Virus record (IMG/VR): IMGVR_UViG_3300038829_000049
Coordinates: 1 to 46,165 of that record
Length of the DNA: 46,165 nucleotides
DNA from: a virus
Reading direction: 5' to 3' (one strand)
This document shows positions 1-46,165 of the stretch, in pieces. Positions within the stretch are counted from its first letter, which is position 1; each line of letters opens with the position of its first letter. The notes beneath the pieces are model-generated. The model was not told where the DNA came from. It saw nothing but the letters and a program-made list of their open reading frames with translations, and did not search any database. The translations under genes were made by a program, and so were the position numbers.

Positions 1-127
1 TTCGCGCCCAACTCGGGGATGGCGATGGCGGGCGCCGGCCGGCTGGCGAATGAGCAGTTCAATACCGACTGGGGCGGCTATCAGGATCGATTGCGGGCGA
101 TGGGCCAGCAGGGCCAGGGTCTGGCGC
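1..127. repeat. Terminal direct repeat, copy 1 (identical to 46039-46165); overlap of a circular or terminally redundant genome
   Basis: Bases 1-127 (ttcgcgcccaactcgggg...ggccagggtctggcgc) recur base-for-base at 46039-46165. An ORF reads in phase through the junction. Confidence 0.95.
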
Positions 128-333
128 AGTTCGGCGCCGGGCTCGAGTACGGTGCGGGCAAGGATCTGGCGGACATCGAGACGGGCTACGGCAACACCAG
201 CGCCGGCAACCGGATCAGTTATTCCAACGCGCTGGCGGCGAGCCGGAACACCGGCTGGCAGAACGCGCTCAACCTGTACGGCACTGCAGCGAAGGCTGCA
301 GCTCAAGCAGCCGCCGGCGGCGGGGGAGGATAG
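1..333 (+). CDS. 3' portion of a junction-spanning virion protein (Gly/Asn/Gln-rich, ejection/internal-protein candidate); the 5' portion is 45706..46165
   Basis: The frame of ORF 19..333 is open back to base 1. It is in phase with the ATG at 45706 once the 127-bp overlap is collapsed (666 nt, 221 aa in total). Confidence 0.7.
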   Translation, partial: FAPNSGMAMAGAGRLANEQFNTDWGGYQDRLRAMGQQGQGLAQFGAGLEYGAGKDLADIETGYGNTSAGNRISYSNALAASRNTGWQNALNLYGTAAKAAAQAAAGGGGG

Positions 334-338
334 CGCAG

Positions 339-1631
339 ATGGCAACTCCAGGCTTTCGCCTTCCTGCATACGAGTACCCGCAGAACGCGGTGCTCGACTT
401 TCGATCTGTCAACGATGCGATCGACACGTTTTCCAAGCAGCGCCAGCAGGGCGTCGAGAACCAGCGCCAGAACAAGCTGCTCGCCTTCCGTGAGCAGCAG
501 ATGGGGATGGACCGGGAGAGGTTGAAATACGAGCTTGGCGGAAGGGACTTCCAGCGCGAGCAGCAGGACCGTCAGTTCGGGCAGCAGCGCGATCAGCAGG
601 ACCGTCAATTTAATCAGCAGCAGTCTTTGGCCGGCATTCAGCACGGCTATTCGATGGCGCACCAGGGCGCGCAATTCGGACAGCAGCGGACAATGGCTGG
701 GGTTCAGACGGACGAGCACATGCGGCTGGCGCGCGAGAAGGCGATCCTGGATCGCCAGGAGCTTTTGGAGAAAGCCCGAGTCTTGGGGCTGGCCCCACCT
801 GAGCAATCCGCGCAGCCGCAGCCTACCGTCAACGGCTGGTATAATAACGACCCGGCGCTGACGGAGCCACCGGCACAGCAGCCGTCGTTCGCGCGGACGC
901 CACAGCCGCAATCGATGATGCCGGTTGACCCATATCAGCGGCTCACGACGCCGGCACTCTCGCCGGAAGCTGCCGAAGCCGACCGCAGAAAGCGCGCGGG
1001 GCAGGCGCTGATGCTCGGCGACACGAAGGGCGCTGGAAAGATCATCAACAAGGAGGAAGACCCGAAGGAGTATCAGACCAAGGATGCGCTTTTTGCGGAG
1101 CGCATGGCGAGGTCAGAGATCATGTTGCGCGGCGCGATCGGTACGCCGGATCAGCAGAAATATAACCCCGGCGCGCGCATCAACAACTTCTGGCCGGATA
1201 CCGGCATGATCGCCAACATGACCAATTCGCAAACATTCCGCAGCTACCAGGGCGGCGCGCGCGAGTGGATCGCGGCACTGCTGCGGAAGGACACGGGTGC
1301 TGCCGTTACTCAAACGGAATGGGACTTCTACTGGCCGACGTTCTTCCCGCAGCCTGGTGATAGCCCGGAAGTGCAAAAGCAAAAGGTCGACCGTCGCGTG
1401 ATGGCGGCTCAGGGATTGCGTGGGGCGTCTGGCCCTGCGTTTGATCGGATGTACCCAGGATTCGACCAGGAGATGCGCACGCAGATGCAGGGGCAAACCC
1501 TGCCGCCTGCCCGCGGGCAAGCCGCCAGGCCAGCCAAGCCATCGCCACAGCCTGGAGCGGTTGAAGATGGGTACAGGTTCAAGGGTGGCGATCCGTCGAG
1601 GCCTGAAAATTGGGAGCGTGGGGCGCAATGA
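339..1631 (+). CDS. Gln-rich internal virion/ejection protein candidate
   Basis: 430-aa ORF starting 5 nt after the upstream stop. It has tandem Q-rich motifs (FQREQQDRQFGQQRDQQDRQFNQQQ). It lies after the gp10-like hub, where P22-like phages carry ejection proteins. Function is by position only. Confidence 0.6.
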   Translation: MATPGFRLPAYEYPQNAVLDFRSVNDAIDTFSKQRQQGVENQRQNKLLAFREQQMGMDRERLKYELGGRDFQREQQDRQFGQQRDQQDRQFNQQQSLAGIQHGYSMAHQGAQFGQQRTMAGVQTDEHMRLAREKAILDRQELLEKARVLGLAPPEQSAQPQPTVNGWYNNDPALTEPPAQQPSFARTPQPQSMMPVDPYQRLTTPALSPEAAEADRRKRAGQALMLGDTKGAGKIINKEEDPKEYQTKDALFAERMARSEIMLRGAIGTPDQQKYNPGARINNFWPDTGMIANMTNSQTFRSYQGGAREWIAALLRKDTGAAVTQTEWDFYWPTFFPQPGDSPEVQKQKVDRRVMAAQGLRGASGPAFDRMYPGFDQEMRTQMQGQTLPPARGQAARPAKPSPQPGAVEDGYRFKGGDPSRPENWERGAQ

Positions 1632-3694
1632 CGGGACCATGGCAGCGCTACGCGCCATCTGCGACGGCTGAGGCGTCCGGGCCATGGTCGAAATACCAGG
1701 GCGGCCTAAGTCAAGCCGATGTTGAGGCTGAGGCGCACGTGGCCGACATCGTCAAGAAAACCGGGGTCATCCCAGGCAAGCCGCTCGCCTACGGCATCCC
1801 GCTGATTGGCCCTTACCTCGACGAGGCGTCCGCCGCTGTAACCGCGCTGCCCAATATGGTGACGGGCGGCGCTGTCGGGCCATCTTACAATCAGGCACTT
1901 GCGCGTACTCGTGCGTGGAACCGTGCCGCAGAAAATGACGCGCCGATCAGAACAATGGTTGGACAGGTGGCGGCTGGCATAGCCACGGGCGGGCCTATCT
2001 TCAGCCGGATTGCGCCGGCGGCAACCATGGCAGGGCGCGTTGGTCAAGGTGCTGCGCTTGGCGCTGGTGTTGGTGCGGTGGAAGGGTTCGGCGCCGGCGA
2101 GGGCGGGATCGACAATCGCGCTGCACGATCGATTTCGACCGGCGCTCTCGGTGCTGGACTTGGCGCGGCATTGCCGATCGCCGCGACCGGCGTCACGCGG
2201 GGTGTCGGCGCGGCGATCGATGCTGTGCAGCCAACTTATCTGCGGATGCGACACGGGCCTGACGCTGCGGCTGATGCCATCCTCGCGCGCAAGATGGAGC
2301 AGGCGGGGACGTCGCCGGCGCAGGTCCGTTTGGACCTCCAGAGGGGGCAAGCGCAGTCGGCTCAGATGGGGCCAAATTCACGGGCTGAGCTACCGGAAAC
2401 AATCGCGGACACGTCCGATGCGATGCAACGCCTTGCGGGCAGCGTTTATCGTTCTGGCGGGGAGGCAGGCAACTTCACGCGTGCGGCACTGGAAGGGCGC
2501 CAGCGTGGGCCTGCGAACCCCTACGCGCCACAGCCCGGCGAGGCCAGTGGGCAGCGCACGAGGATCATGGACGGGACCGAGCGAGCCTTGCAGATCAGGT
2601 CAGCCGGGTCTGCGCTGCAGACCGAACGGCAGATCATGCAGGATCAGGCCAGAGAAGGACAGACGCTCTACCGGCAGGCGTTCCAGCAACAGCAGCCATT
2701 CGAGATACAGAGCGTTCTGGACGGGTTTGCGCTCCAGGCGCAGCAGTATCCGGCGCCGTTTCAAGCGCGATTGCATCGCGCGCTCAATCTGTTCCGCGAC
2801 AACAGTCCGACCCGCATGCCGGTGACGAACCTGCAGCGATTCGATGCCGCCAAAAAAGCGCTCGACGACATGATCGAGACGGCGCAGCGCCAAGGCCAGG
2901 GCAACCTCACCCGCGAGTTGACCGGCTTAAAGAACGAATTGCTCGGATCAGTGCACGCCAATGGGCAGAACCAAGGATATCAGGCCGCACGTCAGGCATG
3001 GGGGTCGGCCGCCGAAAACCGCGAGGCGATCGAGCTTGGGCGAGCCGCATTGCGTGAGGGCTCGGAGATCAGCGCGGAGCAATACCGTGGATTAACGCGC
3101 GGCCAGCAGCAGTTGTTCCGCATCGGCTATCTGGAAAGCCTGCGTAATTCACTCGGAACACGCAAGCCCGGCAGCGACGTGACGCAACTTTTCCAGCAGG
3201 CGCGGGTGCAGGAACTTATGAACGAGATCATTCCAAGGTCGGCCGGCCGCAACGCCGTCTACGCCAACAGGCCGGAGCGGTTCGGCGACCTGATGCAGCG
3301 CGAGGCGCGCATGGTGCAGACCCGCAACGGCGTGCTTGGCAACTCGGCGACGGCGCAGCGCCAGCAGGATGATATGGGGTTTGCTGGCGACGCGCTGGCC
3401 AGCATGTGGAACAGGTTCCGCTCAAGCCCGTCGCTGTTCAACATGGGTGTGGAAGCGGTTGGCGTTGGTATTCAGAAGGTGTTCGGCTACCGCCAGGACG
3501 TTGCTCTTGCGCTGGCGCAACGTCTTCTTGAGAGCAATCCACAGGTGAGAAATCAGATCCTGCAGCGCCTACGAGCGCGGGGCGGGCCTGACCGGTTGGC
3601 GCGGTTCGCCGATGCGGTTGACCGATCGTCGATGACGCTGATCGGCAGCGCGACCGCCCCACTGCAGATCGAAGGGGAAGGCGGAGCGCGGTGA
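1628..3694 (+). CDS. Large internal virion/ejection protein candidate with a Gly/Ala-rich hydrophobic segment
   Basis: ATG 1628 overlaps the upstream TGA (ATGA); an alternative start is at 1610. Glycine-zipper-like stretches are present (GAALGAGVGAVEGFGAGEGG, GALGAGLGAALPIAATG). Function is by position only. Confidence 0.6.
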   Translation: MTGPWQRYAPSATAEASGPWSKYQGGLSQADVEAEAHVADIVKKTGVIPGKPLAYGIPLIGPYLDEASAAVTALPNMVTGGAVGPSYNQALARTRAWNRAAENDAPIRTMVGQVAAGIATGGPIFSRIAPAATMAGRVGQGAALGAGVGAVEGFGAGEGGIDNRAARSISTGALGAGLGAALPIAATGVTRGVGAAIDAVQPTYLRMRHGPDAAADAILARKMEQAGTSPAQVRLDLQRGQAQSAQMGPNSRAELPETIADTSDAMQRLAGSVYRSGGEAGNFTRAALEGRQRGPANPYAPQPGEASGQRTRIMDGTERALQIRSAGSALQTERQIMQDQAREGQTLYRQAFQQQQPFEIQSVLDGFALQAQQYPAPFQARLHRALNLFRDNSPTRMPVTNLQRFDAAKKALDDMIETAQRQGQGNLTRELTGLKNELLGSVHANGQNQGYQAARQAWGSAAENREAIELGRAALREGSEISAEQYRGLTRGQQQLFRIGYLESLRNSLGTRKPGSDVTQLFQQARVQELMNEIIPRSAGRNAVYANRPERFGDLMQREARMVQTRNGVLGNSATAQRQQDDMGFAGDALASMWNRFRSSPSLFNMGVEAVGVGIQKVFGYRQDVALALAQRLLESNPQVRNQILQRLRARGGPDRLARFADAVDRSSMTLIGSATAPLQIEGEGGAR

Positions 3695-3781
3695 GGTTCG
3701 TCCAGGCTCACAATTCCTCAAAAACTGCAAGCCCTGACCCGCGCTCCGCCGAGATGAAACCACCGATGAGGATGCAACGCA

Positions 3782-5473
3782 ATGGCTGACATCGCCGGCC
3801 AGTACATTGACGAACTGCTCTCGTCAGGGAAGCCGTTCCCTTCGATCGACGAGATCCAAGCAGAGATATCGAGGCGGTCTGGCCCCACGAACAACCGCGA
3901 ACGCCAGTTTGCCGCACGTCGCGCAATGTCGGGCCGTGATCCGTCATTGTCTACAGCAGACCGAGAGGCCGTGGCACGACGTGCGTCCATCAGCGAAGAG
4001 AACAACCAGGCCATCGAGCGTGGGGTCGGAGAGCTTGTGCTGGGTCAGCCGATCCGAGCTGGGCGGGCCATTGGGGAAGCCTATGAAAAGCCCTCGATCG
4101 CAAATCTGACGGCGGCCGGTGCGCATACGGCATTGGCTGCATTCCGGCCAATGACGGCGGGTGCGTTTGCCGTTGGCGGAATGGGCGCGGCGGCAGCGTC
4201 GGACTTGGCTGACGAGTTCGTATCTGATGCCGGTGCCCAACAGCGAAATCAGCCGAATGCACGCGCCAGAGCTGCGAATGCCGAACGCTCGGCAGCGAGA
4301 GAAAAGGTAAACCTTCTCAAAACCGAGAACGCGAAAGCGGCCGATGACGAGCGCCGGCGTATCGATGCGCTTGACCGCAATGAATACGACGCCGCCGTCA
4401 GCCGGGCCGAGGCTGAGAAAAACGCAATCCTCGCCGACAAGCCGAAGCGGTTCGGCGATACGGCAGTCGGTGAAGTCTACAACAAGCTCGGCATGATCGC
4501 GCCGGGTGTCATTGCTGCGGGTATGGGAGGTGTGTCTAGGCTTGGCTCTGCCGCGCTCGGCTACAACGGCAAGATCGCAAACTATGCAGCACCTGCGGCC
4601 GTTGGAGCGGTAACGGGTGGGGTTTCTGCCAGTTGGCCGCTTGGGCACGAATTGCTTTTTGAGCCGGCGGCTAATCCGGAACGGAGGGCCTATGAGGCGT
4701 ATGCGCGCGAACTGCCGCCGACGCACCCGCGGAAACAAGAGTGGACGGATTACGCTCTACGCCAACCCGAAGCGAACCCGGCACGTAATGCAGCGTCGGA
4801 AGAGTTTTATAATCCAACCAAGTTCATGGAGCGAACAGGAGTCGGCGTAGCTGAGGGGGTGCTTGGCGGTCTTGCAGGCTCTGAATTCGTCAACACGTTG
4901 AGGCACCCCATCCGCGCATCTAACTTGTTTGGCGGAGCCAACCGTGGAGCTGGCGGAGGATCTTCTCCTGGCGGTCCGCCGGGAGCTGGCGCAAATAGCG
5001 GGCCAAATTTTCCGCCGCTACCCCAGCAGCCCCCTCAAGGCGGAATAACTCCGCCTTCCGGTCCAATGCCGCCGACGTATCCGCCTTACGATCCGCTATT
5101 GCATGGGCCTGTTGCACGGCAATACCTCGATGATGCGTTGTCGTCAGGAAGAGTGCCAGAAACCGACACGATGGTCAATCAGTTGCAGGGTCAATTTGTT
5201 GGTCGAGGCTGGCCACAAGTTGACCCTGCTAACCTTGCCCATCGTGCTCGCGGAACCGTGGAAGAGTTGATGATGATCGATCAACTTCTTCGCTCCGGCC
5301 AAATGCGCCGGACAGTGACTGGCCAAGAGGTTCGTCAGCCTGTTTTGAACGCATCGACCGGGCGTGATTACACGTTGGCCGTCCCCGCTGCCGCACTTCC
5401 TGCGGCCGGTTACTATGGCATGCCAGAACAGCCACCAAATGCCCTGATGCAACATCGAGCCGACCAGTATTGA
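3782..5473 (+). CDS. Internal virion/ejection protein candidate with a Gly/Pro-rich low-complexity tract
   Basis: 563-aa ORF with hydrophobic G/A segments and a GGANRGAGGGSSPGGPPGAGANSGPNFPPLPQQPPQGG tract. Function is by position only. Confidence 0.6.
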   Translation: MADIAGQYIDELLSSGKPFPSIDEIQAEISRRSGPTNNRERQFAARRAMSGRDPSLSTADREAVARRASISEENNQAIERGVGELVLGQPIRAGRAIGEAYEKPSIANLTAAGAHTALAAFRPMTAGAFAVGGMGAAAASDLADEFVSDAGAQQRNQPNARARAANAERSAAREKVNLLKTENAKAADDERRRIDALDRNEYDAAVSRAEAEKNAILADKPKRFGDTAVGEVYNKLGMIAPGVIAAGMGGVSRLGSAALGYNGKIANYAAPAAVGAVTGGVSASWPLGHELLFEPAANPERRAYEAYARELPPTHPRKQEWTDYALRQPEANPARNAASEEFYNPTKFMERTGVGVAEGVLGGLAGSEFVNTLRHPIRASNLFGGANRGAGGGSSPGGPPGAGANSGPNFPPLPQQPPQGGITPPSGPMPPTYPPYDPLLHGPVARQYLDDALSSGRVPETDTMVNQLQGQFVGRGWPQVDPANLAHRARGTVEELMMIDQLLRSGQMRRTVTGQEVRQPVLNASTGRDYTLAVPAAALPAAGYYGMPEQPPNALMQHRADQY

Positions 5474-5509
5474 GGCACGCCGCCATCAAGACACACTGAG
5501 GTTAACGAG

Positions 5510-6667
5510 ATGACCGACCGACCCGCCAGGCAGCCAGAACTGAACCCCTACGAGTTCCCCTGGTATCAGCGGCTCCCGCACGCAGCAACCGACTGGTGGT
5601 ATGGCCCCGACGCGACCGCGCAGAACCATGCGCAGTCGTCCAAGTTGCTGGGCACAGCCAATCCGTTCAACGTGCCGGGCAACGTCTTCGAGGGGACGGA
5701 TCGCATGCGAGATGGGTGGCAGCGCGGTGATTGGGGGGCCGTGGGCGGTGGAGCGCTGCAGGCGGGCGCTTCGATTGCAGGAACAGGTGCTGCCGTTGGA
5801 ACGGTGCAAGGCGCCATGCGCGGCGCGCAGTCGGCCCGCAACGTTCTGCGTGAAAACCGCGCATGGGAGGCGAATACGCCGCGCGGGATGGCGATGGATG
5901 AGCCGCCTTTGATGCCAACGCATGCCGAGAATTTAACAAAGATGCGCGATTACGCGAGGCGGCTTTCCCGCGGGGAAAAACTATCATCGAAGGAACTCGC
6001 CGAGGCAGAACGTCTGAGAGAGAATGCACTAGAAATGGAAGTGAAAGGACATCGAAGAATGTCCAGGGATGATCTCAATGCGGCGCTTGACATGGAGATA
6101 CCTGCCAGAAATAGCAACCCATTTCCGACCAGGGAAGTTGTGTCTGGAGCAGGCGGCGCAGCATTCAGTGACTGGGCATGGAATGGTGGCATCATGCCGT
6201 GGAACTGGAATGCACCCGGCACGCTCCAGAACACCACACGAGATATGTTGACATCAGCCCAGCACCCCGATGCTGAAAATCAGCCGGATGGCTATTACGG
6301 ACATCGGCCCATTCCGCAGCCGATCGGTCCTGCGGCTCAGGTCGGTGCTGCTGTGGGGGCCGGATTTGGCGCGGTAGCGTCACCAGTTGCTACGGCTGTT
6401 TCAAATCGTTTGATGCGCGGGAGTCGTGGAATGATCGGCAGGGGCCTGCCGATTGAATATGGCAGTGGAATGGTGCTTGGCACTGGAATGATGGGTGGCA
6501 TCGGGGCAGGTCTCGGCGCTATGGTTGGGTCTGGGCGCAACATCAGGCGTAGCAACGAAGCAGACGGCGAGATGCTGGCGCGGATGAGCCCGATATCTCA
6601 GATGCCCCTGCAGTACCCACCTGAGAATGAGAATGCGCTTTCTCAATACCGCAACGGTCAATACTGA
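5510..6667 (+). CDS. Virion-associated protein candidate (Gly-rich hydrophobic C-terminal part)
   Basis: 385-aa ORF with GAGGT upstream of the ATG. The C-terminal region is rich in G/A/M (GTGMMGGIGAGLGAMVGSG). Function is unknown. Confidence 0.55.
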   Translation: MTDRPARQPELNPYEFPWYQRLPHAATDWWYGPDATAQNHAQSSKLLGTANPFNVPGNVFEGTDRMRDGWQRGDWGAVGGGALQAGASIAGTGAAVGTVQGAMRGAQSARNVLRENRAWEANTPRGMAMDEPPLMPTHAENLTKMRDYARRLSRGEKLSSKELAEAERLRENALEMEVKGHRRMSRDDLNAALDMEIPARNSNPFPTREVVSGAGGAAFSDWAWNGGIMPWNWNAPGTLQNTTRDMLTSAQHPDAENQPDGYYGHRPIPQPIGPAAQVGAAVGAGFGAVASPVATAVSNRLMRGSRGMIGRGLPIEYGSGMVLGTGMMGGIGAGLGAMVGSGRNIRRSNEADGEMLARMSPISQMPLQYPPENENALSQYRNGQY

Positions 6668-6676
6668 GGACGCCCC

Positions 6677-8449
6677 ATGCCCGATTCTGGTTTCGTCATC
6701 TCGCCCACGGTTCGGGTGATCAATGCTTCGTCAGTGGCGATCGCCGGTGGATCGATCGAGTTCTATGACGCCGGCACATCGACGCCGCGCGCGGTCTATT
6801 CCAACTCTGGGCTGACCGCCTCGCTTGGTTCAACCGTCTATCTCGATGCGGGCGGGCATCCGGTCGCTTCGCTGGGCTCGTCGACCAAGGTCATCGTCTA
6901 CACCAGCGCGTCACTGGTGAAGATGATCGTCAAGGATGATGCCAGCGTTACCGTCGCGACCTATGACAACGTCAAGGTGACGGAGGATACATCGGCGTTC
7001 GGCGCAGGAGGCGGCACTGCCGATGTGGTGGCCGGCGTCGTCTCAAAAACCGCTGACTACACCGTTCTAACCACCGACCAGAACAAGTGGTTCAACTGCG
7101 ATCCGACCGGAGCCGGGTTCACGCTGACGCTTCCTTCGGCGGTCACGGCGACGGACGGCTGGGCCGTCGGCGTTCGCCACGCTGGTGCGGCCTCGATCAC
7201 CAACGCGGTACGCCTCTCGACCGTCGCCGGTCAGACGATCTCGAGCGATGCGGTGGCCGGGGTCACCTCGATCGTCATCACCGGCGGCGGCGAGGCTGTG
7301 TGGATTGTGTCGGACGGCTCGGGCTGGTCGGTGATCTCGCACACGCCGCCGCACATCGTGTCGTCGGGCAAGACGACGCTGACCGTTGCCGATCGCCTTT
7401 CGCTGCCGCCGGCTTCACCTGATATCGGTGCGTTCTACATCGTGGCAGCAGCGCCTGCCGGCGCGTGGGTGTCCTATGCCGAGCACGATATTATTCAGAT
7501 CGTCGGCACATCGACTTATCGTCGCTGGACGCCGCCGACCGATTGCGGGTGGTTGGCCTACATCCAAGCCGAGGACGTCCTGACGCAGTTCCGGGCGTCG
7601 GCCTGGGTCGATCTCACCAATATCACCGCGCCTGAAACGAGCGTTCTCGAAACCGCGCTGTTCCTCGACCAGCGGGCAGATGGCGTCGTTGGCGGTACGG
7701 CGAGCGTTGGCGCCTGGACAACGGCCACGCTGCAGACCACGAAGCTCAACACCATCGAGGGGTGCTCGCTCACGTCAGATGTGATCACCCTTCCGGCCGG
7801 CTCGTATTTTGTCGTCGCGTCGAAAATGATGGGTTCGCCGAATAGCGTCGGCGTACGTCTCATTCTTGGCGGCGGCACGATCTTCGAGGGCATCAACGGC
7901 GGCATCTCAGGCACTGAAGACTCGATCATGAGCGTGCACGCGGCGTTCACGCTGGTCGCCTCGGACACGCTCACGCTGCAGTATTACGCGCAAAGTTCCG
8001 GCACCACGAGCGACCTTGGATCTGTGCTCCTGATCGCCGGCAACCTCGAAACCTATGCCTCTGTCCTGATCCTCGACCTGACTTCGCTACAAGGTCCTGC
8101 CGGCGATCGCGGCGCGCAAGGCTCGATATCGGCAACCCCGTCTGGCGCGCTCACGCTGGCCAACGGTGCCAATGCAGACGTCGTGATCGGCACCAACCAG
8201 AAGCACCGCATCACGGGACCAAGCGGGGCATTCTCGGTCAGTGGGTTTGTCGCTCCGTCCAACGATGGCTACGTGTTGTTCGTATACAATCCGACCGCGC
8301 AGACGATGACGCTGACCAACGACGCAACGTCGACGGCGGCCAATCGAATCCTCACCATGACGGGCTCAGATGTCGCGCTCACCGGCCCGTCGATGGTGAT
8401 GCTAATATACGACACAACGGATGCGCGATGGCTATACCACAATCAGTAG
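6677..8449 (+). CDS. Tail fibre / receptor-binding protein
   Basis: The N-terminus IAGGSIEFYDAGTSTPRAVYSNSGLTASLGSTVYLDAGGHPV matches the common phage fibre/tailspike N-terminal motif (..FY.AGT.TP..VYS...L....NPV.LDA.G). The protein is Ser/Thr/Gly-rich and beta-type, with a short collagen-like GPAGDRGAQG. Confidence 0.65.
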   Translation: MPDSGFVISPTVRVINASSVAIAGGSIEFYDAGTSTPRAVYSNSGLTASLGSTVYLDAGGHPVASLGSSTKVIVYTSASLVKMIVKDDASVTVATYDNVKVTEDTSAFGAGGGTADVVAGVVSKTADYTVLTTDQNKWFNCDPTGAGFTLTLPSAVTATDGWAVGVRHAGAASITNAVRLSTVAGQTISSDAVAGVTSIVITGGGEAVWIVSDGSGWSVISHTPPHIVSSGKTTLTVADRLSLPPASPDIGAFYIVAAAPAGAWVSYAEHDIIQIVGTSTYRRWTPPTDCGWLAYIQAEDVLTQFRASAWVDLTNITAPETSVLETALFLDQRADGVVGGTASVGAWTTATLQTTKLNTIEGCSLTSDVITLPAGSYFVVASKMMGSPNSVGVRLILGGGTIFEGINGGISGTEDSIMSVHAAFTLVASDTLTLQYYAQSSGTTSDLGSVLLIAGNLETYASVLILDLTSLQGPAGDRGAQGSISATPSGALTLANGANADVVIGTNQKHRITGPSGAFSVSGFVAPSNDGYVLFVYNPTAQTMTLTNDATSTAANRILTMTGSDVALTGPSMVMLIYDTTDARWLYHNQ

Positions 8450-8772
8450 GGATAAGCCTCGACGAGTTGAAGCGCACCGCGCCGCGCAGCTTCGACAAAA
8501 CTCTTTGCGACCTCATCGCCGGCGTTCAAGAGGGCCAGCGCCCGATCATCGTGCCGTCGGCAGCGCCCGTGCAGCACACGACAACCGTTGTCGAGCGCGA
8601 GACGCTGCCGGCTGAGTACGCGCATGTCATCACGGAAATGGCGGAGCAGCTGACCAGGCTGAACCTCGAGCTGATCGAGGCGAAGCGTGATCTGGCGGAT
8701 TTTGGACGGCGCCTCGCCGCGATCGAGTCCATCGAGATCGACAAGCGGTTGCTGAAGGGAGCGGCGGCATGA
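8428..8772 (+). CDS. Hypothetical protein with a C-terminal coiled coil
   Basis: 114-aa ORF overlapping the fibre gene end. Its stop overlaps the endolysin ATG (ATGA). No TM segment is present. Confidence 0.45.
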   Translation: MAIPQSVGISLDELKRTAPRSFDKTLCDLIAGVQEGQRPIIVPSAAPVQHTTTVVERETLPAEYAHVITEMAEQLTRLNLELIEAKRDLADFGRRLAAIESIEIDKRLLKGAAA

Positions 8773-9653
8773 TCACCCGCGATGATCTGCGCAAGTTCGC
8801 GCCGCGCGCCAAGTCGGCCTATGTCGACGCGCTGCTCGCCGGCATGGAGACGTTGCGCGAGGCTGGCATTCTCGACAACGAGCATCGGCTCTGCCATTTC
8901 ATGGCGCAGGTCGGGCATGAGACGGGCGGCTTCACGATCGTCCGGGAATCGATGGCCTACACGCCTAAGCGGATGCGGCAGGTCTGGCCGGGGCGCTACC
9001 GCAACAAGTCGGATGCCGAACTGCGGCGCATTCTGTCGAGCCCGCAGTCGTTCGGCGATGATGTCTATGGCCGGCGGATGGGCAACAATAGGCCGGGAGA
9101 CGGCTATGCGTTTCGGGGGGCCGGATTTATCCAGACGACCGGCCGATCGGCGTTCACCAAGTATGCCGAAGCATTGGGGCTGCCGACCGATGACATGAGC
9201 CTGGGCCGCTATGCTGACGATCTCGGCATCCTGCTCAAGTTCGCATGCCTCGAATGGAAGCAATCGGGCTGCAACGACTGGTCTGACGAGAACGATCTGA
9301 CCAAGGTGTGCAAGGCGATCAACACGGGCAGCGCCACGAGCAATATCAAGCCGGTGGGGATGGCTGATCGGCAGCGCTGGTTTGCCAAGGCCTGGAGTAT
9401 CTGGGGGGAGCGGGGAACGCCGGATGTGCCGGCTGAGCCGACGAGCCAGGCTGTGCCCGCAGCGGCTGCGGTTGGTGGCACTGCGATTGGTGGCGCGGTG
9501 CTAGCCGATCCTGTCGGGCTCAGCTCGAGCCTGGTCGCCGTGAAGAGCAACGCCTCTCAGCTCCTCTCCGGTGTGGACATCGCGCTGTGGAGCGTGCCGG
9601 TGGTGCTTGGCGTTGCCGCGGTCGCGTTCATTTGGTGGGCGAGGAAACCATGA
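8769..9653 (+). CDS. Endolysin, glycoside hydrolase family 19 (chitinase-like), with a C-terminal hydrophobic anchor
   Basis: HRLCHFMAQVGHETGGF...GDGYAFRGAGFIQTTGR is the GH19 lysozyme-like signature. The C-terminus DIALWSVPVVLGVAAVAFIWWARKP is a predicted TM helix. Confidence 0.8.
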   Translation: MITRDDLRKFAPRAKSAYVDALLAGMETLREAGILDNEHRLCHFMAQVGHETGGFTIVRESMAYTPKRMRQVWPGRYRNKSDAELRRILSSPQSFGDDVYGRRMGNNRPGDGYAFRGAGFIQTTGRSAFTKYAEALGLPTDDMSLGRYADDLGILLKFACLEWKQSGCNDWSDENDLTKVCKAINTGSATSNIKPVGMADRQRWFAKAWSIWGERGTPDVPAEPTSQAVPAAAAVGGTAIGGAVLADPVGLSSSLVAVKSNASQLLSGVDIALWSVPVVLGVAAVAFIWWARKP

Positions 9654-9904
9654 TCGGCCTGTTTCTCAAATCCATGACCGGCCAGCTTGCCGTGGTCGCC
9701 GTGCTGATCTCCGGCGCGGTCGGGTGGCTGTATGCTCATGATCGGAAGGTCATCAAGAAAACCGAAGCAACGATCGTTCAGCGTTCCGAAAAACAGGGGG
9801 CGCAGAATGCGGCAAAGGCCAAGAAACGGATTGATGATGCTCGCAAGCCTGGTGCTTTTGACCGGTTGCGCGCCGACACCAAAACTTGTCCCGATTGCCG
9901 TTGA
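9650..9904 (+). CDS. i-spanin candidate (Rz-like)
   Basis: The ATG overlaps the endolysin TGA (ATGA). It has an N-terminal TM (MIGLFLKSMTGQLAVVAVLISGAVGWLY) followed by a charged periplasmic domain. It overlaps the lipoprotein ORF in another frame. Confidence 0.6.
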   Translation: MIGLFLKSMTGQLAVVAVLISGAVGWLYAHDRKVIKKTEATIVQRSEKQGAQNAAKAKKRIDDARKPGAFDRLRADTKTCPDCR

Positions 9905-10058
9905 CCGGTTGTGCGAGGGATGGCGACACATGACGATCGCCAAGGCCGACCGTCTGACGGAAGGCACCGCTAGTCAGATCGAGGGATCGAACAAGGCCCG
10001 TGACGAGTGGGGCTGTGCGTACGGTGCTAACCAAGCCAAGGACGGGGCCAATGGATGA
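9807..10058 (+). CDS. o-spanin candidate (Rz1-like lipoprotein)
   Basis: The signal MRQRPRNGLMMLASLVLLTGC carries a lipobox (LTGC). It starts inside the i-spanin gene in the +1 frame and extends beyond it (overlapped architecture). An alternative start is at 9834. Confidence 0.65.
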   Translation: MRQRPRNGLMMLASLVLLTGCAPTPKLVPIAVDRLCEGWRHMTIAKADRLTEGTASQIEGSNKARDEWGCAYGANQAKDGANG

Positions 10059-10273
10059 CGCCACTCTCCGAGTATCTGCTTGGCCAGATGATGCAGAGCA
10101 TGCGCTCGCTCGAATCCGACGTGAGCGAGATCAAGCGGAAGCTCGACGATATCTTGACATGGGCACAGCGGCTGGCTCTCCTCGCTGGGCTGTGGGTGGG
10201 AGCGATCGGGCTGAACTTGGACCCGGACAAGATCGGCCAGATCGTGGCTACGCTCGTCAAGTCGATCAGGTGA
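10055..10273 (+). CDS. Small membrane protein, holin/antiholin candidate
   Basis: The ATG overlaps the o-spanin TGA. It has one hydrophobic helix (RLALLAGLWVGAIGLNL). Function is inferred only from its position in the lysis cassette. Confidence 0.45.
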   Translation: MTPLSEYLLGQMMQSMRSLESDVSEIKRKLDDILTWAQRLALLAGLWVGAIGLNLDPDKIGQIVATLVKSIR

Positions 10274-10356
10274 TGAATATCGCGTGCTGGACGGCGTGGG
10301 GCGTGCTGGCGTGCGGCGTGGCGCGCGTCGCGTTCTGGGCCGTATGGCATCTCTAG
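10273..10356 (+). CDS. 27-aa hydrophobic peptide (MNIACWTAWGVLACGVARVAFWAVWHL)
   Basis: The ATG shares a base with the upstream TGA. It is a single TM-like helix and the last ORF of the rightward lysis block. Confidence 0.3.
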   Translation: MNIACWTAWGVLACGVARVAFWAVWHL

Positions 10357-10648
10357 CGCAGCGCGAATTAAGCGTATACGTTGCTTCAGTCGCCGCCTGT
10401 GGCGGGAGCCGCTGGTCCGGGCGGCGCTGCGGAAGGAGTAGGGCCTTTCTCAGACCATGACCCCGCCACCAAAATCGGCCGGACTGCGCAGTTCGATACG
10501 CTGGTGTATCGTGTCAATCAGCCATTTGGCATCGATCATGGCGTCGTCGGTCGTAATGGTCGACACGCACAGACTGCATCCATCCCAGCCGCTTTTATAA
10601 AGCGCTCATCCGATCTTCTCCGTTCGTCATCACGGCGGCCCTTTCTGG

Positions 10649-10780
10649 TCAGTCATCCACAGCTACGACGATTGCATACGAGCCGGAGCCGTACAGCATC
10701 CGTTTCACATATTCGGCTAGTAGGCGCGAGGCGTACCGCGACGTGCCAATAGTGCCGTTCTTTTTGATGGCGTAGGTCAT
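10649..10780 (-). CDS. Small hypothetical protein (43 aa)
   Basis: An internal ATG of ORF 10649..10864 is preceded by the recurrent GAAAGGGCCG Shine-Dalgarno context. Confidence 0.35.
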   Translation of the reverse strand: MTYAIKKNGTIGTSRYASRLLAEYVKRMLYGSGSYAIVVAVDD

Positions 10781-10791
10781 GTCCGGCCCTT

Positions 10792-11151
10792 TCACGTGTT
10801 CTTTTGGTTGGCGATTTCGAGCAGCACGTCGGCGTGGCATGGTGCGCCTGTCCGGCACCAGCACGCGAGGTTTTTCCCCTTGAGAGATTGACGCACCTTG
10901 TCCTTCATGTGGTCCGTCATTGTCTCAGTGAACAGGCGGATCGCAGCGGCTGTCGCCTCGTCCTTCGTGGCAAACATCCACACGTGTAATTCCGACTCGA
11001 CCCACCACGGTTTTTCCAGAGGTTTCGCGTCTAGTGGTTTTGCCTTCCAGACTCTGTACGGGTTGCCGAACCCGGTGGAGCGATCGGTCTTGACGGTGTT
11101 CGGCGGCATCGTCCACCCGCGCTTGCGGCTCAACTGGACTCGCTGCGGCAT
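10792..11151 (-). CDS. DUF4326-like protein
   Basis: GFGNPYRV ... LKGKNLACWCRTGAPCHADVLLEIAN matches the DUF4326 pattern (GK.L.C.C....CH.DVL). Confidence 0.7.
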   Translation of the reverse strand: MPQRVQLSRKRGWTMPPNTVKTDRSTGFGNPYRVWKAKPLDAKPLEKPWWVESELHVWMFATKDEATAAAIRLFTETMTDHMKDKVRQSLKGKNLACWCRTGAPCHADVLLEIANQKNT

Positions 11152-11186
11152 TGGTCGGCCCTTTCCGGTTCACTAAAATTGAAGAT

Positions 11187-11390
11187 CGCTGACTGTAGAG
11201 GACGGACGCTCACCCATCGAAGATGCCGCTTCGAATCTGTCCCGCCGCGGCATACGGCGGTCCGGTTGGGATAGGGCTGTTGGCGTCGGCATTCCAACCG
11301 TGGAGATGATTGCTAATCATCACCTTGCAGGTGCTCCCCTGCTACTCCTCTGATTTTTGCCGCTGTTTCCAGCCGTCCTCTACAGTCAGC
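11187..11390. repeat. Perfect 19-bp inverted repeat pair (11187-11205 / 11372-11390) with a 166-bp spacer
   Basis: cgctgactgtagaggacgg at 11187-11205 and its exact reverse complement ccgtcctctacagtcagcg at 11372-11390. Both lie in the 244-bp gap between two minus-strand genes. Confidence 0.9.
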
Positions 11391-11395
11391 GGGCC

Positions 11396-11788
11396 TCATT
11401 GCGTTGAAATTGTCAGCCCCTGACTGTCAGGAAGTTGCATCCAATGCGTTGGCTGACAACTCTCGTAACCGGGGTCGAAATTGCCTTCGCCGACCAAACA
11501 CCAATCTCCGCTCCACTGCTCCCCGTCCCACAACCCAACTTGAGCAGGAGGAAATCCGTCAGGCCGAGAGCCGAAAAACCCGAGCAGGTAATATGTCCCG
11601 TCTGGGAGCATCGGTGCGGATGCGATCGGTTGCCATATATCTCGTCGTTCGATCTCGTCGGCGGCGGCTTGGCAAATCTGTACGTGGTCGATGTCGCTCA
11701 CGCGGCGAAGCGCGCCGATCAGACCTGTATCCCGTGGGTTACTTTGCATAGATGTAATCTCGCTGGCGCACGGATGCTTGTCGGCCAC
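11396..11788 (-). CDS. DUF551-like protein
   Basis: WQPIASAP...GTYYLLGF...WDGEQW...PTHWMQLP resembles the DUF551 pattern ending THWMPLP. GTG start preceded by GAAAGGG. Confidence 0.6.
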   Translation of the reverse strand: MADKHPCASEITSMQSNPRDTGLIGALRRVSDIDHVQICQAAADEIERRDIWQPIASAPMLPDGTYYLLGFFGSRPDGFPPAQVGLWDGEQWSGDWCLVGEGNFDPGYESCQPTHWMQLPDSQGLTISTQ

Positions 11789-11805
11789 TGGCCGGCCCTT
11801 TCTGG

Positions 11806-12096
11806 TCAGATTGTCTTGCTGGTGGCGTTGTAGCGGTAATACGACAGCACGACCGGCTTCCCGTCTGCGCCGCGCTTGGTGTAGCGAGCTACGATCTGGC
11901 CATGGTCGAGTGACCGCAGATTGATCCGGAAAACCGGGTCGGCTTCCTTCCAGCCGAACGCGGCATCAGCGAGGATGCGATTGTTGATTTCGCGCCGCGC
12001 GCCCTTCACGAACACCGTCCCCGGCTGGTTAGCGAGCGGGTCGACATCGATGAGGTAACGCTTGGTCTGCTGTGCCTTGAGTGCGCTGGGGTGCAT
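11806..12096 (-). CDS. Hypothetical protein
   Basis: ORF 11806..12132. The internal ATG (MHPSALKAQQ...) is preferred, which leaves room for the divergent promoter. Confidence 0.5.
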   Translation of the reverse strand: MHPSALKAQQTKRYLIDVDPLANQPGTVFVKGARREINNRILADAAFGWKEADPVFRINLRSLDHGQIVARYTKRGADGKPVVLSYYRYNATSKTI

Positions 12097-12136
12097 TGCC
12101 GTCTCCCGTGTCTGATGGTGGATAAATAGCACCCCC

Positions 12137-12151
12137 TTGACATCGTGTCAA
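12137..12151. promoter_or_regulatory. Palindromic pair of -35-like hexamers (TTGACA-tcg-TGTCAA) between divergent genes
   Basis: TTGACA is at 12137-12142 on the + strand and at 12146-12151 on the - strand. Weak -10 candidates lie on both sides (tcacat/cattat rightward, tattta leftward). Confidence 0.3.
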
Positions 12152-12166
12152 TAGCTGTGTCACATT

Positions 12167-12739
12167 ATGCGCATGAAAGCTATTGGCACTAAATACACAC
12201 ACCGGATCGGATGGGTTCGCGGGTCTCCGAAGCATCCCGTGGCGACACAGATTGCGTCGGTGAAGCCGCACTGCAAGGTGATGTACAACAGTAGCGAAGG
12301 CGACACCATTGATCACGTCATTCAGGCACTCAGGCCCGGCAACGTCCTAGTGATGCACGACCTAAGCCGCATCGGCGAGAACGGCCGGCAGATTGGGAAA
12401 GCCCTTGCTGCGGTGTTCGACCGCGAAGCTCGCATCTTCGTCACCGGGCGCGGCGGATACATAGACAGCATAACGTCTGTCGAAGTCGCCGAGGCAATCG
12501 GCGTCGTCAACGGCGAGGCAAGAGCAGCGACGACAGAGATCGCGAGGAAGCGCGGCAAGCTCGGCGGCAAGCCCAAGGCGGGTATGAGCATGTCGGATGC
12601 CGAAGCACGAAAGCTGTGGAAGAATCCGAAGCTGACGAATCAGGAGGCTGCTGACGCAATCGGCGTCAGTGTCCGCACCTGCTATCGTAGCTTCGGCGAC
12701 AGTGGCCGGCCTGCGGGCTGGCCAAAGCGAACGAAATAA
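12167..12739 (+). CDS. Divergent resolvase/invertase-like protein (serine-recombinase-like core plus C-terminal HTH)
   Basis: LRPGNVLVMHDLSRIGENGRQI resembles resolvase L.PGD.LVV..LDRLGR. WVRGSPKHPVATQ occupies the Y.RVST..Q catalytic-Ser position in degenerate form. The C-terminal LTNQEAADAIGVSVRTCYRSF is HTH_7-like. Confidence 0.55.
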   Translation: MRMKAIGTKYTHRIGWVRGSPKHPVATQIASVKPHCKVMYNSSEGDTIDHVIQALRPGNVLVMHDLSRIGENGRQIGKALAAVFDREARIFVTGRGGYIDSITSVEVAEAIGVVNGEARAATTEIARKRGKLGGKPKAGMSMSDAEARKLWKNPKLTNQEAADAIGVSVRTCYRSFGDSGRPAGWPKRTK

Positions 12740-12752
12740 GGAGGAGTCGGGC

Positions 12753-13136
12753 ATGAAGCTGGTCAACATCACTTGCGACGGCTGCGGAGATGGTCTGACC
12801 GAGGCCGGGAACTGTGTTGATTATAGGCTCGCTCTGAACGTTGAAAACATTCCGAGCAGAGGCGGGTTTGTGACTGCCGTTGGCAGGTATCCGCCGCTGA
12901 TGTGTGATCACCATTTTTGCGGCACGGCATGCCTTGACCAATGGTCAGACCGCAGACGGCTGAAAGATAAGCTGTGGCGCAAGTGCATGGACGAGCACAG
13001 AGAGAATCACGGATTCCGCAGCGAAGACGGACAGATAATATCTTATCCTATGATTCCTGACGACGAGCGCGAGACCAACGAAAAGGCATTTGAGGCTACA
13101 GCGCTCGACGCGTTCCCGATGAAAAAACCCAAGTAG
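12753..13136 (+). CDS. Cys-rich hypothetical protein
   Basis: An AAGGAGG RBS lies 8 nt upstream of the ATG. It has CDGCG ... C...HHFCGTAC putative metal-binding residues. Confidence 0.55.
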   Translation: MKLVNITCDGCGDGLTEAGNCVDYRLALNVENIPSRGGFVTAVGRYPPLMCDHHFCGTACLDQWSDRRRLKDKLWRKCMDEHRENHGFRSEDGQIISYPMIPDDERETNEKAFEATALDAFPMKKPK

Positions 13137-13163
13137 TGGCACAGAAGAAATGAGGAGCATGTG

Positions 13164-13400
13164 ATGGCGACGCGCCTTTGGGTGCTCCGGCGAGTTGGCG
13201 GCGAGGGCACTCCTATTTATGATTGCAACGACGGGTTCGTGATCCGCGCTGACGACGCGACTGAGGCGCGAATGATGGCGTCCAAGACAAGTGGTGATGA
13301 GGGGCCAAACGTGTGGCTGAATGCCGATCAGTCTCACTGCGAGGAATTGCTGCAATTCGGCGAGCCGGGCATCATCATTACCGACTTTCACGCCGGTTAA
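13164..13400 (+). CDS. Hypothetical protein
   Basis: A GAGGAG RBS lies 6 nt upstream of ATG 13164; there is a GTG alternative at 13161. Confidence 0.5.
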   Translation: MATRLWVLRRVGGEGTPIYDCNDGFVIRADDATEARMMASKTSGDEGPNVWLNADQSHCEELLQFGEPGIIITDFHAG

Positions 13401-13422
13401 TTGACCAACACAGGAGCACCAG

Positions 13423-13548
13423 ATGGACTGGAAGCCACCGAAGGCGCACTGGCCGCCGCGAGACGTGTACGACTGGAGCATGGCCACGATAGGGGCGGTG
13501 GCCGTCATGACTTTCCTCGCGGCGGCGGTCCGAATTTTGAACGGATAG
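13423..13548 (+). CDS. 41-aa membrane peptide candidate
   Basis: A CAGGAG RBS lies 6 nt upstream. The sequence is MDWKPPKAHWPPRDVYDWSMATIGAVAVMTFLAAAVRILNG, with one TM helix. It is below the ORF-track length cutoff. Confidence 0.35.
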   Translation: MDWKPPKAHWPPRDVYDWSMATIGAVAVMTFLAAAVRILNG

Positions 13549-13562
13549 GGAGCGCTGCGCAA

Positions 13563-13880
13563 CTAGAGAGCGCCGCCGCGTGCTTTGAGCAAAGCCGCAC
13601 GGGCGATTTCTTCAGGTGAGATGCTCGAGTAGCCAAGTCGAATGCATCTCATGTGCTCAATGCATTTTTCGAGCGCAGCGTACATCTCAGGCGCTGCTGC
13701 GATCAGAGCGGCGTTGGCTGATCGCTCATTGGTTCCATGCCCGTAGTCATCATATATGATGCAACATCCTTTAGGCCCTGGTTCAAGCATTGCGTCTTTG
13801 CCGATCCGGAAGGCTCTGCCGCTTGACGTTTTGACCTGTTTGCACTCCCAAGGCCCCGGCGTGAACTTCGTCTCGCTCAT
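13563..13880 (-). CDS. Conserved phage protein (TPGPW ... ANA.LIAAAPEMY motif family)
   Basis: MSETKFTPGPWECKQ ... SANAALIAAAPEMYAALEKC is a motif pair I recognise from many prophage hypothetical proteins. Function is unknown. Confidence 0.65.
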   Translation of the reverse strand: MSETKFTPGPWECKQVKTSSGRAFRIGKDAMLEPGPKGCCIIYDDYGHGTNERSANAALIAAAPEMYAALEKCIEHMRCIRLGYSSISPEEIARAALLKARGGAL

Positions 13881-13969
13881 CGGTCGTCCCTTTCATTCGC
13901 CTGCAGAAGAACCAGCACCAGCCCAGCTGCTACAATCCACAGCACAATCAGTACCAGCACAGGTATCAT
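13877..13969 (-). CDS. 30-aa membrane peptide candidate (MIPVLVLIVLWIVAAGLVLVLLQANERDDR)
   Basis: It is ATGA-coupled at both ends: to the HNH stop at 13966-13968 and to the ATG at 13880. Confidence 0.4.
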   Translation of the reverse strand: MIPVLVLIVLWIVAAGLVLVLLQANERDDR

Positions 13970-14331
13970 TCGAACTGCCTTCCCCATTGCAAATGCTTAG
14001 GCCGGCGCGGGAATGGACGGCGCGTCTTACGGATGCCGTCGTGCTTGTCGGCAATGCGCTTGCCCTTGGCCACGGTGCGGGTATCGTCGGCGGCCTTGCC
14101 ATCGGGGCCGGTGTCGCAGGATAGGCAAATCGGGAAAATATTGGCCGCATCGTCCGTGCCGCCTTCCGCGTGGCGGTGAATGTGATCTGCCCTCCAATTC
14201 GTGGGAGACTTCACCAGATCAATCGTGCCGTTGCAGACATGACAGGTCATGCACTTGCGGCCGAGCATGTTGAACCAGGCGTGGGTGTCGACGCAGGTTC
14301 TGCGGGCTTTGGTGGAGTTGCGGGGTGTCAT
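13966..14331 (-). CDS. HNH endonuclease
   Basis: CHVCNG...WRADHIHRHAEGGTDDAANIFPICLSCD carries the H-N-H residues and flanking Cys pairs. Confidence 0.75.
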   Translation of the reverse strand: MTPRNSTKARRTCVDTHAWFNMLGRKCMTCHVCNGTIDLVKSPTNWRADHIHRHAEGGTDDAANIFPICLSCDTGPDGKAADDTRTVAKGKRIADKHDGIRKTRRPFPRRPKHLQWGRQFE

Positions 14332-14816
14332 CTCACGACCTCCAGTTTCCTTTTCTCTCTCACCCGTACCGGCGGCATGATCTCGTCGACCTTCAATCCA
14401 GTCTCAGCCTCGATCACGTCGGCCACGTCACCAAATAGTGCGCATGCGGCCAAGTGCTTCAGCTCATCGAACGCAATCGACTTCGATGTGATGATGTAGA
14501 ACTTGGTTCCGGCCGCCTCGACGTAGTGGTGCTCGCCAGCGGCTTTGATGGCGGCGGCTACGGCGATCAGAGCTTGCGATTGATCCATGCCGGCAACGTC
14601 GACGGTGGCCACATTGCGGTGGCCCGCCTTCGCCTGGAGCCATTTTCTCAGGTGCTGCTCGCTGCCCGGCTGAAACAGATCGGCCCGCTCCGGCCAATGT
14701 AGGAACGCGGCCTTGATGAGCGCATGGAAACGGGCGTTTTGAGGCACGCTGCGAGGCGTGCCGCGCTTTGGGGATGGATAGCCCCCGCAATGCTGACATG
14801 GTCGATCATTGCTCAT
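14328..14816 (-). CDS. NinB/DUF1367-like protein
   Basis: PRSVPQNARFHALIKAAFLHW and SKSIAFDEL resemble the RS..QN / SISF motifs of NinB-Orf/DUF1367 proteins. ATG 14816 shares a base with the upstream TAA. Confidence 0.55.
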   Translation of the reverse strand: MSNDRPCQHCGGYPSPKRGTPRSVPQNARFHALIKAAFLHWPERADLFQPGSEQHLRKWLQAKAGHRNVATVDVAGMDQSQALIAVAAAIKAAGEHHYVEAAGTKFYIITSKSIAFDELKHLAACALFGDVADVIEAETGLKVDEIMPPVRVREKRKLEVVR

Positions 14817-15091
14817 TACACGGGTACCGCCCGCTTTCGGTTGAACCCTTTCGGCATCCGGCCCCGGCCTGACCATGACAGTCCAGACGTTGCGTCACGA
14901 AACTTTGCGGCGGCTTTCGCCTTTACATGCCGGCCGATGATGTCCGACAGATCGAACCCGTGCTTGCGTGCGAGAACTACAAACTCGGCTTTGAGGTTCA
15001 GCCGGGCCTTGGCCTGCTTGTCGGCGATCACGCTGTCGATACGGTCGCGGTATTCCCGCAACTGCTTGGCTGTCATGGTGTCGAGGTTCAT
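14816..15091 (-). CDS. H-NS family nucleoid-associated protein
   Basis: It has an N-terminal coiled coil (AKQLREYRDRIDSVIADKQAKAR). The C-terminal KFRDATSGLSWSGRGRMPKGF matches the H-NS DNA-binding loop (TW[ST]G[RQ]GR.P). Confidence 0.7.
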   Translation of the reverse strand: MNLDTMTAKQLREYRDRIDSVIADKQAKARLNLKAEFVVLARKHGFDLSDIIGRHVKAKAAAKFRDATSGLSWSGRGRMPKGFNRKRAVPV

Positions 15092-15103
15092 GTGATGGTT
15101 TCC

Positions 15104-15346
15104 TTAGTCAGTTGATGTAATCGCGGCTCCGGTCGTTGTCCCCGCCCCAACCGGAGCCGCTGCCACCCGCCCCGCGTCGGGTGATTCGATCAAGCGCCGC
15201 AGCGCTGTAATGCGGTCTATATGCTGACTGCAAATAGCCGAGATGTAGTCGAGGCTAGGCCCTGGGTGATCCCAGTGCACGAAGATCCAGTGCGGGGAAT
15301 AGCCCTTGCAGGCTTCACGGAGAATGCGGTGGTTGGTGTAAGTCAT
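15104..15346 (-). CDS. Hypothetical protein
   Basis: 80-aa ORF, ATGA-coupled to the upstream gene. Confidence 0.5.
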   Translation of the reverse strand: MTYTNHRILREACKGYSPHWIFVHWDHPGPSLDYISAICSQHIDRITALRRLIESPDAGRVAAAPVGAGTTTGAAITSTD

Positions 15347-15555
15347 ATCGTCGCTCCGCTCACGGCCCGTTCCGTCTCTACAGGAATACCAGCAGGTGCA
15401 CGTGACGCAACAAAAGCCTCGATCTCATCAACACTTGGATACGATCCGCGCCAGACCAGACGTTCCATGATCCGGCAGAATATCTCACCGGAGTTCAGTC
15501 CACGTGCGGCGAGGCGTAACACATAGGCTTGATCGGCAGGGGATGATGTGCGCAT
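15343..15555 (-). CDS. Hypothetical protein (possible HTH)
   Basis: 70-aa ORF. LAARGLNSGEIFCRI is weakly HTH-like. Confidence 0.5.
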   Translation of the reverse strand: MRTSSPADQAYVLRLAARGLNSGEIFCRIMERLVWRGSYPSVDEIEAFVASRAPAGIPVETERAVSGATI

Positions 15556-15563
15556 GGGTACTT

Positions 15564-16205
15564 CTACTCCGCTGCTTGTTGACGAAACGCCGCCGTGAGC
15601 TTTGCAATCGTCGCGTCGACCTCGGCGAGAAACTTCCGCGTCTCGCTTTCCAGTTCCGCGATCAGGACCGGGTCGCGATTGACGGGGCGCACGTGCAGTT
15701 GCATTTCAGGCGGCATGCGGGGGTCGAACGAGACCCAATCGCACCACTCGCGCTTGGTGCAGGCCATCGCCCACTGCATTTGTTTGACGTAGTCAGGATC
15801 GATCGGAGCGCCGAGCAACGTCGCTATGTGGGTCGCCGAATTTGGACATTTTATCTCGATCAGCCCGGCATCTCCAACCAACGCATCAGGCGAGAACCCG
15901 GCCCATTCGATGGTATGGTGATCGATGAACCCGACCGTGCGCAGCGTGGCTCCGCTGGCGAAAGCGTACATCTCACGCGCGGCAGCTTCGTTATCCTTGC
16001 CGAACTGCATCGCAGCGGATGTGAAGCCTTCCGCCTGGAACCCCGATAGCCGCTCTGCCACCAGCTCGCCCATATAGGTGTTGCGCGAGGCAGATACGCC
16101 CGTCTTGGTCTTGCGGACGATATCGGCAACGCGGGATGCGGTTACCTTGCCACATCGTGCAGCGTGCCATTCGGGTTCACCTTGGGTGCATTCGATGATT
16201 TTCAT
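15564..16205 (-). CDS. YqaJ-like viral recombinase exonuclease (PD-(D/E)XK)
   Basis: QGEPEWHAARCGKVTASR ... FSPDALVGDAGLIEIKCP is the YqaJ/lambda-exo family signature. Confidence 0.8.
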   Translation of the reverse strand: MKIIECTQGEPEWHAARCGKVTASRVADIVRKTKTGVSASRNTYMGELVAERLSGFQAEGFTSAAMQFGKDNEAAAREMYAFASGATLRTVGFIDHHTIEWAGFSPDALVGDAGLIEIKCPNSATHIATLLGAPIDPDYVKQMQWAMACTKREWCDWVSFDPRMPPEMQLHVRPVNRDPVLIAELESETRKFLAEVDATIAKLTAAFRQQAAE

Positions 16206-16981
16206 GGGGCGGCTCCTGCTTGGCGGCGTTCGTATTCTTCGGAGACGTCTTCGCTGTATTCCCAGTCAGGGCCGTAGCCGTAAGCGGCTGGGTCGGTGTC
16301 CGGGTGGCACAGGCGAAACGCGAACTCGGCCCATTTCTTTTTCTCGGCAGGCGACTGATCGCCATGGCGCGGAGCAATGTCTTCATCGAACCGGACGCCG
16401 GATTTGATGCGGTACTCACCGCAGTTCGACCCCGTGTCTTCGTCAGCATAGCGCACGCTAAACACGACGCCAGGCAGGCGTTCAGACAACGCAATCATCA
16501 TGTCGTTCGGGTGCCCCCAAGCCGTCTCGAATTTGAATTGCGCCGCGTCGGCCGGGTGTCCGTCCTTTGGCTGCCCGTAGCAGTTCCACTTCGTGCCCCA
16601 ATGTTCTTGGTTCCAATCGTACCAGTACATGTAGCCGCATTCACTGTAGTTTTGGATGGCTCGAACGATGGCCGGAATATCCGATGCGCGGGCTGGCGTC
16701 GTTGTTTCCCGTAGCGCGTTCGACAACTCCATGCGATTGGTCAGACTTGTGATGTCGTCGCCGGCCATGGTCTTTGGGTCTGGCAGTAGTCCAAGTGCCG
16801 CGTTGGCGCGCGAGAGAATACCAAAGTGTGGCTCGAAACCTGCTAGGCATTTCGGAGCGGATTTGATCACGTTGAAATCGACAAGTCCCTTGTCGTTCAC
16901 GAACGTGGCCCGGATATCCTCTAGCGGGATGCCGTTGGTGTCATCAATGGTCAGAATAGTTGTGACGTGGTTTGGCATCAT
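16202..16981 (-). CDS. DUF1281 / Api92-like ferredoxin-domain protein
   Basis: WYDWNQEHWGTKWNCYG ... FETAWGHP ... VRYADEDTGSNCGEY matches the WGTKWN / F.TAW.PP pattern. GAGG lies upstream of ATGs at 16981/16978; the ORF track begins at TTG 16990. Confidence 0.6.
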   Translation of the reverse strand: MMPNHVTTILTIDDTNGIPLEDIRATFVNDKGLVDFNVIKSAPKCLAGFEPHFGILSRANAALGLLPDPKTMAGDDITSLTNRMELSNALRETTTPARASDIPAIVRAIQNYSECGYMYWYDWNQEHWGTKWNCYGQPKDGHPADAAQFKFETAWGHPNDMMIALSERLPGVVFSVRYADEDTGSNCGEYRIKSGVRFDEDIAPRHGDQSPAEKKKWAEFAFRLCHPDTDPAAYGYGPDWEYSEDVSEEYERRQAGAAP

Positions 16982-16986
16982 AGACC

Positions 16987-18039
16987 TCAATAGTTGATCG
17001 CAATGGCCGGGATCGACCGCGCTGCAATCAGCGTGATCACGTTCTTGGCGACGTCTTCCGGGATGCCGGCCTCGACAAAAGCCGCCAGCGCAGCCCGGTT
17101 GATCCGGCCCCGGTGATCGATGTCCGCCATCCGCTTTGCCGTTTCTGCCGCTTCAATCAGCGCGGCGCGTTCAGCATCGGCCTTGGCCTTCTCCGCAGCT
17201 TCGGTCGCCCGTTGTTCGACCGCTGCGAGTTCCTCCTTGTGTTCGCGCTCGCGGCGATCGGCGGCTTCCTGGGCGGCTTTCGCTGCCGCTTCGGCCTTTG
17301 TCCGCTCGGCACGCGCGGCGGCTTCAGCGGCTTGCTTTGCCCGTTCTGCCGCATCCGCTTCCGCCTTGGCTTGCCGCTCTGCTGCCTCACGATCGGCTTG
17401 CGCCTTGCGCTCGATCTCGGCACGGGCTTCGGCTTCCGCGCGCAACCGGGCTAGTTCGGCGGCGTCGGCTTCGCGCTTCTCGGCAGCGGCGAGCCGCACA
17501 TTGAGTGCCGCCAGCGCCTTGGCGTGAAGCTCGACAGCGGCACCGATGTATTCATGATAGTCCGCCTCACCGATCGGCGTCAGTTCGAGGCTGGCAATGG
17601 TTTCACGGATCGTCGCCGATGGCCGCTCCGACTGATCGTCGATGAAGTTCTGTAGCGCGGCGAGGTCTGTTTTGATGCGGTCGACGCGCCCGCGTTCTGC
17701 CGCCTCCCATTCGTCGAGCGGCGCGCGCACCTCATCCCGCCATGCGTCGAGCGTGTCCCGGATGCGCTTGCGTGATGCGTCGATCTTATTCGGGATCAGC
17801 TTCTGTTCGTCGACGAGCTGCTTGCCGATCCCGTCGAGGTAGGTTTTAGAGCGCGCTACCGTGTAGGCCATAGACGCGATCTCTTTGCGCCCGGATGCCG
17901 TATCGAGATCGCCCGTGAATGCGTCGATCTTCGCGCGGATGCTGGCTAGGATCGGGTCGATCCGTTCTGGCGTCGTGAACACCGCCAATGCATCGGCTGT
18001 AGGGATCGTAACGAGGCTGGTATCGGTTCCATCAGCCAT
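16987..18039 (-). CDS. DUF1351-like recombination-module protein with an Ala/Glu-rich coiled coil
   Basis: The N-terminal third (GRKEIASMAYTVARSKTYLDGIGKQLVDEQKLIPNKIDASRKRIRDTLD) resembles DUF1351. There is a long AEAxA coiled coil. It sits between the exonuclease and the SSB-tailed protein. Confidence 0.55.
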   Translation of the reverse strand: MADGTDTSLVTIPTADALAVFTTPERIDPILASIRAKIDAFTGDLDTASGRKEIASMAYTVARSKTYLDGIGKQLVDEQKLIPNKIDASRKRIRDTLDAWRDEVRAPLDEWEAAERGRVDRIKTDLAALQNFIDDQSERPSATIRETIASLELTPIGEADYHEYIGAAVELHAKALAALNVRLAAAEKREADAAELARLRAEAEARAEIERKAQADREAAERQAKAEADAAERAKQAAEAAARAERTKAEAAAKAAQEAADRREREHKEELAAVEQRATEAAEKAKADAERAALIEAAETAKRMADIDHRGRINRAALAAFVEAGIPEDVAKNVITLIAARSIPAIAINY

Positions 18040-18072
18040 GTGCGGCCTCCTTCGCCAGAAACATGATCGACC

Positions 18073-18525
18073 TCAGAACGGGATTTCATCATCGCCAACC
18101 ACCGGCATCTGGCGCGGAGCCTGACGTGGTGCGGCAGCTGGTGGCAAGGGCTGGCCGAGAGTATGTGACGGTGCCGCAGGAGCGAAGCCATTGACGGGCG
18201 ATTGTGCATGCGCTGGCGGCTGCACAACTTCGAGCTTGATGCGGATCGCATCGACGATCTTGCCTTGAAATTCGACCCGTGCCGGATAGAGCACGACCCG
18301 CTTGCCGGGCCAATCGTCGGTCTCCTCACCGTACATATCGGCGATGATGCTAGAGTTGGTTTTGTTCAGAACGATCCCGCGCTCATGGTTCTGAAAATAG
18401 AGCACGGGCTTATGCTCGCCTCCGATTTCTTCCATGATGACACGATCCATCATGGCGGCGACGGAACGACCCTGCAGGTCGGCGGCTTTGAGGTACGTCG
18501 ATGGGAATGCTGATCCGATCTTCAT
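18073..18525 (-). CDS. ssDNA-binding-type protein with an SSB-like acidic C-terminal tip
   Basis: It ends ...PVVGDDEIPF, like the bacterial SSB tip DDDIPF, preceded by a Pro/Ala-rich linker. The N-terminal domain (YLKAADLQG...KPVLYF...LNKTN...WPGKRVVLYPARVEFQGKIVDAIRIK) is a common phage family, not a canonical SSB OB domain. Confidence 0.6.
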   Translation of the reverse strand: MKIGSAFPSTYLKAADLQGRSVAAMMDRVIMEEIGGEHKPVLYFQNHERGIVLNKTNSSIIADMYGEETDDWPGKRVVLYPARVEFQGKIVDAIRIKLEVVQPPAHAQSPVNGFAPAAPSHTLGQPLPPAAAPRQAPRQMPVVGDDEIPF

Positions 18526-18557
18526 GACAATCTCCTGTTAGATTTTCGGGCGGCTGA

Positions 18558-18935
18558 TTATCGTTGCTCATCCTCCAGTGGCGGCCCGCCGTTGTGGCCA
18601 TGCTGTGGGGGTGGAAGGGCGGAAACCGGGATGCCGAGCTGTTCGGTGATATTGACCCATTCGGTGCGCAAACGAAACAGTCGCACGTGCACATCCTGTT
18701 GCCATACGGCGTTTTTCTGCATCGCTGCTTCCATTTCGTTGACCGCCGCCGCCCATGCCTTCTCGTAGTCTGCACGTTGCTGTTGCGCGTTGCGGGCTTC
18801 TTTTTGGAAGGCAATAATCGTCTTGCGCATTTTCTCGATGCCGCCGGGCAGATCGACGATGTTGCCCGCATCGGCCGGAACCGGCGTATGCGTAATCTCG
18901 ATGCGGTTCAACATCGATCCAATCCAACTCGCCAT
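18558..18935 (-). CDS. Hypothetical protein
   Basis: ATG 18935 shares a base with the upstream TGA. The ORF track starts at GTG 18944. Confidence 0.5.
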   Translation of the reverse strand: MASWIGSMLNRIEITHTPVPADAGNIVDLPGGIEKMRKTIIAFQKEARNAQQQRADYEKAWAAAVNEMEAAMQKNAVWQQDVHVRLFRLRTEWVNITEQLGIPVSALPPPQHGHNGGPPLEDEQR

Positions 18936-19054
18936 CACTTCCACCCCCTGTGCTGATTGCGAACACGTCGCTGGTTATACCAATCGCAGGCTTCGCTGAT
19001 CAGCCACACGACAACGCAGATGCCGATAGCTGACAGCACGATGATCTCGATCAT
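18935..19054 (-). CDS. 39-aa single-pass membrane peptide (MIEIIVLSAIGICVVVWLISEACDWYNQRRVRNQHRGWK)
   Basis: Internal ATG of ORF 18935..19132, TAATG-coupled to the upstream peptide. Third-position GC is about 74 percent by hand count. Confidence 0.45.
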   Translation of the reverse strand: MIEIIVLSAIGICVVVWLISEACDWYNQRRVRNQHRGWK

Positions 19055-19155
19055 TACCCAAACCTCCGCAGCATCAGTTTCAGCACGGGCTCGGCCAGCA
19101 CCAGCATGGTGCCGACACCGATCAGAACCCAACCCCAGAATTGTAGATTGTGCAT
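19054..19155 (-). CDS. 33-aa single-pass membrane peptide (MHNLQFWGWVLIGVGTMLVLAEPVLKLMLRRFG)
   Basis: Below the ORF-track cutoff. It starts 1 nt after the upstream TGA. Third-position GC is about 76 percent. Confidence 0.45.
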   Translation of the reverse strand: MHNLQFWGWVLIGVGTMLVLAEPVLKLMLRRFG

Positions 19156-19156
19156 C

Positions 19157-19429
19157 TCAGGTCACCTCGCGACGACGGGAATCAGAAAATCGAGCACGAC
19201 GGCGAGCATCGTGATCAAGAGGACCATCACCGCTCCGACGGCGTGATTGAAATGTCGGGGCATCCGGCCGCGTATGATTGATCCGGGCATAGATGCGGGC
19301 GAACCGCTCGTCTTGCCCCCGGCGATAACCCGCAAGGTAGGCGGCGGTCGGCCGATGTGGCTGGTTGCGCCGCCTAAGCCCGGCCCAGTATCCTGTCGTG
19401 TAATCGGCATTAAATCCCTTCCTCTTCAT
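19157..19429 (-). CDS. Basic hypothetical protein (3' end uncertain)
   Basis: Internal ATG (MKRKGFNADYTTGYWAGL...). Third-position GC is about 71 percent for the first ~58 codons and collapses over the last ~100 nt, where the membrane-peptide frame looks coding. Confidence 0.45.
   Translation of the reverse strand: MKRKGFNADYTTGYWAGLRRRNQPHRPTAAYLAGYRRGQDERFARIYARINHTRPDAPTFQSRRRSGDGPLDHDARRRARFSDSRRREVT
19162..19263 (-). CDS. 33-aa single-pass membrane peptide (MPRHFNHAVGAVMVLLITMLAVVLDFLIPVVAR)
   Basis: C-terminal part of ORF 19162..19410. Third-position GC is about 79 percent here, against about 37 percent for the overlapping frame of ORF 19157..19552. Confidence 0.4.
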   Translation of the reverse strand: MPRHFNHAVGAVMVLLITMLAVVLDFLIPVVAR

Positions 19430-19460
19430 GACGAACACCCCGCAACTGATACAAGGGGTT

Positions 19461-19546
19461 GGCGCGCACGGATGCTCTCGAGCACCTGCCTCCGTGCGCG
19501 CCTCAATTCCGGAGGCCCCGCTCCCCCGGTGGAGACGGCAGGTGCT
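19461..19546 (-). promoter_or_regulatory. Structured intergenic RNA element: two interleaved perfect stems (12 bp and 10 bp)
   Basis: ggcgcgcacgga (19461-19472) pairs with tccgtgcgcgcc (19491-19502). agcacctgcc (19481-19490) pairs with ggcaggtgct (19537-19546). The order is 1-2-1'-2', which is either a pseudoknot or mutually exclusive hairpins. Confidence 0.5.
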
Positions 19547-19548
19547 GT

Positions 19549-19959
19549 TCAAATTTTGCCGGCTAAAGCGCTACGGCCGTCGGTGTATTCGTTGGTGTCA
19601 CGCGGCGGCGAGAACTGCATCTCGGCTTCGTGCCGCAGCGACGGGAACCGCAGATATTTTGCTTTGGCTGCGGTCCAGATCAGAGCTTCCAAGCCGCGCG
19701 ATTGGCGGCCGACATAGAGCGTTGCGGTTGTAAACTCGGCCGTCACGCCGGCAGCTTCGACTTCCTCAAGGTCCAGATTGCGATCGATGATCAGTGTAAC
19801 CGACAGATCGGACAGCTGGCCCAACACGATGCCGCCCGGTGCAATGACGTCGATTTCTATCGTCGCCATGACGCGGGCCTTGCGGATGGAACAGGACCAG
19901 CATTCGGTGTGACCGCTGGCGATATCGCAATCGCATGTCGCGCAGTAGGTTCTGGACAT
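19549..19959 (-). CDS. Hypothetical protein with an N-terminal Cys cluster
   Basis: 136-aa ORF. MSRTYCATCDCDIASGHTECWSC is zinc-ribbon-like. Confidence 0.55.
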   Translation of the reverse strand: MSRTYCATCDCDIASGHTECWSCSIRKARVMATIEIDVIAPGGIVLGQLSDLSVTLIIDRNLDLEEVEAAGVTAEFTTATLYVGRQSRGLEALIWTAAKAKYLRFPSLRHEAEMQFSPPRDTNEYTDGRSALAGKI

Positions 19960-19973
19960 GGCGTTACTCCGTC

Positions 19974-20333
19974 TCAGTCTTGAACCTGTCGCCAGCCTTC
20001 CGGTGTGTGCTCACGCTGACGGCGGACTTCGTAGACGCCAGGGCCGAACATAATCGGCTCGTGTGTATCGTGTGGCCGACGATGTTCCAACGCGGTCGGA
20101 CGGTTGACCTTCAGCCATGCAATCAGTGGATTGTTGGCATCGCTGAACATCTCGACGGCAGGCGTCTTGCTGCGCTTGCGGTCAAGCACCATCACGTGGT
20201 GATGGCCCGTCTCAGAGTGGGTGACGATGATCTCGCCGTTCTGTGCTCTGACTGGCACGGCTTTTGCCGGAAGATCATCGATCCTACGGAACAGAACATC
20301 ACCCTGTGCTGCGAACTTATCGAATGTTTTCAT
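19974..20333 (-). CDS. Conserved phage hypothetical protein (QGDVLF ... SETGHHHV motif)
   Basis: 119-aa ORF, ATGA-coupled to the upstream gene. I recognise the motif pair from phage proteins of unknown function. Confidence 0.6.
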   Translation of the reverse strand: MKTFDKFAAQGDVLFRRIDDLPAKAVPVRAQNGEIIVTHSETGHHHVMVLDRKRSKTPAVEMFSDANNPLIAWLKVNRPTALEHRRPHDTHEPIMFGPGVYEVRRQREHTPEGWRQVQD

Positions 20334-21406
20334 GTCCTAACCTCTGGTTTGACGAATGATGAAACGGGCAGGCTCCAGCCCCACGCTTGAGCCTCCAACG
20401 CGGTACGCATGTTCGGTGGAACCGGCAACGCAAATTGACGCTTTGTCCCGCACATCACGCGGAGGAACTTTTCGCGTCCGGCATCTGGCAGCTGTACTTC
20501 AATCAGCTGTCCGATCTCCGGGTCGCCGGAATCGTCGAGTACACGCGCGCCTAATTTCTCCAGCACCACATCCCAGCCGACAATCTCGCAAGCAACGCGG
20601 CGTTGCTCGATATTAGGCCATGTGATGGCTGTCGCCGCTGTGAGAGATTTGTCTCTGATCCATTCTGGCGGAACATGAGTTCCGCGCCAATAATATTCAT
20701 CATTCAGGTCGCTGATGATGGCTGGTCCCGTCGCGCAATGAAATCGTCCTGACTCACGCCCGAGTCTTGGTTTAGCAATCCAGTACAGAGTGTCATCAGT
20801 CCAATACAGTTGGCTGCAACCGGACTCAAATGCAGCAGCGACGGGCACCGCCCACAGCAATACAGATTGTGACATTATTTGTTGGGCACCAATGGCAAAA
20901 ACACTTAGCCACGAGAGATCTCCGGCATACCACCATATACTGCGATCGATACACCAGACGGCAAATCGGCTCTTGGCGGCACGGGCGTCACGGGCGTCAC
21001 TGGCGTCACGGGCGTCACTGGCGGCACGGGCGGCACTGGCGGCACTGGCGGCACTGGCGGCACGGGCGGCACGGGCGTCACGGGCGGCACGGGCGTCACT
21101 GGCGGCACGGGCGGCACTGGCGGCACGGGCGTCACGGGCGGCACTGGCGGCACTGGCGGCACGGGCGGCACTGGCGGCACGGGCGGCACTGGCGGCACGG
21201 GCGGCAGAAAAATCGCTTAGAATATTCTCTATTTGTCGGTTGAGAGATTGGTGATTATCAAGCGTCCACCCACGGTTAAGCCGTACAATATTTCGCTTGA
21301 TGCCGAGTGCATTCACATAGGCGGTTAATTGACGGTGAACCTCGGCTTCGTCGAGGCGGCCAGGGTAATTGCACGCTTCCGTGTAGCTGGCGAGTGTAAT
21401 TGTCAT
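20330..21406 (-). CDS. DUF6745-like protein with a 26-unit tripeptide repeat linker
   Basis: The C-terminal [29 protein letters not shown]...[15 protein letters not shown]...[13 protein letters not shown] resembles DUF6745 (from memory). The middle region is (A/D)A(R/S) x26. An AGAGGGAG RBS is present. Confidence 0.65.
20975..21206. repeat. Tandem 9-bp repeat array, about 26 units (g[g/t]cac[g/t]ggc)
   Basis: The units differ only at two positions. On the coding (minus) strand this gives [12 protein letters not shown] tripeptides, and all three frames stay open. Confidence 0.9.
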
Positions 21407-21505
21407 TTACGCATCTCCCTCTTGAGCATCACCGGCCACCAGGCTGCTGGGGGCACCAGCGGGAGCAGGCGGACCACCAGGGCAGCCGGTGATATGCAAC
21501 TGGTA

Positions 21506-21640
21506 GTGCAACACGGCGCACTCGTCAATCATAAAAGTACAACGGATTGAACTTTTCTTTTCCGACCCTGTTGACAACTTCAAAAAATGCCGCCGTGTCA
21601 CATGGTTCGGGTTGACGGGTGCAACACGGCGTACTATACC
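21506..21640. promoter_or_regulatory. Divergent early promoter/operator region
   Basis: The 8-bp core ACACGGCG occurs three times: 21511-21518 (+), 21591-21598 (inverted) and 21624-21631 (+). The 13-mer GTGCAACACGGCG is identical at 21506 and 21619. Rightward TTGACG (21612-21617) + 17 nt + TATACC sits inside aCTATAcC. Leftward TTGACG (complement of 21523-21528) has the operator in its spacer. Confidence 0.45.
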
Positions 21641-21646
21641 AAAGCC

Positions 21647-21898
21647 ATGAAGAAACCAGAATCAGACTTGCTTGCAGATGTAGAAGCATTCCTGAAGCGC
21701 ACGGGGATGACCCCGACGCGGTTCGGCGTGCTGTCGACCGGCGAGCGTGGCCTTGTCAAGCGGCTGCGCCGCGGTCGCACCGTGCAGCTCGCGACCGCCG
21801 AGCGGCTGTGGCGGTTCATGGCGACGCATAAGCCGGGGAAGCGGGTGGGGTCGGGGAAGCGGATGGGAAAGTCGAACGCGGCGCGTCTCGCCGCGTAA
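21647..21898 (+). CDS. Small DNA-binding regulator candidate (first gene of the rightward operon)
   Basis: MKKPESDLLADVEAFLKRTGMTPTRFGVLSTGERGLVKRLRRGRTV is HTH-like. The ATG lies about 7 nt after the -10 element, so the transcript may be leaderless. Confidence 0.55.
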   Translation: MKKPESDLLADVEAFLKRTGMTPTRFGVLSTGERGLVKRLRRGRTVQLATAERLWRFMATHKPGKRVGSGKRMGKSNAARLAA

Positions 21899-22057
21899 AA
21901 CGAGGTCGGAAACCCCAGTAACCGTTGCGTTTTGCGTCTCTGCCCGTTGTGTGCGGGGAGCGGTTGGAGCTCGTGCGCGCCATCGTCCGCCGATTGCGAT
22001 GGCAGATCAGCGCCCCTCCGACCGTTCCCCGCACCCAACGGTGCCCTCCCAGACTTG

Positions 22058-22087
22058 GCCGGGCAGTACGCGTCCCGGCTGATTTTT
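22058..22087 (+). terminator. Rho-independent terminator candidate
   Basis: gccggg-cagtacgcgt-cccggc hairpin followed by tgattttt, between the regulator gene and the GapR-like gene. Confidence 0.4.
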
Positions 22088-22108
22088 CACTCCAACCGAA
22101 GTGGTGCC

Positions 22109-22516
22109 ATGTCCATCAACGCCATCACCAGCGACGCACGGAACGCGCTTGGCGATTACGTCACTCGCATCGAGAGCTTGATCGAGGAGAAGACCGAGGC
22201 TGCCGAGCGAATCAAGGCGGAATACGCCGAAGCCGCGGGCGCTGGTTTCGACAAGCTAGCCATTCAGCAAATTATCAAAGAGCGGGCGGCAGACGCCGAA
22301 AAGTCGATCAGGCAGCGTGAGATTGTCGAAACGTACCGAACGGCGTTGGCTGGTCTGGTTGGCACACCCCTCGGCGACTGGGCTCGGCAGTGGGTCGCCA
22401 ATGACACGCGCGTTCGTCAACGCAGTAAGAACGCCAGTGATTCCGCCATGGACGACTTCATGAAGAAGCGCAGCAAGTCAGCCCCTAACGACGACGCAGC
22501 ACCGCCCGCATCCTGA
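22109..22516 (+). CDS. GapR-like (DUF2312) nucleoid-associated protein
   Basis: LGDYVTRIESLIEEKTEAAERIKAEYAEAAGAGFDKLAIQQIIKER parallels Caulobacter GapR (L..II.RVERLE.EK.EI...IKEVYAEAK.NGFD.K.L..V). Internal ATG of ORF 21932..22516. Confidence 0.7.
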   Translation: MSINAITSDARNALGDYVTRIESLIEEKTEAAERIKAEYAEAAGAGFDKLAIQQIIKERAADAEKSIRQREIVETYRTALAGLVGTPLGDWARQWVANDTRVRQRSKNASDSAMDDFMKKRSKSAPNDDAAPPAS

Positions 22517-22521
22517 ATAGA

Positions 22522-22555
22522 AACGGCGGCCGAGCTGCCCGCTCGAACCGCCGTT
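22522..22555 (+). terminator. Strong hairpin after the GapR-like gene (no U-tract)
   Basis: aacggcgg-c-cgagc-tgccc-gctcg-aa-ccgccgtt gives 8+5 bp of stem. It could be a terminator or an mRNA stability element. Confidence 0.3.
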
Positions 22556-22618
22556 AGGTGTGATCATCGATAGTACCGTTGGTCCACCGTTTTACGCGCC
22601 CATAGGAGGTGGGCATAC

Positions 22619-22834
22619 ATGGACCACGATTTAGCAAATCAGCGCATGCGCGGCAAGCCCGCAACACACAAGCGCAAAAAACCGATGGGGATCATATTCG
22701 GCGGCCAGCGGATCAGAAGTGCCACGTGGGACGACGTGATCGGCATGGCGCGCAACGGCTTTGCCGTGATCCGTGACGGCACCGATATCCGCCTGTGCTG
22801 GTCAGAAGCATTCGAGACGGAGGCCATGCAATGA
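22619..22834 (+). CDS. Hypothetical protein
   Basis: 71-aa ORF. Its TGA overlaps the next ATG (ATGA). The start is uncertain; internal ATGs exist. Confidence 0.45.
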   Translation: MDHDLANQRMRGKPATHKRKKPMGIIFGGQRIRSATWDDVIGMARNGFAVIRDGTDIRLCWSEAFETEAMQ

Positions 22835-23169
22835 CCAAGGCTGACCACATCCGCCAGCTGTACGACGGCACCCGCACCACGGTTGAGATTGCTGCTCTTG
22901 TCGGCTGCCTGCCTGAGTACGTCCGTGTAGTCGCCCGGCAGCGTGTCATCGGCGGCATGAGCAAAACCGATCTGGTCTATACCGAGCGGCTGCGTAAGGC
23001 AATGACCAAGGCTGACCACATCCGCCAGCTGTACGACGGCACCCGCACCACGGTTGAGATTGCTGCTCTTGTCGGCTGCCTGCCTGAGTACGTCCGTGTA
23101 GTCGCCCGGCAGCGTATCATCGGCGGCATGAGCAAAACCGATCTGGTCTATACCGAGCGGCTGCGTAAG
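22828..23169 (+). repeat. Direct tandem duplication, 2 x 171 bp, one mismatch
   Basis: 22828-22998 and 22999-23169 are identical except gtgtc/gtatc. Confidence 0.9.
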
Positions 23170-23328
23170 TACGGCGACAGAGATGCGGCTCAGAAGGTGT
23201 GGAGATCGGTTTACCGCCGCGCCAGAAAGGCAGGCGCCAGCCGGTACGATGCGGACAAGCTAGCCAAGCGGATGAGTGGGCGAACGTTTGCGGCAACAGC
23301 CCGGGCTAACGAGGCCCGCCATAGCTGA
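22831..23328 (+). CDS. Tandem-duplicated HTH protein
   Basis: Two 57-aa copies of MTKADHIRQLYDGTRTTVEIAALVGCLPEYVRVVARQR[V/I]IGGMSKTDLVYTERLRK are followed by a basic tail. Confidence 0.6.
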   Translation: MTKADHIRQLYDGTRTTVEIAALVGCLPEYVRVVARQRVIGGMSKTDLVYTERLRKAMTKADHIRQLYDGTRTTVEIAALVGCLPEYVRVVARQRIIGGMSKTDLVYTERLRKYGDRDAAQKVWRSVYRRARKAGASRYDADKLAKRMSGRTFAATARANEARHS

Positions 23329-23485
23329 TGATCCAGAAGATATCCCCAGCGATTGCACGCTGTTCGAGCCGGCTCCAGATCAAATCGGCTACTGCGTACG
23401 CTGTGACTGTGAGATTTCGCTGTGTGATGCGCCTGAGGGGCTGTGCGCAGTGTGTGCGGAGCGGGGGGACGGGGAAGTGAGATGA
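23276..23485 (+). CDS. Small zinc-ribbon-like protein (start uncertain)
   Basis: ...YCVRCDCEISLCDAPEGLCAVCAE has two CxxC pairs. Its stop overlaps the next ATG (ATGA). It overlaps the upstream gene by 41-53 nt. A competing 50-aa frame (23328..23480) has slightly higher third-position GC but a junk-like sequence. Confidence 0.4.
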   Translation: MGERLRQQPGLTRPAIADDPEDIPSDCTLFEPAPDQIGYCVRCDCEISLCDAPEGLCAVCAERGDGEVR

Positions 23486-24234
23486 ACGAAACGCTTACAT
23501 GGGCAGACCTCCAAGACTGCGGGAATGCGCAAGCGCAGCTCATCTTGCTGGCCATTGCGCGGTCTGCGGATTGGATATCCGGCGAAGGCTACCCTGATAT
23601 CAAGACTATTGCCAAGCGTGCCAAATGCTCGGAGAGGACCGCTTCAACCTACCTCAAACGGCTGGCTGCCGACGAATTTATTCGACGCATTCCGCGCAAG
23701 CGGGCGGATGGCGGACGAACCAGTGATATGATCATTCTGGTTGGCTATAGCGAATGGTATCACGCAATCTACAAGGGCGGAACCGTATCTGCTCCGAGGT
23801 CGATAAAGCGCTACGACACCCCAATGCAAGATTTGCATGGGGGGGTAGAAAACAGTGTAGACCAGGAGGCTGAAATTGCAGCCCCCCCCATGCAAGTACT
23901 ATTGCATACCCCCCATGCAACTACGTTTGCAGGGCCAAAGAACGTTAAACTAACGTCAGATTCTAACGTCAGCGCGGACGGGCGCGCGAGCGAAGGCGCT
24001 CGCCCTCCCGCGCCGAAGAAGCACCTTCCACAATTCACGCTCACACCAGCGGATAGCTCGTGGGACCATTGGATGACGTGGCTGACCGACCACGATCATC
24101 GAGAGGTCGCGCTTGCGGCTCAAGAGGCCCGGCAATTGGTGACTGTTGCACGGTGGCCGAAACCCGGCACGCCCGTCCCTCGCGTCGACGGCTGGCCACT
24201 GATCGAGAAACGCAAGAGGGGGGATGCAGCATGA
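23482..24234 (+). CDS. Replication initiator candidate (N-terminal winged-helix/HTH, lambda O-like organisation)
   Basis: QLILLAIARSADWISGEGYPDIKTIAKRAKCSERTASTYLKRLAADEFIRR is HTH-like. An iteron-like cluster lies inside the gene's linker region. Confidence 0.6.
   Translation: MNETLTWADLQDCGNAQAQLILLAIARSADWISGEGYPDIKTIAKRAKCSERTASTYLKRLAADEFIRRIPRKRADGGRTSDMIILVGYSEWYHAIYKGGTVSAPRSIKRYDTPMQDLHGGVENSVDQEAEIAAPPMQVLLHTPHATTFAGPKNVKLTSDSNVSADGRASEGARPPAPKKHLPQFTLTPADSSWDHWMTWLTDHDHREVALAAQEARQLVTVARWPKPGTPVPRVDGWPLIEKRKRGDAA
23817..23935. other. Candidate origin of replication: cluster of ATGCAA/TTGCA[T/G] half-sites flanked by C/G tracts
   Basis: ATGCAA occurs at 23824, 23890 and 23915. TTGCAT/TTGCAG occurs at 23833, 23876, 23902 and 23927. 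This gives the palindromes ATGCAAgatTTGCAT and ATGCAAgtactaTTGCAT, with C6-C8 and G7 runs between sites. Confidence 0.45.
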
Positions 24235-25261
24235 CCCTGCGTGTGCTGGATCTCTTTTCCGGCATCGGCGGTTTCTCCCTCGGGCTCGAGCGCACGGGTG
24301 GGTTCGAGACGGTCGCGTTCTGCGAGAATGATCCATACGCTGGAAAGGTGCTGAAGAAATGGTGGCCGGCCGTACCCAATTTCAGCCATGGCATCGTCGG
24401 GCTGAACAGCTTGCTGAGGAGGGTGCGGACTGCATTACCGCGGGTTTCCCGTGTCAGGATATTTCATTCGCTGGCGCAGGCGCCGGACTTGCCGGGGCTC
24501 GTTCGGGACTCGTTTGGGCACTCATGCGAACCATTCGCCTGGTTCGACCCCGAATCGCGTTGCTGGAGAACGTGGCAGCGCTGCTTGGTCGAGGGCTGGG
24601 AGATATTCTCGGGCACATGGCCACGGTCGGGTATGACGCGGAATGGCATTGCATACCGGCGTCCAGCGTTGGTGCCCCTCACCAAAGGGACCGCGTTTGG
24701 ATTATTGCTACCGACGCCGACCGCGAGCCAGTACGGCAGCAACAGGTCGGCGAGCTCTGGTGCGGCGGTGCGCCCGTCGCTCAGCCAGATCGCAAAATGG
24801 CCAACGCCGATGCGTGCGGATGCGAGGGGCAGTTCTGGAGCGAACAGGATCGGGAAGCAGGTGCAGTTGGTCGATGCGGTTCGGATGTGGCCGACACCGA
24901 CAGCGGTGGACGGTCGAAGGGGGACGGGAACTTATCGCCCGCAGGACACCGGCATTCCATTACCGCAGGCAGTGGCGATGGCGGAACGGTTTGCGACTCC
25001 AACGTCTCGGGACTGGCTTTTCCGGAACGCCAGTCCCGAGACGTTGGAGAAGAATTCGCGCCCGCTCTCGGAACAGATTGGTGGGCTACTGAACCCGACG
25101 TGGGTCGAGTGGCTGATGGGGTTCCCTCTCGGGTGGACAGACTGCGCTGTCTCGGAAACGCCGTCGTCCCTCAAATCCCGGAACTCATCGGCCAAGCGAT
25201 CCTCCAAACCTTAGACCAAGAGCAGCGCAAGGCAAGGCAACGGGAGGTGTTCGGGAGATGA
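24231..25261 (+). CDS. DNA (cytosine-5)-methyltransferase with a broken reading frame (a -1 shift is needed near 24385-24405)
   Basis: Motif I LDLFSGIGGFSLGLE and FCENDP are in the frame of ATG 24231. Motif IV GFPCQDIS, ENV, QRDRVWI and motif X LGNAVVPQ are in the frame of ORF 24359..25261. The frame-B stop overlaps the next ATG (ATGA). Confidence 0.8.
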
Positions 25262-25455
25262 GCAAGGCGCGCGATTTAGCTGATGCAGAGCAAGAAGCTC
25301 AAGACGTGCGCATCGGGTGCGCCACGTGCAGCGACTTGCGTATTGAGGGCGATATCTACTGCTCGCCGTGCCGCATGTATTGGGATGACGTTAGTGGCGG
25401 ATGTTTCGACGACTGGCCGCTTCCGATCGATGACCGCACCGTAACCCCAACGTGA
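25258..25455 (+). CDS. Small Cys-rich hypothetical protein
   Basis: 65-aa ORF with CATC...CSPC pairs, ATGA-coupled upstream. Confidence 0.5.
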   Translation: MSKARDLADAEQEAQDVRIGCATCSDLRIEGDIYCSPCRMYWDDVSGGCFDDWPLPIDDRTVTPT

Positions 25456-25465
25456 GAATGAACCA

Positions 25466-25621
25466 ATGGCGAAGCCTCCCATCAAGCTCAAAGGCATCAA
25501 GGTCCCCGGCGTTACGCTCAAGGACGGCAAGATCAAGCGCAAGGACACGGCCTCGCCGCATGTGCGCGCAGGTCGTCGAAGGAAGGTCAACAAGATCACC
25601 GGCGTGAGGGCTGCGAAATGA
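25466..25621 (+). CDS. 51-aa basic peptide candidate (MAKPPIKLKGIKVPGVTLKDGKIKRKD...)
   Basis: Below the ORF-track cutoff. Its TGA overlaps ATG 25618 (ATGA). Confidence 0.35.
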   Translation: MAKPPIKLKGIKVPGVTLKDGKIKRKDTASPHVRAGRRRKVNKITGVRAAK

Positions 25622-25845
25622 AACCACTGCGTTTCGACTACGATCCGGTCCAGAAGATCCTCAGCGCTTCCGGCGGCGGTGCCAATCAGGATTTTCTCGG
25701 CGCCGTGCTTGATGTTCTGGAGCGAGCAATCGCTGCAGAGCGTAAAGCCTGCGCCAAGATTGCTGACGCGCATGGAGAACTGACCAGCGACACTGCCCAT
25801 CGCATTGCCGCCGCCATCAGAGCCAGGGGAGACAAGCCAGAATGA
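25618..25845 (+). CDS. Hypothetical protein
   Basis: 75-aa ORF, ATGA-coupled on both sides. Confidence 0.5.
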   Translation: MKPLRFDYDPVQKILSASGGGANQDFLGAVLDVLERAIAAERKACAKIADAHGELTSDTAHRIAAAIRARGDKPE

Positions 25846-26165
25846 CCTGTCGTGTCTGCAAGCACTGGAAGGGGGATTCATATTCATGGAATGAAGACGG
25901 GAAGCCTCCGGTAACAGGCCCATGTCGGCGTGATCCTGTCCCGGTCGATGTGGCTTCGACCTACTCATGTTCCAGCTGTGTCGTCGATATAGGTGACGCT
26001 TGGCATTGGCTCTTCAACTACCGCCACGATGCGAAGGAACTGCGGAAAGAAAGGAAACAACACGACGCGACGACGGCGACACTAGAGCGTGTCAGGGCTC
26101 GCGCCCGAAGCCTCAAAGAGCAACTTTCTCGTGCCCGCGTACAAGACGGGACCAAGACAACATGA
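25842..26165 (+). CDS. Cys-rich hypothetical protein
   Basis: 107-aa ORF with CRVC ... C ... CSSC, ATGA-coupled on both sides. Confidence 0.5.
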   Translation: MTCRVCKHWKGDSYSWNEDGKPPVTGPCRRDPVPVDVASTYSCSSCVVDIGDAWHWLFNYRHDAKELRKERKQHDATTATLERVRARARSLKEQLSRARVQDGTKTT

Positions 26166-26620
26166 GCAACCGAGCCCTCGTATACCGCTGCCCTCCCAAC
26201 ACTGAGCACAAGGCCGCCCAGGAGCTTCGTGAGGCCGGCATTCGTGCCTATGTCCCCCGGGATCGCGCATCGAAGCGCAACCCCTTCACCGGCAAACGTC
26301 AGGCGCCGGCACCGGGCTATGTGTTCGCCGATCGAGCTCTAATGGCAGCCTACGCCAAGCATGTCCGGGCGCCGCTCGGCATCGTCAATCGGTCGGAAAT
26401 GGCCCGGCTGTACCTCGGGCGGCAGCGCTCGCCAGCCCCACGGTATGCCCATCAGATCGGCACCCGCGTCACGATCCAGCGGGGTCCCAACGCAGAGTTG
26501 CACGCCATCATCGCCGGCCACCGCGAGCGGTTCTACTACGTCGACGTCGAGTTGTTCGGCAGAACGCATCGCCAGACGGTGCATGAACAGCACATCAAAC
26601 GTTACACTGGGGTTCCATAG
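26162..26620 (+). CDS. NusG/RfaH-like transcription elongation (antitermination) factor candidate
   Basis: The N-terminus is NGN-like (ALVYRCPPNTEHKAAQELREAGIRAYVP). A KOW-like segment (IGTRVTIQRGPNAELHAIIAG) follows. It is the last gene of the early-right operon and is followed by a terminator. Confidence 0.55.
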   Translation: MSNRALVYRCPPNTEHKAAQELREAGIRAYVPRDRASKRNPFTGKRQAPAPGYVFADRALMAAYAKHVRAPLGIVNRSEMARLYLGRQRSPAPRYAHQIGTRVTIQRGPNAELHAIIAGHRERFYYVDVELFGRTHRQTVHEQHIKRYTGVP

Positions 26621-26755
26621 CGCCCAGCGCTTGACCTTTGCGCCCAAATCATGGCATCGACGCATGATGACGAGGCGGCCGTGATGCGTTGGCTGCCCCT
26701 AGGTTCCGGGAAATCCGCAGAACCACCCCATCTAGAATAGCGTCGAAAGCAATCA

Positions 26756-26794
26756 GGCTGCCAACTGCGGGGAACCGTTGGCAGCCCGTTTTGC
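26756..26794 (+). terminator. Rho-independent terminator candidate whose U-tract is the transposon target site
   Basis: ggctgccaac (26756-26765) and gttggcagcc (26777-26786) form a 10-bp perfect stem with an 11-nt loop, followed by cgttttgc. Confidence 0.5.
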
Positions 26795-26832
26795 GGGAAC
26801 TATATACTTGACGGAACAGGAATCGGCAAGGT

Positions 26833-27066
26833 ATGGAACCCCCGCGTGACAGGCCGGAAAATGAAAATGGAGACCTGGTAGAGGTAACTCCCGCTATGAT
26901 CGCGGCTGGAGTTGCTGAGCTGAGCGAAAAGATGTTCGGACAGCCAATGGACATTGTTGTCAGGGAAGTTTACTTGGCGATGCGGAGCGCCAACGTCGCA
27001 GCCTATAAGGGCAGCGACAGGCCGGCGAATGGCGCTTCTCCGCAAATGGAGGGGCGTCGTGGATAG
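26833..27066 (+). CDS. Cargo ORF, hypothetical (VTPAMIAAGVAEL motif)
   Basis: 77-aa ORF just inside IRL. The RBS is weak, so the transcript may be leaderless from the TTGACG in the IR. Confidence 0.35.
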   Translation: MEPPRDRPENENGDLVEVTPAMIAAGVAELSEKMFGQPMDIVVREVYLAMRSANVAAYKGSDRPANGASPQMEGRRG

Positions 27067-27226
27067 CAATGAATACAAAATTACGGACGAAATGCTTCAT
27101 GCGGGAAAAGTGGCTCTATACGAGCGGAAGATGCTGTCAACGCCGCCGAAGCCGCACGACGGAATGAAGAAAGGGGCCGCGCCGAAGCGCGACCCCCACT
27201 TTTCTGGGAAGGGCTCAAAGTCCTAG
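27059..27226 (+). CDS. Cargo ORF, hypothetical (ITDEMLHAGKVAL motif, paralogous to the upstream ORF motif)
   Basis: GTG 27059 overlaps the upstream stop. It is the C-terminal part of ORF 26954..27226. Confidence 0.3.
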   Translation: MDSNEYKITDEMLHAGKVALYERKMLSTPPKPHDGMKKGAAPKRDPHFSGKGSKS

Positions 27227-27256
27227 GTTGGCACTGCGGGCTTTGAGTTCCTTCTG

Positions 27257-27424
27257 TTACTTTTTGACGGGTGCGTTCCATGCGGACTTGACGAGGGCGA
27301 TGCCGTGATCGCAGTCCGCCTCCTTCAAGTACCCTTCTCCGGAGTCGGCGACCTTCTTGCCGTTCGACGCCATCAAAAACCAACGCCACTGATTGGCGTT
27401 GTCGATGTATTTCCAGAACACCAT
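27257..27424 (-). CDS. YegP/DUF1508-like small protein
   Basis: MVFWKYIDNANQWRWFLMASNGKKVADSGEGYLKEADCDHGIALVK matches the DUF1508 repeat (F..Y.D..G.WRW.L.A.NG..IA.S.EGY.....C...I). Confidence 0.65.
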   Translation of the reverse strand: MVFWKYIDNANQWRWFLMASNGKKVADSGEGYLKEADCDHGIALVKSAWNAPVKK

Positions 27425-27453
27425 CTGTGATGGTCCTTCTGTTTGGAGCTGCA

Positions 27454-27696
27454 ATGAACGCGGACTATCGAACGCACTTGTTCACCTACCGCCACGACGG
27501 GGCGGAATGGGTACTCGCAATCGAAGCCACTGATGCTGATGACGCGCGGGCTCGTATCGGGAAGCTGGCATATGCGACATACAACGGTGTCGCCATCTCA
27601 CGCACGCCAGCAGCACTTGCCCCAGTCGGAATTGCGTCCGTCTGGTTCAGGAACCTCGCAAGAGCGATCTTGCCGCGATTCTTCGTTGCTCGCTAG
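27454..27696 (+). CDS. Cargo ORF, hypothetical
   Basis: A GGAG RBS lies 5 nt upstream of the ATG. It is divergent from the YegP-like gene. Confidence 0.45.
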   Translation: MNADYRTHLFTYRHDGAEWVLAIEATDADDARARIGKLAYATYNGVAISRTPAALAPVGIASVWFRNLARAILPRFFVAR

Positions 27697-27865
27697 CGGG
27701 CAGATCGTCGACGCCAGATCACGAAGTGTTTCGCTTTCTGACTCGCGGTCTTACGCCGGGTCAACTGGCCTGTAGCTTATCGAAGTACGAAAGCCCTAAC
27801 ATTCCAACTGCTAATTGTAGGCGGACCTGAGCCTTGTCTATGGCGATCTGTTTCATGGAGATGGT

Positions 27866-28012
27866 GTGCCTAAAGAGACAAAGAAGGACGAGATCAAGGA
27901 CGAGCCAGGCGCGGAAGACCGCTTCCTGCGCGGCATCCGCAAGGCCGTGAACACTCCGCCCAAGCCCTTCACCAAGAAGGCGAAGGGCAAGAAACAAGGA
28001 TCTGCGAAGTGA
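27866..28012 (+). CDS. Lys-rich 48-aa peptide candidate (..AEDRFLRGIRKAVNTPPKPFTKKAKGKK..)
   Basis: GGAG lies 5 nt upstream of the GTG. Third-position GC is about 79 percent by hand count. Below the ORF-track cutoff. Confidence 0.35.
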   Translation: MPKETKKDEIKDEPGAEDRFLRGIRKAVNTPPKPFTKKAKGKKQGSAK

Positions 28013-28164
28013 CACTTGATGCGCTGTTGTCACTGATCGAGAACGAATTTTATGGTCTGTCGATCAGCGAGACAGACGACTTAGAGCGGCGGCTAGTTGC
28101 CCAACTTGCTGAGACACGTGGGCGACGTTTGAGTTCGTCGACTCCACTTCTTTCGCAAGCTCAA

Positions 28165-28614
28165 TCAGCGCCGTGCATATGCCGAACAGAGCTGGGTCTG
28201 TCTTGCGATCAATCTTCTTGATCGTCTGGGGCCAGCTTCCTTGGGCATGCCCATGGCCTCGCGGACACGATGGCAAAGGAACCACGCGCTCTTGTAGGTG
28301 ATGCCGAGCATGCGGTGGACCTGATGAGCGGAGACGCCCTTCTTGCTGGACGCCATGAGGCGGAAGGTCATCAGCCACTTCGTCAGCGGGATGTGCGAGC
28401 GCTCCATGACGGAGCCGACTGTGACGGAGAACTTCTTGCGGCACTCGCTGCAAAGGACGAGGCCGCGCTCAGCCGCCGCGCCACCGAGACGCTTGCAATG
28501 CTTGCCGCTGTCACAGAACGGGCAAACCGGACCATCGGGCCAACGCTGGGCTTCAAGAAGCTCGCGGGCCTTGGTCTCGTCGTGAAATACGGGGTCGGTG
28601 ATGTTGAAGGACAT
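28165..28614 (-). CDS. IS1595/ISXO2-type transposase, N-terminal zinc-ribbon plus HTH part only (no DDE domain)
   Basis: FHDETKARELLEAQRWPDGPVCPFCDSG...LCSECRKKFSVTVGSVMERSHIPLTKWLMTFRLMASSKKGVSAHQVHRMLGITYKSAWFLCHRVREAM follows the family pattern closely. It stops about 25 aa later. I found no VE.DETY / HTNTIEGFW-type motifs in any frame downstream. Confidence 0.75.
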   Translation of the reverse strand: MSFNITDPVFHDETKARELLEAQRWPDGPVCPFCDSGKHCKRLGGAAAERGLVLCSECRKKFSVTVGSVMERSHIPLTKWLMTFRLMASSKKGVSAHQVHRMLGITYKSAWFLCHRVREAMGMPKEAGPRRSRRLIARQTQLCSAYARR

Positions 28615-28831
28615 CGGGGCAATCCTTGCTGGATGCCCCTTTCTACGCTATCGAACCTGTTCCGTCAAGTATATAGTTCCCCGTTTTGCATACGCCACTC
28701 ACCCACGCAACGCTTACCCATTCCCCGTGTCGAGCTTCATCCAGCACCCGGACGCACGCACCGGGCACGCATCTCCACAGCCGACACGGGGAACCCTACC
28801 CCATCCATCCTGAACACCTCATGAAAGGCTG

Positions 28832-29056
28832 ATGGCCATGCACGCTTCGGATTGCGCTCTACACAACGCGCCGGCCATGCCGGTCGGGCCGTGTGACTGT
28901 GGTGTGGGGGACAAGGACATCATTCGTGAGTGCCAAGCGATCTTGGCCGCGTATCTGCCGCCCGACGGCGCGGATGAAAGGACGACGATCAGTCGGCTGT
29001 TGGAACTTCTCGACGGCCCCCGCGGGCTTGCTGCGGTTGGCATCAAGCCCGCCTGA
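28832..29056 (+). CDS. Hypothetical protein
   Basis: 74-aa ORF. Third-position GC is about 74 percent. It is the first gene after the element. Confidence 0.55.
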   Translation: MAMHASDCALHNAPAMPVGPCDCGVGDKDIIRECQAILAAYLPPDGADERTTISRLLELLDGPRGLAAVGIKPA

Positions 29057-29079
29057 ACTTCTGAACAAGGACCAGAACC

Positions 29080-29622
29080 ATGCGGAAAGTCCTACTTGCT
29101 ACCGCCACGGCCGTCCTGGCCATGAGCTGGAGCGTGATTCTCGCCAAGGCCGCCGACAAAGGCGAGCCCCCGGCCACGTTCGAGCAGATCCTCGCCGCCC
29201 GGCAGCCGGCCCTCAGTGGCTGTTTTGTCGAGACCTCCGCTACGGGTACGTTTCTCGCTGCGGGCAACCGCACGGCCGCTGGCGGGCTCGGGTTCGGATG
29301 CGACGCCCGGCTTGGCCTGGCCGTCATCGGCGGCGGGTTCCGCGGTGATTTCGCCGAAGCGGCTACATCAGGCACCGGCTATGCCAAGCTCGGCCTTGCC
29401 ATCAACCCGCATCTACACGCCTATGGCCTTCTCGCTTGGGTCGCTCCCGATTGGAAACTCAAGAACGTCGGACAGCTTCACCTGGGCGCCGGCCTGGAAA
29501 CTTCCGTACTCTTCAACGGACTGTCCGGGTTCGCCGAAGGCTCGACGGCGGTCTCGAAGGTCGGCACGTCGGATCGCAACGATGTCCTGATCCGGCTTGG
29601 GCTCAGGTATCGGTTCCAATGA
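29080..29622 (+). CDS. Outer-membrane beta-barrel protein (Omp25/OmpA-like small porin family) with a signal peptide
   Basis: The signal is MRKVLLATATAVLAMSWSVILAKA. Alternating beta-strand patterns follow. The C-terminus LIRLGLRYRFQ resembles the OMP terminal signature. Confidence 0.65.
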   Translation: MRKVLLATATAVLAMSWSVILAKAADKGEPPATFEQILAARQPALSGCFVETSATGTFLAAGNRTAAGGLGFGCDARLGLAVIGGGFRGDFAEAATSGTGYAKLGLAINPHLHAYGLLAWVAPDWKLKNVGQLHLGAGLETSVLFNGLSGFAEGSTAVSKVGTSDRNDVLIRLGLRYRFQ

Positions 29623-29741
29623 CCGCGATCATTCTCGGCATCGTCCTGATGACCTTGGTCAACGCGGTTCTGATCGGACATGTGATCACCGACTACATCG
29701 AAGAGATCAAGCGCACTTTCGAGGATTCTATCGAGGACTGA
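29619..29741 (+). CDS. 40-aa membrane peptide (MTAIILGIVLMTLVNAVLIGHVITDYIEEIKRTFEDSIED)
   Basis: ATGA-coupled to the OMP gene. One TM helix. Confidence 0.4.
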   Translation: MTAIILGIVLMTLVNAVLIGHVITDYIEEIKRTFEDSIED

Positions 29742-29742
29742 C

Positions 29743-29994
29743 ATGGCCGACCCAAATCAAAAGTCCAAGATCAAAGTTATCACCGACGCCTTCGTGGCCA
29801 GTGCCAACGACGTGGCCAAGTGGTGCATATGGGGAGCCAAGGTGGTTGTCGCGATCGGCTGTGCTTACGCTGCTGCGCGGTATTTCAACCTCGGCTGGAC
29901 CTCGATCGAGGGTATTCGCATTCCCTATCCCAAGGTCACCGCAGAGCCGCTGCAACTCCTCTACCTTGCTGGCTGTCTCTACGCGATCAAATGA
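29743..29994 (+). CDS. Two-TM small membrane protein (holin-like topology)
   Basis: It has hydrophobic segments WCIWGAKVVVAIGCAYAAARYF and LQLLYLAGCLYAI. Function is unknown. Confidence 0.5.
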   Translation: MADPNQKSKIKVITDAFVASANDVAKWCIWGAKVVVAIGCAYAAARYFNLGWTSIEGIRIPYPKVTAEPLQLLYLAGCLYAIK

Positions 29995-30051
29995 GCCCGC
30001 GCGATCTCGCAACATCAACCCGTGAGCGTATCACCTCATGGAGGATCTCCC

Positions 30052-31080
30052 GTGAAAACCATTCTCAAAGACCTGTTCGGGGATCTCTCCCCATGGGGTC
30101 GCCTCTGGCTCAACTTCGGCGTCGCAGCCCTGCTTGCAGCGTCGTGGATGTCGTTCATGGTCGGTCTCAATATGACATGGGCGCATGCGTTCTTTCTGGT
30201 CATCCTCAGCGCCGTCGCCGCATTTCTGCCGGTTACCGCCGAGATGATGTGGAGCCAAGGCCGTAAGATCGTCTCGATCGTGCTCGCGATCCTCGCCGTG
30301 CCCTTGCTGGTCGTCGAGTTCGGCCAGCACGCCGCCTACACTGCCGGCATTCGCGGCCACGACCTCGCCACCACCCGCGTGCAGAACGTCAAGCACGATG
30401 GCGCCCAGGAATCGGTGGCCGAGAACCGTCGCCGCCTCGCCTGGGCCGAGAAGCGATTGTCCGATCTGACTCAACAGAACGGCTGGAGTTCGACCGTCAC
30501 CGCTGATGCCTTGCGTGGACGGATTCCAGGATTGGAACTGGCCATCTCCCAGGAAGCAGCCCGAGGCGGTTGCAAACAGCGTTGCCTCGAGCGCACCAAA
30601 GAGCGTGATGAGATCGTTGCCCGCATCGCTATCCTCGAGGAGCGCACTACCCTGCAGAAGCAGATCGACGGTACCAAGACCATGCTCGACAGCTCGCGCG
30701 CTAATGCCGCCACGGTCGAGCACAAGTCATCCCAGACCGAGCACATGAACGCCTTCCTGTCGAAGGCCGTTTCGTTTGTCGGCCAGGGCCAGCTCAAGCC
30801 CAATGCGCACGTCGAAGCAGGCACGCAGCTCAGCGCCAATCTGGCTATGGCACTGGCTGGCACTGGCCTGCCTTCACTGGCCCTGTTCGTGGCCGGCCTC
30901 TATCGCAACAAGCGCCGTGACGACGATCAGCCGACGCCCCATGTTGCACGTGAAACAGTCAACACCACGCCGACAATCCCCCAGCCTATTGTTCCCCTCA
31001 CCCGCCAAGAGCCCACCAGAGAGATGATCACTCTCGGAAGAGCGGCAGCACTGCTCACCAACATGAAGGCAGCAGCGTAA
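30052..31080 (+). CDS. Polytopic membrane protein with a central coiled coil
   Basis: GGAGGA lies 6 nt upstream of GTG 30052; the ORF track starts at GTG 30022. It has about 4 N-terminal TM helices, a coiled coil, one more TM (LAMALAGTGLPSLALFVAGLY) and a Pro/Thr-rich tail. Confidence 0.55.
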   Translation: MKTILKDLFGDLSPWGRLWLNFGVAALLAASWMSFMVGLNMTWAHAFFLVILSAVAAFLPVTAEMMWSQGRKIVSIVLAILAVPLLVVEFGQHAAYTAGIRGHDLATTRVQNVKHDGAQESVAENRRRLAWAEKRLSDLTQQNGWSSTVTADALRGRIPGLELAISQEAARGGCKQRCLERTKERDEIVARIAILEERTTLQKQIDGTKTMLDSSRANAATVEHKSSQTEHMNAFLSKAVSFVGQGQLKPNAHVEAGTQLSANLAMALAGTGLPSLALFVAGLYRNKRRDDDQPTPHVARETVNTTPTIPQPIVPLTRQEPTREMITLGRAAALLTNMKAAA

Positions 31081-31086
31081 CCGATC

Positions 31087-31545
31087 ATGCCCCGTATAGC
31101 CTACTCCATCGATCTCGCCTCCCGCGTATGCGCGCTCATGCTGACCCGCAAGGAGGACGGCAATGTCATGAGCCTGCGGGACATCTGCAGCATCGATGAC
31201 ATGCCGGCAGAGGGGACGCTCTACAGATGGCTCAGTGAGAACCCGGAATTCGGCGAGATGTACGCGCGTGCGCGTGAAGAGCGGGCGCATCTGGCGGCTG
31301 AGGACATCATCCACATCGCCGACACCGAGCAAGACCCCAACAAGGCCCGCGTTCGGATCGATGCCCGCAAATGGTATGCATCCAAGCTCAATCGCAAGGA
31401 CTACGGGGACAGCCTGGATCTCGGCGGCGGCCTGCATGTGAAGTTGACTGATGACCAGCTTGAATCTCGCCTTGCTCACATCCTCGGAAAAGCGGGAGTT
31501 GCTCTCGCTCTTGGACGAGAAGGAGCGTCGGAAGAAACGCCGTAA
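31087..31545 (+). CDS. terS: Terminase small subunit
   Basis: SLRDICSIDDMPAEGTLYRWLSENPEFGEMYARAREERAHLAAEDIIHIAD...RIDARKWYASKLNRKDYGD matches the common TerS pattern (..W......F...Y..AR......E...IAD......R...D.RKW..SKL.P..YGD). Confidence 0.6.
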   Translation: MPRIAYSIDLASRVCALMLTRKEDGNVMSLRDICSIDDMPAEGTLYRWLSENPEFGEMYARAREERAHLAAEDIIHIADTEQDPNKARVRIDARKWYASKLNRKDYGDSLDLGGGLHVKLTDDQLESRLAHILGKAGVALALGREGASEETP

Positions 31546-32200
31546 GCTGTTCGACCTCTACCCCAGCGAAGGGCCGTTGCGGCGGGAGTTATACGCCAAA
31601 CACCTGCAGTTCTTCGCTGGCGGTTCCGAGCACATGGAACGCTGCATGATGGCAGCGAACCGCGTGGGAAAAACCTGGGGTGTCGGCGGCTACGAGACGG
31701 CGCTGCATCTGACCGGACGCTATCCAGATTGGTGGCCAGGCCGGCGGTTCACGGACCCGGTTGGCGCATGGGTGGCTGGCGACACGCGGACGACGACGCG
31801 AGATATCATCCAGGTGGCGTTGCTAGGTGTCGGCGGTGATGCGGGCTCTGGTGAAATGGGAACGGGGCTGATCCCCGGCGATGACATCGCAGGCAAGCCC
31901 ACACCGATGCAGGGCGTGCCGGGCGGTATCGATACGGTCGCGGTTAAGCATCGATCGGGCGGGCTCTCGATCCTCGGGTTTAAGTCCTACGATCAGGGCC
32001 GGCGAACGTTTCAGGGCACGCAAAAGCAGGTTGTCTGGCTCGATGAGGAGCCGCCCATGGACGTATACGAGGAGGCGATGCTGCGGTTGACGGCGACGGT
32101 GCCGGGTGAGGTCAACGGGTTGATGCTCTGCACGTTCACGCCGCTGCTTGGATTGAGTAAGGTGGCGCTTAAATTCCTGCCGGAGATGGCGCCGCATTAG
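31451..32200 (+). CDS. terL: Terminase large subunit, N-terminal ATPase part (ends at an in-frame TAG)
   Basis: Walker A is AANRVGKT and Walker B is VVWLDEEP. It ends with TFTPLLGLSKVALKFLPEMAPH then TAG. It overlaps terS by 95 nt. Confidence 0.8.
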   Translation: MTSLNLALLTSSEKRELLSLLDEKERRKKRRKLFDLYPSEGPLRRELYAKHLQFFAGGSEHMERCMMAANRVGKTWGVGGYETALHLTGRYPDWWPGRRFTDPVGAWVAGDTRTTTRDIIQVALLGVGGDAGSGEMGTGLIPGDDIAGKPTPMQGVPGGIDTVAVKHRSGGLSILGFKSYDQGRRTFQGTQKQVVWLDEEPPMDVYEEAMLRLTATVPGEVNGLMLCTFTPLLGLSKVALKFLPEMAPH

Positions 32201-32339
32201 AATAAATTACCCTACTGGTCTCCGATTTCCCGAGGGCGACACTTTTGATGACGGCCGGAATGAGCAAAAAAAATCCAACCAGGCCGATAAAGCCGATTAG
32301 GCCGACAAATCAGAACCGCCAATTACCGGCCTTGGCAAC

Positions 32340-33071
32340 GTGAGCCGTCTCTGCGTCCAGGCCACGTGGAATGACGTGCCCCATCTGTCAGAGAAAACGA
32401 AGGCGGAGTTACTCGACGCGATGGAGCCGCATATGCGGGATGCCCGAACCAAGGGCATTCCCATGCTCGGCGCCGGTGCGATCTACCCGGTGCCGGAGTC
32501 CTCGTTTCTGTGTGACCCATTCGAGATGCCGGAGTTCTGGCCGCGCGCCTATGGCCTCGATGTCGGTTGGAACAAGACAGCAGCCATCTGGGGTGCGTGG
32601 GATCGAGAGGGCGACACGGTCTATCTCTATTCCGAGCACTACATGGGGCAAGCGGCTCCATCGGTGCACGCTGATGCGATCAGGGCCCGCGGCGATTGGA
32701 TGTGGGGCGCGATTGATCCGGCATCGGCCGGCTCGGGACAGATCGACGGCAAGAAGTTGCGTGAGGTCTACACCGGCATCGGTCTCAATCTCGTCGATGC
32801 CGACAACGCGGTCGAGGCCGGCATTCACGCTGTGTATCAGCGCCTCGTATCGGGTCGCCTCAAGGTGTTTCGCACGCTGCGCAACTGGACGGCCGAGGTC
32901 CGCATCTATCGGCGTGACGAGAACGGCAAAGTCGTGAAGGAGAATGACCACCTGATGGACGCTATGCGCTACCTGATCATGACAGGGATGAAGCTCGCAC
33001 GGATCGCGCCTGATTTCGATGATGACGATGTGCGCGAGCGTCGCCGCGCCAACAACAGCACCGGATATTGA
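32340..33071 (+). CDS. terL: Terminase large subunit, C-terminal nuclease part (start undefined)
   Basis: VQATWNDVPHLSE...ARTKGIPMLGAGAIYP...GLDVGWN...DHLMDAMRYL are typical TerL C-terminal motifs. This frame is open only from 32301. The GTG at 32340 has no RBS. It is in a different phase from the N-terminal part. Confidence 0.8.
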   Translation: MSRLCVQATWNDVPHLSEKTKAELLDAMEPHMRDARTKGIPMLGAGAIYPVPESSFLCDPFEMPEFWPRAYGLDVGWNKTAAIWGAWDREGDTVYLYSEHYMGQAAPSVHADAIRARGDWMWGAIDPASAGSGQIDGKKLREVYTGIGLNLVDADNAVEAGIHAVYQRLVSGRLKVFRTLRNWTAEVRIYRRDENGKVVKENDHLMDAMRYLIMTGMKLARIAPDFDDDDVRERRRANNSTGY

Positions 33072-35155
33072 TGCAGCCTGACATGATGGGGCAAGTCGTG
33101 CCCCTGCCGTTTCCACCGCAGCCGCCTCCCCCGCACATCCTCGCGATGCAAGCGAGGATAGATGCGCTCGCCGACATGGCGAAGATGGTCAACGCGGCGG
33201 ATGATGTCGAGGAAACAGAGCTGCACAAGATCGGCTCTAAGGTCGTTCGTGAATACCGCATCGATCGGGACAGCCGCAAGGAATGGGAGGACCGGGCCAA
33301 GCGGGCGATGGACCTCGCGCGACAGAAGAAGGAGGAGAAGTCGTTCCCGTGGCCGAAGGCATCGAATGTCAAATACCCGCTGTTGACCACGGCCGCATTG
33401 CAGTTCGCGGCCCGCGCCTATCCTGCGATTTGCGATGGCCCGCGCATCGTCAAGAGCCAGGTGCTCGGCGCTGATCCGGACGGCCAGAAAGCTGCATCCG
33501 GCGACCGCGTCTCGCAGCACATGAGCTATCAGCTCCTCTACGAGGTCGACGGCTGGGAATCGTCAGTTGACACGTCGCTGCATCAGATCCCGATCATCGG
33601 CTGTGCGTTCCGCAAGGTCTACGAGGACGACAGTTCCGAGGCCGGGTTCTGCGATGACCTGGTATCGGCGTTCGATTTCGTGGTGAACCAGGAGACCAAA
33701 TCGCTCAAGAAGGCGCCGCGCGCCACGCACGTGTTCACGCTCTACCCGCATGAGATCGCCGAGCGCCAGCGCGAAGGCCGCTATCTCGATGTCGAGATCA
33801 AGGGCGAGGCCGACAAATCCAACGAGGACGAGGACGCACCGCACACGATCCTGGAGCAGCATCGGCTGCTCGACCTCGACGACGACGGCATACTCGAGCC
33901 GTGGATCGTCACGGTGCACGAGAAAACCGAGCGGGTGCTGCGCATCTCGGCCTGCTTTGATCCTGGCAAGATCGCCACCAACAAGCGCACCGGCGCGATC
34001 ATCCGCATTCCCAAGCAGGAGTATTTCGTCAAGATCCCGTTCGTGCCTGATCCTGACGGCGGGTTCTACGATGTGGGCTTCGGCCATCTGCTCGAGCCGA
34101 TGTCTGACGTGATCGACTCGACCATCAACCAGATGATGGACGCCGGCACGCTGCAGAACGCCGGTGGTGGCTTCATCGGCGCCGGTGTCTCGCTCGGCAA
34201 GGGCAAGAGCGTGATCACGTTCAAGCCCGGCGAATATCGCACGGTGCAGACGGCAGGGCCCGACCTAAAGGCCGGCATCGTCCACATGGATCATCCCGGC
34301 CCGTCGAAGGTGCTGTTCGAACTGCTGTCGCTGATGATCGAGGCCGGCAAGGACGTGGCCAGCGTTCAGGACATCCTCGTCGGCGACATGCAGCGCAATC
34401 AGACGGCCACGGCGACCATGGCCATGATCGAGCAGGGGCTGAAGGTCTTCACGGCGATCTACAAGCGCATTTTCCGGGCGATGAAGGAAGAGTTCAAGCT
34501 CATCTTCGAGATCAACAAGCGGCGCATGGCCAACCAGGTTCCGCGCTATATCGCGCTGCTCGACGAGCCGGTTGAGGTCGCCGGCGCCGACTACATGGGC
34601 ACGCTCGACATCATGCCGGTCGCCGACCCGAACACGATCACCGATATGCAGCGCATGGCCAAGGCGCAGCTCGTGATGGACGAGGTGCGCAACGGCAACC
34701 CGCACGTGGATGCGTTCGCGGCGACCAAGCGCGCATTCGAGGCGGCCCGCATCGAGAAGCCGGAAGAGCTGTTCGTGCCTCCGCCCGATCCGAACCAGCC
34801 GCAACCGCCGAGCCCGGACGAGCGGATGGCAGAGGCCAAGATCGCCGAGCAAGAGGCCAAATCACAGGCCGCCATGCAGGCGCTCGGCCAGCGTGAACAG
34901 GAGGCGCAGGTCAATCTGCAGGCCAAGGCAGCTGATTATCAGCTGCAGTTCGAGGCCAAGCAGCGTGATGCTGAAATGCGCGCGATCGAGGCTGAGTACA
35001 AGCACCAGGAGCAACTCCGCACGCTGCAGTTCAAGTCCGACGAGCTCGACCAGCGCTATCGTGAACTGCAATTGCGCGAGGAAGAAATCAAGCTGCAGCA
35101 CGAGGCCAAGCGGTTTGCTGCCGAGCAGGCGATGCAGCCGAGCGAGACTGAATGA
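33068..35155 (+). CDS. Portal protein (P22-like, with a C-terminal coiled-coil barrel-like region)
   Basis: 695 aa, directly after terL (ATGA-coupled). NVKYPLLTTAALQFAARAYPAI is portal-like. The C-terminal ~120 aa are Q/E/A-rich helix. Confidence 0.8.
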   Translation: MMQPDMMGQVVPLPFPPQPPPPHILAMQARIDALADMAKMVNAADDVEETELHKIGSKVVREYRIDRDSRKEWEDRAKRAMDLARQKKEEKSFPWPKASNVKYPLLTTAALQFAARAYPAICDGPRIVKSQVLGADPDGQKAASGDRVSQHMSYQLLYEVDGWESSVDTSLHQIPIIGCAFRKVYEDDSSEAGFCDDLVSAFDFVVNQETKSLKKAPRATHVFTLYPHEIAERQREGRYLDVEIKGEADKSNEDEDAPHTILEQHRLLDLDDDGILEPWIVTVHEKTERVLRISACFDPGKIATNKRTGAIIRIPKQEYFVKIPFVPDPDGGFYDVGFGHLLEPMSDVIDSTINQMMDAGTLQNAGGGFIGAGVSLGKGKSVITFKPGEYRTVQTAGPDLKAGIVHMDHPGPSKVLFELLSLMIEAGKDVASVQDILVGDMQRNQTATATMAMIEQGLKVFTAIYKRIFRAMKEEFKLIFEINKRRMANQVPRYIALLDEPVEVAGADYMGTLDIMPVADPNTITDMQRMAKAQLVMDEVRNGNPHVDAFAATKRAFEAARIEKPEELFVPPPDPNQPQPPSPDERMAEAKIAEQEAKSQAAMQALGQREQEAQVNLQAKAADYQLQFEAKQRDAEMRAIEAEYKHQEQLRTLQFKSDELDQRYRELQLREEEIKLQHEAKRFAAEQAMQPSETE

Positions 35156-35400
35156 AGATCGACAAGGAAGACTTCGACGCGTGGTGGGGCAACCCGACCA
35201 CCGAGGCATTCATCAAGTGCTGTGGCGTGTGGGCGAGCAATGCCCGCGAGTTATGGGTTCAATCGTCGTGGGAAGGCGGGGTCAACAATGACAACGACCT
35301 GTGGCGGCTGAAGGGACAGGCCGAGGTGCTCCGAGACATCCAGGGCATGACGGCTACAACGATCGAGGAAACATTGAGCGATGACCAGAGCAAAACGTGA
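35152..35400 (+). CDS. Hypothetical head-module protein
   Basis: 82-aa ORF, ATGA-coupled to the portal gene. Confidence 0.5.
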   Translation: MKIDKEDFDAWWGNPTTEAFIKCCGVWASNARELWVQSSWEGGVNNDNDLWRLKGQAEVLRDIQGMTATTIEETLSDDQSKT

Positions 35401-35833
35401 CGTGCAGGTAATCCCGCCGGACAAGTATTTGTTCGTCGACAACGCGGATGTGAAGCGGCGTCTCAATGCGGAGATGCAGGATGATCTTTCCGAGATTGGC
35501 ATGGGCCACGGCATCGTGCCCATCGAATACAAGGTCGTGATCAGGCCCGTTGAAGAGACAGGCGTGATCAAGCTGAAGGGCGGGTTCGAACTGCTGAAGC
35601 CGGACACGACCAAGGAGCGCGATCAGCACGCGGCTATCGAGGGCGAGATCGTCGCTACGTCGCCGTTCGCGTTCTCCTACGAGGAATGGCCGGATGGCGC
35701 CCGCAAGCCGCGGGTCGGTGACGTGGCGATCTTTGCGCGCTACTCCGGCAACACGATCAAGGGCAACGATGGGGTGGATTATCGCGTCATGAACGACAAG
35801 GACATCATCGCAGTCCGGAGGGTCGCGAAATGA
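35381..35833 (+). CDS. GroES-like (Hsp10 fold) protein
   Basis: KVVIRPVEETGVIKLKGGFEL...GEIVATS...PRVGDVAIFARYSGNTIKGNDGVDYRVMNDKDIIAV parallels GroES (I.PL.DRV.V...E.E..T.GGI.L....GEV.AVG...VGD.V.F..Y.G..I......Y..M...DILA). Confidence 0.5.
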   Translation: MTRAKRDVQVIPPDKYLFVDNADVKRRLNAEMQDDLSEIGMGHGIVPIEYKVVIRPVEETGVIKLKGGFELLKPDTTKERDQHAAIEGEIVATSPFAFSYEEWPDGARKPRVGDVAIFARYSGNTIKGNDGVDYRVMNDKDIIAVRRVAK

Positions 35834-36723
35834 GCGACATCATCGAGCAACTCGCACCAGCCGAGGTTGCCAACCCCGGCACGATGATCCCCGGCGAGTC
35901 TGCACCGGCTCCTGAGACGAACGAGATCGAAAGCCGCGCGAAAGCGATGGGCTGGGTTCCCAAGGAGCAATTCCGCGGCGACGATAGCAAGTGGCGCGAC
36001 GCCGACGAGTTCGTGCGCCGCGGTGAGGAAGAGCTGCCCGTCATGCGGGAGCGCAACCGCGACCTGTCCCGCAAGGTGACGGAGTTCGAGCAGCGCATGA
36101 CCCGCCAGGAGCGGGAGTTTCAGGAGCGCGCCAGCCGGCAAGAGCGCATGGCGGCGATGGCGCTCGACCAGCAGCGCATGAACCTCGAGGGACAGTGGGA
36201 AGCCGCCAAGGCGCAGGCCGTCGAGATCGGTGATGTGAGCCGGTATCAGCAGCTCAACCGCGACCAGCGCCAGAGCATGCAGGCGTTCGACCAGCGCATC
36301 TATGAGCAGGTCAAGCCGCAGCCTCAGCCGCAGAACGACCGCCTCGCTCCCGAGCAGACGGCGGCAATCGAATCCTGGCAGGTGCAGAACCCCTGGTATT
36401 TCTCCGACCAGGGCATGATGCGTTACGCCGAGACCGTGCACGGCAATCTCGTGCGCGAAAAGCCGGGCATGTCGCTCTCTGAAAATCTCGCCGAGGTGAC
36501 GCGGATCGTGCGCGAGAACTTCCCCGACAAGTTCGGCACATCGCAGGGTCGTACGCCAAACGTCGAGGGTGGCAGCGGTCGGGCTTCCGGCGGCAAGCGC
36601 GAGCGCGGTGTTGCCGATCTTCCCCCAGAAGCCCGCAGCGCGGCCAAGGAGTTCGTGCGTGCCGGCGCGTTCAAGACCGAAGCTGAATACGCCAAGTCGT
36701 ATTGGGCGATGGAAAACACCTGA
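35830..36723 (+). CDS. Scaffolding protein candidate
   Basis: It is highly charged, Q/E/R-rich and helical. It has the GWVPKEQFRGDDSKWRDADEFVRRG motif seen in podophage scaffold/assembly proteins. It lies upstream of the capsid gene. Confidence 0.55.
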   Translation: MSDIIEQLAPAEVANPGTMIPGESAPAPETNEIESRAKAMGWVPKEQFRGDDSKWRDADEFVRRGEEELPVMRERNRDLSRKVTEFEQRMTRQEREFQERASRQERMAAMALDQQRMNLEGQWEAAKAQAVEIGDVSRYQQLNRDQRQSMQAFDQRIYEQVKPQPQPQNDRLAPEQTAAIESWQVQNPWYFSDQGMMRYAETVHGNLVREKPGMSLSENLAEVTRIVRENFPDKFGTSQGRTPNVEGGSGRASGGKRERGVADLPPEARSAAKEFVRAGAFKTEAEYAKSYWAMENT

Positions 36724-36737
36724 TCAGGAACATGGAC

Positions 36738-37232
36738 ATGAGCACGAGCACGCAATCCAACGTCGTCGAGAAGCCGCGGGCACGCATCGAGGAAGAGCGG
36801 CAACGGCGCCGTCGTCGTGAGGACATCACCATCGGTCGGCAGAGGAACCTGGCCATCGAAGGTGATCTCGACCCGCGTTACACGTATCGTTGGATCAACG
36901 ACGATCCCGGCCGCGTGCACAATCTGACGGTGCGTGACGACTGGGATCTCGTGACGAACGAAATGCTCGGCAGCCGGCATGAGAAAGACAAGAACGTCGG
37001 CAGTGGCGTCGAGCGCATCGTCGGCAAGGCCGACGGCAAACGCGGACTGCTCGTGAGGAAGCTCAAGGACTACTACGACGCCGACAAGGCCAAGGAACAG
37101 GGCCTGATCGACGAAACCGACGCTGCATTGAAGCGTGGCGAGACGAGCCCGGCGGGGATCAAGGAAACCGCGCCCGCTCACGCCTACGTGCCTCAAGGCG
37201 GCATTTCCATTCAGGACGGCCGGCGCGGCTGA
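36738..37232 (+). CDS. Hypothetical head-module protein
   Basis: AGGA lies 8 nt upstream of ATG 36738; alternatives are 36732 and 36702. The N-terminus is basic (RRRRRED). Confidence 0.5.
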   Translation: MSTSTQSNVVEKPRARIEEERQRRRRREDITIGRQRNLAIEGDLDPRYTYRWINDDPGRVHNLTVRDDWDLVTNEMLGSRHEKDKNVGSGVERIVGKADGKRGLLVRKLKDYYDADKAKEQGLIDETDAALKRGETSPAGIKETAPAHAYVPQGGISIQDGRRG

Positions 37233-37255
37233 TCCTCAAATCAGGAAACTAACCC

Positions 37256-37858
37256 ATGGCCAACACCGATACGCCGCGCGGGCTGAAGCCCGTCCGGCAC
37301 ATCTCAGGAGCGCCCTACAACGGGGCGATGAACAAGTACTATGTGCCCGCATCCGACGGCACCGCCATCTATCTGGGCGGTATCGTCAAGCCTGCGGGTT
37401 CGGCCGATGCCGCCGGCGTGCCGTCCGTCACCGGCAACGTCGCGACTGGCAATCCGGTCATTGGCGTTGTGGTCGGCATCGATCCGCTCGAAGGGGCCGG
37501 CGCCGATGGGCGTGATTCCACCACGTACCGGGTGGCATCGACCGAGCGTTACGTCTACGTCGCCGACGATCCGGACCTCATATTCGAGATCCAGGAGGAT
37601 GGTGAAGGCGGCGCGCTCGCGGCAACCAACATGTGGATGGCGGCCGACATCACGGGGTTCACGTCCGGCTCGACCTCGACCGGGCTGAGCTCGATCGAGA
37701 TCGATAGCTCGACCGCAACGGCTGCCGGGGACGGCACCGAGGACGTGCTGATTGTCGGGTTCGTGTCGCGGCCCGAGAATGAGCTTGGATCGCAGTGGGG
37801 CAAGTTCCTTGTACGCCTCAACAACCACTTCTTCGTCGATGGCGCTGCTGGCGCATAA
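37256..37858 (+). CDS. Head protein candidate (decoration/accessory capsid protein)
   Basis: 200-aa ORF immediately upstream of the major capsid gene. It has a beta-rich composition. Function is by position only. Confidence 0.5.
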   Translation: MANTDTPRGLKPVRHISGAPYNGAMNKYYVPASDGTAIYLGGIVKPAGSADAAGVPSVTGNVATGNPVIGVVVGIDPLEGAGADGRDSTTYRVASTERYVYVADDPDLIFEIQEDGEGGALAATNMWMAADITGFTSGSTSTGLSSIEIDSSTATAAGDGTEDVLIVGFVSRPENELGSQWGKFLVRLNNHFFVDGAAGA

Positions 37859-37870
37859 GGAGATCTGACC

Positions 37871-38782
37871 ATGAGCGGCGTTATCACTACGAGCACGATT
37901 CCAAAGGCCCTATGGCCGGGAATGCATGCCTTCTGGGGGCGTGACTACAAGGAGCACCAACAGGAGTGGAAGGACATCTTCGCGGAGGAGACTTCGTCGA
38001 AGGCGTACGAGGAAGACCAGGAGCTGACCGGCTTCGGCATGGCGCCGATCAAGGCCCAAGGCGCTGCGATCACGTACGATTCGGAGACCGGCGGCCCGAC
38101 CAAGCGCTACGTGCACGTGGTCTACGGCTCCGGATTCATCGTGACCCAGGAGGAGATGGACGACAATCAATACGTCCAGGTCTCCAAGCGGCGCACCAAG
38201 GCTCTGGCGTATTCGATGCGCCAGACGGAGGAGACGGTTGGGGCCAACATCCTCAATCGTGCGTTCAACAGCTCCTACACCGGCGGTGACGCCAAGGAGC
38301 TGTGCGCGACGGATCACCCGACCGTCAACGGCACGCAGTCGAACGAGCTGGCGACGGCGGCCGACATGTCCGAAGCGTCGATCGAGGACCTGGGCATCCA
38401 GATCATGACGGGGAAGAACTCGCGCGGCATGGCAATCGCGCTGATGCCGCGCAAGTTGATCATCCCGCCGCAGTTGGCGTTCGAGGCGGAGCGTATCGTC
38501 AAATCGTCCAAGCAGTCCGGCACGGCCAACAACGACCTTAACGCCATCCGGAGCATGGGGATGTTCCCGGACGGTGTTGCGGTGAACCACTATCTGACCG
38601 ACACGGACGCCTGGTTCATCCAGACGACCGCCCAGAATGGTCTGATCCGGTTCACGCGTCGGGCAACCCAGTTCGGCAAGGACAACGATTTCGACACCGA
38701 GAACGTCAAGGCGAAAGCCACGGTTCGGTTCGCGATCGGCTGGTCCGATTGGCGCGGCATGTTCGGCACACCGGGAGCTTGA
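37871..38782 (+). CDS. Major capsid protein (HK97-fold type)
   Basis: 303 aa. The pattern ..ELTGFGMAPIKAQGAAITYDS...YVHVVYGSGFIVTQEEMDDNQY...KALAYSMRQTEE...NDLNAIRS.. is typical of this capsid family. Position supports the call. Confidence 0.75.
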   Translation: MSGVITTSTIPKALWPGMHAFWGRDYKEHQQEWKDIFAEETSSKAYEEDQELTGFGMAPIKAQGAAITYDSETGGPTKRYVHVVYGSGFIVTQEEMDDNQYVQVSKRRTKALAYSMRQTEETVGANILNRAFNSSYTGGDAKELCATDHPTVNGTQSNELATAADMSEASIEDLGIQIMTGKNSRGMAIALMPRKLIIPPQLAFEAERIVKSSKQSGTANNDLNAIRSMGMFPDGVAVNHYLTDTDAWFIQTTAQNGLIRFTRRATQFGKDNDFDTENVKAKATVRFAIGWSDWRGMFGTPGA

Positions 38783-38786
38783 TCAC

Positions 38787-39203
38787 ATGACCGTCACCAA
38801 GTTCTCCGGTGGCGTCGCGGCGGGCGGTGGCGCAACACGCGCCACCGTCGCCAGCGCGACGTATGCCCTGCGCGTTTCGTTCGATCCGACATCAGCGACA
38901 CAGATTTTGCTCGGCTATCTGCCGCCGGGCGCGATCCCTATCGATGTTCTCGGCTTCGGCGGGACAACCGGCGGCACCAATCCGACCGTCGATATCGGCA
39001 CGCTTGCCGATGACGACGGCTACGCCAACGAACTGGACGGCGATGCCGCCGGCACGTCGGCCACGGCAGCGGCCAAGCTCGGCGCGCTGATCAACACGCA
39101 GATCACGACACTTACCGCCGTCTACGGCAAGGTCGGCGCGTCTGCGGGAACCGGCGGCACCTTCAAGGGTGCGATCATCTACGTTATCGAGGATATTCCC
39201 TGA
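38787..39203 (+). CDS. Hypothetical virion protein
   Basis: 138-aa ORF directly downstream of the capsid gene. It is Gly/Ala/Thr-rich. Confidence 0.5.
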   Translation: MTVTKFSGGVAAGGGATRATVASATYALRVSFDPTSATQILLGYLPPGAIPIDVLGFGGTTGGTNPTVDIGTLADDDGYANELDGDAAGTSATAAAKLGALINTQITTLTAVYGKVGASAGTGGTFKGAIIYVIEDIP

Positions 39204-39595
39204 TGGCTGACGCCGTAACCTCTCAAACGCTCGTCGATGGCGCGCGCAACGCGGTCATGAAGTTCACGAACGTCTCCGACGGGACGGGCGAGAGCGCGGT
39301 TCTCAAAGTCGATGTGTCGGCGCTCTCCGGAGCGCCGACCGCCGTCAAGATCAACAAGATCGAGTACACCACTGAGGGCATGTCGGTGAACATCCTGTGG
39401 GATGCGACGACCGACGTGCTGGCGGTTCATCTACCGCAGAATAGCTCCGACACGCTCGACTTCTGCGATGCCGGCGGCCTCATCAACAACGGCGGCGCCG
39501 GCAAGACCGGCGATATCATGTTCACCACCGTCGGGCACAGTGCCTTAGCGGACGATCGCTACACGGTCGTCCTGCACATGGTTAAGAAGTGGTGA
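39203..39595 (+). CDS. Hypothetical virion protein
   Basis: 130-aa ORF. Its ATG shares a base with the upstream TGA. Confidence 0.5.
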   Translation: MADAVTSQTLVDGARNAVMKFTNVSDGTGESAVLKVDVSALSGAPTAVKINKIEYTTEGMSVNILWDATTDVLAVHLPQNSSDTLDFCDAGGLINNGGAGKTGDIMFTTVGHSALADDRYTVVLHMVKKW

Positions 39596-39831
39596 TGTCG
39601 TCCAACCCCGATGAATACTATGTGATCTGCGACGTGTGCGGGTTCAAGATGCACGCCTCGCAGACCAGGATGCGGTGGGACCGGCTGCGCGTGTGCGAGG
39701 CCGACTGGGAGCCGCGCCACCCGCAGGACAGCGTCAAGGCGCACCGCGACCGGCAATCCGTGCCGAACGCCAGGCCAGAGGCGACTGACACGTTTCTGGA
39801 GCCCAACGACGTGACGAGCGCTGACCTATGA
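39595..39831 (+). CDS. Small zinc-ribbon protein
   Basis: YVICDVCGFKMHASQTRMRWDRLRVCEADWEPRHPQD has the C..C...C pattern seen in small podophage virion-module proteins. ATG 39595 overlaps the upstream TGA. Confidence 0.5.
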   Translation: MSSNPDEYYVICDVCGFKMHASQTRMRWDRLRVCEADWEPRHPQDSVKAHRDRQSVPNARPEATDTFLEPNDVTSADL

Positions 39832-40499
39832 CCACCTCTGGCTCGATCGATCATTCATTGACCGCCCGCCAGGTCGTGACGTTCGCGCTGCGCAAGGCAA
39901 AGGTGATCGACACGCTGAATGATCCTGCTGCGGAGGAAATGCGCGACGGGCTGCTCGATCTCAACCTGATGCTGAAATCCTGGCAGACCGACTCAGGGCC
40001 GAACCTGTGGCGGCAGACGTTCGGCTCAATGGCGCTGGTTGCAGCAACTGCGAGCTACGTGCTGACGCCGCGGCCGTTTCGGCTGATCGAGGCCCGCTAC
40101 CGCAACGCGTCGGGGATCGATCTGGAGATGATCGAGCTGACCCGGCAGGAATACGCCGCGATCTCGCAGAAGACCGCGTCAGGAACGCCGACCCAATTCT
40201 ACCTCGACCGGCAGGCGGCGAGCAGCACGCTGTACGTGTGGCCGGTGCCGGCGAGTGTCACGACTGAGACCATCCAGTACACCTATCAGCGCGTGATCGA
40301 GGACATCGACGCCGCTGCCAATGATCTGGACATCCCGCAGGAGTGGCTTGAGACGGTCGGCTACAATCTCGCCTATCGCCTGTCCGGCAGCTACGGGTCG
40401 TTCGACAAGGAGCTTGGCGTGATTGCCTCGGGGCTGCTCGCCGACGCCAAGGACAGTGATCGTGAGTCGATAGTGCGCTTTACGGTGGAGCGATATTGA
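39828..40499 (+). CDS. Head-to-tail adaptor, P22 gp4-like
   Basis: LTARQVVTFALRKAKVIDTLNDPAAEEMRDGLLDLNLMLKSW parallels the P22 gp4 N-terminus (DLVRAALRKLGV...DAVDDLEAMMAEW). Confidence 0.6.
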   Translation: MTTSGSIDHSLTARQVVTFALRKAKVIDTLNDPAAEEMRDGLLDLNLMLKSWQTDSGPNLWRQTFGSMALVAATASYVLTPRPFRLIEARYRNASGIDLEMIELTRQEYAAISQKTASGTPTQFYLDRQAASSTLYVWPVPASVTTETIQYTYQRVIEDIDAAANDLDIPQEWLETVGYNLAYRLSGSYGSFDKELGVIASGLLADAKDSDRESIVRFTVERY

Positions 40500-40502
40500 C
40501 GC

Positions 40503-43500
40503 ATGGCAACGCAATCCTGGCTGGCCAACACCACGGCGAAGACGGCGGCGACGCTGGACGGCGATGAGGAGTTCCGCGTCGTCGATGATCCGTCTGGCAC
40601 GCCATCCGCCAAAAAAACGACAGTTGACGATATCGCCGAATATACGATCAACGAGCTTGGCGTGCTCACGGTTGAGCGTTTCGGCGCGGTCGGCGATGGC
40701 ACGACCGACGACTATCTTGCATTCCGGGCAGCAATCAATGCTGCGGTGGCGGCCGGCGGTGGTGTGGTGCGGCTATTGGCCAAAACATACCGGATCAAAA
40801 CAGACATCGCAGCGTCCAACATTACCGGCGCGCAAAGCGTGGCGATCATCGGCGAGGGGCCAGCGACCATCCTCGACTTCTCCGACGCCATCACGGTCGG
40901 CATCTCGCTCAACTCGACCAGCACGACGGCGAACCAAAGGCCCCGGTTCGCGTTCAAAGATTTCTCGATCATCACCTCGAAAAAGAACGCCGGTACGGCG
41001 ATCGCCGTCACCTATGCAGACGGTAACTACGCGCACGACAGCGTTTGGGTGAGCGGCGTCGAGCTCAACCAGAACGTCTCGCGCCTGTCCGACACCGGGG
41101 CCGATTACGGCTACTGGTCGGCCGGCGCGGTGTGGACCAACTGCCGCAATGCATCGATCAACCGCTGGTCGTTCCAGGGTGAGATGGATCTGGCGACCGA
41201 CAGCGCCTATGCCATGTCGTTCACAGGCGATTCGATCGGCATCCGCATCAGCGACTTCCGCGTGATCGAGGCAACCACGGGCCTCAACATTTCCGGCACG
41301 TGCGAGGGCATTTATCTCTCCGACTACGAGATCGTTAACACGCGCTACGGCGTGCGCATGGACATCACGGCAGGGGCCGAGCCTGTTCTGATGTCGGTCA
41401 ACGGGCACCTCAACTGCGCCAACAATTGCATCTGGGGATCGAATGTGGTGTTCGGCCAGATCGTCAACACCAACCTGTGGGCCACATCCGCGCTGGACTC
41501 AGGCACATGGCCGACGTGGTACGGCGTCTTGTTCGATGGTGCGAATACGCAGCAGTGCAGCGTCATTGGCTGCTCGTTCAGCAAGGAGAGCGGGCGCACT
41601 GGCGACACGACGGTCGGCGTGCAGGTGTCAACGGGCACCGGCTACACGATCCAGAACAATCTTTTCTACGGTCTCGCCGGTAACGAGCTGAGCTTCGGCA
41701 TCATCGCGTCGTCGGGTGTGTCGAAGGTCCGCATCGGCGGCAATACCTATACCAACGTCGCGGCCTCGGTCACCACGACCGGCGCAACCGATGTCGTGGT
41801 GTCGGACGCTGCCGACGTAGCTGGCCCGTCGTCATCGACCGATGGCCATGCCGTGCTGTTCAACGGCGCGACTGGCAAAGTGCTCAAGTCAGCAGGGGCA
41901 GCACCCTATATCGTCGGCGGGACGGATGTTGCTCTGGCCGATGGCGGCACGGGTGCGAGTACGGCAGCCAATGCGCGCACCAATCTTGGCGTCGTCATAG
42001 GCACTGACGTCCAGGCTTATGACGCGACTCTAGCAGCGCTTGCGGCTTACTCGACCAGCGGCCTTGTCACGCAAACCGCGGCGGACACGTTCACAGGGCG
42101 CACGCTCACTGGCACTGCGAGTGAGATTACTGTCACCAACGGCAATGGCGTTTCTGGCAACCCGACGATCTCACTGGATTCTGGCGTCTACCGCGCAGGC
42201 GGTACCGACGTGGCTCTGGCCGATGGTGGCACAGGTGCATCGCTGGCCGATCCGGCCGCTGACCGGATTATGTTCTGGGATGACAGTGCCGGCGTCGTGA
42301 CATGGCTCACGGTCGGCACAGGGCTGACGATCACTGCGACCACGATCGATGCCACTGGTGGTGGATCTGGTGATGTCTCGGCAGCGGCCGTATTCGGTAC
42401 GGACAATGTCCTGATCCGATCGGACGGAGCCGCGAAAGGTGTCCAGGCATCAGGCATTTCCGTCGATGACGTAAACAACATGTCTGGCGTCGCCGCACTA
42501 AGCGCGACCACGATCGAGCTTGGGCATGCAACAGATACGACGCTGGCGCGCGTTTCGGCGGGCATTGTCTCGATCGAAGGCGTTAACGTCGTCACCGTCT
42601 CTGCGACGCAGACGCTGACCAACAAGACGCTGACATCTCCCGTATTGACGACTCCAGCACTTGGCACGCCGTCGGCTGGCGTGCTTACCAGCTGTACGGG
42701 GTTGCCCATCTCAACCGGCGTGAGCGGGCTTGGAACTGGCGTGGCGACGTTCCTGGCAACGCCGTCTAGCGCAAATCTGTTGTCAGCCGTGACCGACGAG
42801 ACCGGGACCGGTGCACTCGTCTTCGCGACATCGCCGACTCTCGTGACGCCGCTCCTCGGCACGCCGACATCTGGAACGCTGACAAATTGCACCGGCCTGC
42901 TAATCTCGGGCCTCGTCGCCTCGACCACGCTCGCGATTGGCGTCGGTTCGATCGAGCTAGGGCATGCGTCAGACACGACGCTGGTCAGATCAGGCGCTGG
43001 CGATGTTACGGTCGAAGGAAACGCGATTTATCGGGCTGGCGGCACAGACGTTCCAGTAGCTGACGGTGGCACCGGCTTATCGGCCGGCACGTCGGGCGGC
43101 GTCCCGTACTTCAGTGGAACAACAACGATCGCGTCGAGCGCTGCACTAGGCGCCAACCAAATATTGGTCGGAGGCGGAGCTGGTGCTGCACCGGCCAGCA
43201 ATGCGACGTGGACGCTGGTTGGAACGTCTCTGATCGCCGCGTCGAGCGCATCGTTTGCACCCGGCCTGTCGATGAACAACTCGGCTGCCGACAGTACTGG
43301 TCCGCTCTGGCAGTTTACGAAAAGCCGCGCGGCAGGTGCAGCCGCCCAAGTCGGAGACTTCCTGTTCTGGGTCCAGGGCCTCGCAGCCGACAGCATCAAC
43401 GTCGTTCGCGAGGCCGCGAATTATCAGATCATCGCGACAGCTATCGGTTCCGGTGCCGGCGCGGTGCAGGCGAAGCACGTCTGGCAGACGGGCAACGGGA

Positions 43501-43859
43501 CCACCGTTGCCACCCGCATGTCGCTGTTCGAGACCGGCTTCCTCGACATGTCGGCGGGATCATTCGGGCAGGGTGCCCCGGTGACCAAGACGGCTGATTT
43601 CACAGTCGGAGCGACCGAGAACAACCTCATCAACAACAAGTCAGGCTCGACCTGCACCGTGACGCTGCCGGCCGCTGCGTCATTCTCAGGCCGCGAGATC
43701 CTGATCAAGACGATCCAGGCGCAGACCGTCGTATCGGCCTCGTCGAACGTCGTTCCGCTGGCTGGAGGTGCTGCGGGAACTGCCATTCTCGCTGGTGTAG
43801 CGGGGAACTGGGCCAAGCTCGTCTCGAACGCTACCAACTGGGAAATAATGGCAGCTTAA
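40503..43859 (+). CDS. Tailspike/tail fibre with a pectate-lyase-like beta-helix domain and repeated fibre motifs
   Basis: [33 protein letters not shown] is the Pectate_lyase_3-type start of a beta-helix. There are three GGTDV(A/P)(L/V)ADGGTG(A/L)S repeats and two IELGHA(T/S)DTTL repeats. Confidence 0.75.
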
Positions 43860-43870
43860 GGAGGACCAAC

Positions 43871-44083
43871 GTGAACGAAGCAATGCAGAAGATCATTCAG
43901 AAACTGGCAGCGCAGAACATGCAGCTCAACGTGATGAACCTAGAACTGCAGGTGCAGATCGAGGTACGCGACACGGCAATCGCAAAGCTCGAGGCGGAAC
44001 TCGACGTGCTGCGAAAGCAGTTGGCAGAAGCGGCTGATACATGCAACGTGCGGCATGAGATCTGGCAGGCGGTGATTTCCTGA
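43871..44083 (+). CDS. Small coiled-coil protein
   Basis: 70-aa ORF (GTG start) with a heptad-like LQLNVMNLELQVQIEVRDTAIAKLEAELDVLRKQL. Confidence 0.45.
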   Translation: MNEAMQKIIQKLAAQNMQLNVMNLELQVQIEVRDTAIAKLEAELDVLRKQLAEAADTCNVRHEIWQAVIS

Positions 44084-45564
44084 TGCGCACCGTTCCCCTC
44101 GACCTCGGTCTCGGCTCCAATCCTGCAGAGGACAGTCACGCAGGCGCGTGCCGGCATATCAATTGTCAGGTCGAGCCGCTGGGCGATGGGGCCAAGGGGC
44201 CGATGACGATCCGCGCGGTGGATGGGTTTTCCGACTTCACCACGCTGCAGGCCGATACCGCCATCCGGGCGATGCTGGCGCTGACCGATTCCGAGGCCTA
44301 CGCGGTGACGGGGCGTGTCGTCTATCAGTTCGACCAGACCGGCGCCAAGACGGCGATCGGCGGCTGCCCGAGCGACGGCCGCGTGTCGATGGCGCGCAAC
44401 CGCCGCGGCACGCCGCAGGTCGCGATCGTGTCGGACGGGCTTTATTTTGCGATCTCCGGCGGCGTGCTGACGCAAATCCAGGATGTGGACCTGTTTCCGC
44501 CGATCTCGGTGTGCCATCTCAACGGGTACTTCTGCTTTTTGTCGGCCGACGGCGTTCACTACGCCTCCGATATCGACGACGTGAACGTTACGGCGCTGTC
44601 GAGCGGTACAGCCGGCAGCAACCCGGACGCCGGCGTGGTCAACTGGGTCCGTGGGCAGGACCTCTGCATCGGCGGAACGCACAGCCTCGAGTTCTGGCAG
44701 GATGTCGGCGCGAGCCCGTACCCGTTTCAGCGCACCACGGCGATCGATGTCGGCGTGCTCAGTGCCGGCAGCGTCGCCAGCATCGGCCAAACCAGCGCGT
44801 TCGTCGCGCACGACGGCACGGTGCGGCGCCTGTCTGGCTATCAGGCGGAGGTCATCTCGACGGGCGAGATCGAGCGTCTGATCGCCGATGACGCAGATCC
44901 GCAGAGCATCACAGCGACGACGTGGTTCTACCGCGGTACGACCTATTACGCTCTGTCCGGCACCACATGGACGCGGGTTTACAATACCAAGACGCAGCGC
45001 TGGCACGACCGGCAGAGCTACGGCCTGGATCGTTGGCGCGCGCAGCACGCCGTGCAGTTCGGGCAGTCGGTGATCCTTGGCGATTATGCCAACGGCAAGC
45101 TCTACACGATGAGCCACACGGCTTACGACGAAGCAGGGCAGCCTTTGGTGATGAGCGTGCAGCCGCCGCCGGTTCACGCCGACCAGAGAATGAAGCACAC
45201 CCGGATGGATGTGACGTTCGAGGCTGGCGTTGGCCGATATGCAGGCAGCGCCGACAGCGACCTGATCCTGACCGACGATGACGACGTGACACTGCTGAGC
45301 GACGAAGACGGCGAAACACTCCTGACTGATATCGTGCAGGTCAACGACTCATCCGATCTCGATCCGATGCTGATGATGGACTACTCCGACGATGGGGCGA
45401 CCAACTTCGGTGTGCAGCGGATGCGCTCCATGGGCCTCGAAGGGCAACGGCTGAAACAGATCGCGTTCACATCGCTTGGCTCGAGCCGCAACCGAACCTA
45501 CCGGCTGAGCATGAGTGCTGCGGTGCGCCGGTCGATCTCGGCCGCACGGCTGACGGTGAGCTGA
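44083..45564 (+). CDS. Tail hub / DNA stabilisation protein, P22 gp10-like
   Basis: GGCPSDGRVSMARNRRGTPQVAIVSDG parallels P22 gp10 GDVAGSGRVSMAHGRTSQAVGVNG. GGTHSLEFW parallels gp10 FGSSTIEYF. The size is similar (493 vs 472 aa). Confidence 0.65.
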   Translation: MRTVPLDLGLGSNPAEDSHAGACRHINCQVEPLGDGAKGPMTIRAVDGFSDFTTLQADTAIRAMLALTDSEAYAVTGRVVYQFDQTGAKTAIGGCPSDGRVSMARNRRGTPQVAIVSDGLYFAISGGVLTQIQDVDLFPPISVCHLNGYFCFLSADGVHYASDIDDVNVTALSSGTAGSNPDAGVVNWVRGQDLCIGGTHSLEFWQDVGASPYPFQRTTAIDVGVLSAGSVASIGQTSAFVAHDGTVRRLSGYQAEVISTGEIERLIADDADPQSITATTWFYRGTTYYALSGTTWTRVYNTKTQRWHDRQSYGLDRWRAQHAVQFGQSVILGDYANGKLYTMSHTAYDEAGQPLVMSVQPPPVHADQRMKHTRMDVTFEAGVGRYAGSADSDLILTDDDDVTLLSDEDGETLLTDIVQVNDSSDLDPMLMMDYSDDGATNFGVQRMRSMGLEGQRLKQIAFTSLGSSRNRTYRLSMSAAVRRSISAARLTVS

Positions 45565-45566
45565 TC

Positions 45567-45695
45567 ATGCCAGACACGTCGCTGCCGTCGTTGCCGCAGA
45601 GTTCCATGGTCGATCCGGCCACCGGCCAAGTGCGTGAGGAATGGCGGCGCTACCTTGCCGCGCTCGACAAGATCATTCGCCGTCTGAACGTCTAG
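45567..45695 (+). CDS. 42-aa peptide candidate
   Basis: The ATG lies 2 nt after the upstream stop. Sequence: MPDTSLPSLPQSSMVDPATGQVREEWRRYLAALDKIIRRLNV. Below the ORF-track cutoff. Confidence 0.35.
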   Translation: MPDTSLPSLPQSSMVDPATGQVREEWRRYLAALDKIIRRLNV

Positions 45696-45705
45696 AGGTT
45701 GGACC

Positions 45706-46165
45706 ATGGGATTATTTGACAACTTCACGGGCAGGGCGCAAAGCCGCGACTTGTCGGGAGGCTATGGCGAGTCGCAGAACTTTCTGCGCGAGGGCCGCAC
45801 CAACGCGATGGGCCAGATTAATTCTGGTCTCGGATCGGCCCGCAGCATGATCCAGCCCTATTTGCAATCAGGGCAGAGGGGCCAGACGGCCTACGAGAAC
45901 ACGCTCGGCATCAACGGCCAGCCGGCCCGGCAGCAGCAATTCCAGACCGGGTACCTCGACGATCCCGCGCTGAAATACCGCCAGCAGCAGAACTATGGCC
46001 AGATCAATAACATGCTCGCCAAATACAACGCGGGCGGGTTCGCGCCCAACTCGGGGATGGCGATGGCGGGCGCCGGCCGGCTGGCGAATGAGCAGTTCAA
46101 TACCGACTGGGGCGGCTATCAGGATCGATTGCGGGCGATGGGCCAGCAGGGCCAGGGTCTGGCGC
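45706..46165 (+). CDS. 5' portion of the junction-spanning virion protein (continues at 128..333 after collapsing the overlap)
   Basis: ATG 45706 is preceded by AGAGG. The frame is open to the window end (MGLFDNFTGRAQSRDL...) and is in phase with ORF 19..333. Confidence 0.7.
   Translation, partial: MGLFDNFTGRAQSRDLSGGYGESQNFLREGRTNAMGQINSGLGSARSMIQPYLQSGQRGQTAYENTLGINGQPARQQQFQTGYLDDPALKYRQQQNYGQINNMLAKYNAGGFAPNSGMAMAGAGRLANEQFNTDWGGYQDRLRAMGQQGQGLA
46039..46165. repeat. Terminal direct repeat, copy 2 (identical to 1-127)
   Basis: See copy 1. Confidence 0.95.

Follow-up and report, generated by a model that had tools for sequence, protein, structure and literature searches.

A phage methyltransferase locus with canonical cytosine-5 methyltransferase motifs divided between two overlapping reading frames

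Introduction

When one stretch of viral DNA spells methyltransferase motifs in two frames of the same strand, is one reading an accident of the other, or are both used? The question is raised by a locus in IMG/VR record IMGVR_UViG_3300038829_000049, a viral sequence of 46,165 nt that we analysed at full length and refer to as the window. Natural two-polypeptide C5-methyltransferases are treated as rare exceptions in the relevant part of one review, which names M.AquI and M.EcoHK31I (PMC3404938). In the portions of the literature that describe M.EcoHK31I, after Lee et al. 1995, the beta chain carries motif IX and is read from within the alpha gene in a different frame; activity needs both chains (PMC2836561; PMC3404938). 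The overlapping-frame layout is proven so far for this one E. coli enzyme only, and our literature searches found no family-level description of it.

Results

Two overlapping ORFs and their motifs

The locus contains two same-strand ORFs, one base apart, that share 856 nt (24359-25214; Table 1) in a region of 63 per cent G+C. The earlier note on this DNA had correctly seen both frames open together but put the extent at about 500 nt, which understates it. Each peptide it quoted from frames A and B was found in its place, and its paired motifs are indeed the same DNA read one base apart, frame A being +1 relative to frame B. The two ORFs are staggered, neither being nested wholly within the other. 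The ATG of ORF A' overlaps the stop of an upstream replication-initiator gene (ATGA) and has GAGGGGGG 7-14 nt 5' of it; the stop of ORF B' overlaps the ATG of the downstream gene (ATGA, 25258-25261), as had been pointed out.

Table 1. Positions in the window of the two ORFs and of the motifs and segments read from each frame.
Feature	Coordinates	Strand	Frame	Remarks
ORF A'	24231..25214	+	A	327 aa; ATG 24231, stop 25212-25214; proposed beta-like chain; 5' to 3': motif I, leader with little or no constraint, PTPTA repeats, motif IX
Motif I LDLFSGIGG	24246..24272	+	A	FxGxG, AdoMet binding
ORF B' start context	24341..24361	+		AAGG 10 nt 5' of ATG 24359
ORF B'	24359..25261	+	B	300 aa; ATG 24359, stop 25259-25261; proposed alpha-like chain; 5' to 3': motifs IV, VI, VIII, neutral linker, motif X
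A-to-B junction	24390..24424	+	A, then B	GIVGLN (frame A) then AEQLAEEG (frame B)
Frame-A leader over frame-B motifs IV-VIII	24408..24704	+	A	Open; at most weakly constrained
Catalytic core	24443..24706	+	B	Motifs IV, VI, VIII
Motif IV GFPCQDIS	24443-24466	+	B	PCQ, catalytic Cys
Motif VI LLENVAAL	24560-24583	+	B	ENV
Motif VIII APHQRDRVWII	24674-24706	+	B	QxRxR
Four (W/L/A)PTP/TPT repeats	24705..25088	+	A	Proposed target-recognition/small-domain part
Peptide LLPTPTAS	24705-24728	+	A	
Neutral linker	24707-25078	+	B	Frame-B reading of repeat-region DNA
Peptide KWPTPMRAD	24795-24821	+	A	
Peptide MWPTPTAVD	24885-24911	+	A	
Peptide VADTDSGG	24887-24910	+	B	
Peptide FATPTSRDW	24990-25016	+	A	
Peptide WWATEPDVGRVADGVPSRVDRLRC	25079-25150	+	B	Overlaps motif IX; doubly constrained patch
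Motif IX LNPTWVEWLMGFPLGWTD	25089-25142	+	A	
Motif X LGNAVVPQ	25151-25174	+	B	
Peptide SETPSSLKS	25152-25178	+	A	

In Pfam, residues 4-50 of frame A match PF00145 at profile positions 2-47 (E 5e-9), and residues 16-125 of frame B match it at positions 56-168 (E 1e-25). Joining the two as GIVGLN-AEQLAEEG gives a single continuous match to positions 2-168 with 139 bits. The window gene is also frame-broken between motif I and motif IV, a second point that the earlier note had understated, and the I-X order of a single polypeptide is not found in it: frame A has motifs I and IX, frame B motifs IV, VI, VIII and X. Motif IX is followed by motif X (GNxVxP), each in a different frame.

The assignment of motif IX comes from M.HhaI, with whose motif IX the frame-A peptide NPTWVEWLMGFPLGWTD aligns. 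The alignment uses a chimera profile built from frame B (motifs I-VIII), frame A (repeats and motif IX) and again frame B (motif X). It places NPtWvEWLmGfPlgWtd on motif IX of M.HhaI, with the window's motif IX opposite KLHPRECARVMGYPDSY, and aligns motif X (LGNAVVPQ) with FGNSVVINV. The alignment of this profile to M.HhaI runs as one domain over residues 13-319 (E 5e-40), and that of a profile from frame B by itself ends at residue 179; the chimera gains only about 5 bits.

Searching the frames separately, as the earlier note had proposed, gave a PHROGs match for each product (ORF A' to phrog_1008, E 4e-33; ORF B' to phrog_363, E 5e-47) and no Pfam match for the C-terminal half of either frame. 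On the chimeras the PF00145 match ended short of motifs IX and X, and the frame-A product had no match at E up to 10 among sequences of solved structures. AlphaFold2 gave the frame-A product a mean pLDDT of 57 and a pTM of 0.28 from a 60-sequence alignment, with short confident segments only; the chimera, run as a single sequence without an alignment, reached a pLDDT of 37. Neither model is confident enough to be informative about the structure.

Distribution of the paired frames

Patterns drawn from frame B retrieved 86 viral loci, of which 85 carry a +1 ORF with motif IX, at G+C contents of 0.42-0.68; eleven of the loci bear variant forms of the motif. In the reverse direction, a search via frame A retrieved 78 genome loci, and in 75 of them the -1 frame is open and carries motifs IV, VI, VIII and X, so an A-type ORF almost never occurs without an overlapping methyltransferase ORF. 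Across the family the frame-A ORF is 200-380 codons long and the overlap 200-300 codons; the two ORFs of Acinetobacter phage ABMM1 (304 and 298 aa) contain no stop over their full length. An A-type profile matches at least 46,644 clusters (50 per cent identity), most A-type entries being unnamed metagenome calls. Only four distant prophage homologues were found in E. coli genomes. At the DNA level, the only stretch of the locus conserved in phages of Mycobacterium, Acinetobacter and Lacticaseibacillus is the frame-B element over motif IX (25079-25150), at 74-89 per cent identity.

Both matched PHROGs families are named 'DNA methyltransferase', and that library keeps them as unrelated. Here both derive from the same genes, read in two frames: phrog_363 and phrog_1008 represent the two products of a single gene family and are not competing versions of a protein, and the earlier suggestion of two database families related by a frameshift turns out to be literally true (B being phrog_363 and A phrog_1008). 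In Paenibacillus larvae phages, annotators called both overlapping CDS, and the paper describing these phages lists two methyltransferase genes and passes over the overlap in silence.

The best 120 matches of the chimera profile include 115 plain frame-B proteins, three in-frame B-to-A fusions (P0123, P0127, P0158) and one sequence with motifs IX and X in a single frame (P0122, the only such relative among the 120). The full chimera 'coverage' of the 115 frame-B proteins consists of alignments that bridge the linker.

Selection in each frame

Pooled pairwise estimates of omega differ by segment. Across the family, the motif I region has an omega of 0.20 in frame B and 0.99 in frame A, and the catalytic core has an omega B of 0.20-0.24. 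Over the same core the frame-A leader has an omega A of 0.71 against 1.4 for the control frame, and its DNA (24408-24704) shows high entropy at frame-B third positions. The repeat region shows the opposite, with omega A at 0.18-0.33 and omega B, like the control frame, at 0.95-1.14; these values come from 13 pairs, in an alignment that followed frame A and is biased towards it, and from a repeat with 101 pairs. In nucleotide alignments blind to frame, the most variable phase moves from B3 (0.468) to A3 (0.375) in the repeat region. After the motif IX patch, omega is 0.21 for frame B and 0.87 for frame A. Purifying selection is handed from B (motifs I-VIII) to A (repeats and motif IX) and, at motif X, returns to B.

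This pattern supports the dual coding that the earlier note had listed as one possibility, with both frames kept open and under selection across the family. It gives no support to another, a switch between two target-recognition architectures: frame-B strings of the VADTDSGG type evolve neutrally, with omega as in the control frame, and are a mere shadow of the frame-A WPTPTA repeats. Likewise, the frame-A tail SETPSSLKS, with its omega of 0.87, is a shadow of frame-B motif X.

Within the motif IX patch, the four-fold degenerate sites of frame B do not vary in any of the 75 loci. All four bases occur at sites that neither frame constrains, which argues against an RNA structure or DNA site, and the third positions of frame-A Val and Thr codons are A or C only, which keeps Arg in frame B. 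Omega B in the patch is 0.77-0.89 and not significantly below 1; the frame-B constraint there rests on a few sites. Only about 20 codons are constrained in both frames; elsewhere each frame drifts where the other is constrained.

Stop codons and starts

Expected stop counts were taken from synonymous shuffles that keep the protein of the overlapping frame. For the window alone, shuffles preserving frame B average 2.7 frame-A stops and 2.3 per cent are free of stops, so that taken by itself the open frame A is only weakly improbable as a chance event. The family-wide counts exclude chance: over 75 loci frame A has 4 stops against 241 expected, and the third (control) frame is undepleted with 774 against 735, though these pooled counts overstate significance because the loci are not phylogenetically independent. 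Depletion of frame-A stops persists at 42-50 per cent G+C. Each frame also stays stop-free over its own neutrally evolving stretches, frame A across motifs IV-VIII (4 stops, 83 expected, 58 loci) and frame B across the repeat region (0 stops, 268 expected; control frame 393 against 370).

The point at which frame A opens depends on the position of its ATG. In 31 tested loci with an early frame-A ATG there are 0 frame-A stops upstream of motif IV against 42 expected, and in the other 48 loci 114 against 138. All 36 listed loci in which the A ORF opens 215 nt before motif IV read (A/G/T)TGAATGAG, and Asn is always AAT in all 36, which makes a frame-A ATG 4 nt past the frame-B start. The bases that fix the frame-A start codons are synonymous choices in frame B, and low-G+C loci have AGGAG 7-10 nt 5' of an internal frame-A ATG.

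The window-type arrangement

The architecture of the window, with motif I on the frame-A chain, is a conserved variant of the layout. At least nine further sequences share it (P0021, P0035, P0039, P0092, L009, L010, L012, L095 and L106), from viromes and from Terricaulis and Planctomycetaceae assemblies. Their identity to the window is 47-58 per cent over the C-terminal half of frame A and 59-68 per cent over the whole frame-A product. In these loci third-position variation is dominant in the correct frame for each segment; in motif I DNA, it is the frame-A third codon position that varies most.

The ATG at 24359 is made of the last base of a Lys AAA codon and the TG of a Trp TGG codon in frame A. 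The codon preceding TGG ends in A in five of five window-type loci (AAA, CAA, AAA, CGA, CAA), which creates a frame-B ATG 81-84 nt 5' of motif IV. A scan of the motif I-IV junction (24331-24412) for slippery sites found neither a homopolymer run nor an X_XXY_YYZ heptamer; for the two junctions that follow motifs VIII and IX, inspection was by eye only. The junction sequence GCTGAACAGCTTGCTG is kept in window-type loci and is not slippery. We know of no experimental precedent for motif I on a separate chain from motifs IV-VIII.

Discussion

A two-chain methyltransferase

We think that the locus probably encodes a two-polypeptide DNA cytosine-5 methyltransferase like M.EcoHK31I, with chains from two same-strand frames of one gene. 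Across the family, frame B would supply the large catalytic domain (motifs I-VIII, a sequence-indifferent linker and motif X) and frame A the small domain (its own start, a little-constrained leader, the PTPTA repeats and motif IX), and we infer that the two would assemble like the alpha and beta chains of M.EcoHK31I. In the window, the frame-A chain (24231-25214) would additionally hold motif I, and the frame-B chain (24359-25261) would start at the internal ATG and carry motifs IV-VIII and X, the canonical motifs alternating between the two products. That both frames are translated, that the chains assemble and that the enzyme is active are predictions from sequence comparison. Both chains would be made and both would be needed for methylation; the comparative evidence that bears on this is the start codons and the stop depletion. 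The earlier note had favoured B as the expressed end of the gene; these data instead indicate that both ends may be expressed.

The likeness to M.EcoHK31I drawn here is one of described layout. In both systems a second same-strand ORF in another frame carries motif IX, and the large chain has motif X along with the catalytic motifs. For the beta chain of M.EcoHK31I, most of the N-terminal part is dispensable, which fits the weakly constrained frame-A leader here. The two differ in that the ORFs of the window are staggered and in that the large chain of M.EcoHK31I has the recognition domain as well as motifs I-VIII and X. The window has its motif I in frame A; across the family, the frame-B stretch between motifs VIII and X is neutral, and the only conserved VIII-IX region, the PTPTA repeats, is in frame A, whereas the recognition domain of M.EcoHK31I is assigned to alpha. 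M.EaeI, an isoschizomer of M.EcoHK31I, shares the layout of that enzyme.

M.AquI, attributed to Karreman and de Waard in 1990, reportedly carries motifs IX and X on its small subunit, and its genes are said to be consecutive. Here, motif X would be on the large chain with motifs IV-VIII (frame B), and the overlap spans nearly the whole gene. M.AquI is alike in being a natural heterodimeric C5-methyltransferase with a split in the variable region, according to the part of the review that covers it (PMC3404938). Fragments of M.HhaI, M.SssI, M.BspRI and M.BsuRI split in the variable region also assemble into active enzyme; unlike the window, these are engineered splits in non-overlapping genes, and the sections of these accounts on fragment complementation cite none that separates motif I from motifs IV-VIII (PMC3404938, PMC3439449).

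In phage lambda, the +1-frame gene Rz1 is embedded in Rz and its product forms a complex with the Rz product. Rz1 has about 60 codons and a function unrelated to methyltransferases; in the present family 200-300 codons overlap, and each frame holds some of the canonical domains of a single enzyme.

Alternative explanations

Both frames could instead be joined into one canonical polypeptide by programmed ribosomal frameshifting, +1 after motif VIII and -1 after motif IX, with a further -1 between motifs I and IV in the window. The selection pattern would fit a single chain ordered I-VIII, recognition domain, IX, X, the chimera aligns with M.HhaI end to end, and a few in-frame fusions exist. We nevertheless consider this unlikely. 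Two or three shifts per protein would be needed in hosts spanning many phyla, the I-IV junction of the window has no slippery heptamer or run (the others having been viewed by eye), and nearly all of the best chimera-profile matches are purely frame B. Frameshifting also gives no reason for frame A to stay open over motifs IV-VIII or frame B over the repeats, and frame A has its own conserved ATG, in some loci with a Shine-Dalgarno sequence.

Its own start codons, together with purifying selection, would equally suit a frame A that is translated as a separate overprinted gene with a function unrelated to methylation, such as a regulator or counter-defence protein, and it has neither a Pfam family nor a match among sequences of solved structures. 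This seems to us distinctly unlikely, since the most conserved element of frame A aligns with motif IX in its canonical position before motif X, frame A almost never occurs outside a C5-methyltransferase gene, and the frame-B product alone has neither motif IX nor a conserved recognition region. In M.EcoHK31I, moreover, such a chain is required for methylation (PMC2836561).

We give very little credence to the idea that the window copy is a decayed, frameshifted pseudogene that owes its meaningful-looking frame A solely to the openness of that frame in the family. Motif I is out of frame with motifs IV-VIII, and a few genome copies (L134, L148, L164) are clearly frameshifted or truncated, but the window arrangement recurs in at least nine further sequences, its catalytic motifs are all intact, third-position variation dominates in whichever frame is the correct one for a segment, all five loci keep the internal frame-B ATG, and the ends of the ORFs overlap the stop and start of the flanking genes. 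Hardly credible is a frame A that is never translated, conserved through DNA or RNA constraint or frame-B composition and collected into A-type families by gene-calling artefacts: most A-type entries are unnamed metagenome calls and an open frame is only weakly improbable in the G+C-rich window alone, but the wobble phase switches to A3 in the repeats with low omega A, stops are depleted also at 42-50 per cent G+C, and the opening point tracks the ATG.

Implications

It may well be that the C5-methyltransferases of a very large phage and prophage family are 'relay-coded', with domain segments alternating between frames and the enzyme rebuilt from two polypeptides; the window subtype would be split into motif I, motifs IV-VIII, the recognition region with motif IX, and motif X. 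If so, few same-strand overlapping gene pairs in prokaryotic viruses would be longer (200-300 codons) or more widespread than these, and the layout of M.EcoHK31I would be the normal state of the family. Gene callers output only one ORF of the pair. The missing recognition subunit would then already be in the databases, as tens of thousands of 'hypothetical proteins' and as a PHROG family, annotated frame-B 'methyltransferases' would be without motif IX and the recognition region, and predicting specificity from the annotated frame-B protein alone would fail. For work on how long overlapping genes persist, the family offers a clean natural system, and the window variant would probe how far a Rossmann-fold methyltransferase can be split.

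Layout of the methyltransferase locus

The C5-methyltransferase locus is made up of two same-strand ORFs, in frame A and frame B (A being +1 relative to B), which share 856 nt (24359–25214) and divide the canonical motifs between them. The peptides quoted for each frame in the earlier note are all present when the window is translated, and its paired motifs come from shared DNA read with a one-base offset. That note did not include the split further upstream, where motif I is read in frame A and motifs IV–VIII in frame B. Frame-A residues 4–50 match positions 2–47 of Pfam PF00145, and frame-B residues 16–125 match positions 56–168.

Open reading frames and motifs of the methyltransferase locus
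Feature	Position	Strand	Frame	Basis
Frame-A ORF	ATG 24231, stop 25212–25214	+	A	ORF reading
Frame-B ORF	ATG 24359, stop 25259–25261	+	B	ORF reading
Motif I, LDLFSGIGG	24246–24272	+	A	
Motif IV, GFPCQDIS	24443–24466	+	B	
Motif VI, LLENVAAL		+	B	
Motif VIII, APHQRDRVWII		+	B	
Motif X, LGNAVVPQ	25151–25174	+	B	

The neighbourhood is a temperate-phage early region, with a replication initiator upstream and an antiterminator downstream. The frame-A ATG shares bases with the initiator stop (ATGA, 24231–24234) and, as the earlier note had reported, the following gene begins with an ATG that overlaps the frame-B stop (ATGA, 25258–25261), so each ORF is coupled to a different neighbour. The initiator gene (23443–24234) matches phrog_270 and contains a 25-nt unit (CCCCCCATGCAACTACG..., 23875–23932) repeated about 2.3 times, an arrangement reminiscent of origin iterons within an O-like gene. 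Within ORF 22795–23328, a 171-bp unit is present in exactly two tandem copies (22828–23169, 99% match) that double a 57-aa module (MTKADHIRQLYDGTRTTVEIAALVGCLPEYVRVVARQR.IGGMSKTDLVYTERLRK); either recent duplication or misassembly could explain the pair.

Both frames are kept open

The viral sample combined 80 loci found with degenerate frame-B patterns and loci already collected (G+C 0.42–0.68); 86 have motif IV. In 75 of these, +1-frame motif IX fits a strict expression; the other eleven carry a variant motif IX, and a relaxed expression fits 85/86. With one frame's protein and codon usage fixed, we then shuffled synonymous codons and compared stop counts in the remaining frames with those expected. 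From motif IV to motif IX, frame A has four stops where 241 are expected, compared with 774 (735 expected) in the third frame, which served as control. Counts are 4 against 83 expected for motif IV to VIII, and 0 against 79 for motif VIII to IX. With the frame-A protein fixed, its repeat region ((W/L/A)PTP/TPT) contains no frame-B stops (268 expected), and the third frame has 393 (370 expected).

Ascertainment in reverse gave the same picture: an open −1 ORF carrying motifs IV, VI, VIII and X is present in 75 of the 78 bacterial or archaeal loci that frame A retrieved, and three are visibly decayed copies. A free-standing A-type ORF is essentially never seen. Loci L134, L148 and L164 have frames broken in other ways, either by joining of A-type N-terminal sequence to the frame-B core or by shortening of that core, and probably represent prophage copies in decay.

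Start codons

All 36 listed loci whose A ORF opens 215 nt before motif IV spell (A/G/T)TGAATGAG, where the frame-B start is followed by an Asn that is always AAT, placing a frame-A ATG four bases on. Frame-A stops between motifs I and IV number 0 in the 31 tested loci of this subtype (42 expected), and the remaining 48 loci show no depletion (114 against 138). The first frame-A ATG of the Che9d-like subtype is formed by TAT/CAT plus GA within the frame-B VPxYDD motif. Low-G+C loci have AGGAG 7–10 nt ahead of an internal frame-A ATG. In the window subtype the frame-B ATG is internal and is formed by xxA plus TGG in 5/5 loci; all four loci examined for an upstream AGG have one at about 10 nt. 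Frame A looks independently initiated.

Joined between GIVGLN and AEQLAEEG, the window's frames give a single unbroken PF00145 match (positions 2–168, 139 bits). Neither a slippery heptamer nor a homopolymer run is present where the window passes from motif I to motif IV. The main rival to a two-chain enzyme is that frameshifting yields a single chain; we regard this rival as improbable.

Recurrence in phages and databases

In a sensitive DNA search, the main match across phage genomes was one short stretch (~55–120 nt around 25080–25204), with 74–89% identity in Mycobacterium, Acinetobacter, and Lacticaseibacillus phages. Across it, the annotated methyltransferase of every such phage spells EP.vgRVADGv..RvDRlk.lGNAVVPQ, and the +1 frame spells ..TPT..D....LNP.WvEWLMG[FWY]P.GWT. 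Acinetobacter phage ABMM1 has an annotated 304-aa ORF and a 298-aa +1 ORF, both open end to end; the +1 ORF measures 198 aa in Mycobacterium phage Che9d and 201 aa in Lacticaseibacillus phage R23.9.

The frame-A C-terminal peptide retrieved 4,711 database proteins, mostly unnamed and without a Pfam domain. Some begin MSWLFSQALV, and in the contig of one of these the adjoining frame is a complete methyltransferase starting MNELALFAGAGGG. Four matched proteins (P0021, P0035, P0039, P0092) have the window layout, with motif I fused to an A-type body, and on the contigs of such proteins the frame-B ORF begins MVAG or MVAD. The window's break between frames is thus a conserved architecture rather than the product of a sequencing error.

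An A-type profile matched 46,644 clusters at 50% identity (E up to 1e-3), or 9,424 under a stricter threshold (E up to 1e-30). In PHROGs, frame B belongs to phrog_363 and frame A to phrog_1008. Taken to the letter, the earlier idea of two frameshift-related database families is correct, but what they represent is a pair of products from a single gene rather than alternatives. Both overlapping CDS are annotated 'DNA cytosine methyltransferase' in Paenibacillus larvae phages; the paper on these phages does not remark on the overlap, and our literature search found no family-level description of the two-frame layout.

The homologous gene of Burkholderia phage vB_E354 (L094, 487–1704) is labelled 'putative metabolic enzyme', which looks like a mis-annotation of this methyltransferase family; a second site-specific DNA methyltransferase follows it. 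Relatives of the frame-A product also occur in archaeal-labelled MAGs, from Woesearchaeota (L115, L138) and Methanoregula (L158; label from the assembly). Roseovarius chromosome OX638333.1 has five gene copies (L162, L163, L165, L167, L168) and one Terricaulis contig has two, 56 kb apart (L095, L096), with identical match statistics in each case. Repetition of prophage-like elements or duplication during assembly could account for these copies.

Selection along the overlap

We estimated omega for each frame segment by segment in the style of OLGenie. The motif IX patch is the doubly constrained stretch where frame-A motif IX overlaps a frame-B element.

Omega by segment
Segment	Omega B	Omega A	Control frame
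Motif I region	0.20	0.99	
Motifs IV–VIII	0.20–0.24	0.71	1.4
Between motifs VIII and IX	0.95–1.14	0.18–0.33	same as omega B
Motif IX patch	0.77–0.89 (not significant)	0.27–0.29	
After patch	0.21	0.87	

Because one-frame alignments bias omega, nucleotides were also aligned frame-blind. The most variable phase is then frame-B position 3 from motif IV to VIII (0.468 vs 0.165 and 0.267) and frame-A position 3 from motif VIII to IX (0.375 vs 0.186 and 0.184). Together, the shifts in omega and the switch in variable phase indicate that selection acts first on B, then on A and then on B again; where one frame is constrained, the other is simply held open. A switch between two recognition architectures, as the earlier note had also proposed, is unsupported, since frame B evolves like the control frame between motifs VIII and IX.

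At the patch, the four-fold sites of frame B (Arg CGA/AGA, Val GTG, Ala GCT, Gly GGG) are unchanged in 75/75 loci, which preserves frame-A E-W-L-M-G. Third positions of frame-A Val and Thr are A or C only, so that the frame-B Arg is kept. All four bases occur at sites that neither frame fixes, pointing to constraint on protein rather than on RNA or DNA. In divergent loci, frame-B EPxVGRVA changes in step with the frame-A motif and is thus largely its shadow. R.DRLK.LGNAVVP is a frame-B element in its own right. In Paenibacillus phage Bloom (L093, 696–1751 and 898–1602) and locus L026, EP....RV.R(I/L)K.LGNAV lies downstream of the motif IX overlap stretch rather than on it, so the frame-B element exists independently of the overlap.

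A probable two-chain methyltransferase

Chimeras of B (motifs I–VIII), A (repeats and motif IX), and B (motif X) were made into a profile, which aligned to M.HhaI as a single domain (residues 13–319, E 5e-40). Frame-A LNPtWvEWLmGfP pairs with M.HhaI KLHPRECARVMGYP, its motif IX, and LGNAVVPQ with FGNSVVINV, its motif X. A frame-B-only profile ends at M.HhaI residue 179, with motif X a sub-threshold fragment; the chimera improves on it modestly, by about 5 bits, and on the chimeras the Pfam model itself fell short of motifs IX/X. The frame-A element is a good, though not proven, candidate for motif IX, and the PTPTA repeats may be the recognition domain, judging by position and conservation. 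P0122 (L092, 242–1330) has motif IX (LNPDWVEWLMGFPIGWTE) in one frame with motifs I–VIII as well as X, and its +1 ORF (558–1181) keeps PTPTARD repeats only, ending just before motif IX; this variant is a single short contig, and an assembly indel is possible.

M.EcoHK31I is a C5-methyltransferase of two chains, both needed for activity; beta, which has motif IX, is read wholly from an alternative frame within the alpha gene, and its N-terminal part is largely dispensable (PMC2836561). A 2012 paper presents M.EcoHK31I and M.AquI as exceptions among otherwise monomeric enzymes (PMC3404938). Set beside the published description, the two-frame family appears to resemble M.EcoHK31I in its mode of working. 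It differs in that its conserved variable-region sequence sits in the small-chain frame, its overlap is 200–380 codons, and the window subtype has motif I moved to the small chain. Dual coding, raised as one option in the earlier note, is supported by the depletion of stops and by selection in both frames. On the sequence evidence, we think the locus probably encodes an M.EcoHK31I-like heterodimeric methyltransferase, of which the window would be a new interleaved variant.

Follow-up and report, generated by a model that had tools for sequence, protein, structure and literature searches.

A groundwater phage carries a probable non-autonomous derivative of an IS1595-family insertion sequence with passenger genes

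Phage morons are small self-contained cassettes that lie between phage genes. Among insertion sequences (ISs), members of the ISNwi1+ group range from 1.75 to 4.75 kb. Transporter ISs owe their definition to the IS1595 family (Siguier, Gagnevin & Chandler 2009, cited in PMC3129680). Mobile insertion cassettes are bracketed by inverted repeats and flanked by a target duplication, carry no transposase and are mobilised in trans (PMC3913671). InsA, a zinc-finger and helix-turn-helix (HTH) protein, represses IS1 and competes at both of its repeats (PMC12428005). Here we describe a 1,887-bp element (26795-28681) within a groundwater phage genome, IMG/VR record IMGVR_UViG_3300038829_000049; the window, the whole stretch of DNA analysed, comprises positions 1 to 46,165 of that record. 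We conclude that this 1.9-kb segment is very probably a defective, non-autonomous derivative of a cargo-carrying IS1595-family IS, similar in kind to a mobile insertion cassette. Its features, and those that adjoin it, are as follows (GC3, where given, follows the feature).

26756..26786, plus strand: phage-DNA hairpin, GGCTGCCAAC / GTTGGCAGCC, immediately upstream of where the element inserted (-25.8 kcal/mol, z -2.1)
26787..26794, no strand: left 8-bp target-site duplication, CGTTTTGC
26795..26820, plus strand: IRR, the transposase-distal inverted repeat; the family core is 26795-26817, and the same 23-nt core is found in L001-L023
26833..27066, plus strand: small open reading frame (ORF) beside IRR, 77 aa, 'RDRP...EVTPAMIAAGV', a conserved accessory gene (GC3 0.60)
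27029..27226, plus strand: 65-aa ORF, 'KITDEMLHAGKVAL', the second small one, in tandem with the IRR-proximal ORF and a diverged relative of it (GC3 0.70)
27172..27197, minus strand: GC-rich hairpin and T-run, terminator-like, about 60 nt downstream of the DUF1508 gene
27257..27454, minus strand: DUF1508 (YegP-like) gene, cargo; likely start at 27424, giving 55 aa (GC3 0.74-0.80)
27427..27775, plus strand: two overlapping candidate ORFs of 89 aa (27427-27696) and 80 aa (27533-27775) (GC3 0.62 each)
27866..28012, plus strand: gene for a Lys-rich 48-aa protein, KDEPGAEDRFLRGIRKAVNTPPKPF..., convergent with the transposase gene (GC3 0.78)
28009..28221, plus strand: 70-aa ORF overlapping the stop of the Lys-rich gene, in unique DNA that runs from the breakpoint to that gene (GC3 0.46)
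28165..28227, minus strand: codons 131-149 of the truncated transposase ORF, a foreign tail that, by the alignments, comes from unrelated DNA (GC3 0.43)
28228..28614, minus strand: transposase remnant, codons 1-130, Zn-ribbon and HTH region, DDE domain absent (GC3 0.82)
28616..28639, minus strand: leader hairpin GGGGCA...TGCCCC over the AAGGA ribosome-binding site of the remnant (weak covariation, 7 relatives)
28656..28681, minus strand: IRL, the transposase-proximal inverted repeat
28682..28689, no strand: right 8-bp target-site duplication, CGTTTTGC

The two inverted repeats are complementary at 26 of 26 positions, and CGTTTTGC directly adjoins both of them in direct orientation. This octamer is not rare by itself (4 copies in the window versus 1.9 expected); the chance of finding an identical octamer at the right repeat, given the left copy, is about 4^-8. 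The 23-nt repeat core occurs at exactly two places in the 46-kb window, even with 3 mismatches allowed, and a search of shuffled sequence gave 0 matches (n = 100 shuffles). Caulobacterales/Hyphomicrobiaceae genomes hold more than 20 elements with an identical core, which was met at 17 genomic loci and also at metagenomic and viral loci. As this core is common to many elements with 8-bp duplications, the element is a genuine product of IS1595-family transposition. A preliminary description of this DNA had proposed a transposition product with a perfect 26-bp terminal inverted repeat and a flanking 8-bp direct repeat, and these proposals are borne out. It had also read the TTGACG in each repeat as an inward-facing -35 hexamer: the hexamer is there, at positions 14-19 of both repeats, but a sigma-70 scan found no matching -10 at either end.

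That the inverted and direct repeats arose by chance, in a segment belonging to the phage itself, is vanishingly improbable. The Lys-rich and IRR-proximal genes of L044, a related phage, do lie at the corresponding locus with no recognisable repeats, as native genes would; inspection by eye nevertheless picks out an apparent decayed repeat there, CTTGACG, 25 nt before the ORF start. The shuffles rule this reading out, as do more than 10 other elements that have this 23-nt core at their ends and 8-bp duplications of their own, in unrelated genomic surroundings.

The sole transposase-like ORF of the element, 28165-28614 on the minus strand, encodes 149 aa. It matches Pfam Zn_ribbon_IS1595 (PF12760) over residues 12-60 (41.2 bits versus a cut-off of 25.4), and its likeness to IS1595 transposases is confined to codons 1-130, ending at '...EAGP|RRSRRL'. 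DNA homology to relatives breaks off at the same point, 28227/28228, which leaves 387 bp of homologous transposase coding DNA. We took a match to Pfam PF12762 or NCBIfam NF033547 (transpos_IS1595) above its cut-off as the mark of a DDE domain, and the remnant falls short of it: it scores 60.3 bits on NF033547, below the cut-off of 75, over model positions 1-56 of 215. The full-length relative L021 scores 191 bits over positions 1-215 of the same model.

Could the element be an ordinary autonomous IS whose catalytic domain lies hidden in a different reading frame or is reached through programmed frameshifting? Among database relatives, some of 136-169 aa did prove to be frameshifted full-length genes. 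In the window, however, tblastn with a full-length 310-aa relative found nothing beyond aa 1-130, and a profile of 9 full-length relatives, run unfiltered against all six-frame fragments, matched over positions 1-124 of 312 only (E 7e-71; runner-up E 2.4). With only 387 bp of homologous coding DNA, a hidden domain is extremely unlikely, and we exclude it on the tblastn, NCBIfam and six-frame results. Neither tblastn nor the six-frame profile found a full-length transposase partner elsewhere in the window. The short homologues had also suggested a widespread N-terminal-only protein, a candidate that we rejected when P0010, P0035 and P0070 turned out to be frameshifted full-length genes. The earlier reading of an N-terminal-only IS1595-type transposase with no DDE domain thus agrees with all of these searches, save that the ORF ends 28 aa, not about 25 aa, after the HRVREAM motif. 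As the element has no catalytic domain, it is non-autonomous, as had been offered as one possibility.

Intact relatives show what such an element looks like when complete. In eight complete elements (L011, L018, L020, L021, L022, L035, L039 and L047), spanning 2,151-3,429 bp, an intact transposase of 309-320 aa and passenger genes lie within one repeat pair. Clean 8-bp duplications flank seven of the eight; for L039 the edge of the repeat is ambiguous, and the duplication may be counted as 8 or 9 bp. In these intact elements, from Caulobacterales and Hyphomicrobiaceae genomes, IRL is followed by the gene for a transposase with Zn-ribbon, HTH and DDE parts; a variable segment separates it from the Lys-rich gene, which is convergent with it, and then come a divergent ORF of 160-220 aa and, before IRR, a small inward-reading ORF. 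The DNA common to relatives and the window element is confined to three modules, 28227-28681, 27880-27991 and 26795-26822(-26860). Chromosomal insertion sites yielded no common target sequence. A DNA search with the whole element gave no match in cultured phages; in plasmids it gave only matches of about 70% identity to the N-terminal part of the transposase, and plasmid protein matches (at most 51% identity) were labelled only 'IS1595 family transposase'. We take the start of the window repeat, GGGAACTAT, to be close to the consensus of the ISNwi1/ISNwi1+ subgroup, which is presumably where the group belongs within the IS1595 family.

The relatives also separate genes of the family from cargo. 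No relative examined is without the Lys-rich gene, and in each of them it converges with the transposase gene. Over 18 sequences, variation is greatest at its third codon positions (entropy 0.62/0.46/1.24), which indicates that it evolves as coding sequence. The Lys-rich protein has at least 447 database relatives, all unnamed, and in three of three further contexts sampled the gene adjoins an IS1595 transposase gene or its remnant. The IRR-proximal ORF, which bears a conserved CGTGACAGGCCGG motif, holds the same position in six relatives, with homologues just inside IRR in L011, L014, L022, L035 and L039. These two genes are genes of the IS group itself, not cargo. The second small ORF is specific to this element, with no homologue in the other loci. 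The DUF1508 gene matches Pfam PF07411 (E 3.1e-11) and PHROG families, scores under its cut-off on NCBIfam HVO_2922 and has homologues scattered among phages. For the 89-aa and 80-aa candidate ORFs no phage homologues were found, and the former has only a weak PHROG match (E 0.002). The 70-aa ORF at 28009..28221, for which a homologue search found none, is probably not coding.

All that is left as element-specific cargo is the DUF1508 gene plus a handful of doubtful small ORFs, less than the 1.3 kb first described, from which the Lys-rich and IRR-proximal genes have to be taken away; the YegP/DUF1508-like gene, the two motif-sharing ORFs and the Lys-rich ORF themselves are all present as reported. 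The three conserved accessory genes of the group are unnamed in every library searched, and ORF-X of the relatives has no Pfam family. PADLOC found no defence match among all ORFs of the element and the ORF-X proteins of relatives, a search for RNA genes found no Rfam family and no tRNA, and no solved structure was found for the transposase fragment or the Lys-rich family.

In the phage, the element lies downstream of a NusG-like antiterminator gene (26162-26620; phrog_6386 antiterminator match, E 4.6e-12). The hairpin at 26756..26786 and the CGTTTTGC that follows look like a weak terminator after this gene, although a strict terminator scan missed it; the element inserted into the T-stretch behind the hairpin and duplicated CGTTTTGC. 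Related phages have similar DDE-less elements at or near the same site, and locus content varies among them. In L029, a distant related phage, the antiterminator gene is followed by a downstream gene of 180 aa with no element genes between them. In L044, repeats and transposase are absent and the Lys-rich and IRR-proximal genes persist; both L044 and L050 have lost the transposase fragment completely. The L040 phage element occupies the same site as that of the window, with cuts 1 nt apart and a different perfect duplication. This pair of insertions is poorly explained either by one old insertion or by random independent ones.

Exact searches of public collections found neither the reconstructed empty site, which had been suggested as a check, nor the conserved right-flank motif. 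An exact search of viral contigs with the 26-nt repeat returned nothing. This exact element was met only once, at a single insertion site; related DDE-less elements occupy different positions. With neither an empty site nor a second exact copy, recent insertion and mobilisation in trans are no more than possible.

As to its origin, a gene-carrying IS1595-family IS inserted in the phage, and we propose one internal deletion, which would have run from transposase codon 131 into the variable segment and removed the whole catalytic domain. We lean towards a deletion that post-dated insertion, in the phage. The remnant is unable to cut or join DNA, and movement would require a transposase in trans, for example from a full-length relative in the host cell; as both ends match the family core at 23 of 23 positions, such a relative could presumably still move the element, much as mobile insertion cassettes are moved. 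The DUF1508 gene is a passenger with its own terminator-like hairpin.

The alternative that the element was already DDE-less on arrival, a true mobile insertion cassette moved in trans by a full-length transposase of the host, is possible but not what we favour. The perfect family core at both ends and the perfect duplication are as this scenario would have them. So is a comparison of the L040 and L045 elements, both DDE-less, whose positions are about 55 nt apart: their end modules are 97% identical against 67-82% for the flanking phage DNA, so the elements entered these phages, or moved within them, after the phages diverged. Independent full-length insertions followed by quick decay would fit these data equally well. 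Moreover, six DDE-less copies have six different deletion end-points. With no end-point common to any two of them, decay in place is favoured, and six private end-points suggest that decay is frequent and separate in each copy. A breakpoint shared by the window and L040 was considered and rejected, as the alignment shows L040 running on for 10 more codons before it meets the native 3' end out of frame. The junction at 28227/28228 was likewise met nowhere else in exact searches of public collections.

The surviving transposase fragment has its start codon, ribosome-binding site and leader intact. By analogy, the Zn-ribbon/HTH fragment may act like IS1 InsA: its 130 residues would bind the repeats, including the TTGACG box before its own gene, and such binding would repress its own transcription and compete with the cognate transposase. 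The phage-borne copies with a transposase remnant (the window, L040, L045, which is the same as L034, L003 and L043) are all DDE-less with an open N-terminal ORF; so is L001, a 2.2-kb contig that need not be from a phage. Chromosomal copies are full length. Among phage-borne copies, dN/dS of the N-terminal ORF is 0.06-0.26, and for L040 versus L045 it is about 0.12 (roughly 3 non-synonymous versus 7 synonymous changes). The open ORF and these ratios fit selection on the fragment as well as they fit simple decay. The other possibility first raised, that the DNA-binding remnant has a role of its own, may draw some suggestive support from the retention of this part in all phage-borne copies with a remnant.

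It is conceivable, by the same analogy, that the fragment, perhaps with the Lys-rich protein, is kept because it regulates phage genes or hinders host ISs from transposing into replicating phage DNA, but we think this unlikely. The uniformly open ORFs beside private end-points, the contrast with full-length chromosomal copies, the L040/L045 ratio, the InsA precedent (PMC12428005) and the retention of the Lys-rich and IRR-proximal genes in L044 would all suit such a role. The sample is small, however, and some of its copies were found using the N-terminal protein as query; purifying selection may pre-date truncation; L044 and L050 have no fragment at all; and the tail of the window ORF is foreign DNA of non-coding composition.

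The element itself is a decayed IS, a routine finding. Decay of this kind is ordinary for transposons; recurrence at the same spot in related phages is the added feature. Of wider interest is a coherent, apparently unnamed IS1595 subgroup of Caulobacterales/Hyphomicrobiaceae, with a 23-nt end that does not vary and three accessory genes that are conserved but have no assigned function. Its elements get into phage genomes, where their erosion is fast and modular. Since such elements enter phages, phages might carry IS ends and passenger genes from host to host. That the DDE domain is lost repeatedly and the DNA-binding part retained raises the question of whether N-terminal fragments of IS1595-family transposases serve as InsA-like inhibitors. 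A doubtful extension, again by analogy, is that one lineage of alphaproteobacterial phages keeps IS1595-derived modules at a fixed place, between antiterminator and late genes, which have lost the DDE domain repeatedly but still hold the Zn-ribbon/HTH fragment and the Lys-rich protein, and that this InsA-like fragment binds the ends of related host ISs. If so, the fragment might shield replicating phage DNA from host ISs or regulate the locus, and the site, with its two insertions 1 nt apart and different duplications, would be a sharply preferred target.

Set against known systems, the element is like the IS1595 family in its N-terminal Zn-ribbon (PF12760), terminal inverted repeats and 8-bp target duplication, and its 23-nt core is that of elements with full-length IS1595 transposases. 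Unlike autonomous ISs of that family, the window copy is without a DDE domain and below the NCBIfam transposase cut-off. It resembles transporter ISs in having extra genes between its ends and in a size inside the ISNwi1+ range, whereas its truncated transposase sets it apart from them, as they are defined by an intact one. Like phage morons, the insertion is intergenic, between regulatory and late genes, at a locus of variable content and with a terminator-like hairpin beside its DUF1508 gene; morons, however, have no IS repeats or duplications.

Like InsA of IS1, the window fragment combines a zinc-binding motif and an HTH with no DDE domain, it matches the zinc domain that NCBIfam shares between IS1 and IS1595 and, weakly, IS1 itself, and the repeat it is predicted to bind overlaps a promoter-like TTGACG before its gene. 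InsA, however, is the programmed product of an intact IS unless the ribosome frameshifts, whereas the window fragment is the product of a deletion; our literature search found no binding or repression data for any IS1595-family protein.

Mobile insertion cassettes differ in part: a strict cassette would not keep an open 130-codon DNA-binding fragment, and MIC231 of Bacillus cereus, one of several such cassettes, has been shown to be mobilised in trans, whereas the window element is known from one site in a phage genome. Like these cassettes (PMC3913671, PMC3281130), the element nonetheless has IS-family repeats, a target duplication, no working transposase and unrelated genes, and its build is modular in the same way, with conserved end modules around unrelated inner segments.

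The segment at 26795-28681 of the window (1,887 bp) is confirmed as a well-bounded, defective IS1595-family element. Its features, and those next to it, are as follows.

26162-26620, gene for a NusG-like antiterminator, ending 170 bp upstream
26756-26786, hairpin just ahead of the duplicated CGTTTTGC
26787-26794 and 28682-28689, CGTTTTGC in direct orientation, abutting both repeats
26795-26820 (IRR, far from the transposase gene) and 28656-28681 (IRL, transposase-proximal), inverted repeats, 26/26 complementary
26833-27066 (plus), IRR-proximal small ORF
26841-26853, CGTGACAGGCCGG, coding for 'RDRP' of that ORF
27172-27197 (minus), strong GC hairpin with T-run, ~60 nt past the DUF1508 gene, within a 65-aa ORF of the opposite strand
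27257-27454 (minus), DUF1508 (YegP-like) gene
27866-28012 (plus), Lys-rich gene
28165-28614 (minus), transposase ORF, 149 aa, with a Pfam Zn_ribbon_IS1595 domain
28616-28639 (minus), leader hairpin of the transposase gene, covering its ribosome-binding site

The perfect 26-bp terminal inverted repeat and flanking 8-bp direct repeat of the preliminary description were both borne out. With 3 mismatches allowed, the 23-nt repeat core occurred at only these two sites in the window, and 100 shuffles gave 0 matches. The octamer on its own is not rare (4 copies in the window, 1.9 expected); the improbable part is its position against both repeats. A genome scan with the repeat's first 20 nt found 17 loci, the majority in MAGs of Caulobacterales and Hyphomicrobiaceae, and nearly all carry the identical 23-nt core, GGGAACTATATACTTGACGGAAC. 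TTGACG is part of this invariant core, and TTGACGG would fit the Caulobacter -35 consensus; a sigma-70 scan found no E. coli-type -10 after TTGACG. In most transposase-proximal ends of relatives, TAG or TAA stands ~15 nt further inward.

Complete relatives of the window element (locus, length, duplication in IRR-to-IRL orientation)
L018, 2,151 bp, GAACCCTG
L020, 2,204 bp, TACGTCAA
L022, 2,233 bp, GATTTTTT
L047, 2,306 bp, AAAACAGC
L021, 2,339 bp, GATCACGT
L035, 2,549 bp, GGGCGTTT
L011, 2,904 bp, TCCGAGTC
L039, 3,429 bp, flanking repeat of 8 or 9 bp, its border with the inverted repeat being ambiguous

We found no common target sequence among the chromosomal insertion sites; a hairpin with T-run adjoins several insertions (the window, L035, L022 and the phage locus L045). 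The complete relatives encode transposases of 309-320 aa, and the searches agree with the earlier failure to find DDE motifs in the window element. The full-length 310-aa transposase of L021 matched the window, searched throughout, through aa 1-130 only, and the nearest database proteins likewise align with residues 1-130 only of the window protein, which past '...EAGP' reads RRSRRL... versus IGGEGKT... in relatives. The NCBIfam IS1595 transposase model scored 60.3 bits on the window gene (cut-off 75; positions 1-56 of 215) and 191 bits on the L021 protein (positions 1-215). Finally, an unfiltered full-length profile of nine relatives, run against all six-frame fragments of the window, matched through positions 1-124 of 312 only (E 7e-71) and detected no DDE domain, the next-best match having E 2.4. 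DNA homology with relatives stops at 28227/28228, and the last 19 codons, with a GC3 of 0.43 versus 0.82 in the homologous part, are read-through into foreign DNA. The leader hairpin, with weak covariation across seven relatives, is a usual IS device against read-through expression. Separately, chromosomal transposase genes at L024, L025 and L026-L028 are frameshift-split after about residue 125-225, varying by copy; one of these, P0035, recurs unchanged in 7 contigs of different samples.

The DUF1508 gene, two motif-sharing ORFs and Lys-rich ORF described earlier were all found, but part of the '1.3 kb of cargo' is standard equipment of the family, as the Lys-rich gene and IRR-proximal ORF recur in relatives. 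By DNA comparison, three modules are common to the window and relatives (28227-28681, 27880-27991 and 26795-26822, extending to 26860 at most), and two segments are private: ~235 bp past the breakpoint, and ~1 kb with the 65-aa ORF, the DUF1508 gene, which looks like a self-contained cassette, and 80/89-aa ORFs, whose status as coding genes is doubtful. All complete relatives have the Lys-rich gene (44-66 aa), convergent with the transposase gene. Its 18 distinct sequences vary mostly at the third codon position as read on the gene's strand (0.62/0.46/1.24 bits), which marks it as a real gene. At least 447 relatives of it are in the databases, none with a name, and in all three additional contexts sampled its neighbor is an IS1595 transposase gene, whole or as a remnant. 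Most elements (L011, L018, L020, L021, L022, L038 and L039, not the window's) also carry a divergent 160-220 aa ORF, back-to-back with the Lys-rich gene so that the start codons overlap on opposite strands (in L022, element coordinates 1476-2147); it matched no Pfam or PADLOC entry and no known family. A small 'RDRP...EVTPxMIxAG' ORF resembling the window's sits directly inward of the far repeat in six elements. CGTGACAGGCCGG recurs in L011, L018, L020, L023, L034 and L040, 45-60 nt inside that repeat, its DNA almost invariant even at third-codon positions, and could double as a binding site. Between its transposase and Lys-rich genes each element has a different stretch, which in L039 holds a Fic-domain gene (3706-4968); among the passengers of L011 is an ORF that is HicB-like by eye only (element coordinates 1075-1461). 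With such passengers in its full-length relatives, the group moves toxin/antitoxin-type genes.

The window is a phage of groundwater metagenomes, and identical copies of the element occupy the same site in several assemblies from two runs. Terminase and capsid genes lie downstream; in L029, a distant relative, the antiterminator gene is followed by a 180-aa downstream gene with no element genes between. The window's large terminase is itself two ORFs (Terminase_6N part, 31451-32200; Terminase_6C part, 32340-33071; gap 139 nt), split alike in phage L044 (6060-6809 / 7148-7798), where the spacer is longer and not conserved; an Rfam search of the split region matched no family.

Related phages carry decayed copies. 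In L040, a 40-kb phage contig, a 1,386-bp element occupies the orthologous position. Its flanks are homologous to the window's for 15 nt at one end and ~40 nt at the other, and it has a duplication of its own, GTTCCGAC (4647-4654 / 6041-6048). The two cuts are offset by 1 nt, and each phage has a different perfect 8-bp duplication, which suggests either a very sharply defined insertion hot spot or changes that arose in parallel in both duplication copies. L045 (=L034) has a 1,108-bp element ~55 nt away without a duplication, and L003 and L043 have truncated copies at other positions. In L044 (IMGVR_UViG_3300033119_000262), whose terminase genes match the window's at 75-88% protein and 77-79% DNA identity, only the IRR-proximal ('VTPEMICAG') and Lys-rich genes stand behind the antiterminator gene (3800-4138), with no repeats and no transposase; this locus resembles a fossil of such an element. 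The end modules of L040 and L045 are 97% identical, their flanks only 67-82%, and their inner segments unrelated, indicating elements younger than the phage backbones that evolve by module swapping, as described for IS231/MIC231.

All phage-borne copies retaining a transposase remnant lack the DDE part and keep the N-terminal ORF open (dN/dS 0.06-0.26, a small sample); the selection may predate the truncations. The simplest history is that a host's full-length, gene-carrying IS inserted at this phage site, after which a single deletion that began at codon 131 and ran into the variable segment took out the DDE domain. Arrival in trans of an already DDE-less element seems less likely: the deletion end-points (~codon 123, 130, 140, 165, 177 and 194) are private in every copy, which favors decay in place over spread of one DDE-less form.

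Without a DDE domain the window element falls outside the autonomous ISs. Except for the leftover transposase fragment it fits a mobile insertion cassette, a type of element that transposase mobilizes in trans (PMC3913671); since the window element's ends are intact, a host copy could plausibly complement it. The leftover fragment combines a zinc finger with a helix-turn-helix, as does IS1 InsA, a repressor of its own promoter that also competes against transposase for both repeats (PMC12428005); we infer that the fragment could play an InsA-like role.

Follow-up and report, generated by a model that had tools for sequence, protein, structure and literature searches.

The large terminase subunit (TerL), the product of a hallmark gene of tailed phages, is the motor that packages their DNA. 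Among phage genes known to lie in pieces, nrdA of Aeromonas phage Aeh1 is reportedly interrupted via a free-standing homing endonuclease, in the arrangement nrdA-a / mobE / nrdA-b that Friedrich et al. are said to have described in 2007. For terminases themselves, two 10-nt UUA-led blocks in the gene of phage Hau3 have been proposed as candidates for translational bypassing (PMC10732093), and a gp17-like terminase is among the "fractured genes", in which split-intein halves flank a homing endonuclease (PMC2677866). Models of DNA translocation rely on the lid and nuclease of TerL moving relative to its ATPase core (PMC5727402). A two-gene TerL was not found described in the literature searched, which turned up inteins, introns, the bypassing proposed for Hau3 and fractured genes.

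The sequence under study, hereafter the window, is the whole of IMG/VR record IMGVR_UViG_3300038829_000049 (positions 1-46,165; 46,165 nucleotides). Its terminase genes are all on the plus strand and are preceded by a gene for a small terminase subunit of the Sf6 type (31087..31545; Pfam PF20901 Sf6_terminase, E 3e-29), the 3' end of which shares 95 nt with the called start of the first TerL gene. This gene, TerL-N (31451..32200; 249 aa), encodes an ASCE ATPase core with Walker A, Walker B and motif III and covers positions 1-149 of 215 of Terminase_6N; as the preliminary description had read it, the protein ends in KFLPEMAPH, followed by TAG at 32198-32200. The same description placed the continuation in a different frame, and so it is: TerL-C (32340..33071; 243 aa) lies in the +1 frame relative to TerL-N, which is open from 32301, after a TAG at 32298-32300, and offers GTG 32340 as its first canonical start. 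TerL-C matches Pfam Terminase_6C and is taken to supply the final beta-strand of the ATPase core along with the helices of the lid, the linker and an RNase H-like nuclease domain. Between the TerL-N stop and the TerL-C start lies a 139-nt spacer with 50% GC. Operon genes in the window are chained by overlaps of 4 nt and 1 nt, nearly every gene overlapping its neighbour, and the TerL-C stop overlaps (TGATG) the start of the downstream portal gene (33068..35155, plus strand), whose homologues in relatives carry PF23899 SU10_portal.

We consider it very likely that this TerL is a natural two-gene enzyme whose halves are translated separately, rather than the mark of an intron, of a hop by the ribosome or of a dead phage, because its close relatives are all split and about 29% of the best 150 clusters of the family are likewise split, interleaved with intact forms across the tree. 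The best 120 database relatives of TerL-N (61-88% identity) are all half-length proteins of 185-265 aa. When TerL-N and TerL-C are joined as a single query, the best 120 matches are one-piece TerLs (459-502 aa; 54-61% identity); one-piece forms are at most 61% identical, and all closer relatives among the matches listed are split. Homologues without a break between FLP and ATWDD, as invoked in the preliminary description, do exist (e.g., EBPR podovirus 1 gp39, with an 18-aa linker), but only at this distance, and to speak of a 124-140 bp insert in a continuous gene is misleading, since the nearest relatives are already in two pieces with a spacer of about 70 nt. Among the 218 related loci in which both ends of the junction are present, 121 share a break at a single aligned position and the remaining 97 are intact. 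The split loci include isolate genomes associated with Mesorhizobium, Sphingomonas, Azospirillum, Comamonas, Acidovorax, Roseomonas and Chromohalobacter, and in GenBank MW202785.1 two CDS are already annotated "large terminase protein". That close homologues encode two polypeptides at this very point, many times over, is the pattern that had been named beforehand as speaking against the exotic options; of the four options then left unranked, the genuinely split terminase is supported, whereas inactivating insertion, RNA-level removal and bypassing are not.

If the two-gene reading is correct, TerL-N, the ATPase core, would terminate at TAG 32198; TerL-C, comprising the last core strand, lid, linker and nuclease, would be translated independently from GTG 32340; the 139-nt spacer would be intergenic DNA; and the two polypeptides would assemble non-covalently into a working terminase. 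The stops and the frame change could instead have been made by an error of assembly or sequencing, and two observations point that way: the exact 139-nt spacer occurs only in the window, and one related locus (L035) looks like a frameshift error. We regard this as very improbable, given that the same architecture is present in more than 100 independent assemblies, isolate genomes among them, that spacers from independent assemblies are homologous to the initial 76 nt of this one, and that an artefact would not place a start codon at a conserved position.

Among 113 unique split junctions, 110 have a TerL-C start codon at either of two fixed positions (ATG in 69, ATT in 16, GTG in 15 and TTG in 10) and 3 have none, and GTG 32340 aligns with a codon that is ATG, GTG, TTG or ATT in relatives; the GTG+AGC type of start is common to the window and two related loci (L243 and L263). 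Wherever ATT occurs at the start position it is invariant (16 of 16 junctions), though ATT accounts for only 22% of the isoleucine codons in those genes, which fits a start codon rather than a linker residue. In two relatives (L261 and L264) TerL-C must initiate at ATT, because an in-frame TAG immediately precedes it and AAGGAG stands 8 nt upstream. What separates the halves varies widely: stop and start overlap at 51 of the 113 junctions (20 of the ATGA type and 12 of the TAATG type), gaps of 0-30 nt occur at 9, of 31-150 nt at 23 and of more than 150 nt at 27, the full range is -31 to 2043 nt, and all three frame relations are represented.

As the preliminary description had stated, GTG 32340 has no Shine-Dalgarno sequence; none resembling that motif is found in the 25 nt upstream. 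The spacer holds an ORF of 32 codons (32245..32343, plus strand, starting at TTG 32245 or ATG 32248), a candidate for coupling that is presumably translated: it begins 44 nt past the TerL-N stop, GAGGG lies 9 nt upstream of TTG 32245, and its TGA overlaps the TerL-C start as GTGA. A comparable overlap between a spacer-ORF stop and the TerL-C start is seen in L001, L004, L243, L005, L167 and others, and in relatives with long gaps spacer ORFs that end on the TerL-C start are the rule. Because GTG 32340 lacks a Shine-Dalgarno sequence and operon genes overlap their neighbours, TerL-C initiation most likely depends on this ORF, being fed through the GTGA overlap by ribosomes that would have translated the 32 codons; the lack of a Shine-Dalgarno sequence and the 44-nt distance of the ORF from the TerL-N stop count against the split reading, and Shine-Dalgarno-independent initiation would be an alternative route.

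The spacer differs in composition from its surroundings, with a GC content of 0.47-0.50 (100-nt windows, 32150-32324) against about 0.58-0.66 in the flanks, so the AT-richness remarked on earlier is real, and the A8 run (32266-32273) and the three tandem 9-mers ggccgataa, agccgatta and ggccgacaa (32282-32308) are likewise where they had been placed. Alignment indicates that the spacer is composite. Its first 76 nt (32201..32276, plus strand), which include the A8 run, are homologous to the entire spacer of about 70 nt in sister phages L003, L249 and L250 (global-alignment z = 6.1, 4.2 and 4.5 against shuffles), and only some 63 nt (32277..32339, plus strand), with the 9-mers and a 10-nt imperfect inverted repeat (32281-32290 / 32323-32332), are particular to the window. 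From these alignments, the first 76 nt would descend from the sister spacer and the last 63 nt would be a lineage-specific addition. The preliminary description had further suggested that joining CCG 32192 to CCG 32316, which indeed lie 124 nt apart with a C after each, would restore one frame; this removal has no counterpart in relatives, and the codons that it would add (PITGLGN) are unique to the window. Nor did the proposed search for other copies of the insert yield any: none is present elsewhere in the window, in about 270 related loci or, by an exact 23-mer scan, in IMG/VR. The 32-aa product of the spacer ORF has no Pfam or PHROG match, and neither it nor the 139-nt spacer matches anything in searches of Pfam, PHROG and the related loci. 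A promoter scan picked up no sigma-70-like promoter, and within the gap only the minus strand carries sites that resemble terminators.

A rival reading is that the spacer, or its unique 63 nt, cripples TerL-C expression, the window representing a recent inactivating insertion or a decaying prophage. The 63 nt are AT-richer than the genome, carry repeats of a kind that slippage would leave, and stand where the Shine-Dalgarno sequence and ATT of the nearest relatives have been replaced by a GTG without such a sequence; seen in a single assembly, they may have arisen recently and reduce the expression of TerL-C. The reading is nevertheless unlikely. The split is far older than the window, the GTG+AGC start recurs in relatives, the GTGA overlap fits the chaining of the rest of the operon, and there is neither a transposon-like structure nor a second copy: the inverted repeat is internal only, so the features of a miniature mobile insertion (a MITE or IS remnant) are missing. 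Both reading frames are intact, with GC3 values (0.77 and 0.76) similar to those of neighbouring genes. Against ten split relatives dN/dS is 0.06-0.18 for TerL-N and 0.08-0.18 for TerL-C (dS about 0.9-2), i.e., about 0.1, and by this comparison both halves are under strong purifying selection.

An interruption in a conserved essential gene, the typical home of phage introns, with a base composition unlike that of its flanks, also brings to mind a small self-splicing or processed intervening sequence whose removal from the RNA would restore a single ORF. This is exceedingly improbable. At 139 nt the spacer is below the usual size of group I or group II introns. No Rfam family reaches its gathering threshold anywhere in the window, and a scan of 32100-32450 under permissive settings returned only a spurious lncRNA match (18.8 bits, where the cutoff is 80). 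Neither the spacer nor any of four sister spacers folds better than shuffled sequences (z -1.1 to +0.7), RNAalifold predicts no pairs and no consensus structure for 12 related spacers, and in the many relatives with overlapping ORFs there is nothing to excise. By eye, a hairpin GU[G/A]UC...GA[C/U]AC recurs in the spacers, with shifts in register and mismatches.

A bypass of the T4 gene 60 type, in which ribosomes would leave the message at the codon preceding TAG 32198 and resume in the frame of TerL-C to make one fused TerL, was weighed seriously because of an excess of matching codons in sister spacers, an excess that we count against the split reading. In 7 of 19 distinct short sister spacers, against 3.0 expected (P ~0.007, permutation; an earlier count gave 10 of 22, P 0.0005), the take-off codon (i.e., the last codon of TerL-N) is found again in frame, 44-62 nt farther downstream; UAG directly follows the last sense codon in the window and in most sister phages; and bypassing is a candidate in the terminase of Streptomyces phage Hau3 (PMC10732093). 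A stop right after the take-off codon is, of course, a trivial property of any ORF end. The window has CAT as its take-off codon, and neither CAT nor CAC occurs in the TerL-C frame from 32301 to the conserved ATW. The sister spacers L006, L255, L261/L264, L262, L267 and L273 have no possible landing codon, the match present in L013 is absent from its sister L255, and in L013, L084 and L259 earlier copies of the triplet are out of frame or ahead of a stop. Gaps of -31 to 2043 nt in every frame relation are hard to reconcile with a hop, the invariance of ATT fits a start codon, and the gap shows neither a consensus RNA structure nor an excess of folding energy. Bypassing is therefore rejected for the window, which lacks a landing codon, and judged unlikely for the sister phages; for the locus at hand we give it hardly any credence. 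Frameshifting across the short overlaps was set aside when no conserved slippery sites were noticed in the junctions by eye, and it cannot apply to the window because the 139-nt gap has stops in all frames.

At the protein level the two genes of the proposed natural split add up to one terminase. The joined protein is 492 aa long, within the 459-502 aa of intact homologues, and covers Terminase_6N 1-214 of 215 and Terminase_6C 2-153 of 155; Terminase_6N then spans residues 65-304 and scores 60.8 bits, as against 41.1 bits for TerL-N alone. TerL-N and TerL-C align collinearly with the one-piece EBPR podovirus 1 gp39, and no motif is missing. An AlphaFold model of the joined protein built with an alignment has a mean pLDDT of 87.7 and matches the TerLs of D6E, HK97, T4 and Sf6 (the single-sequence model, at pLDDT 34.5, was unusable, and the alignment-based model was used instead). 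In this model the break maps to a loop (residues 243-251) between a helix and the strand 252-257, which is adjacent to the ATPase core and supplied by TerL-C; the blocks around the break are of lower confidence (mean pLDDT 72 and 68). The break falls inside the ATPase module, before its last beta-strand and the lid, and not at the border between ATPase and nuclease. The downstream piece, formerly described as the nuclease part, does contain Terminase_6C, but some 42 residues at its start are part of the ATPase module, and the nuclease-domain structure of P22 (4DKW) aligns only from about residue 43 of TerL-C onward. A break in a predicted loop lends indirect support to the suggestion that the halves assemble into an active enzyme. 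Ligation of the halves after translation, by trans-splicing of a split intein, has the fractured gp17-like terminase as a precedent, and classical inteins are found at other sites in TerLs related to this one. It is nonetheless already excluded by length and domain content, and its probability is negligible: TerL-N ends 5 residues past FLP and TerL-C starts 7 residues before ATW, which leaves no room for Hint fragments, Pfam finds Terminase_6N and Terminase_6C only, and the joined length is that of intact homologues.

The split is conserved and ancient, its start signals are conserved, and in some lineages endonucleases occupy the gap. Gaps of up to 2 kb in relatives hold homing endonucleases or other genes: L004 has HNH_3+AP2, L167 and L131 have HNH, L021 has T5orf172, and L001 retains a remnant. 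In MW202785.1 the gap contains a 46-aa ORF that shares 59% identity (E 1e-7) with the C-terminal end of the L004 endonuclease and is for that reason taken as a deletion remnant. These cases suggest that insertion of free-standing homing endonucleases at the break point is the most likely origin of the split, and that the endonuclease was later lost, leaving two ORFs. A further reading, taken as a whole, seems to us doubtful: that the two-chain TerL is a selected architecture and not a tolerated scar; that the break arose or spread many times, perhaps travelling with homing endonucleases by co-conversion of the junction; that TerL-C is deliberately tied to upstream translation, through an invariant AUU start in sisters and the GTGA-coupled spacer ORF in the window; and that in sisters with spacers of about 70 nt some ribosomes may also hop from the final TerL-N codon to the matching in-frame codon, yielding both split and fused TerL.

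A widespread natural TerL whose chain is cut just ahead of the last core strand and lid would mean that covalent continuity is dispensable there, and would offer a ready two-chain system in which models of translocation can be tested. Half-length TerL genes also confuse annotation and TerL-based phylogeny: the best PHROG match of TerL-N is a family labelled "unknown function", and gene callers truncate TerL-C where its start is ATT. The locus is, moreover, a clean case in which homing endonucleases may have fragmented an essential gene and left a stable split behind.

Compared with the one-piece TerLs of the P22/Sf6 type (EBPR podovirus 1 gp39, Xylella phage Xfas53 and Rhizobium phage RHph_N3_2), the protein is of the same family and has the same order of motifs, but where those are single polypeptides with a linker of about 18 aa, the phage in the window has a stop, a spacer and a restart. 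With T4 gene 60, part of the split topoisomerase genes 39/60, it shares an essential gene interrupted by non-coding nucleotides right after UAG, and sister-phage TerL spacers are of similar size (59-71 nt); it differs in that the window is without matching take-off and landing codons, that neither the length nor the frame of the TerL gap is conserved, and that a start codon is conserved where TerL resumes. In Hau3, too, a terminase large-subunit ORF lies in pieces that are annotated as separate genes, but its blocks are 10 nt long, rare (3 of 100 ter genes) and without start signals (PMC10732093), whereas the gaps considered here range from overlaps to 2 kb, are common, and are followed by start codons that often have Shine-Dalgarno motifs. 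Fractured genes (PMC2677866) and intein-containing TerLs resemble the present case in that selfish elements target TerL and that the two halves of a gene can have an endonuclease between them; here, in contrast, no Hint or intein sequence flanks the break, and the product must therefore stay two chains. The window has no remaining endonuclease, unlike Aeh1, and the gene that is split is TerL and not that of a ribonucleotide reductase; the TerL split is old, very widespread and interleaved with intact forms. In both, an essential enzyme gene of a phage is divided at a conserved stretch into two collinear ORFs, the halves are translated separately and expected to reassemble, and a homing endonuclease lies in the gap, for TerL in some of the relatives. 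The TerL described here is a new example of the known "genes in pieces" phenomenon.

The terminase large subunit (TerL) is encoded here in two pieces. The upstream piece, TerL-N (31451-32200), contains both the Walker A and Walker B motifs and ends in KFLPEMAPH-TAG, and the downstream piece, TerL-C (32340-33071), lies in the +1 frame and opens with (GTG)SRLCVQATWNDVPHL; in Pfam, TerL-N matches Terminase_6N and TerL-C matches Terminase_6C. A Pfam-recognized, Sf6-type small terminase precedes TerL-N, a portal gene follows TerL-C, and the window as a whole is arranged like a complete podovirus-type genome of ~46 kb. The break, with its stop and change of frame, is present as the preliminary description had it: TAG at 32298-32300 closes the TerL-C frame, no Shine-Dalgarno (SD) sequence stands ahead of GTG 32340, and the other landmarks are in place as well (the A8 run, the trio of 9-mers and the CCGC pair spaced 124 nt apart). 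The intervening DNA is likewise AT-richer, the 139-nt spacer (32201-32339) having 50% GC, with 100-nt windows down to 0.47 against ~0.6 in the flanks. TerL-N as called shares its first 95 nt (31451-31545) with the small-terminase ORF, and in relatives the called start lies 19-35 codons deeper, which means that the true start may be downstream of the called one.

A search with the TerL-N protein returned 4380 relatives, the best 120 of which (61-88% identical) are all 185-265 aa long, and the best 120 matches to the joined protein (both pieces concatenated) are one-piece TerLs of 459-502 aa at 54-61% identity. These half-length matches, together with joined matches reaching at most 61%, mean that, among the matches listed, all known relatives closer than ~62% are two-piece. 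The expectation that homologues run straight through with a linker of about 15-20 residues holds for gp39 of EBPR podovirus 1, a single 480-aa protein (57-59% identity) with an 18-residue linker (GGDIREQADEKSGRFVVM) at the break point, but not for closer relatives, which are two-piece. GenBank MW202785.1 (72% DNA identity) has two CDS, both named 'large terminase protein'; the cultured relatives Xfas53, Rhizobium RHph_N3_2 and Chlorobiaceae phage CV-1-33 have one-piece TerLs.

Among ~270 related loci collected from IMG/VR, metagenomes, GTDB genomes and individual contigs, 218 retained both junction ends, and at the same aligned point 121 of these are split and 97 intact. Isolate genomes carrying split prophages come from several Mesorhizobium species, Sphingomonas melonis, two Azospirillum species, Comamonas, Acidovorax, Roseomonas and Chromohalobacter, and the split state is therefore not an artefact of metagenome assembly. 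When the best 150 clusters (50% identity) from a library-wide TerL-C search were classified, 71 were one-piece TerLs and a further 16 were also one-piece but had inteins or extensions; C halves accounted for 36 stand-alone clusters and eight that carry an intein, and 19 were partial. LAGLIDADG inteins occupy other sites in relatives' TerLs, namely the ATPase core, the 6N-6C interval and the nuclease domain (P0254, P0274, P0266, P0289, P0245 and P0249), and were found in stand-alone C halves as well; split inteins as the explanation of the two pieces fail on direct tests. Strong purifying selection has acted on each half since the split: comparison of the window with ten split relatives gave dN/dS of 0.06-0.18 for TerL-N and 0.08-0.18 for TerL-C, with synonymous sites near saturation. 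A recent loss of function confined to the window seems improbable, with nothing pointing to it. TerL-N reaches 91% identity to a relative (L003) and TerL-C never exceeds 80%; this difference would reflect either separate histories of the halves, recombination having occurred at the gap, or unequal evolutionary rates.

Fragmented phage genes are already known, as are terminases interrupted by inteins, introns or bypass elements, and our literature searches found no published description of a two-gene TerL. Database annotators call the halves separately, and PHROGs contains half-length families: the best match of the N half (31451-32197) is phrog_31467 (261 positions, 'unknown function', E 4e-62), and the general TerL family, phrog_2, matches only at E 4e-10. 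Split N halves are under-annotated, and we file the split TerL as a previously uncharacterised case of genes in pieces, whose interest lies in its breadth, its position within the ATPase fold and the unusual start signals of a sister clade.

With respect to that position, Terminase_6N matches TerL-N alone over positions 1-149 of 215 (41.1 bits) and the joined protein over positions 1-214 (residues 65-304, 60.8 bits). The P22 nuclease-domain crystal structure (4DKW) can be aligned no further upstream than about residue 43 of the C piece, and the strand at the start of that piece aligns with residue 196 of D6E TerL, whose ATPase domain comprises an ASCE subdomain and lid, followed by a linker at 230-241 (PMC5727402). 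AlphaFold, supplied with 62 one-piece homologues, modelled the joined protein at a mean pLDDT of 87.7, and the model matches the TerL structures of D6E, HK97, T4 and Sf6. It predicts a strand at 224-229 (motif III), a helix at 237-242, a loop at 243-251 containing the break and lying within lower-confidence blocks (mean pLDDT 72 and 68), a strand at 252-257, and helices at 267-275 and 279-287. Profile span, structural alignments and model together place the cut inside the ATPase module, so that TerL-C supplies the final strand of the core together with lid, linker and nuclease.

Classification of 113 unique split junctions showed that TerL-C starts with ATG in 69, ATT in 16, GTG in 15 and TTG in ten, with no start found in three. 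The pieces overlap by 4 nt (ATGA-type) in 20 junctions, by 1 nt (TAATG-type) in 12 and otherwise in 19; gaps measure 0-30 nt in nine, 31-150 nt in 23 and more than 150 nt (maximum 2043) in 27. All three frame relations are represented, and wherever a start was found it falls at one of only two fixed codons, the first aligned with the window GTG and the second five codons upstream, where it yields the recurrent head MP(E/A/Q)(V/I)S. By these features the junctions resemble those of neighbouring operon genes, not an intron, bypass element or frameshift site. A junction module T(A/G)ATGCC, encoding MPxxS, is common to divergent TerL backgrounds (~25 loci with the MP(E/A/Q)(V/I)S head; compared in split L065/L025 versus intact L184, 83% identical), and horizontal transfer may be what spreads the junction, co-conversion in the course of homing being one possible means. 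One nominal split, L035, has a 161-nt overlap and a TerL 99% identical to that of intact L039, and is probably a frameshift error or fresh pseudogene and not a genuine two-gene TerL.

In the sister phages the TerL-C start is an invariant ATT (L003, L006, L013, L084, L139, L247, L249-L252, L255, L261, L262, L264, L266, L267, L272 and L273), in many loci with GAGG(A/G)AATA(A/G)A on its 5' side; a TCN serine codon always follows it, AGC being usual after ATG and GTG, and gene callers shorten these C halves to 212-228 aa. Their spacers follow a recurring plan: TAG AAY, an ATTCC-like motif, a hairpin GU(G/A)UC...GA(C/U)AC, an A-rich tract and the start (L003, L249, L250, L006, L245, L251, L262, L266, L267, L272, L273 and, with a degraded hairpin, window 32201-32250). 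Translational bypassing, in which ribosomes would pass from the last TerL-N codon into the TerL-C frame, draws on the recurrence of that codon in frame 44-62 nt downstream in ten of 22 sister spacers (P 0.0005, permutation), or in 7/19 distinct short spacers against 3.0 expected (P about 0.007), an excess not fully explained; the paired codons also change together, being CAA/CAA in L003 and CAG/CAG in L249. Against bypassing, however, the window (take-off CAT) lacks a cognate landing codon, in six spacer lineages no landing codon is possible, one is present in L013 but absent from its sister L255, and three of the seven matches have an earlier copy of the triplet out of frame or ahead of a stop. 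Moreover, ATT is invariant at the resumption point despite accounting for just 22% of these genes' Ile codons; and in L261 and L264 an in-frame TAG adjoins the ATT, with AAGGAG 8 nt upstream, so that AUU initiation is forced there.

In the window, 32201-32276 aligns with the entire 70-71-nt spacers of L003, L249 and L250 (z 6.1, 4.2 and 4.5 against shuffles) as far as ...GAGCAAA(n)TCC, directly 5' of their ATT. The remaining 63 nt (32277-32339), in which the 9-mers lie together with an imperfect inverted repeat of 10 nt, had no match elsewhere in the window, among the related loci or in IMG/VR, and the small mobile insertion proposed earlier, like a MITE, fails for want of a second copy. Splicing fares no better: no Rfam family reached threshold in the window, which also yielded no tRNA genes, and RNAalifold gave no consensus structure for related spacers. 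TerL-C opens with GTG and AGC, as in L243 and L263, and an in-frame ATT at 32322-32324, six codons upstream of that GTG and without an SD, is notable only because the sister phages begin TerL-C with ATT. A 32-codon spacer ORF runs from TTG 32245 (GAGGG 9 nt upstream) or ATG 32248 to TGA 32341-32343, which overlaps the GTG; among long-gap relatives, spacer ORFs terminating on the TerL-C start are the rule. Since, in addition, 4-nt and 1-nt overlaps link nearly all genes of the packaging and structural operon, many of them lacking an SD, and the TerL spacer is that operon's sole long gap, we tentatively favour a route in which TerL-C is translated by reinitiation once the spacer ORF has ended, the alternative being SD-independent initiation at the GTG.

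The contents of other gaps bear on the origin of the split. L004 carries an HNH_3+AP2 endonuclease with its own AGGAGA, whose stop overlaps the TerL-C ATG; L167 and L131 carry classical HNH endonucleases and L021 a T5orf172/GIY-YIG-like protein. The 46-aa ORF in the MW202785.1 gap matches the C-terminal 39 residues of the endonuclease in L004 (59% identity, E 1e-7) and is a deletion remnant. Cargo unrelated to homing occurs in L191 (a Tad2-like anti-Thoeris protein, within the gap at roughly 3100-4280); L231 has a 421-aa ORF, L222 and L239 have multi-gene inserts of ~2 kb, and further long gaps hold assorted small ORFs. A 64-aa protein (MSDQEYLPGE...LWV) without a Pfam match is conserved in the gaps of the unrelated lineages L046/L047, L079 and L195, and the 1437-nt gap of L159 contains a second TerL-N-like ORF of 240 aa, so that two tandem N halves precede one C half.

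A crude UPGMA tree, for which 182 unique N+C sequences were used, requires at least 24 changes between split and intact states (one, in L035, resembling a sequencing frameshift); clustering at 35% distance gives 34 split-only, 30 intact-only and six mixed clusters, and the nearest credible split/intact pair is 83% identical. The simplest reading is that free-standing homing endonucleases were repeatedly inserted at this point, fragmenting TerL, that the junction perhaps spread together with them, and that the endonuclease would then have been lost. The proposed route is the 'genes in pieces' route of which nrdA of phage Aeh1 is reportedly a known example.
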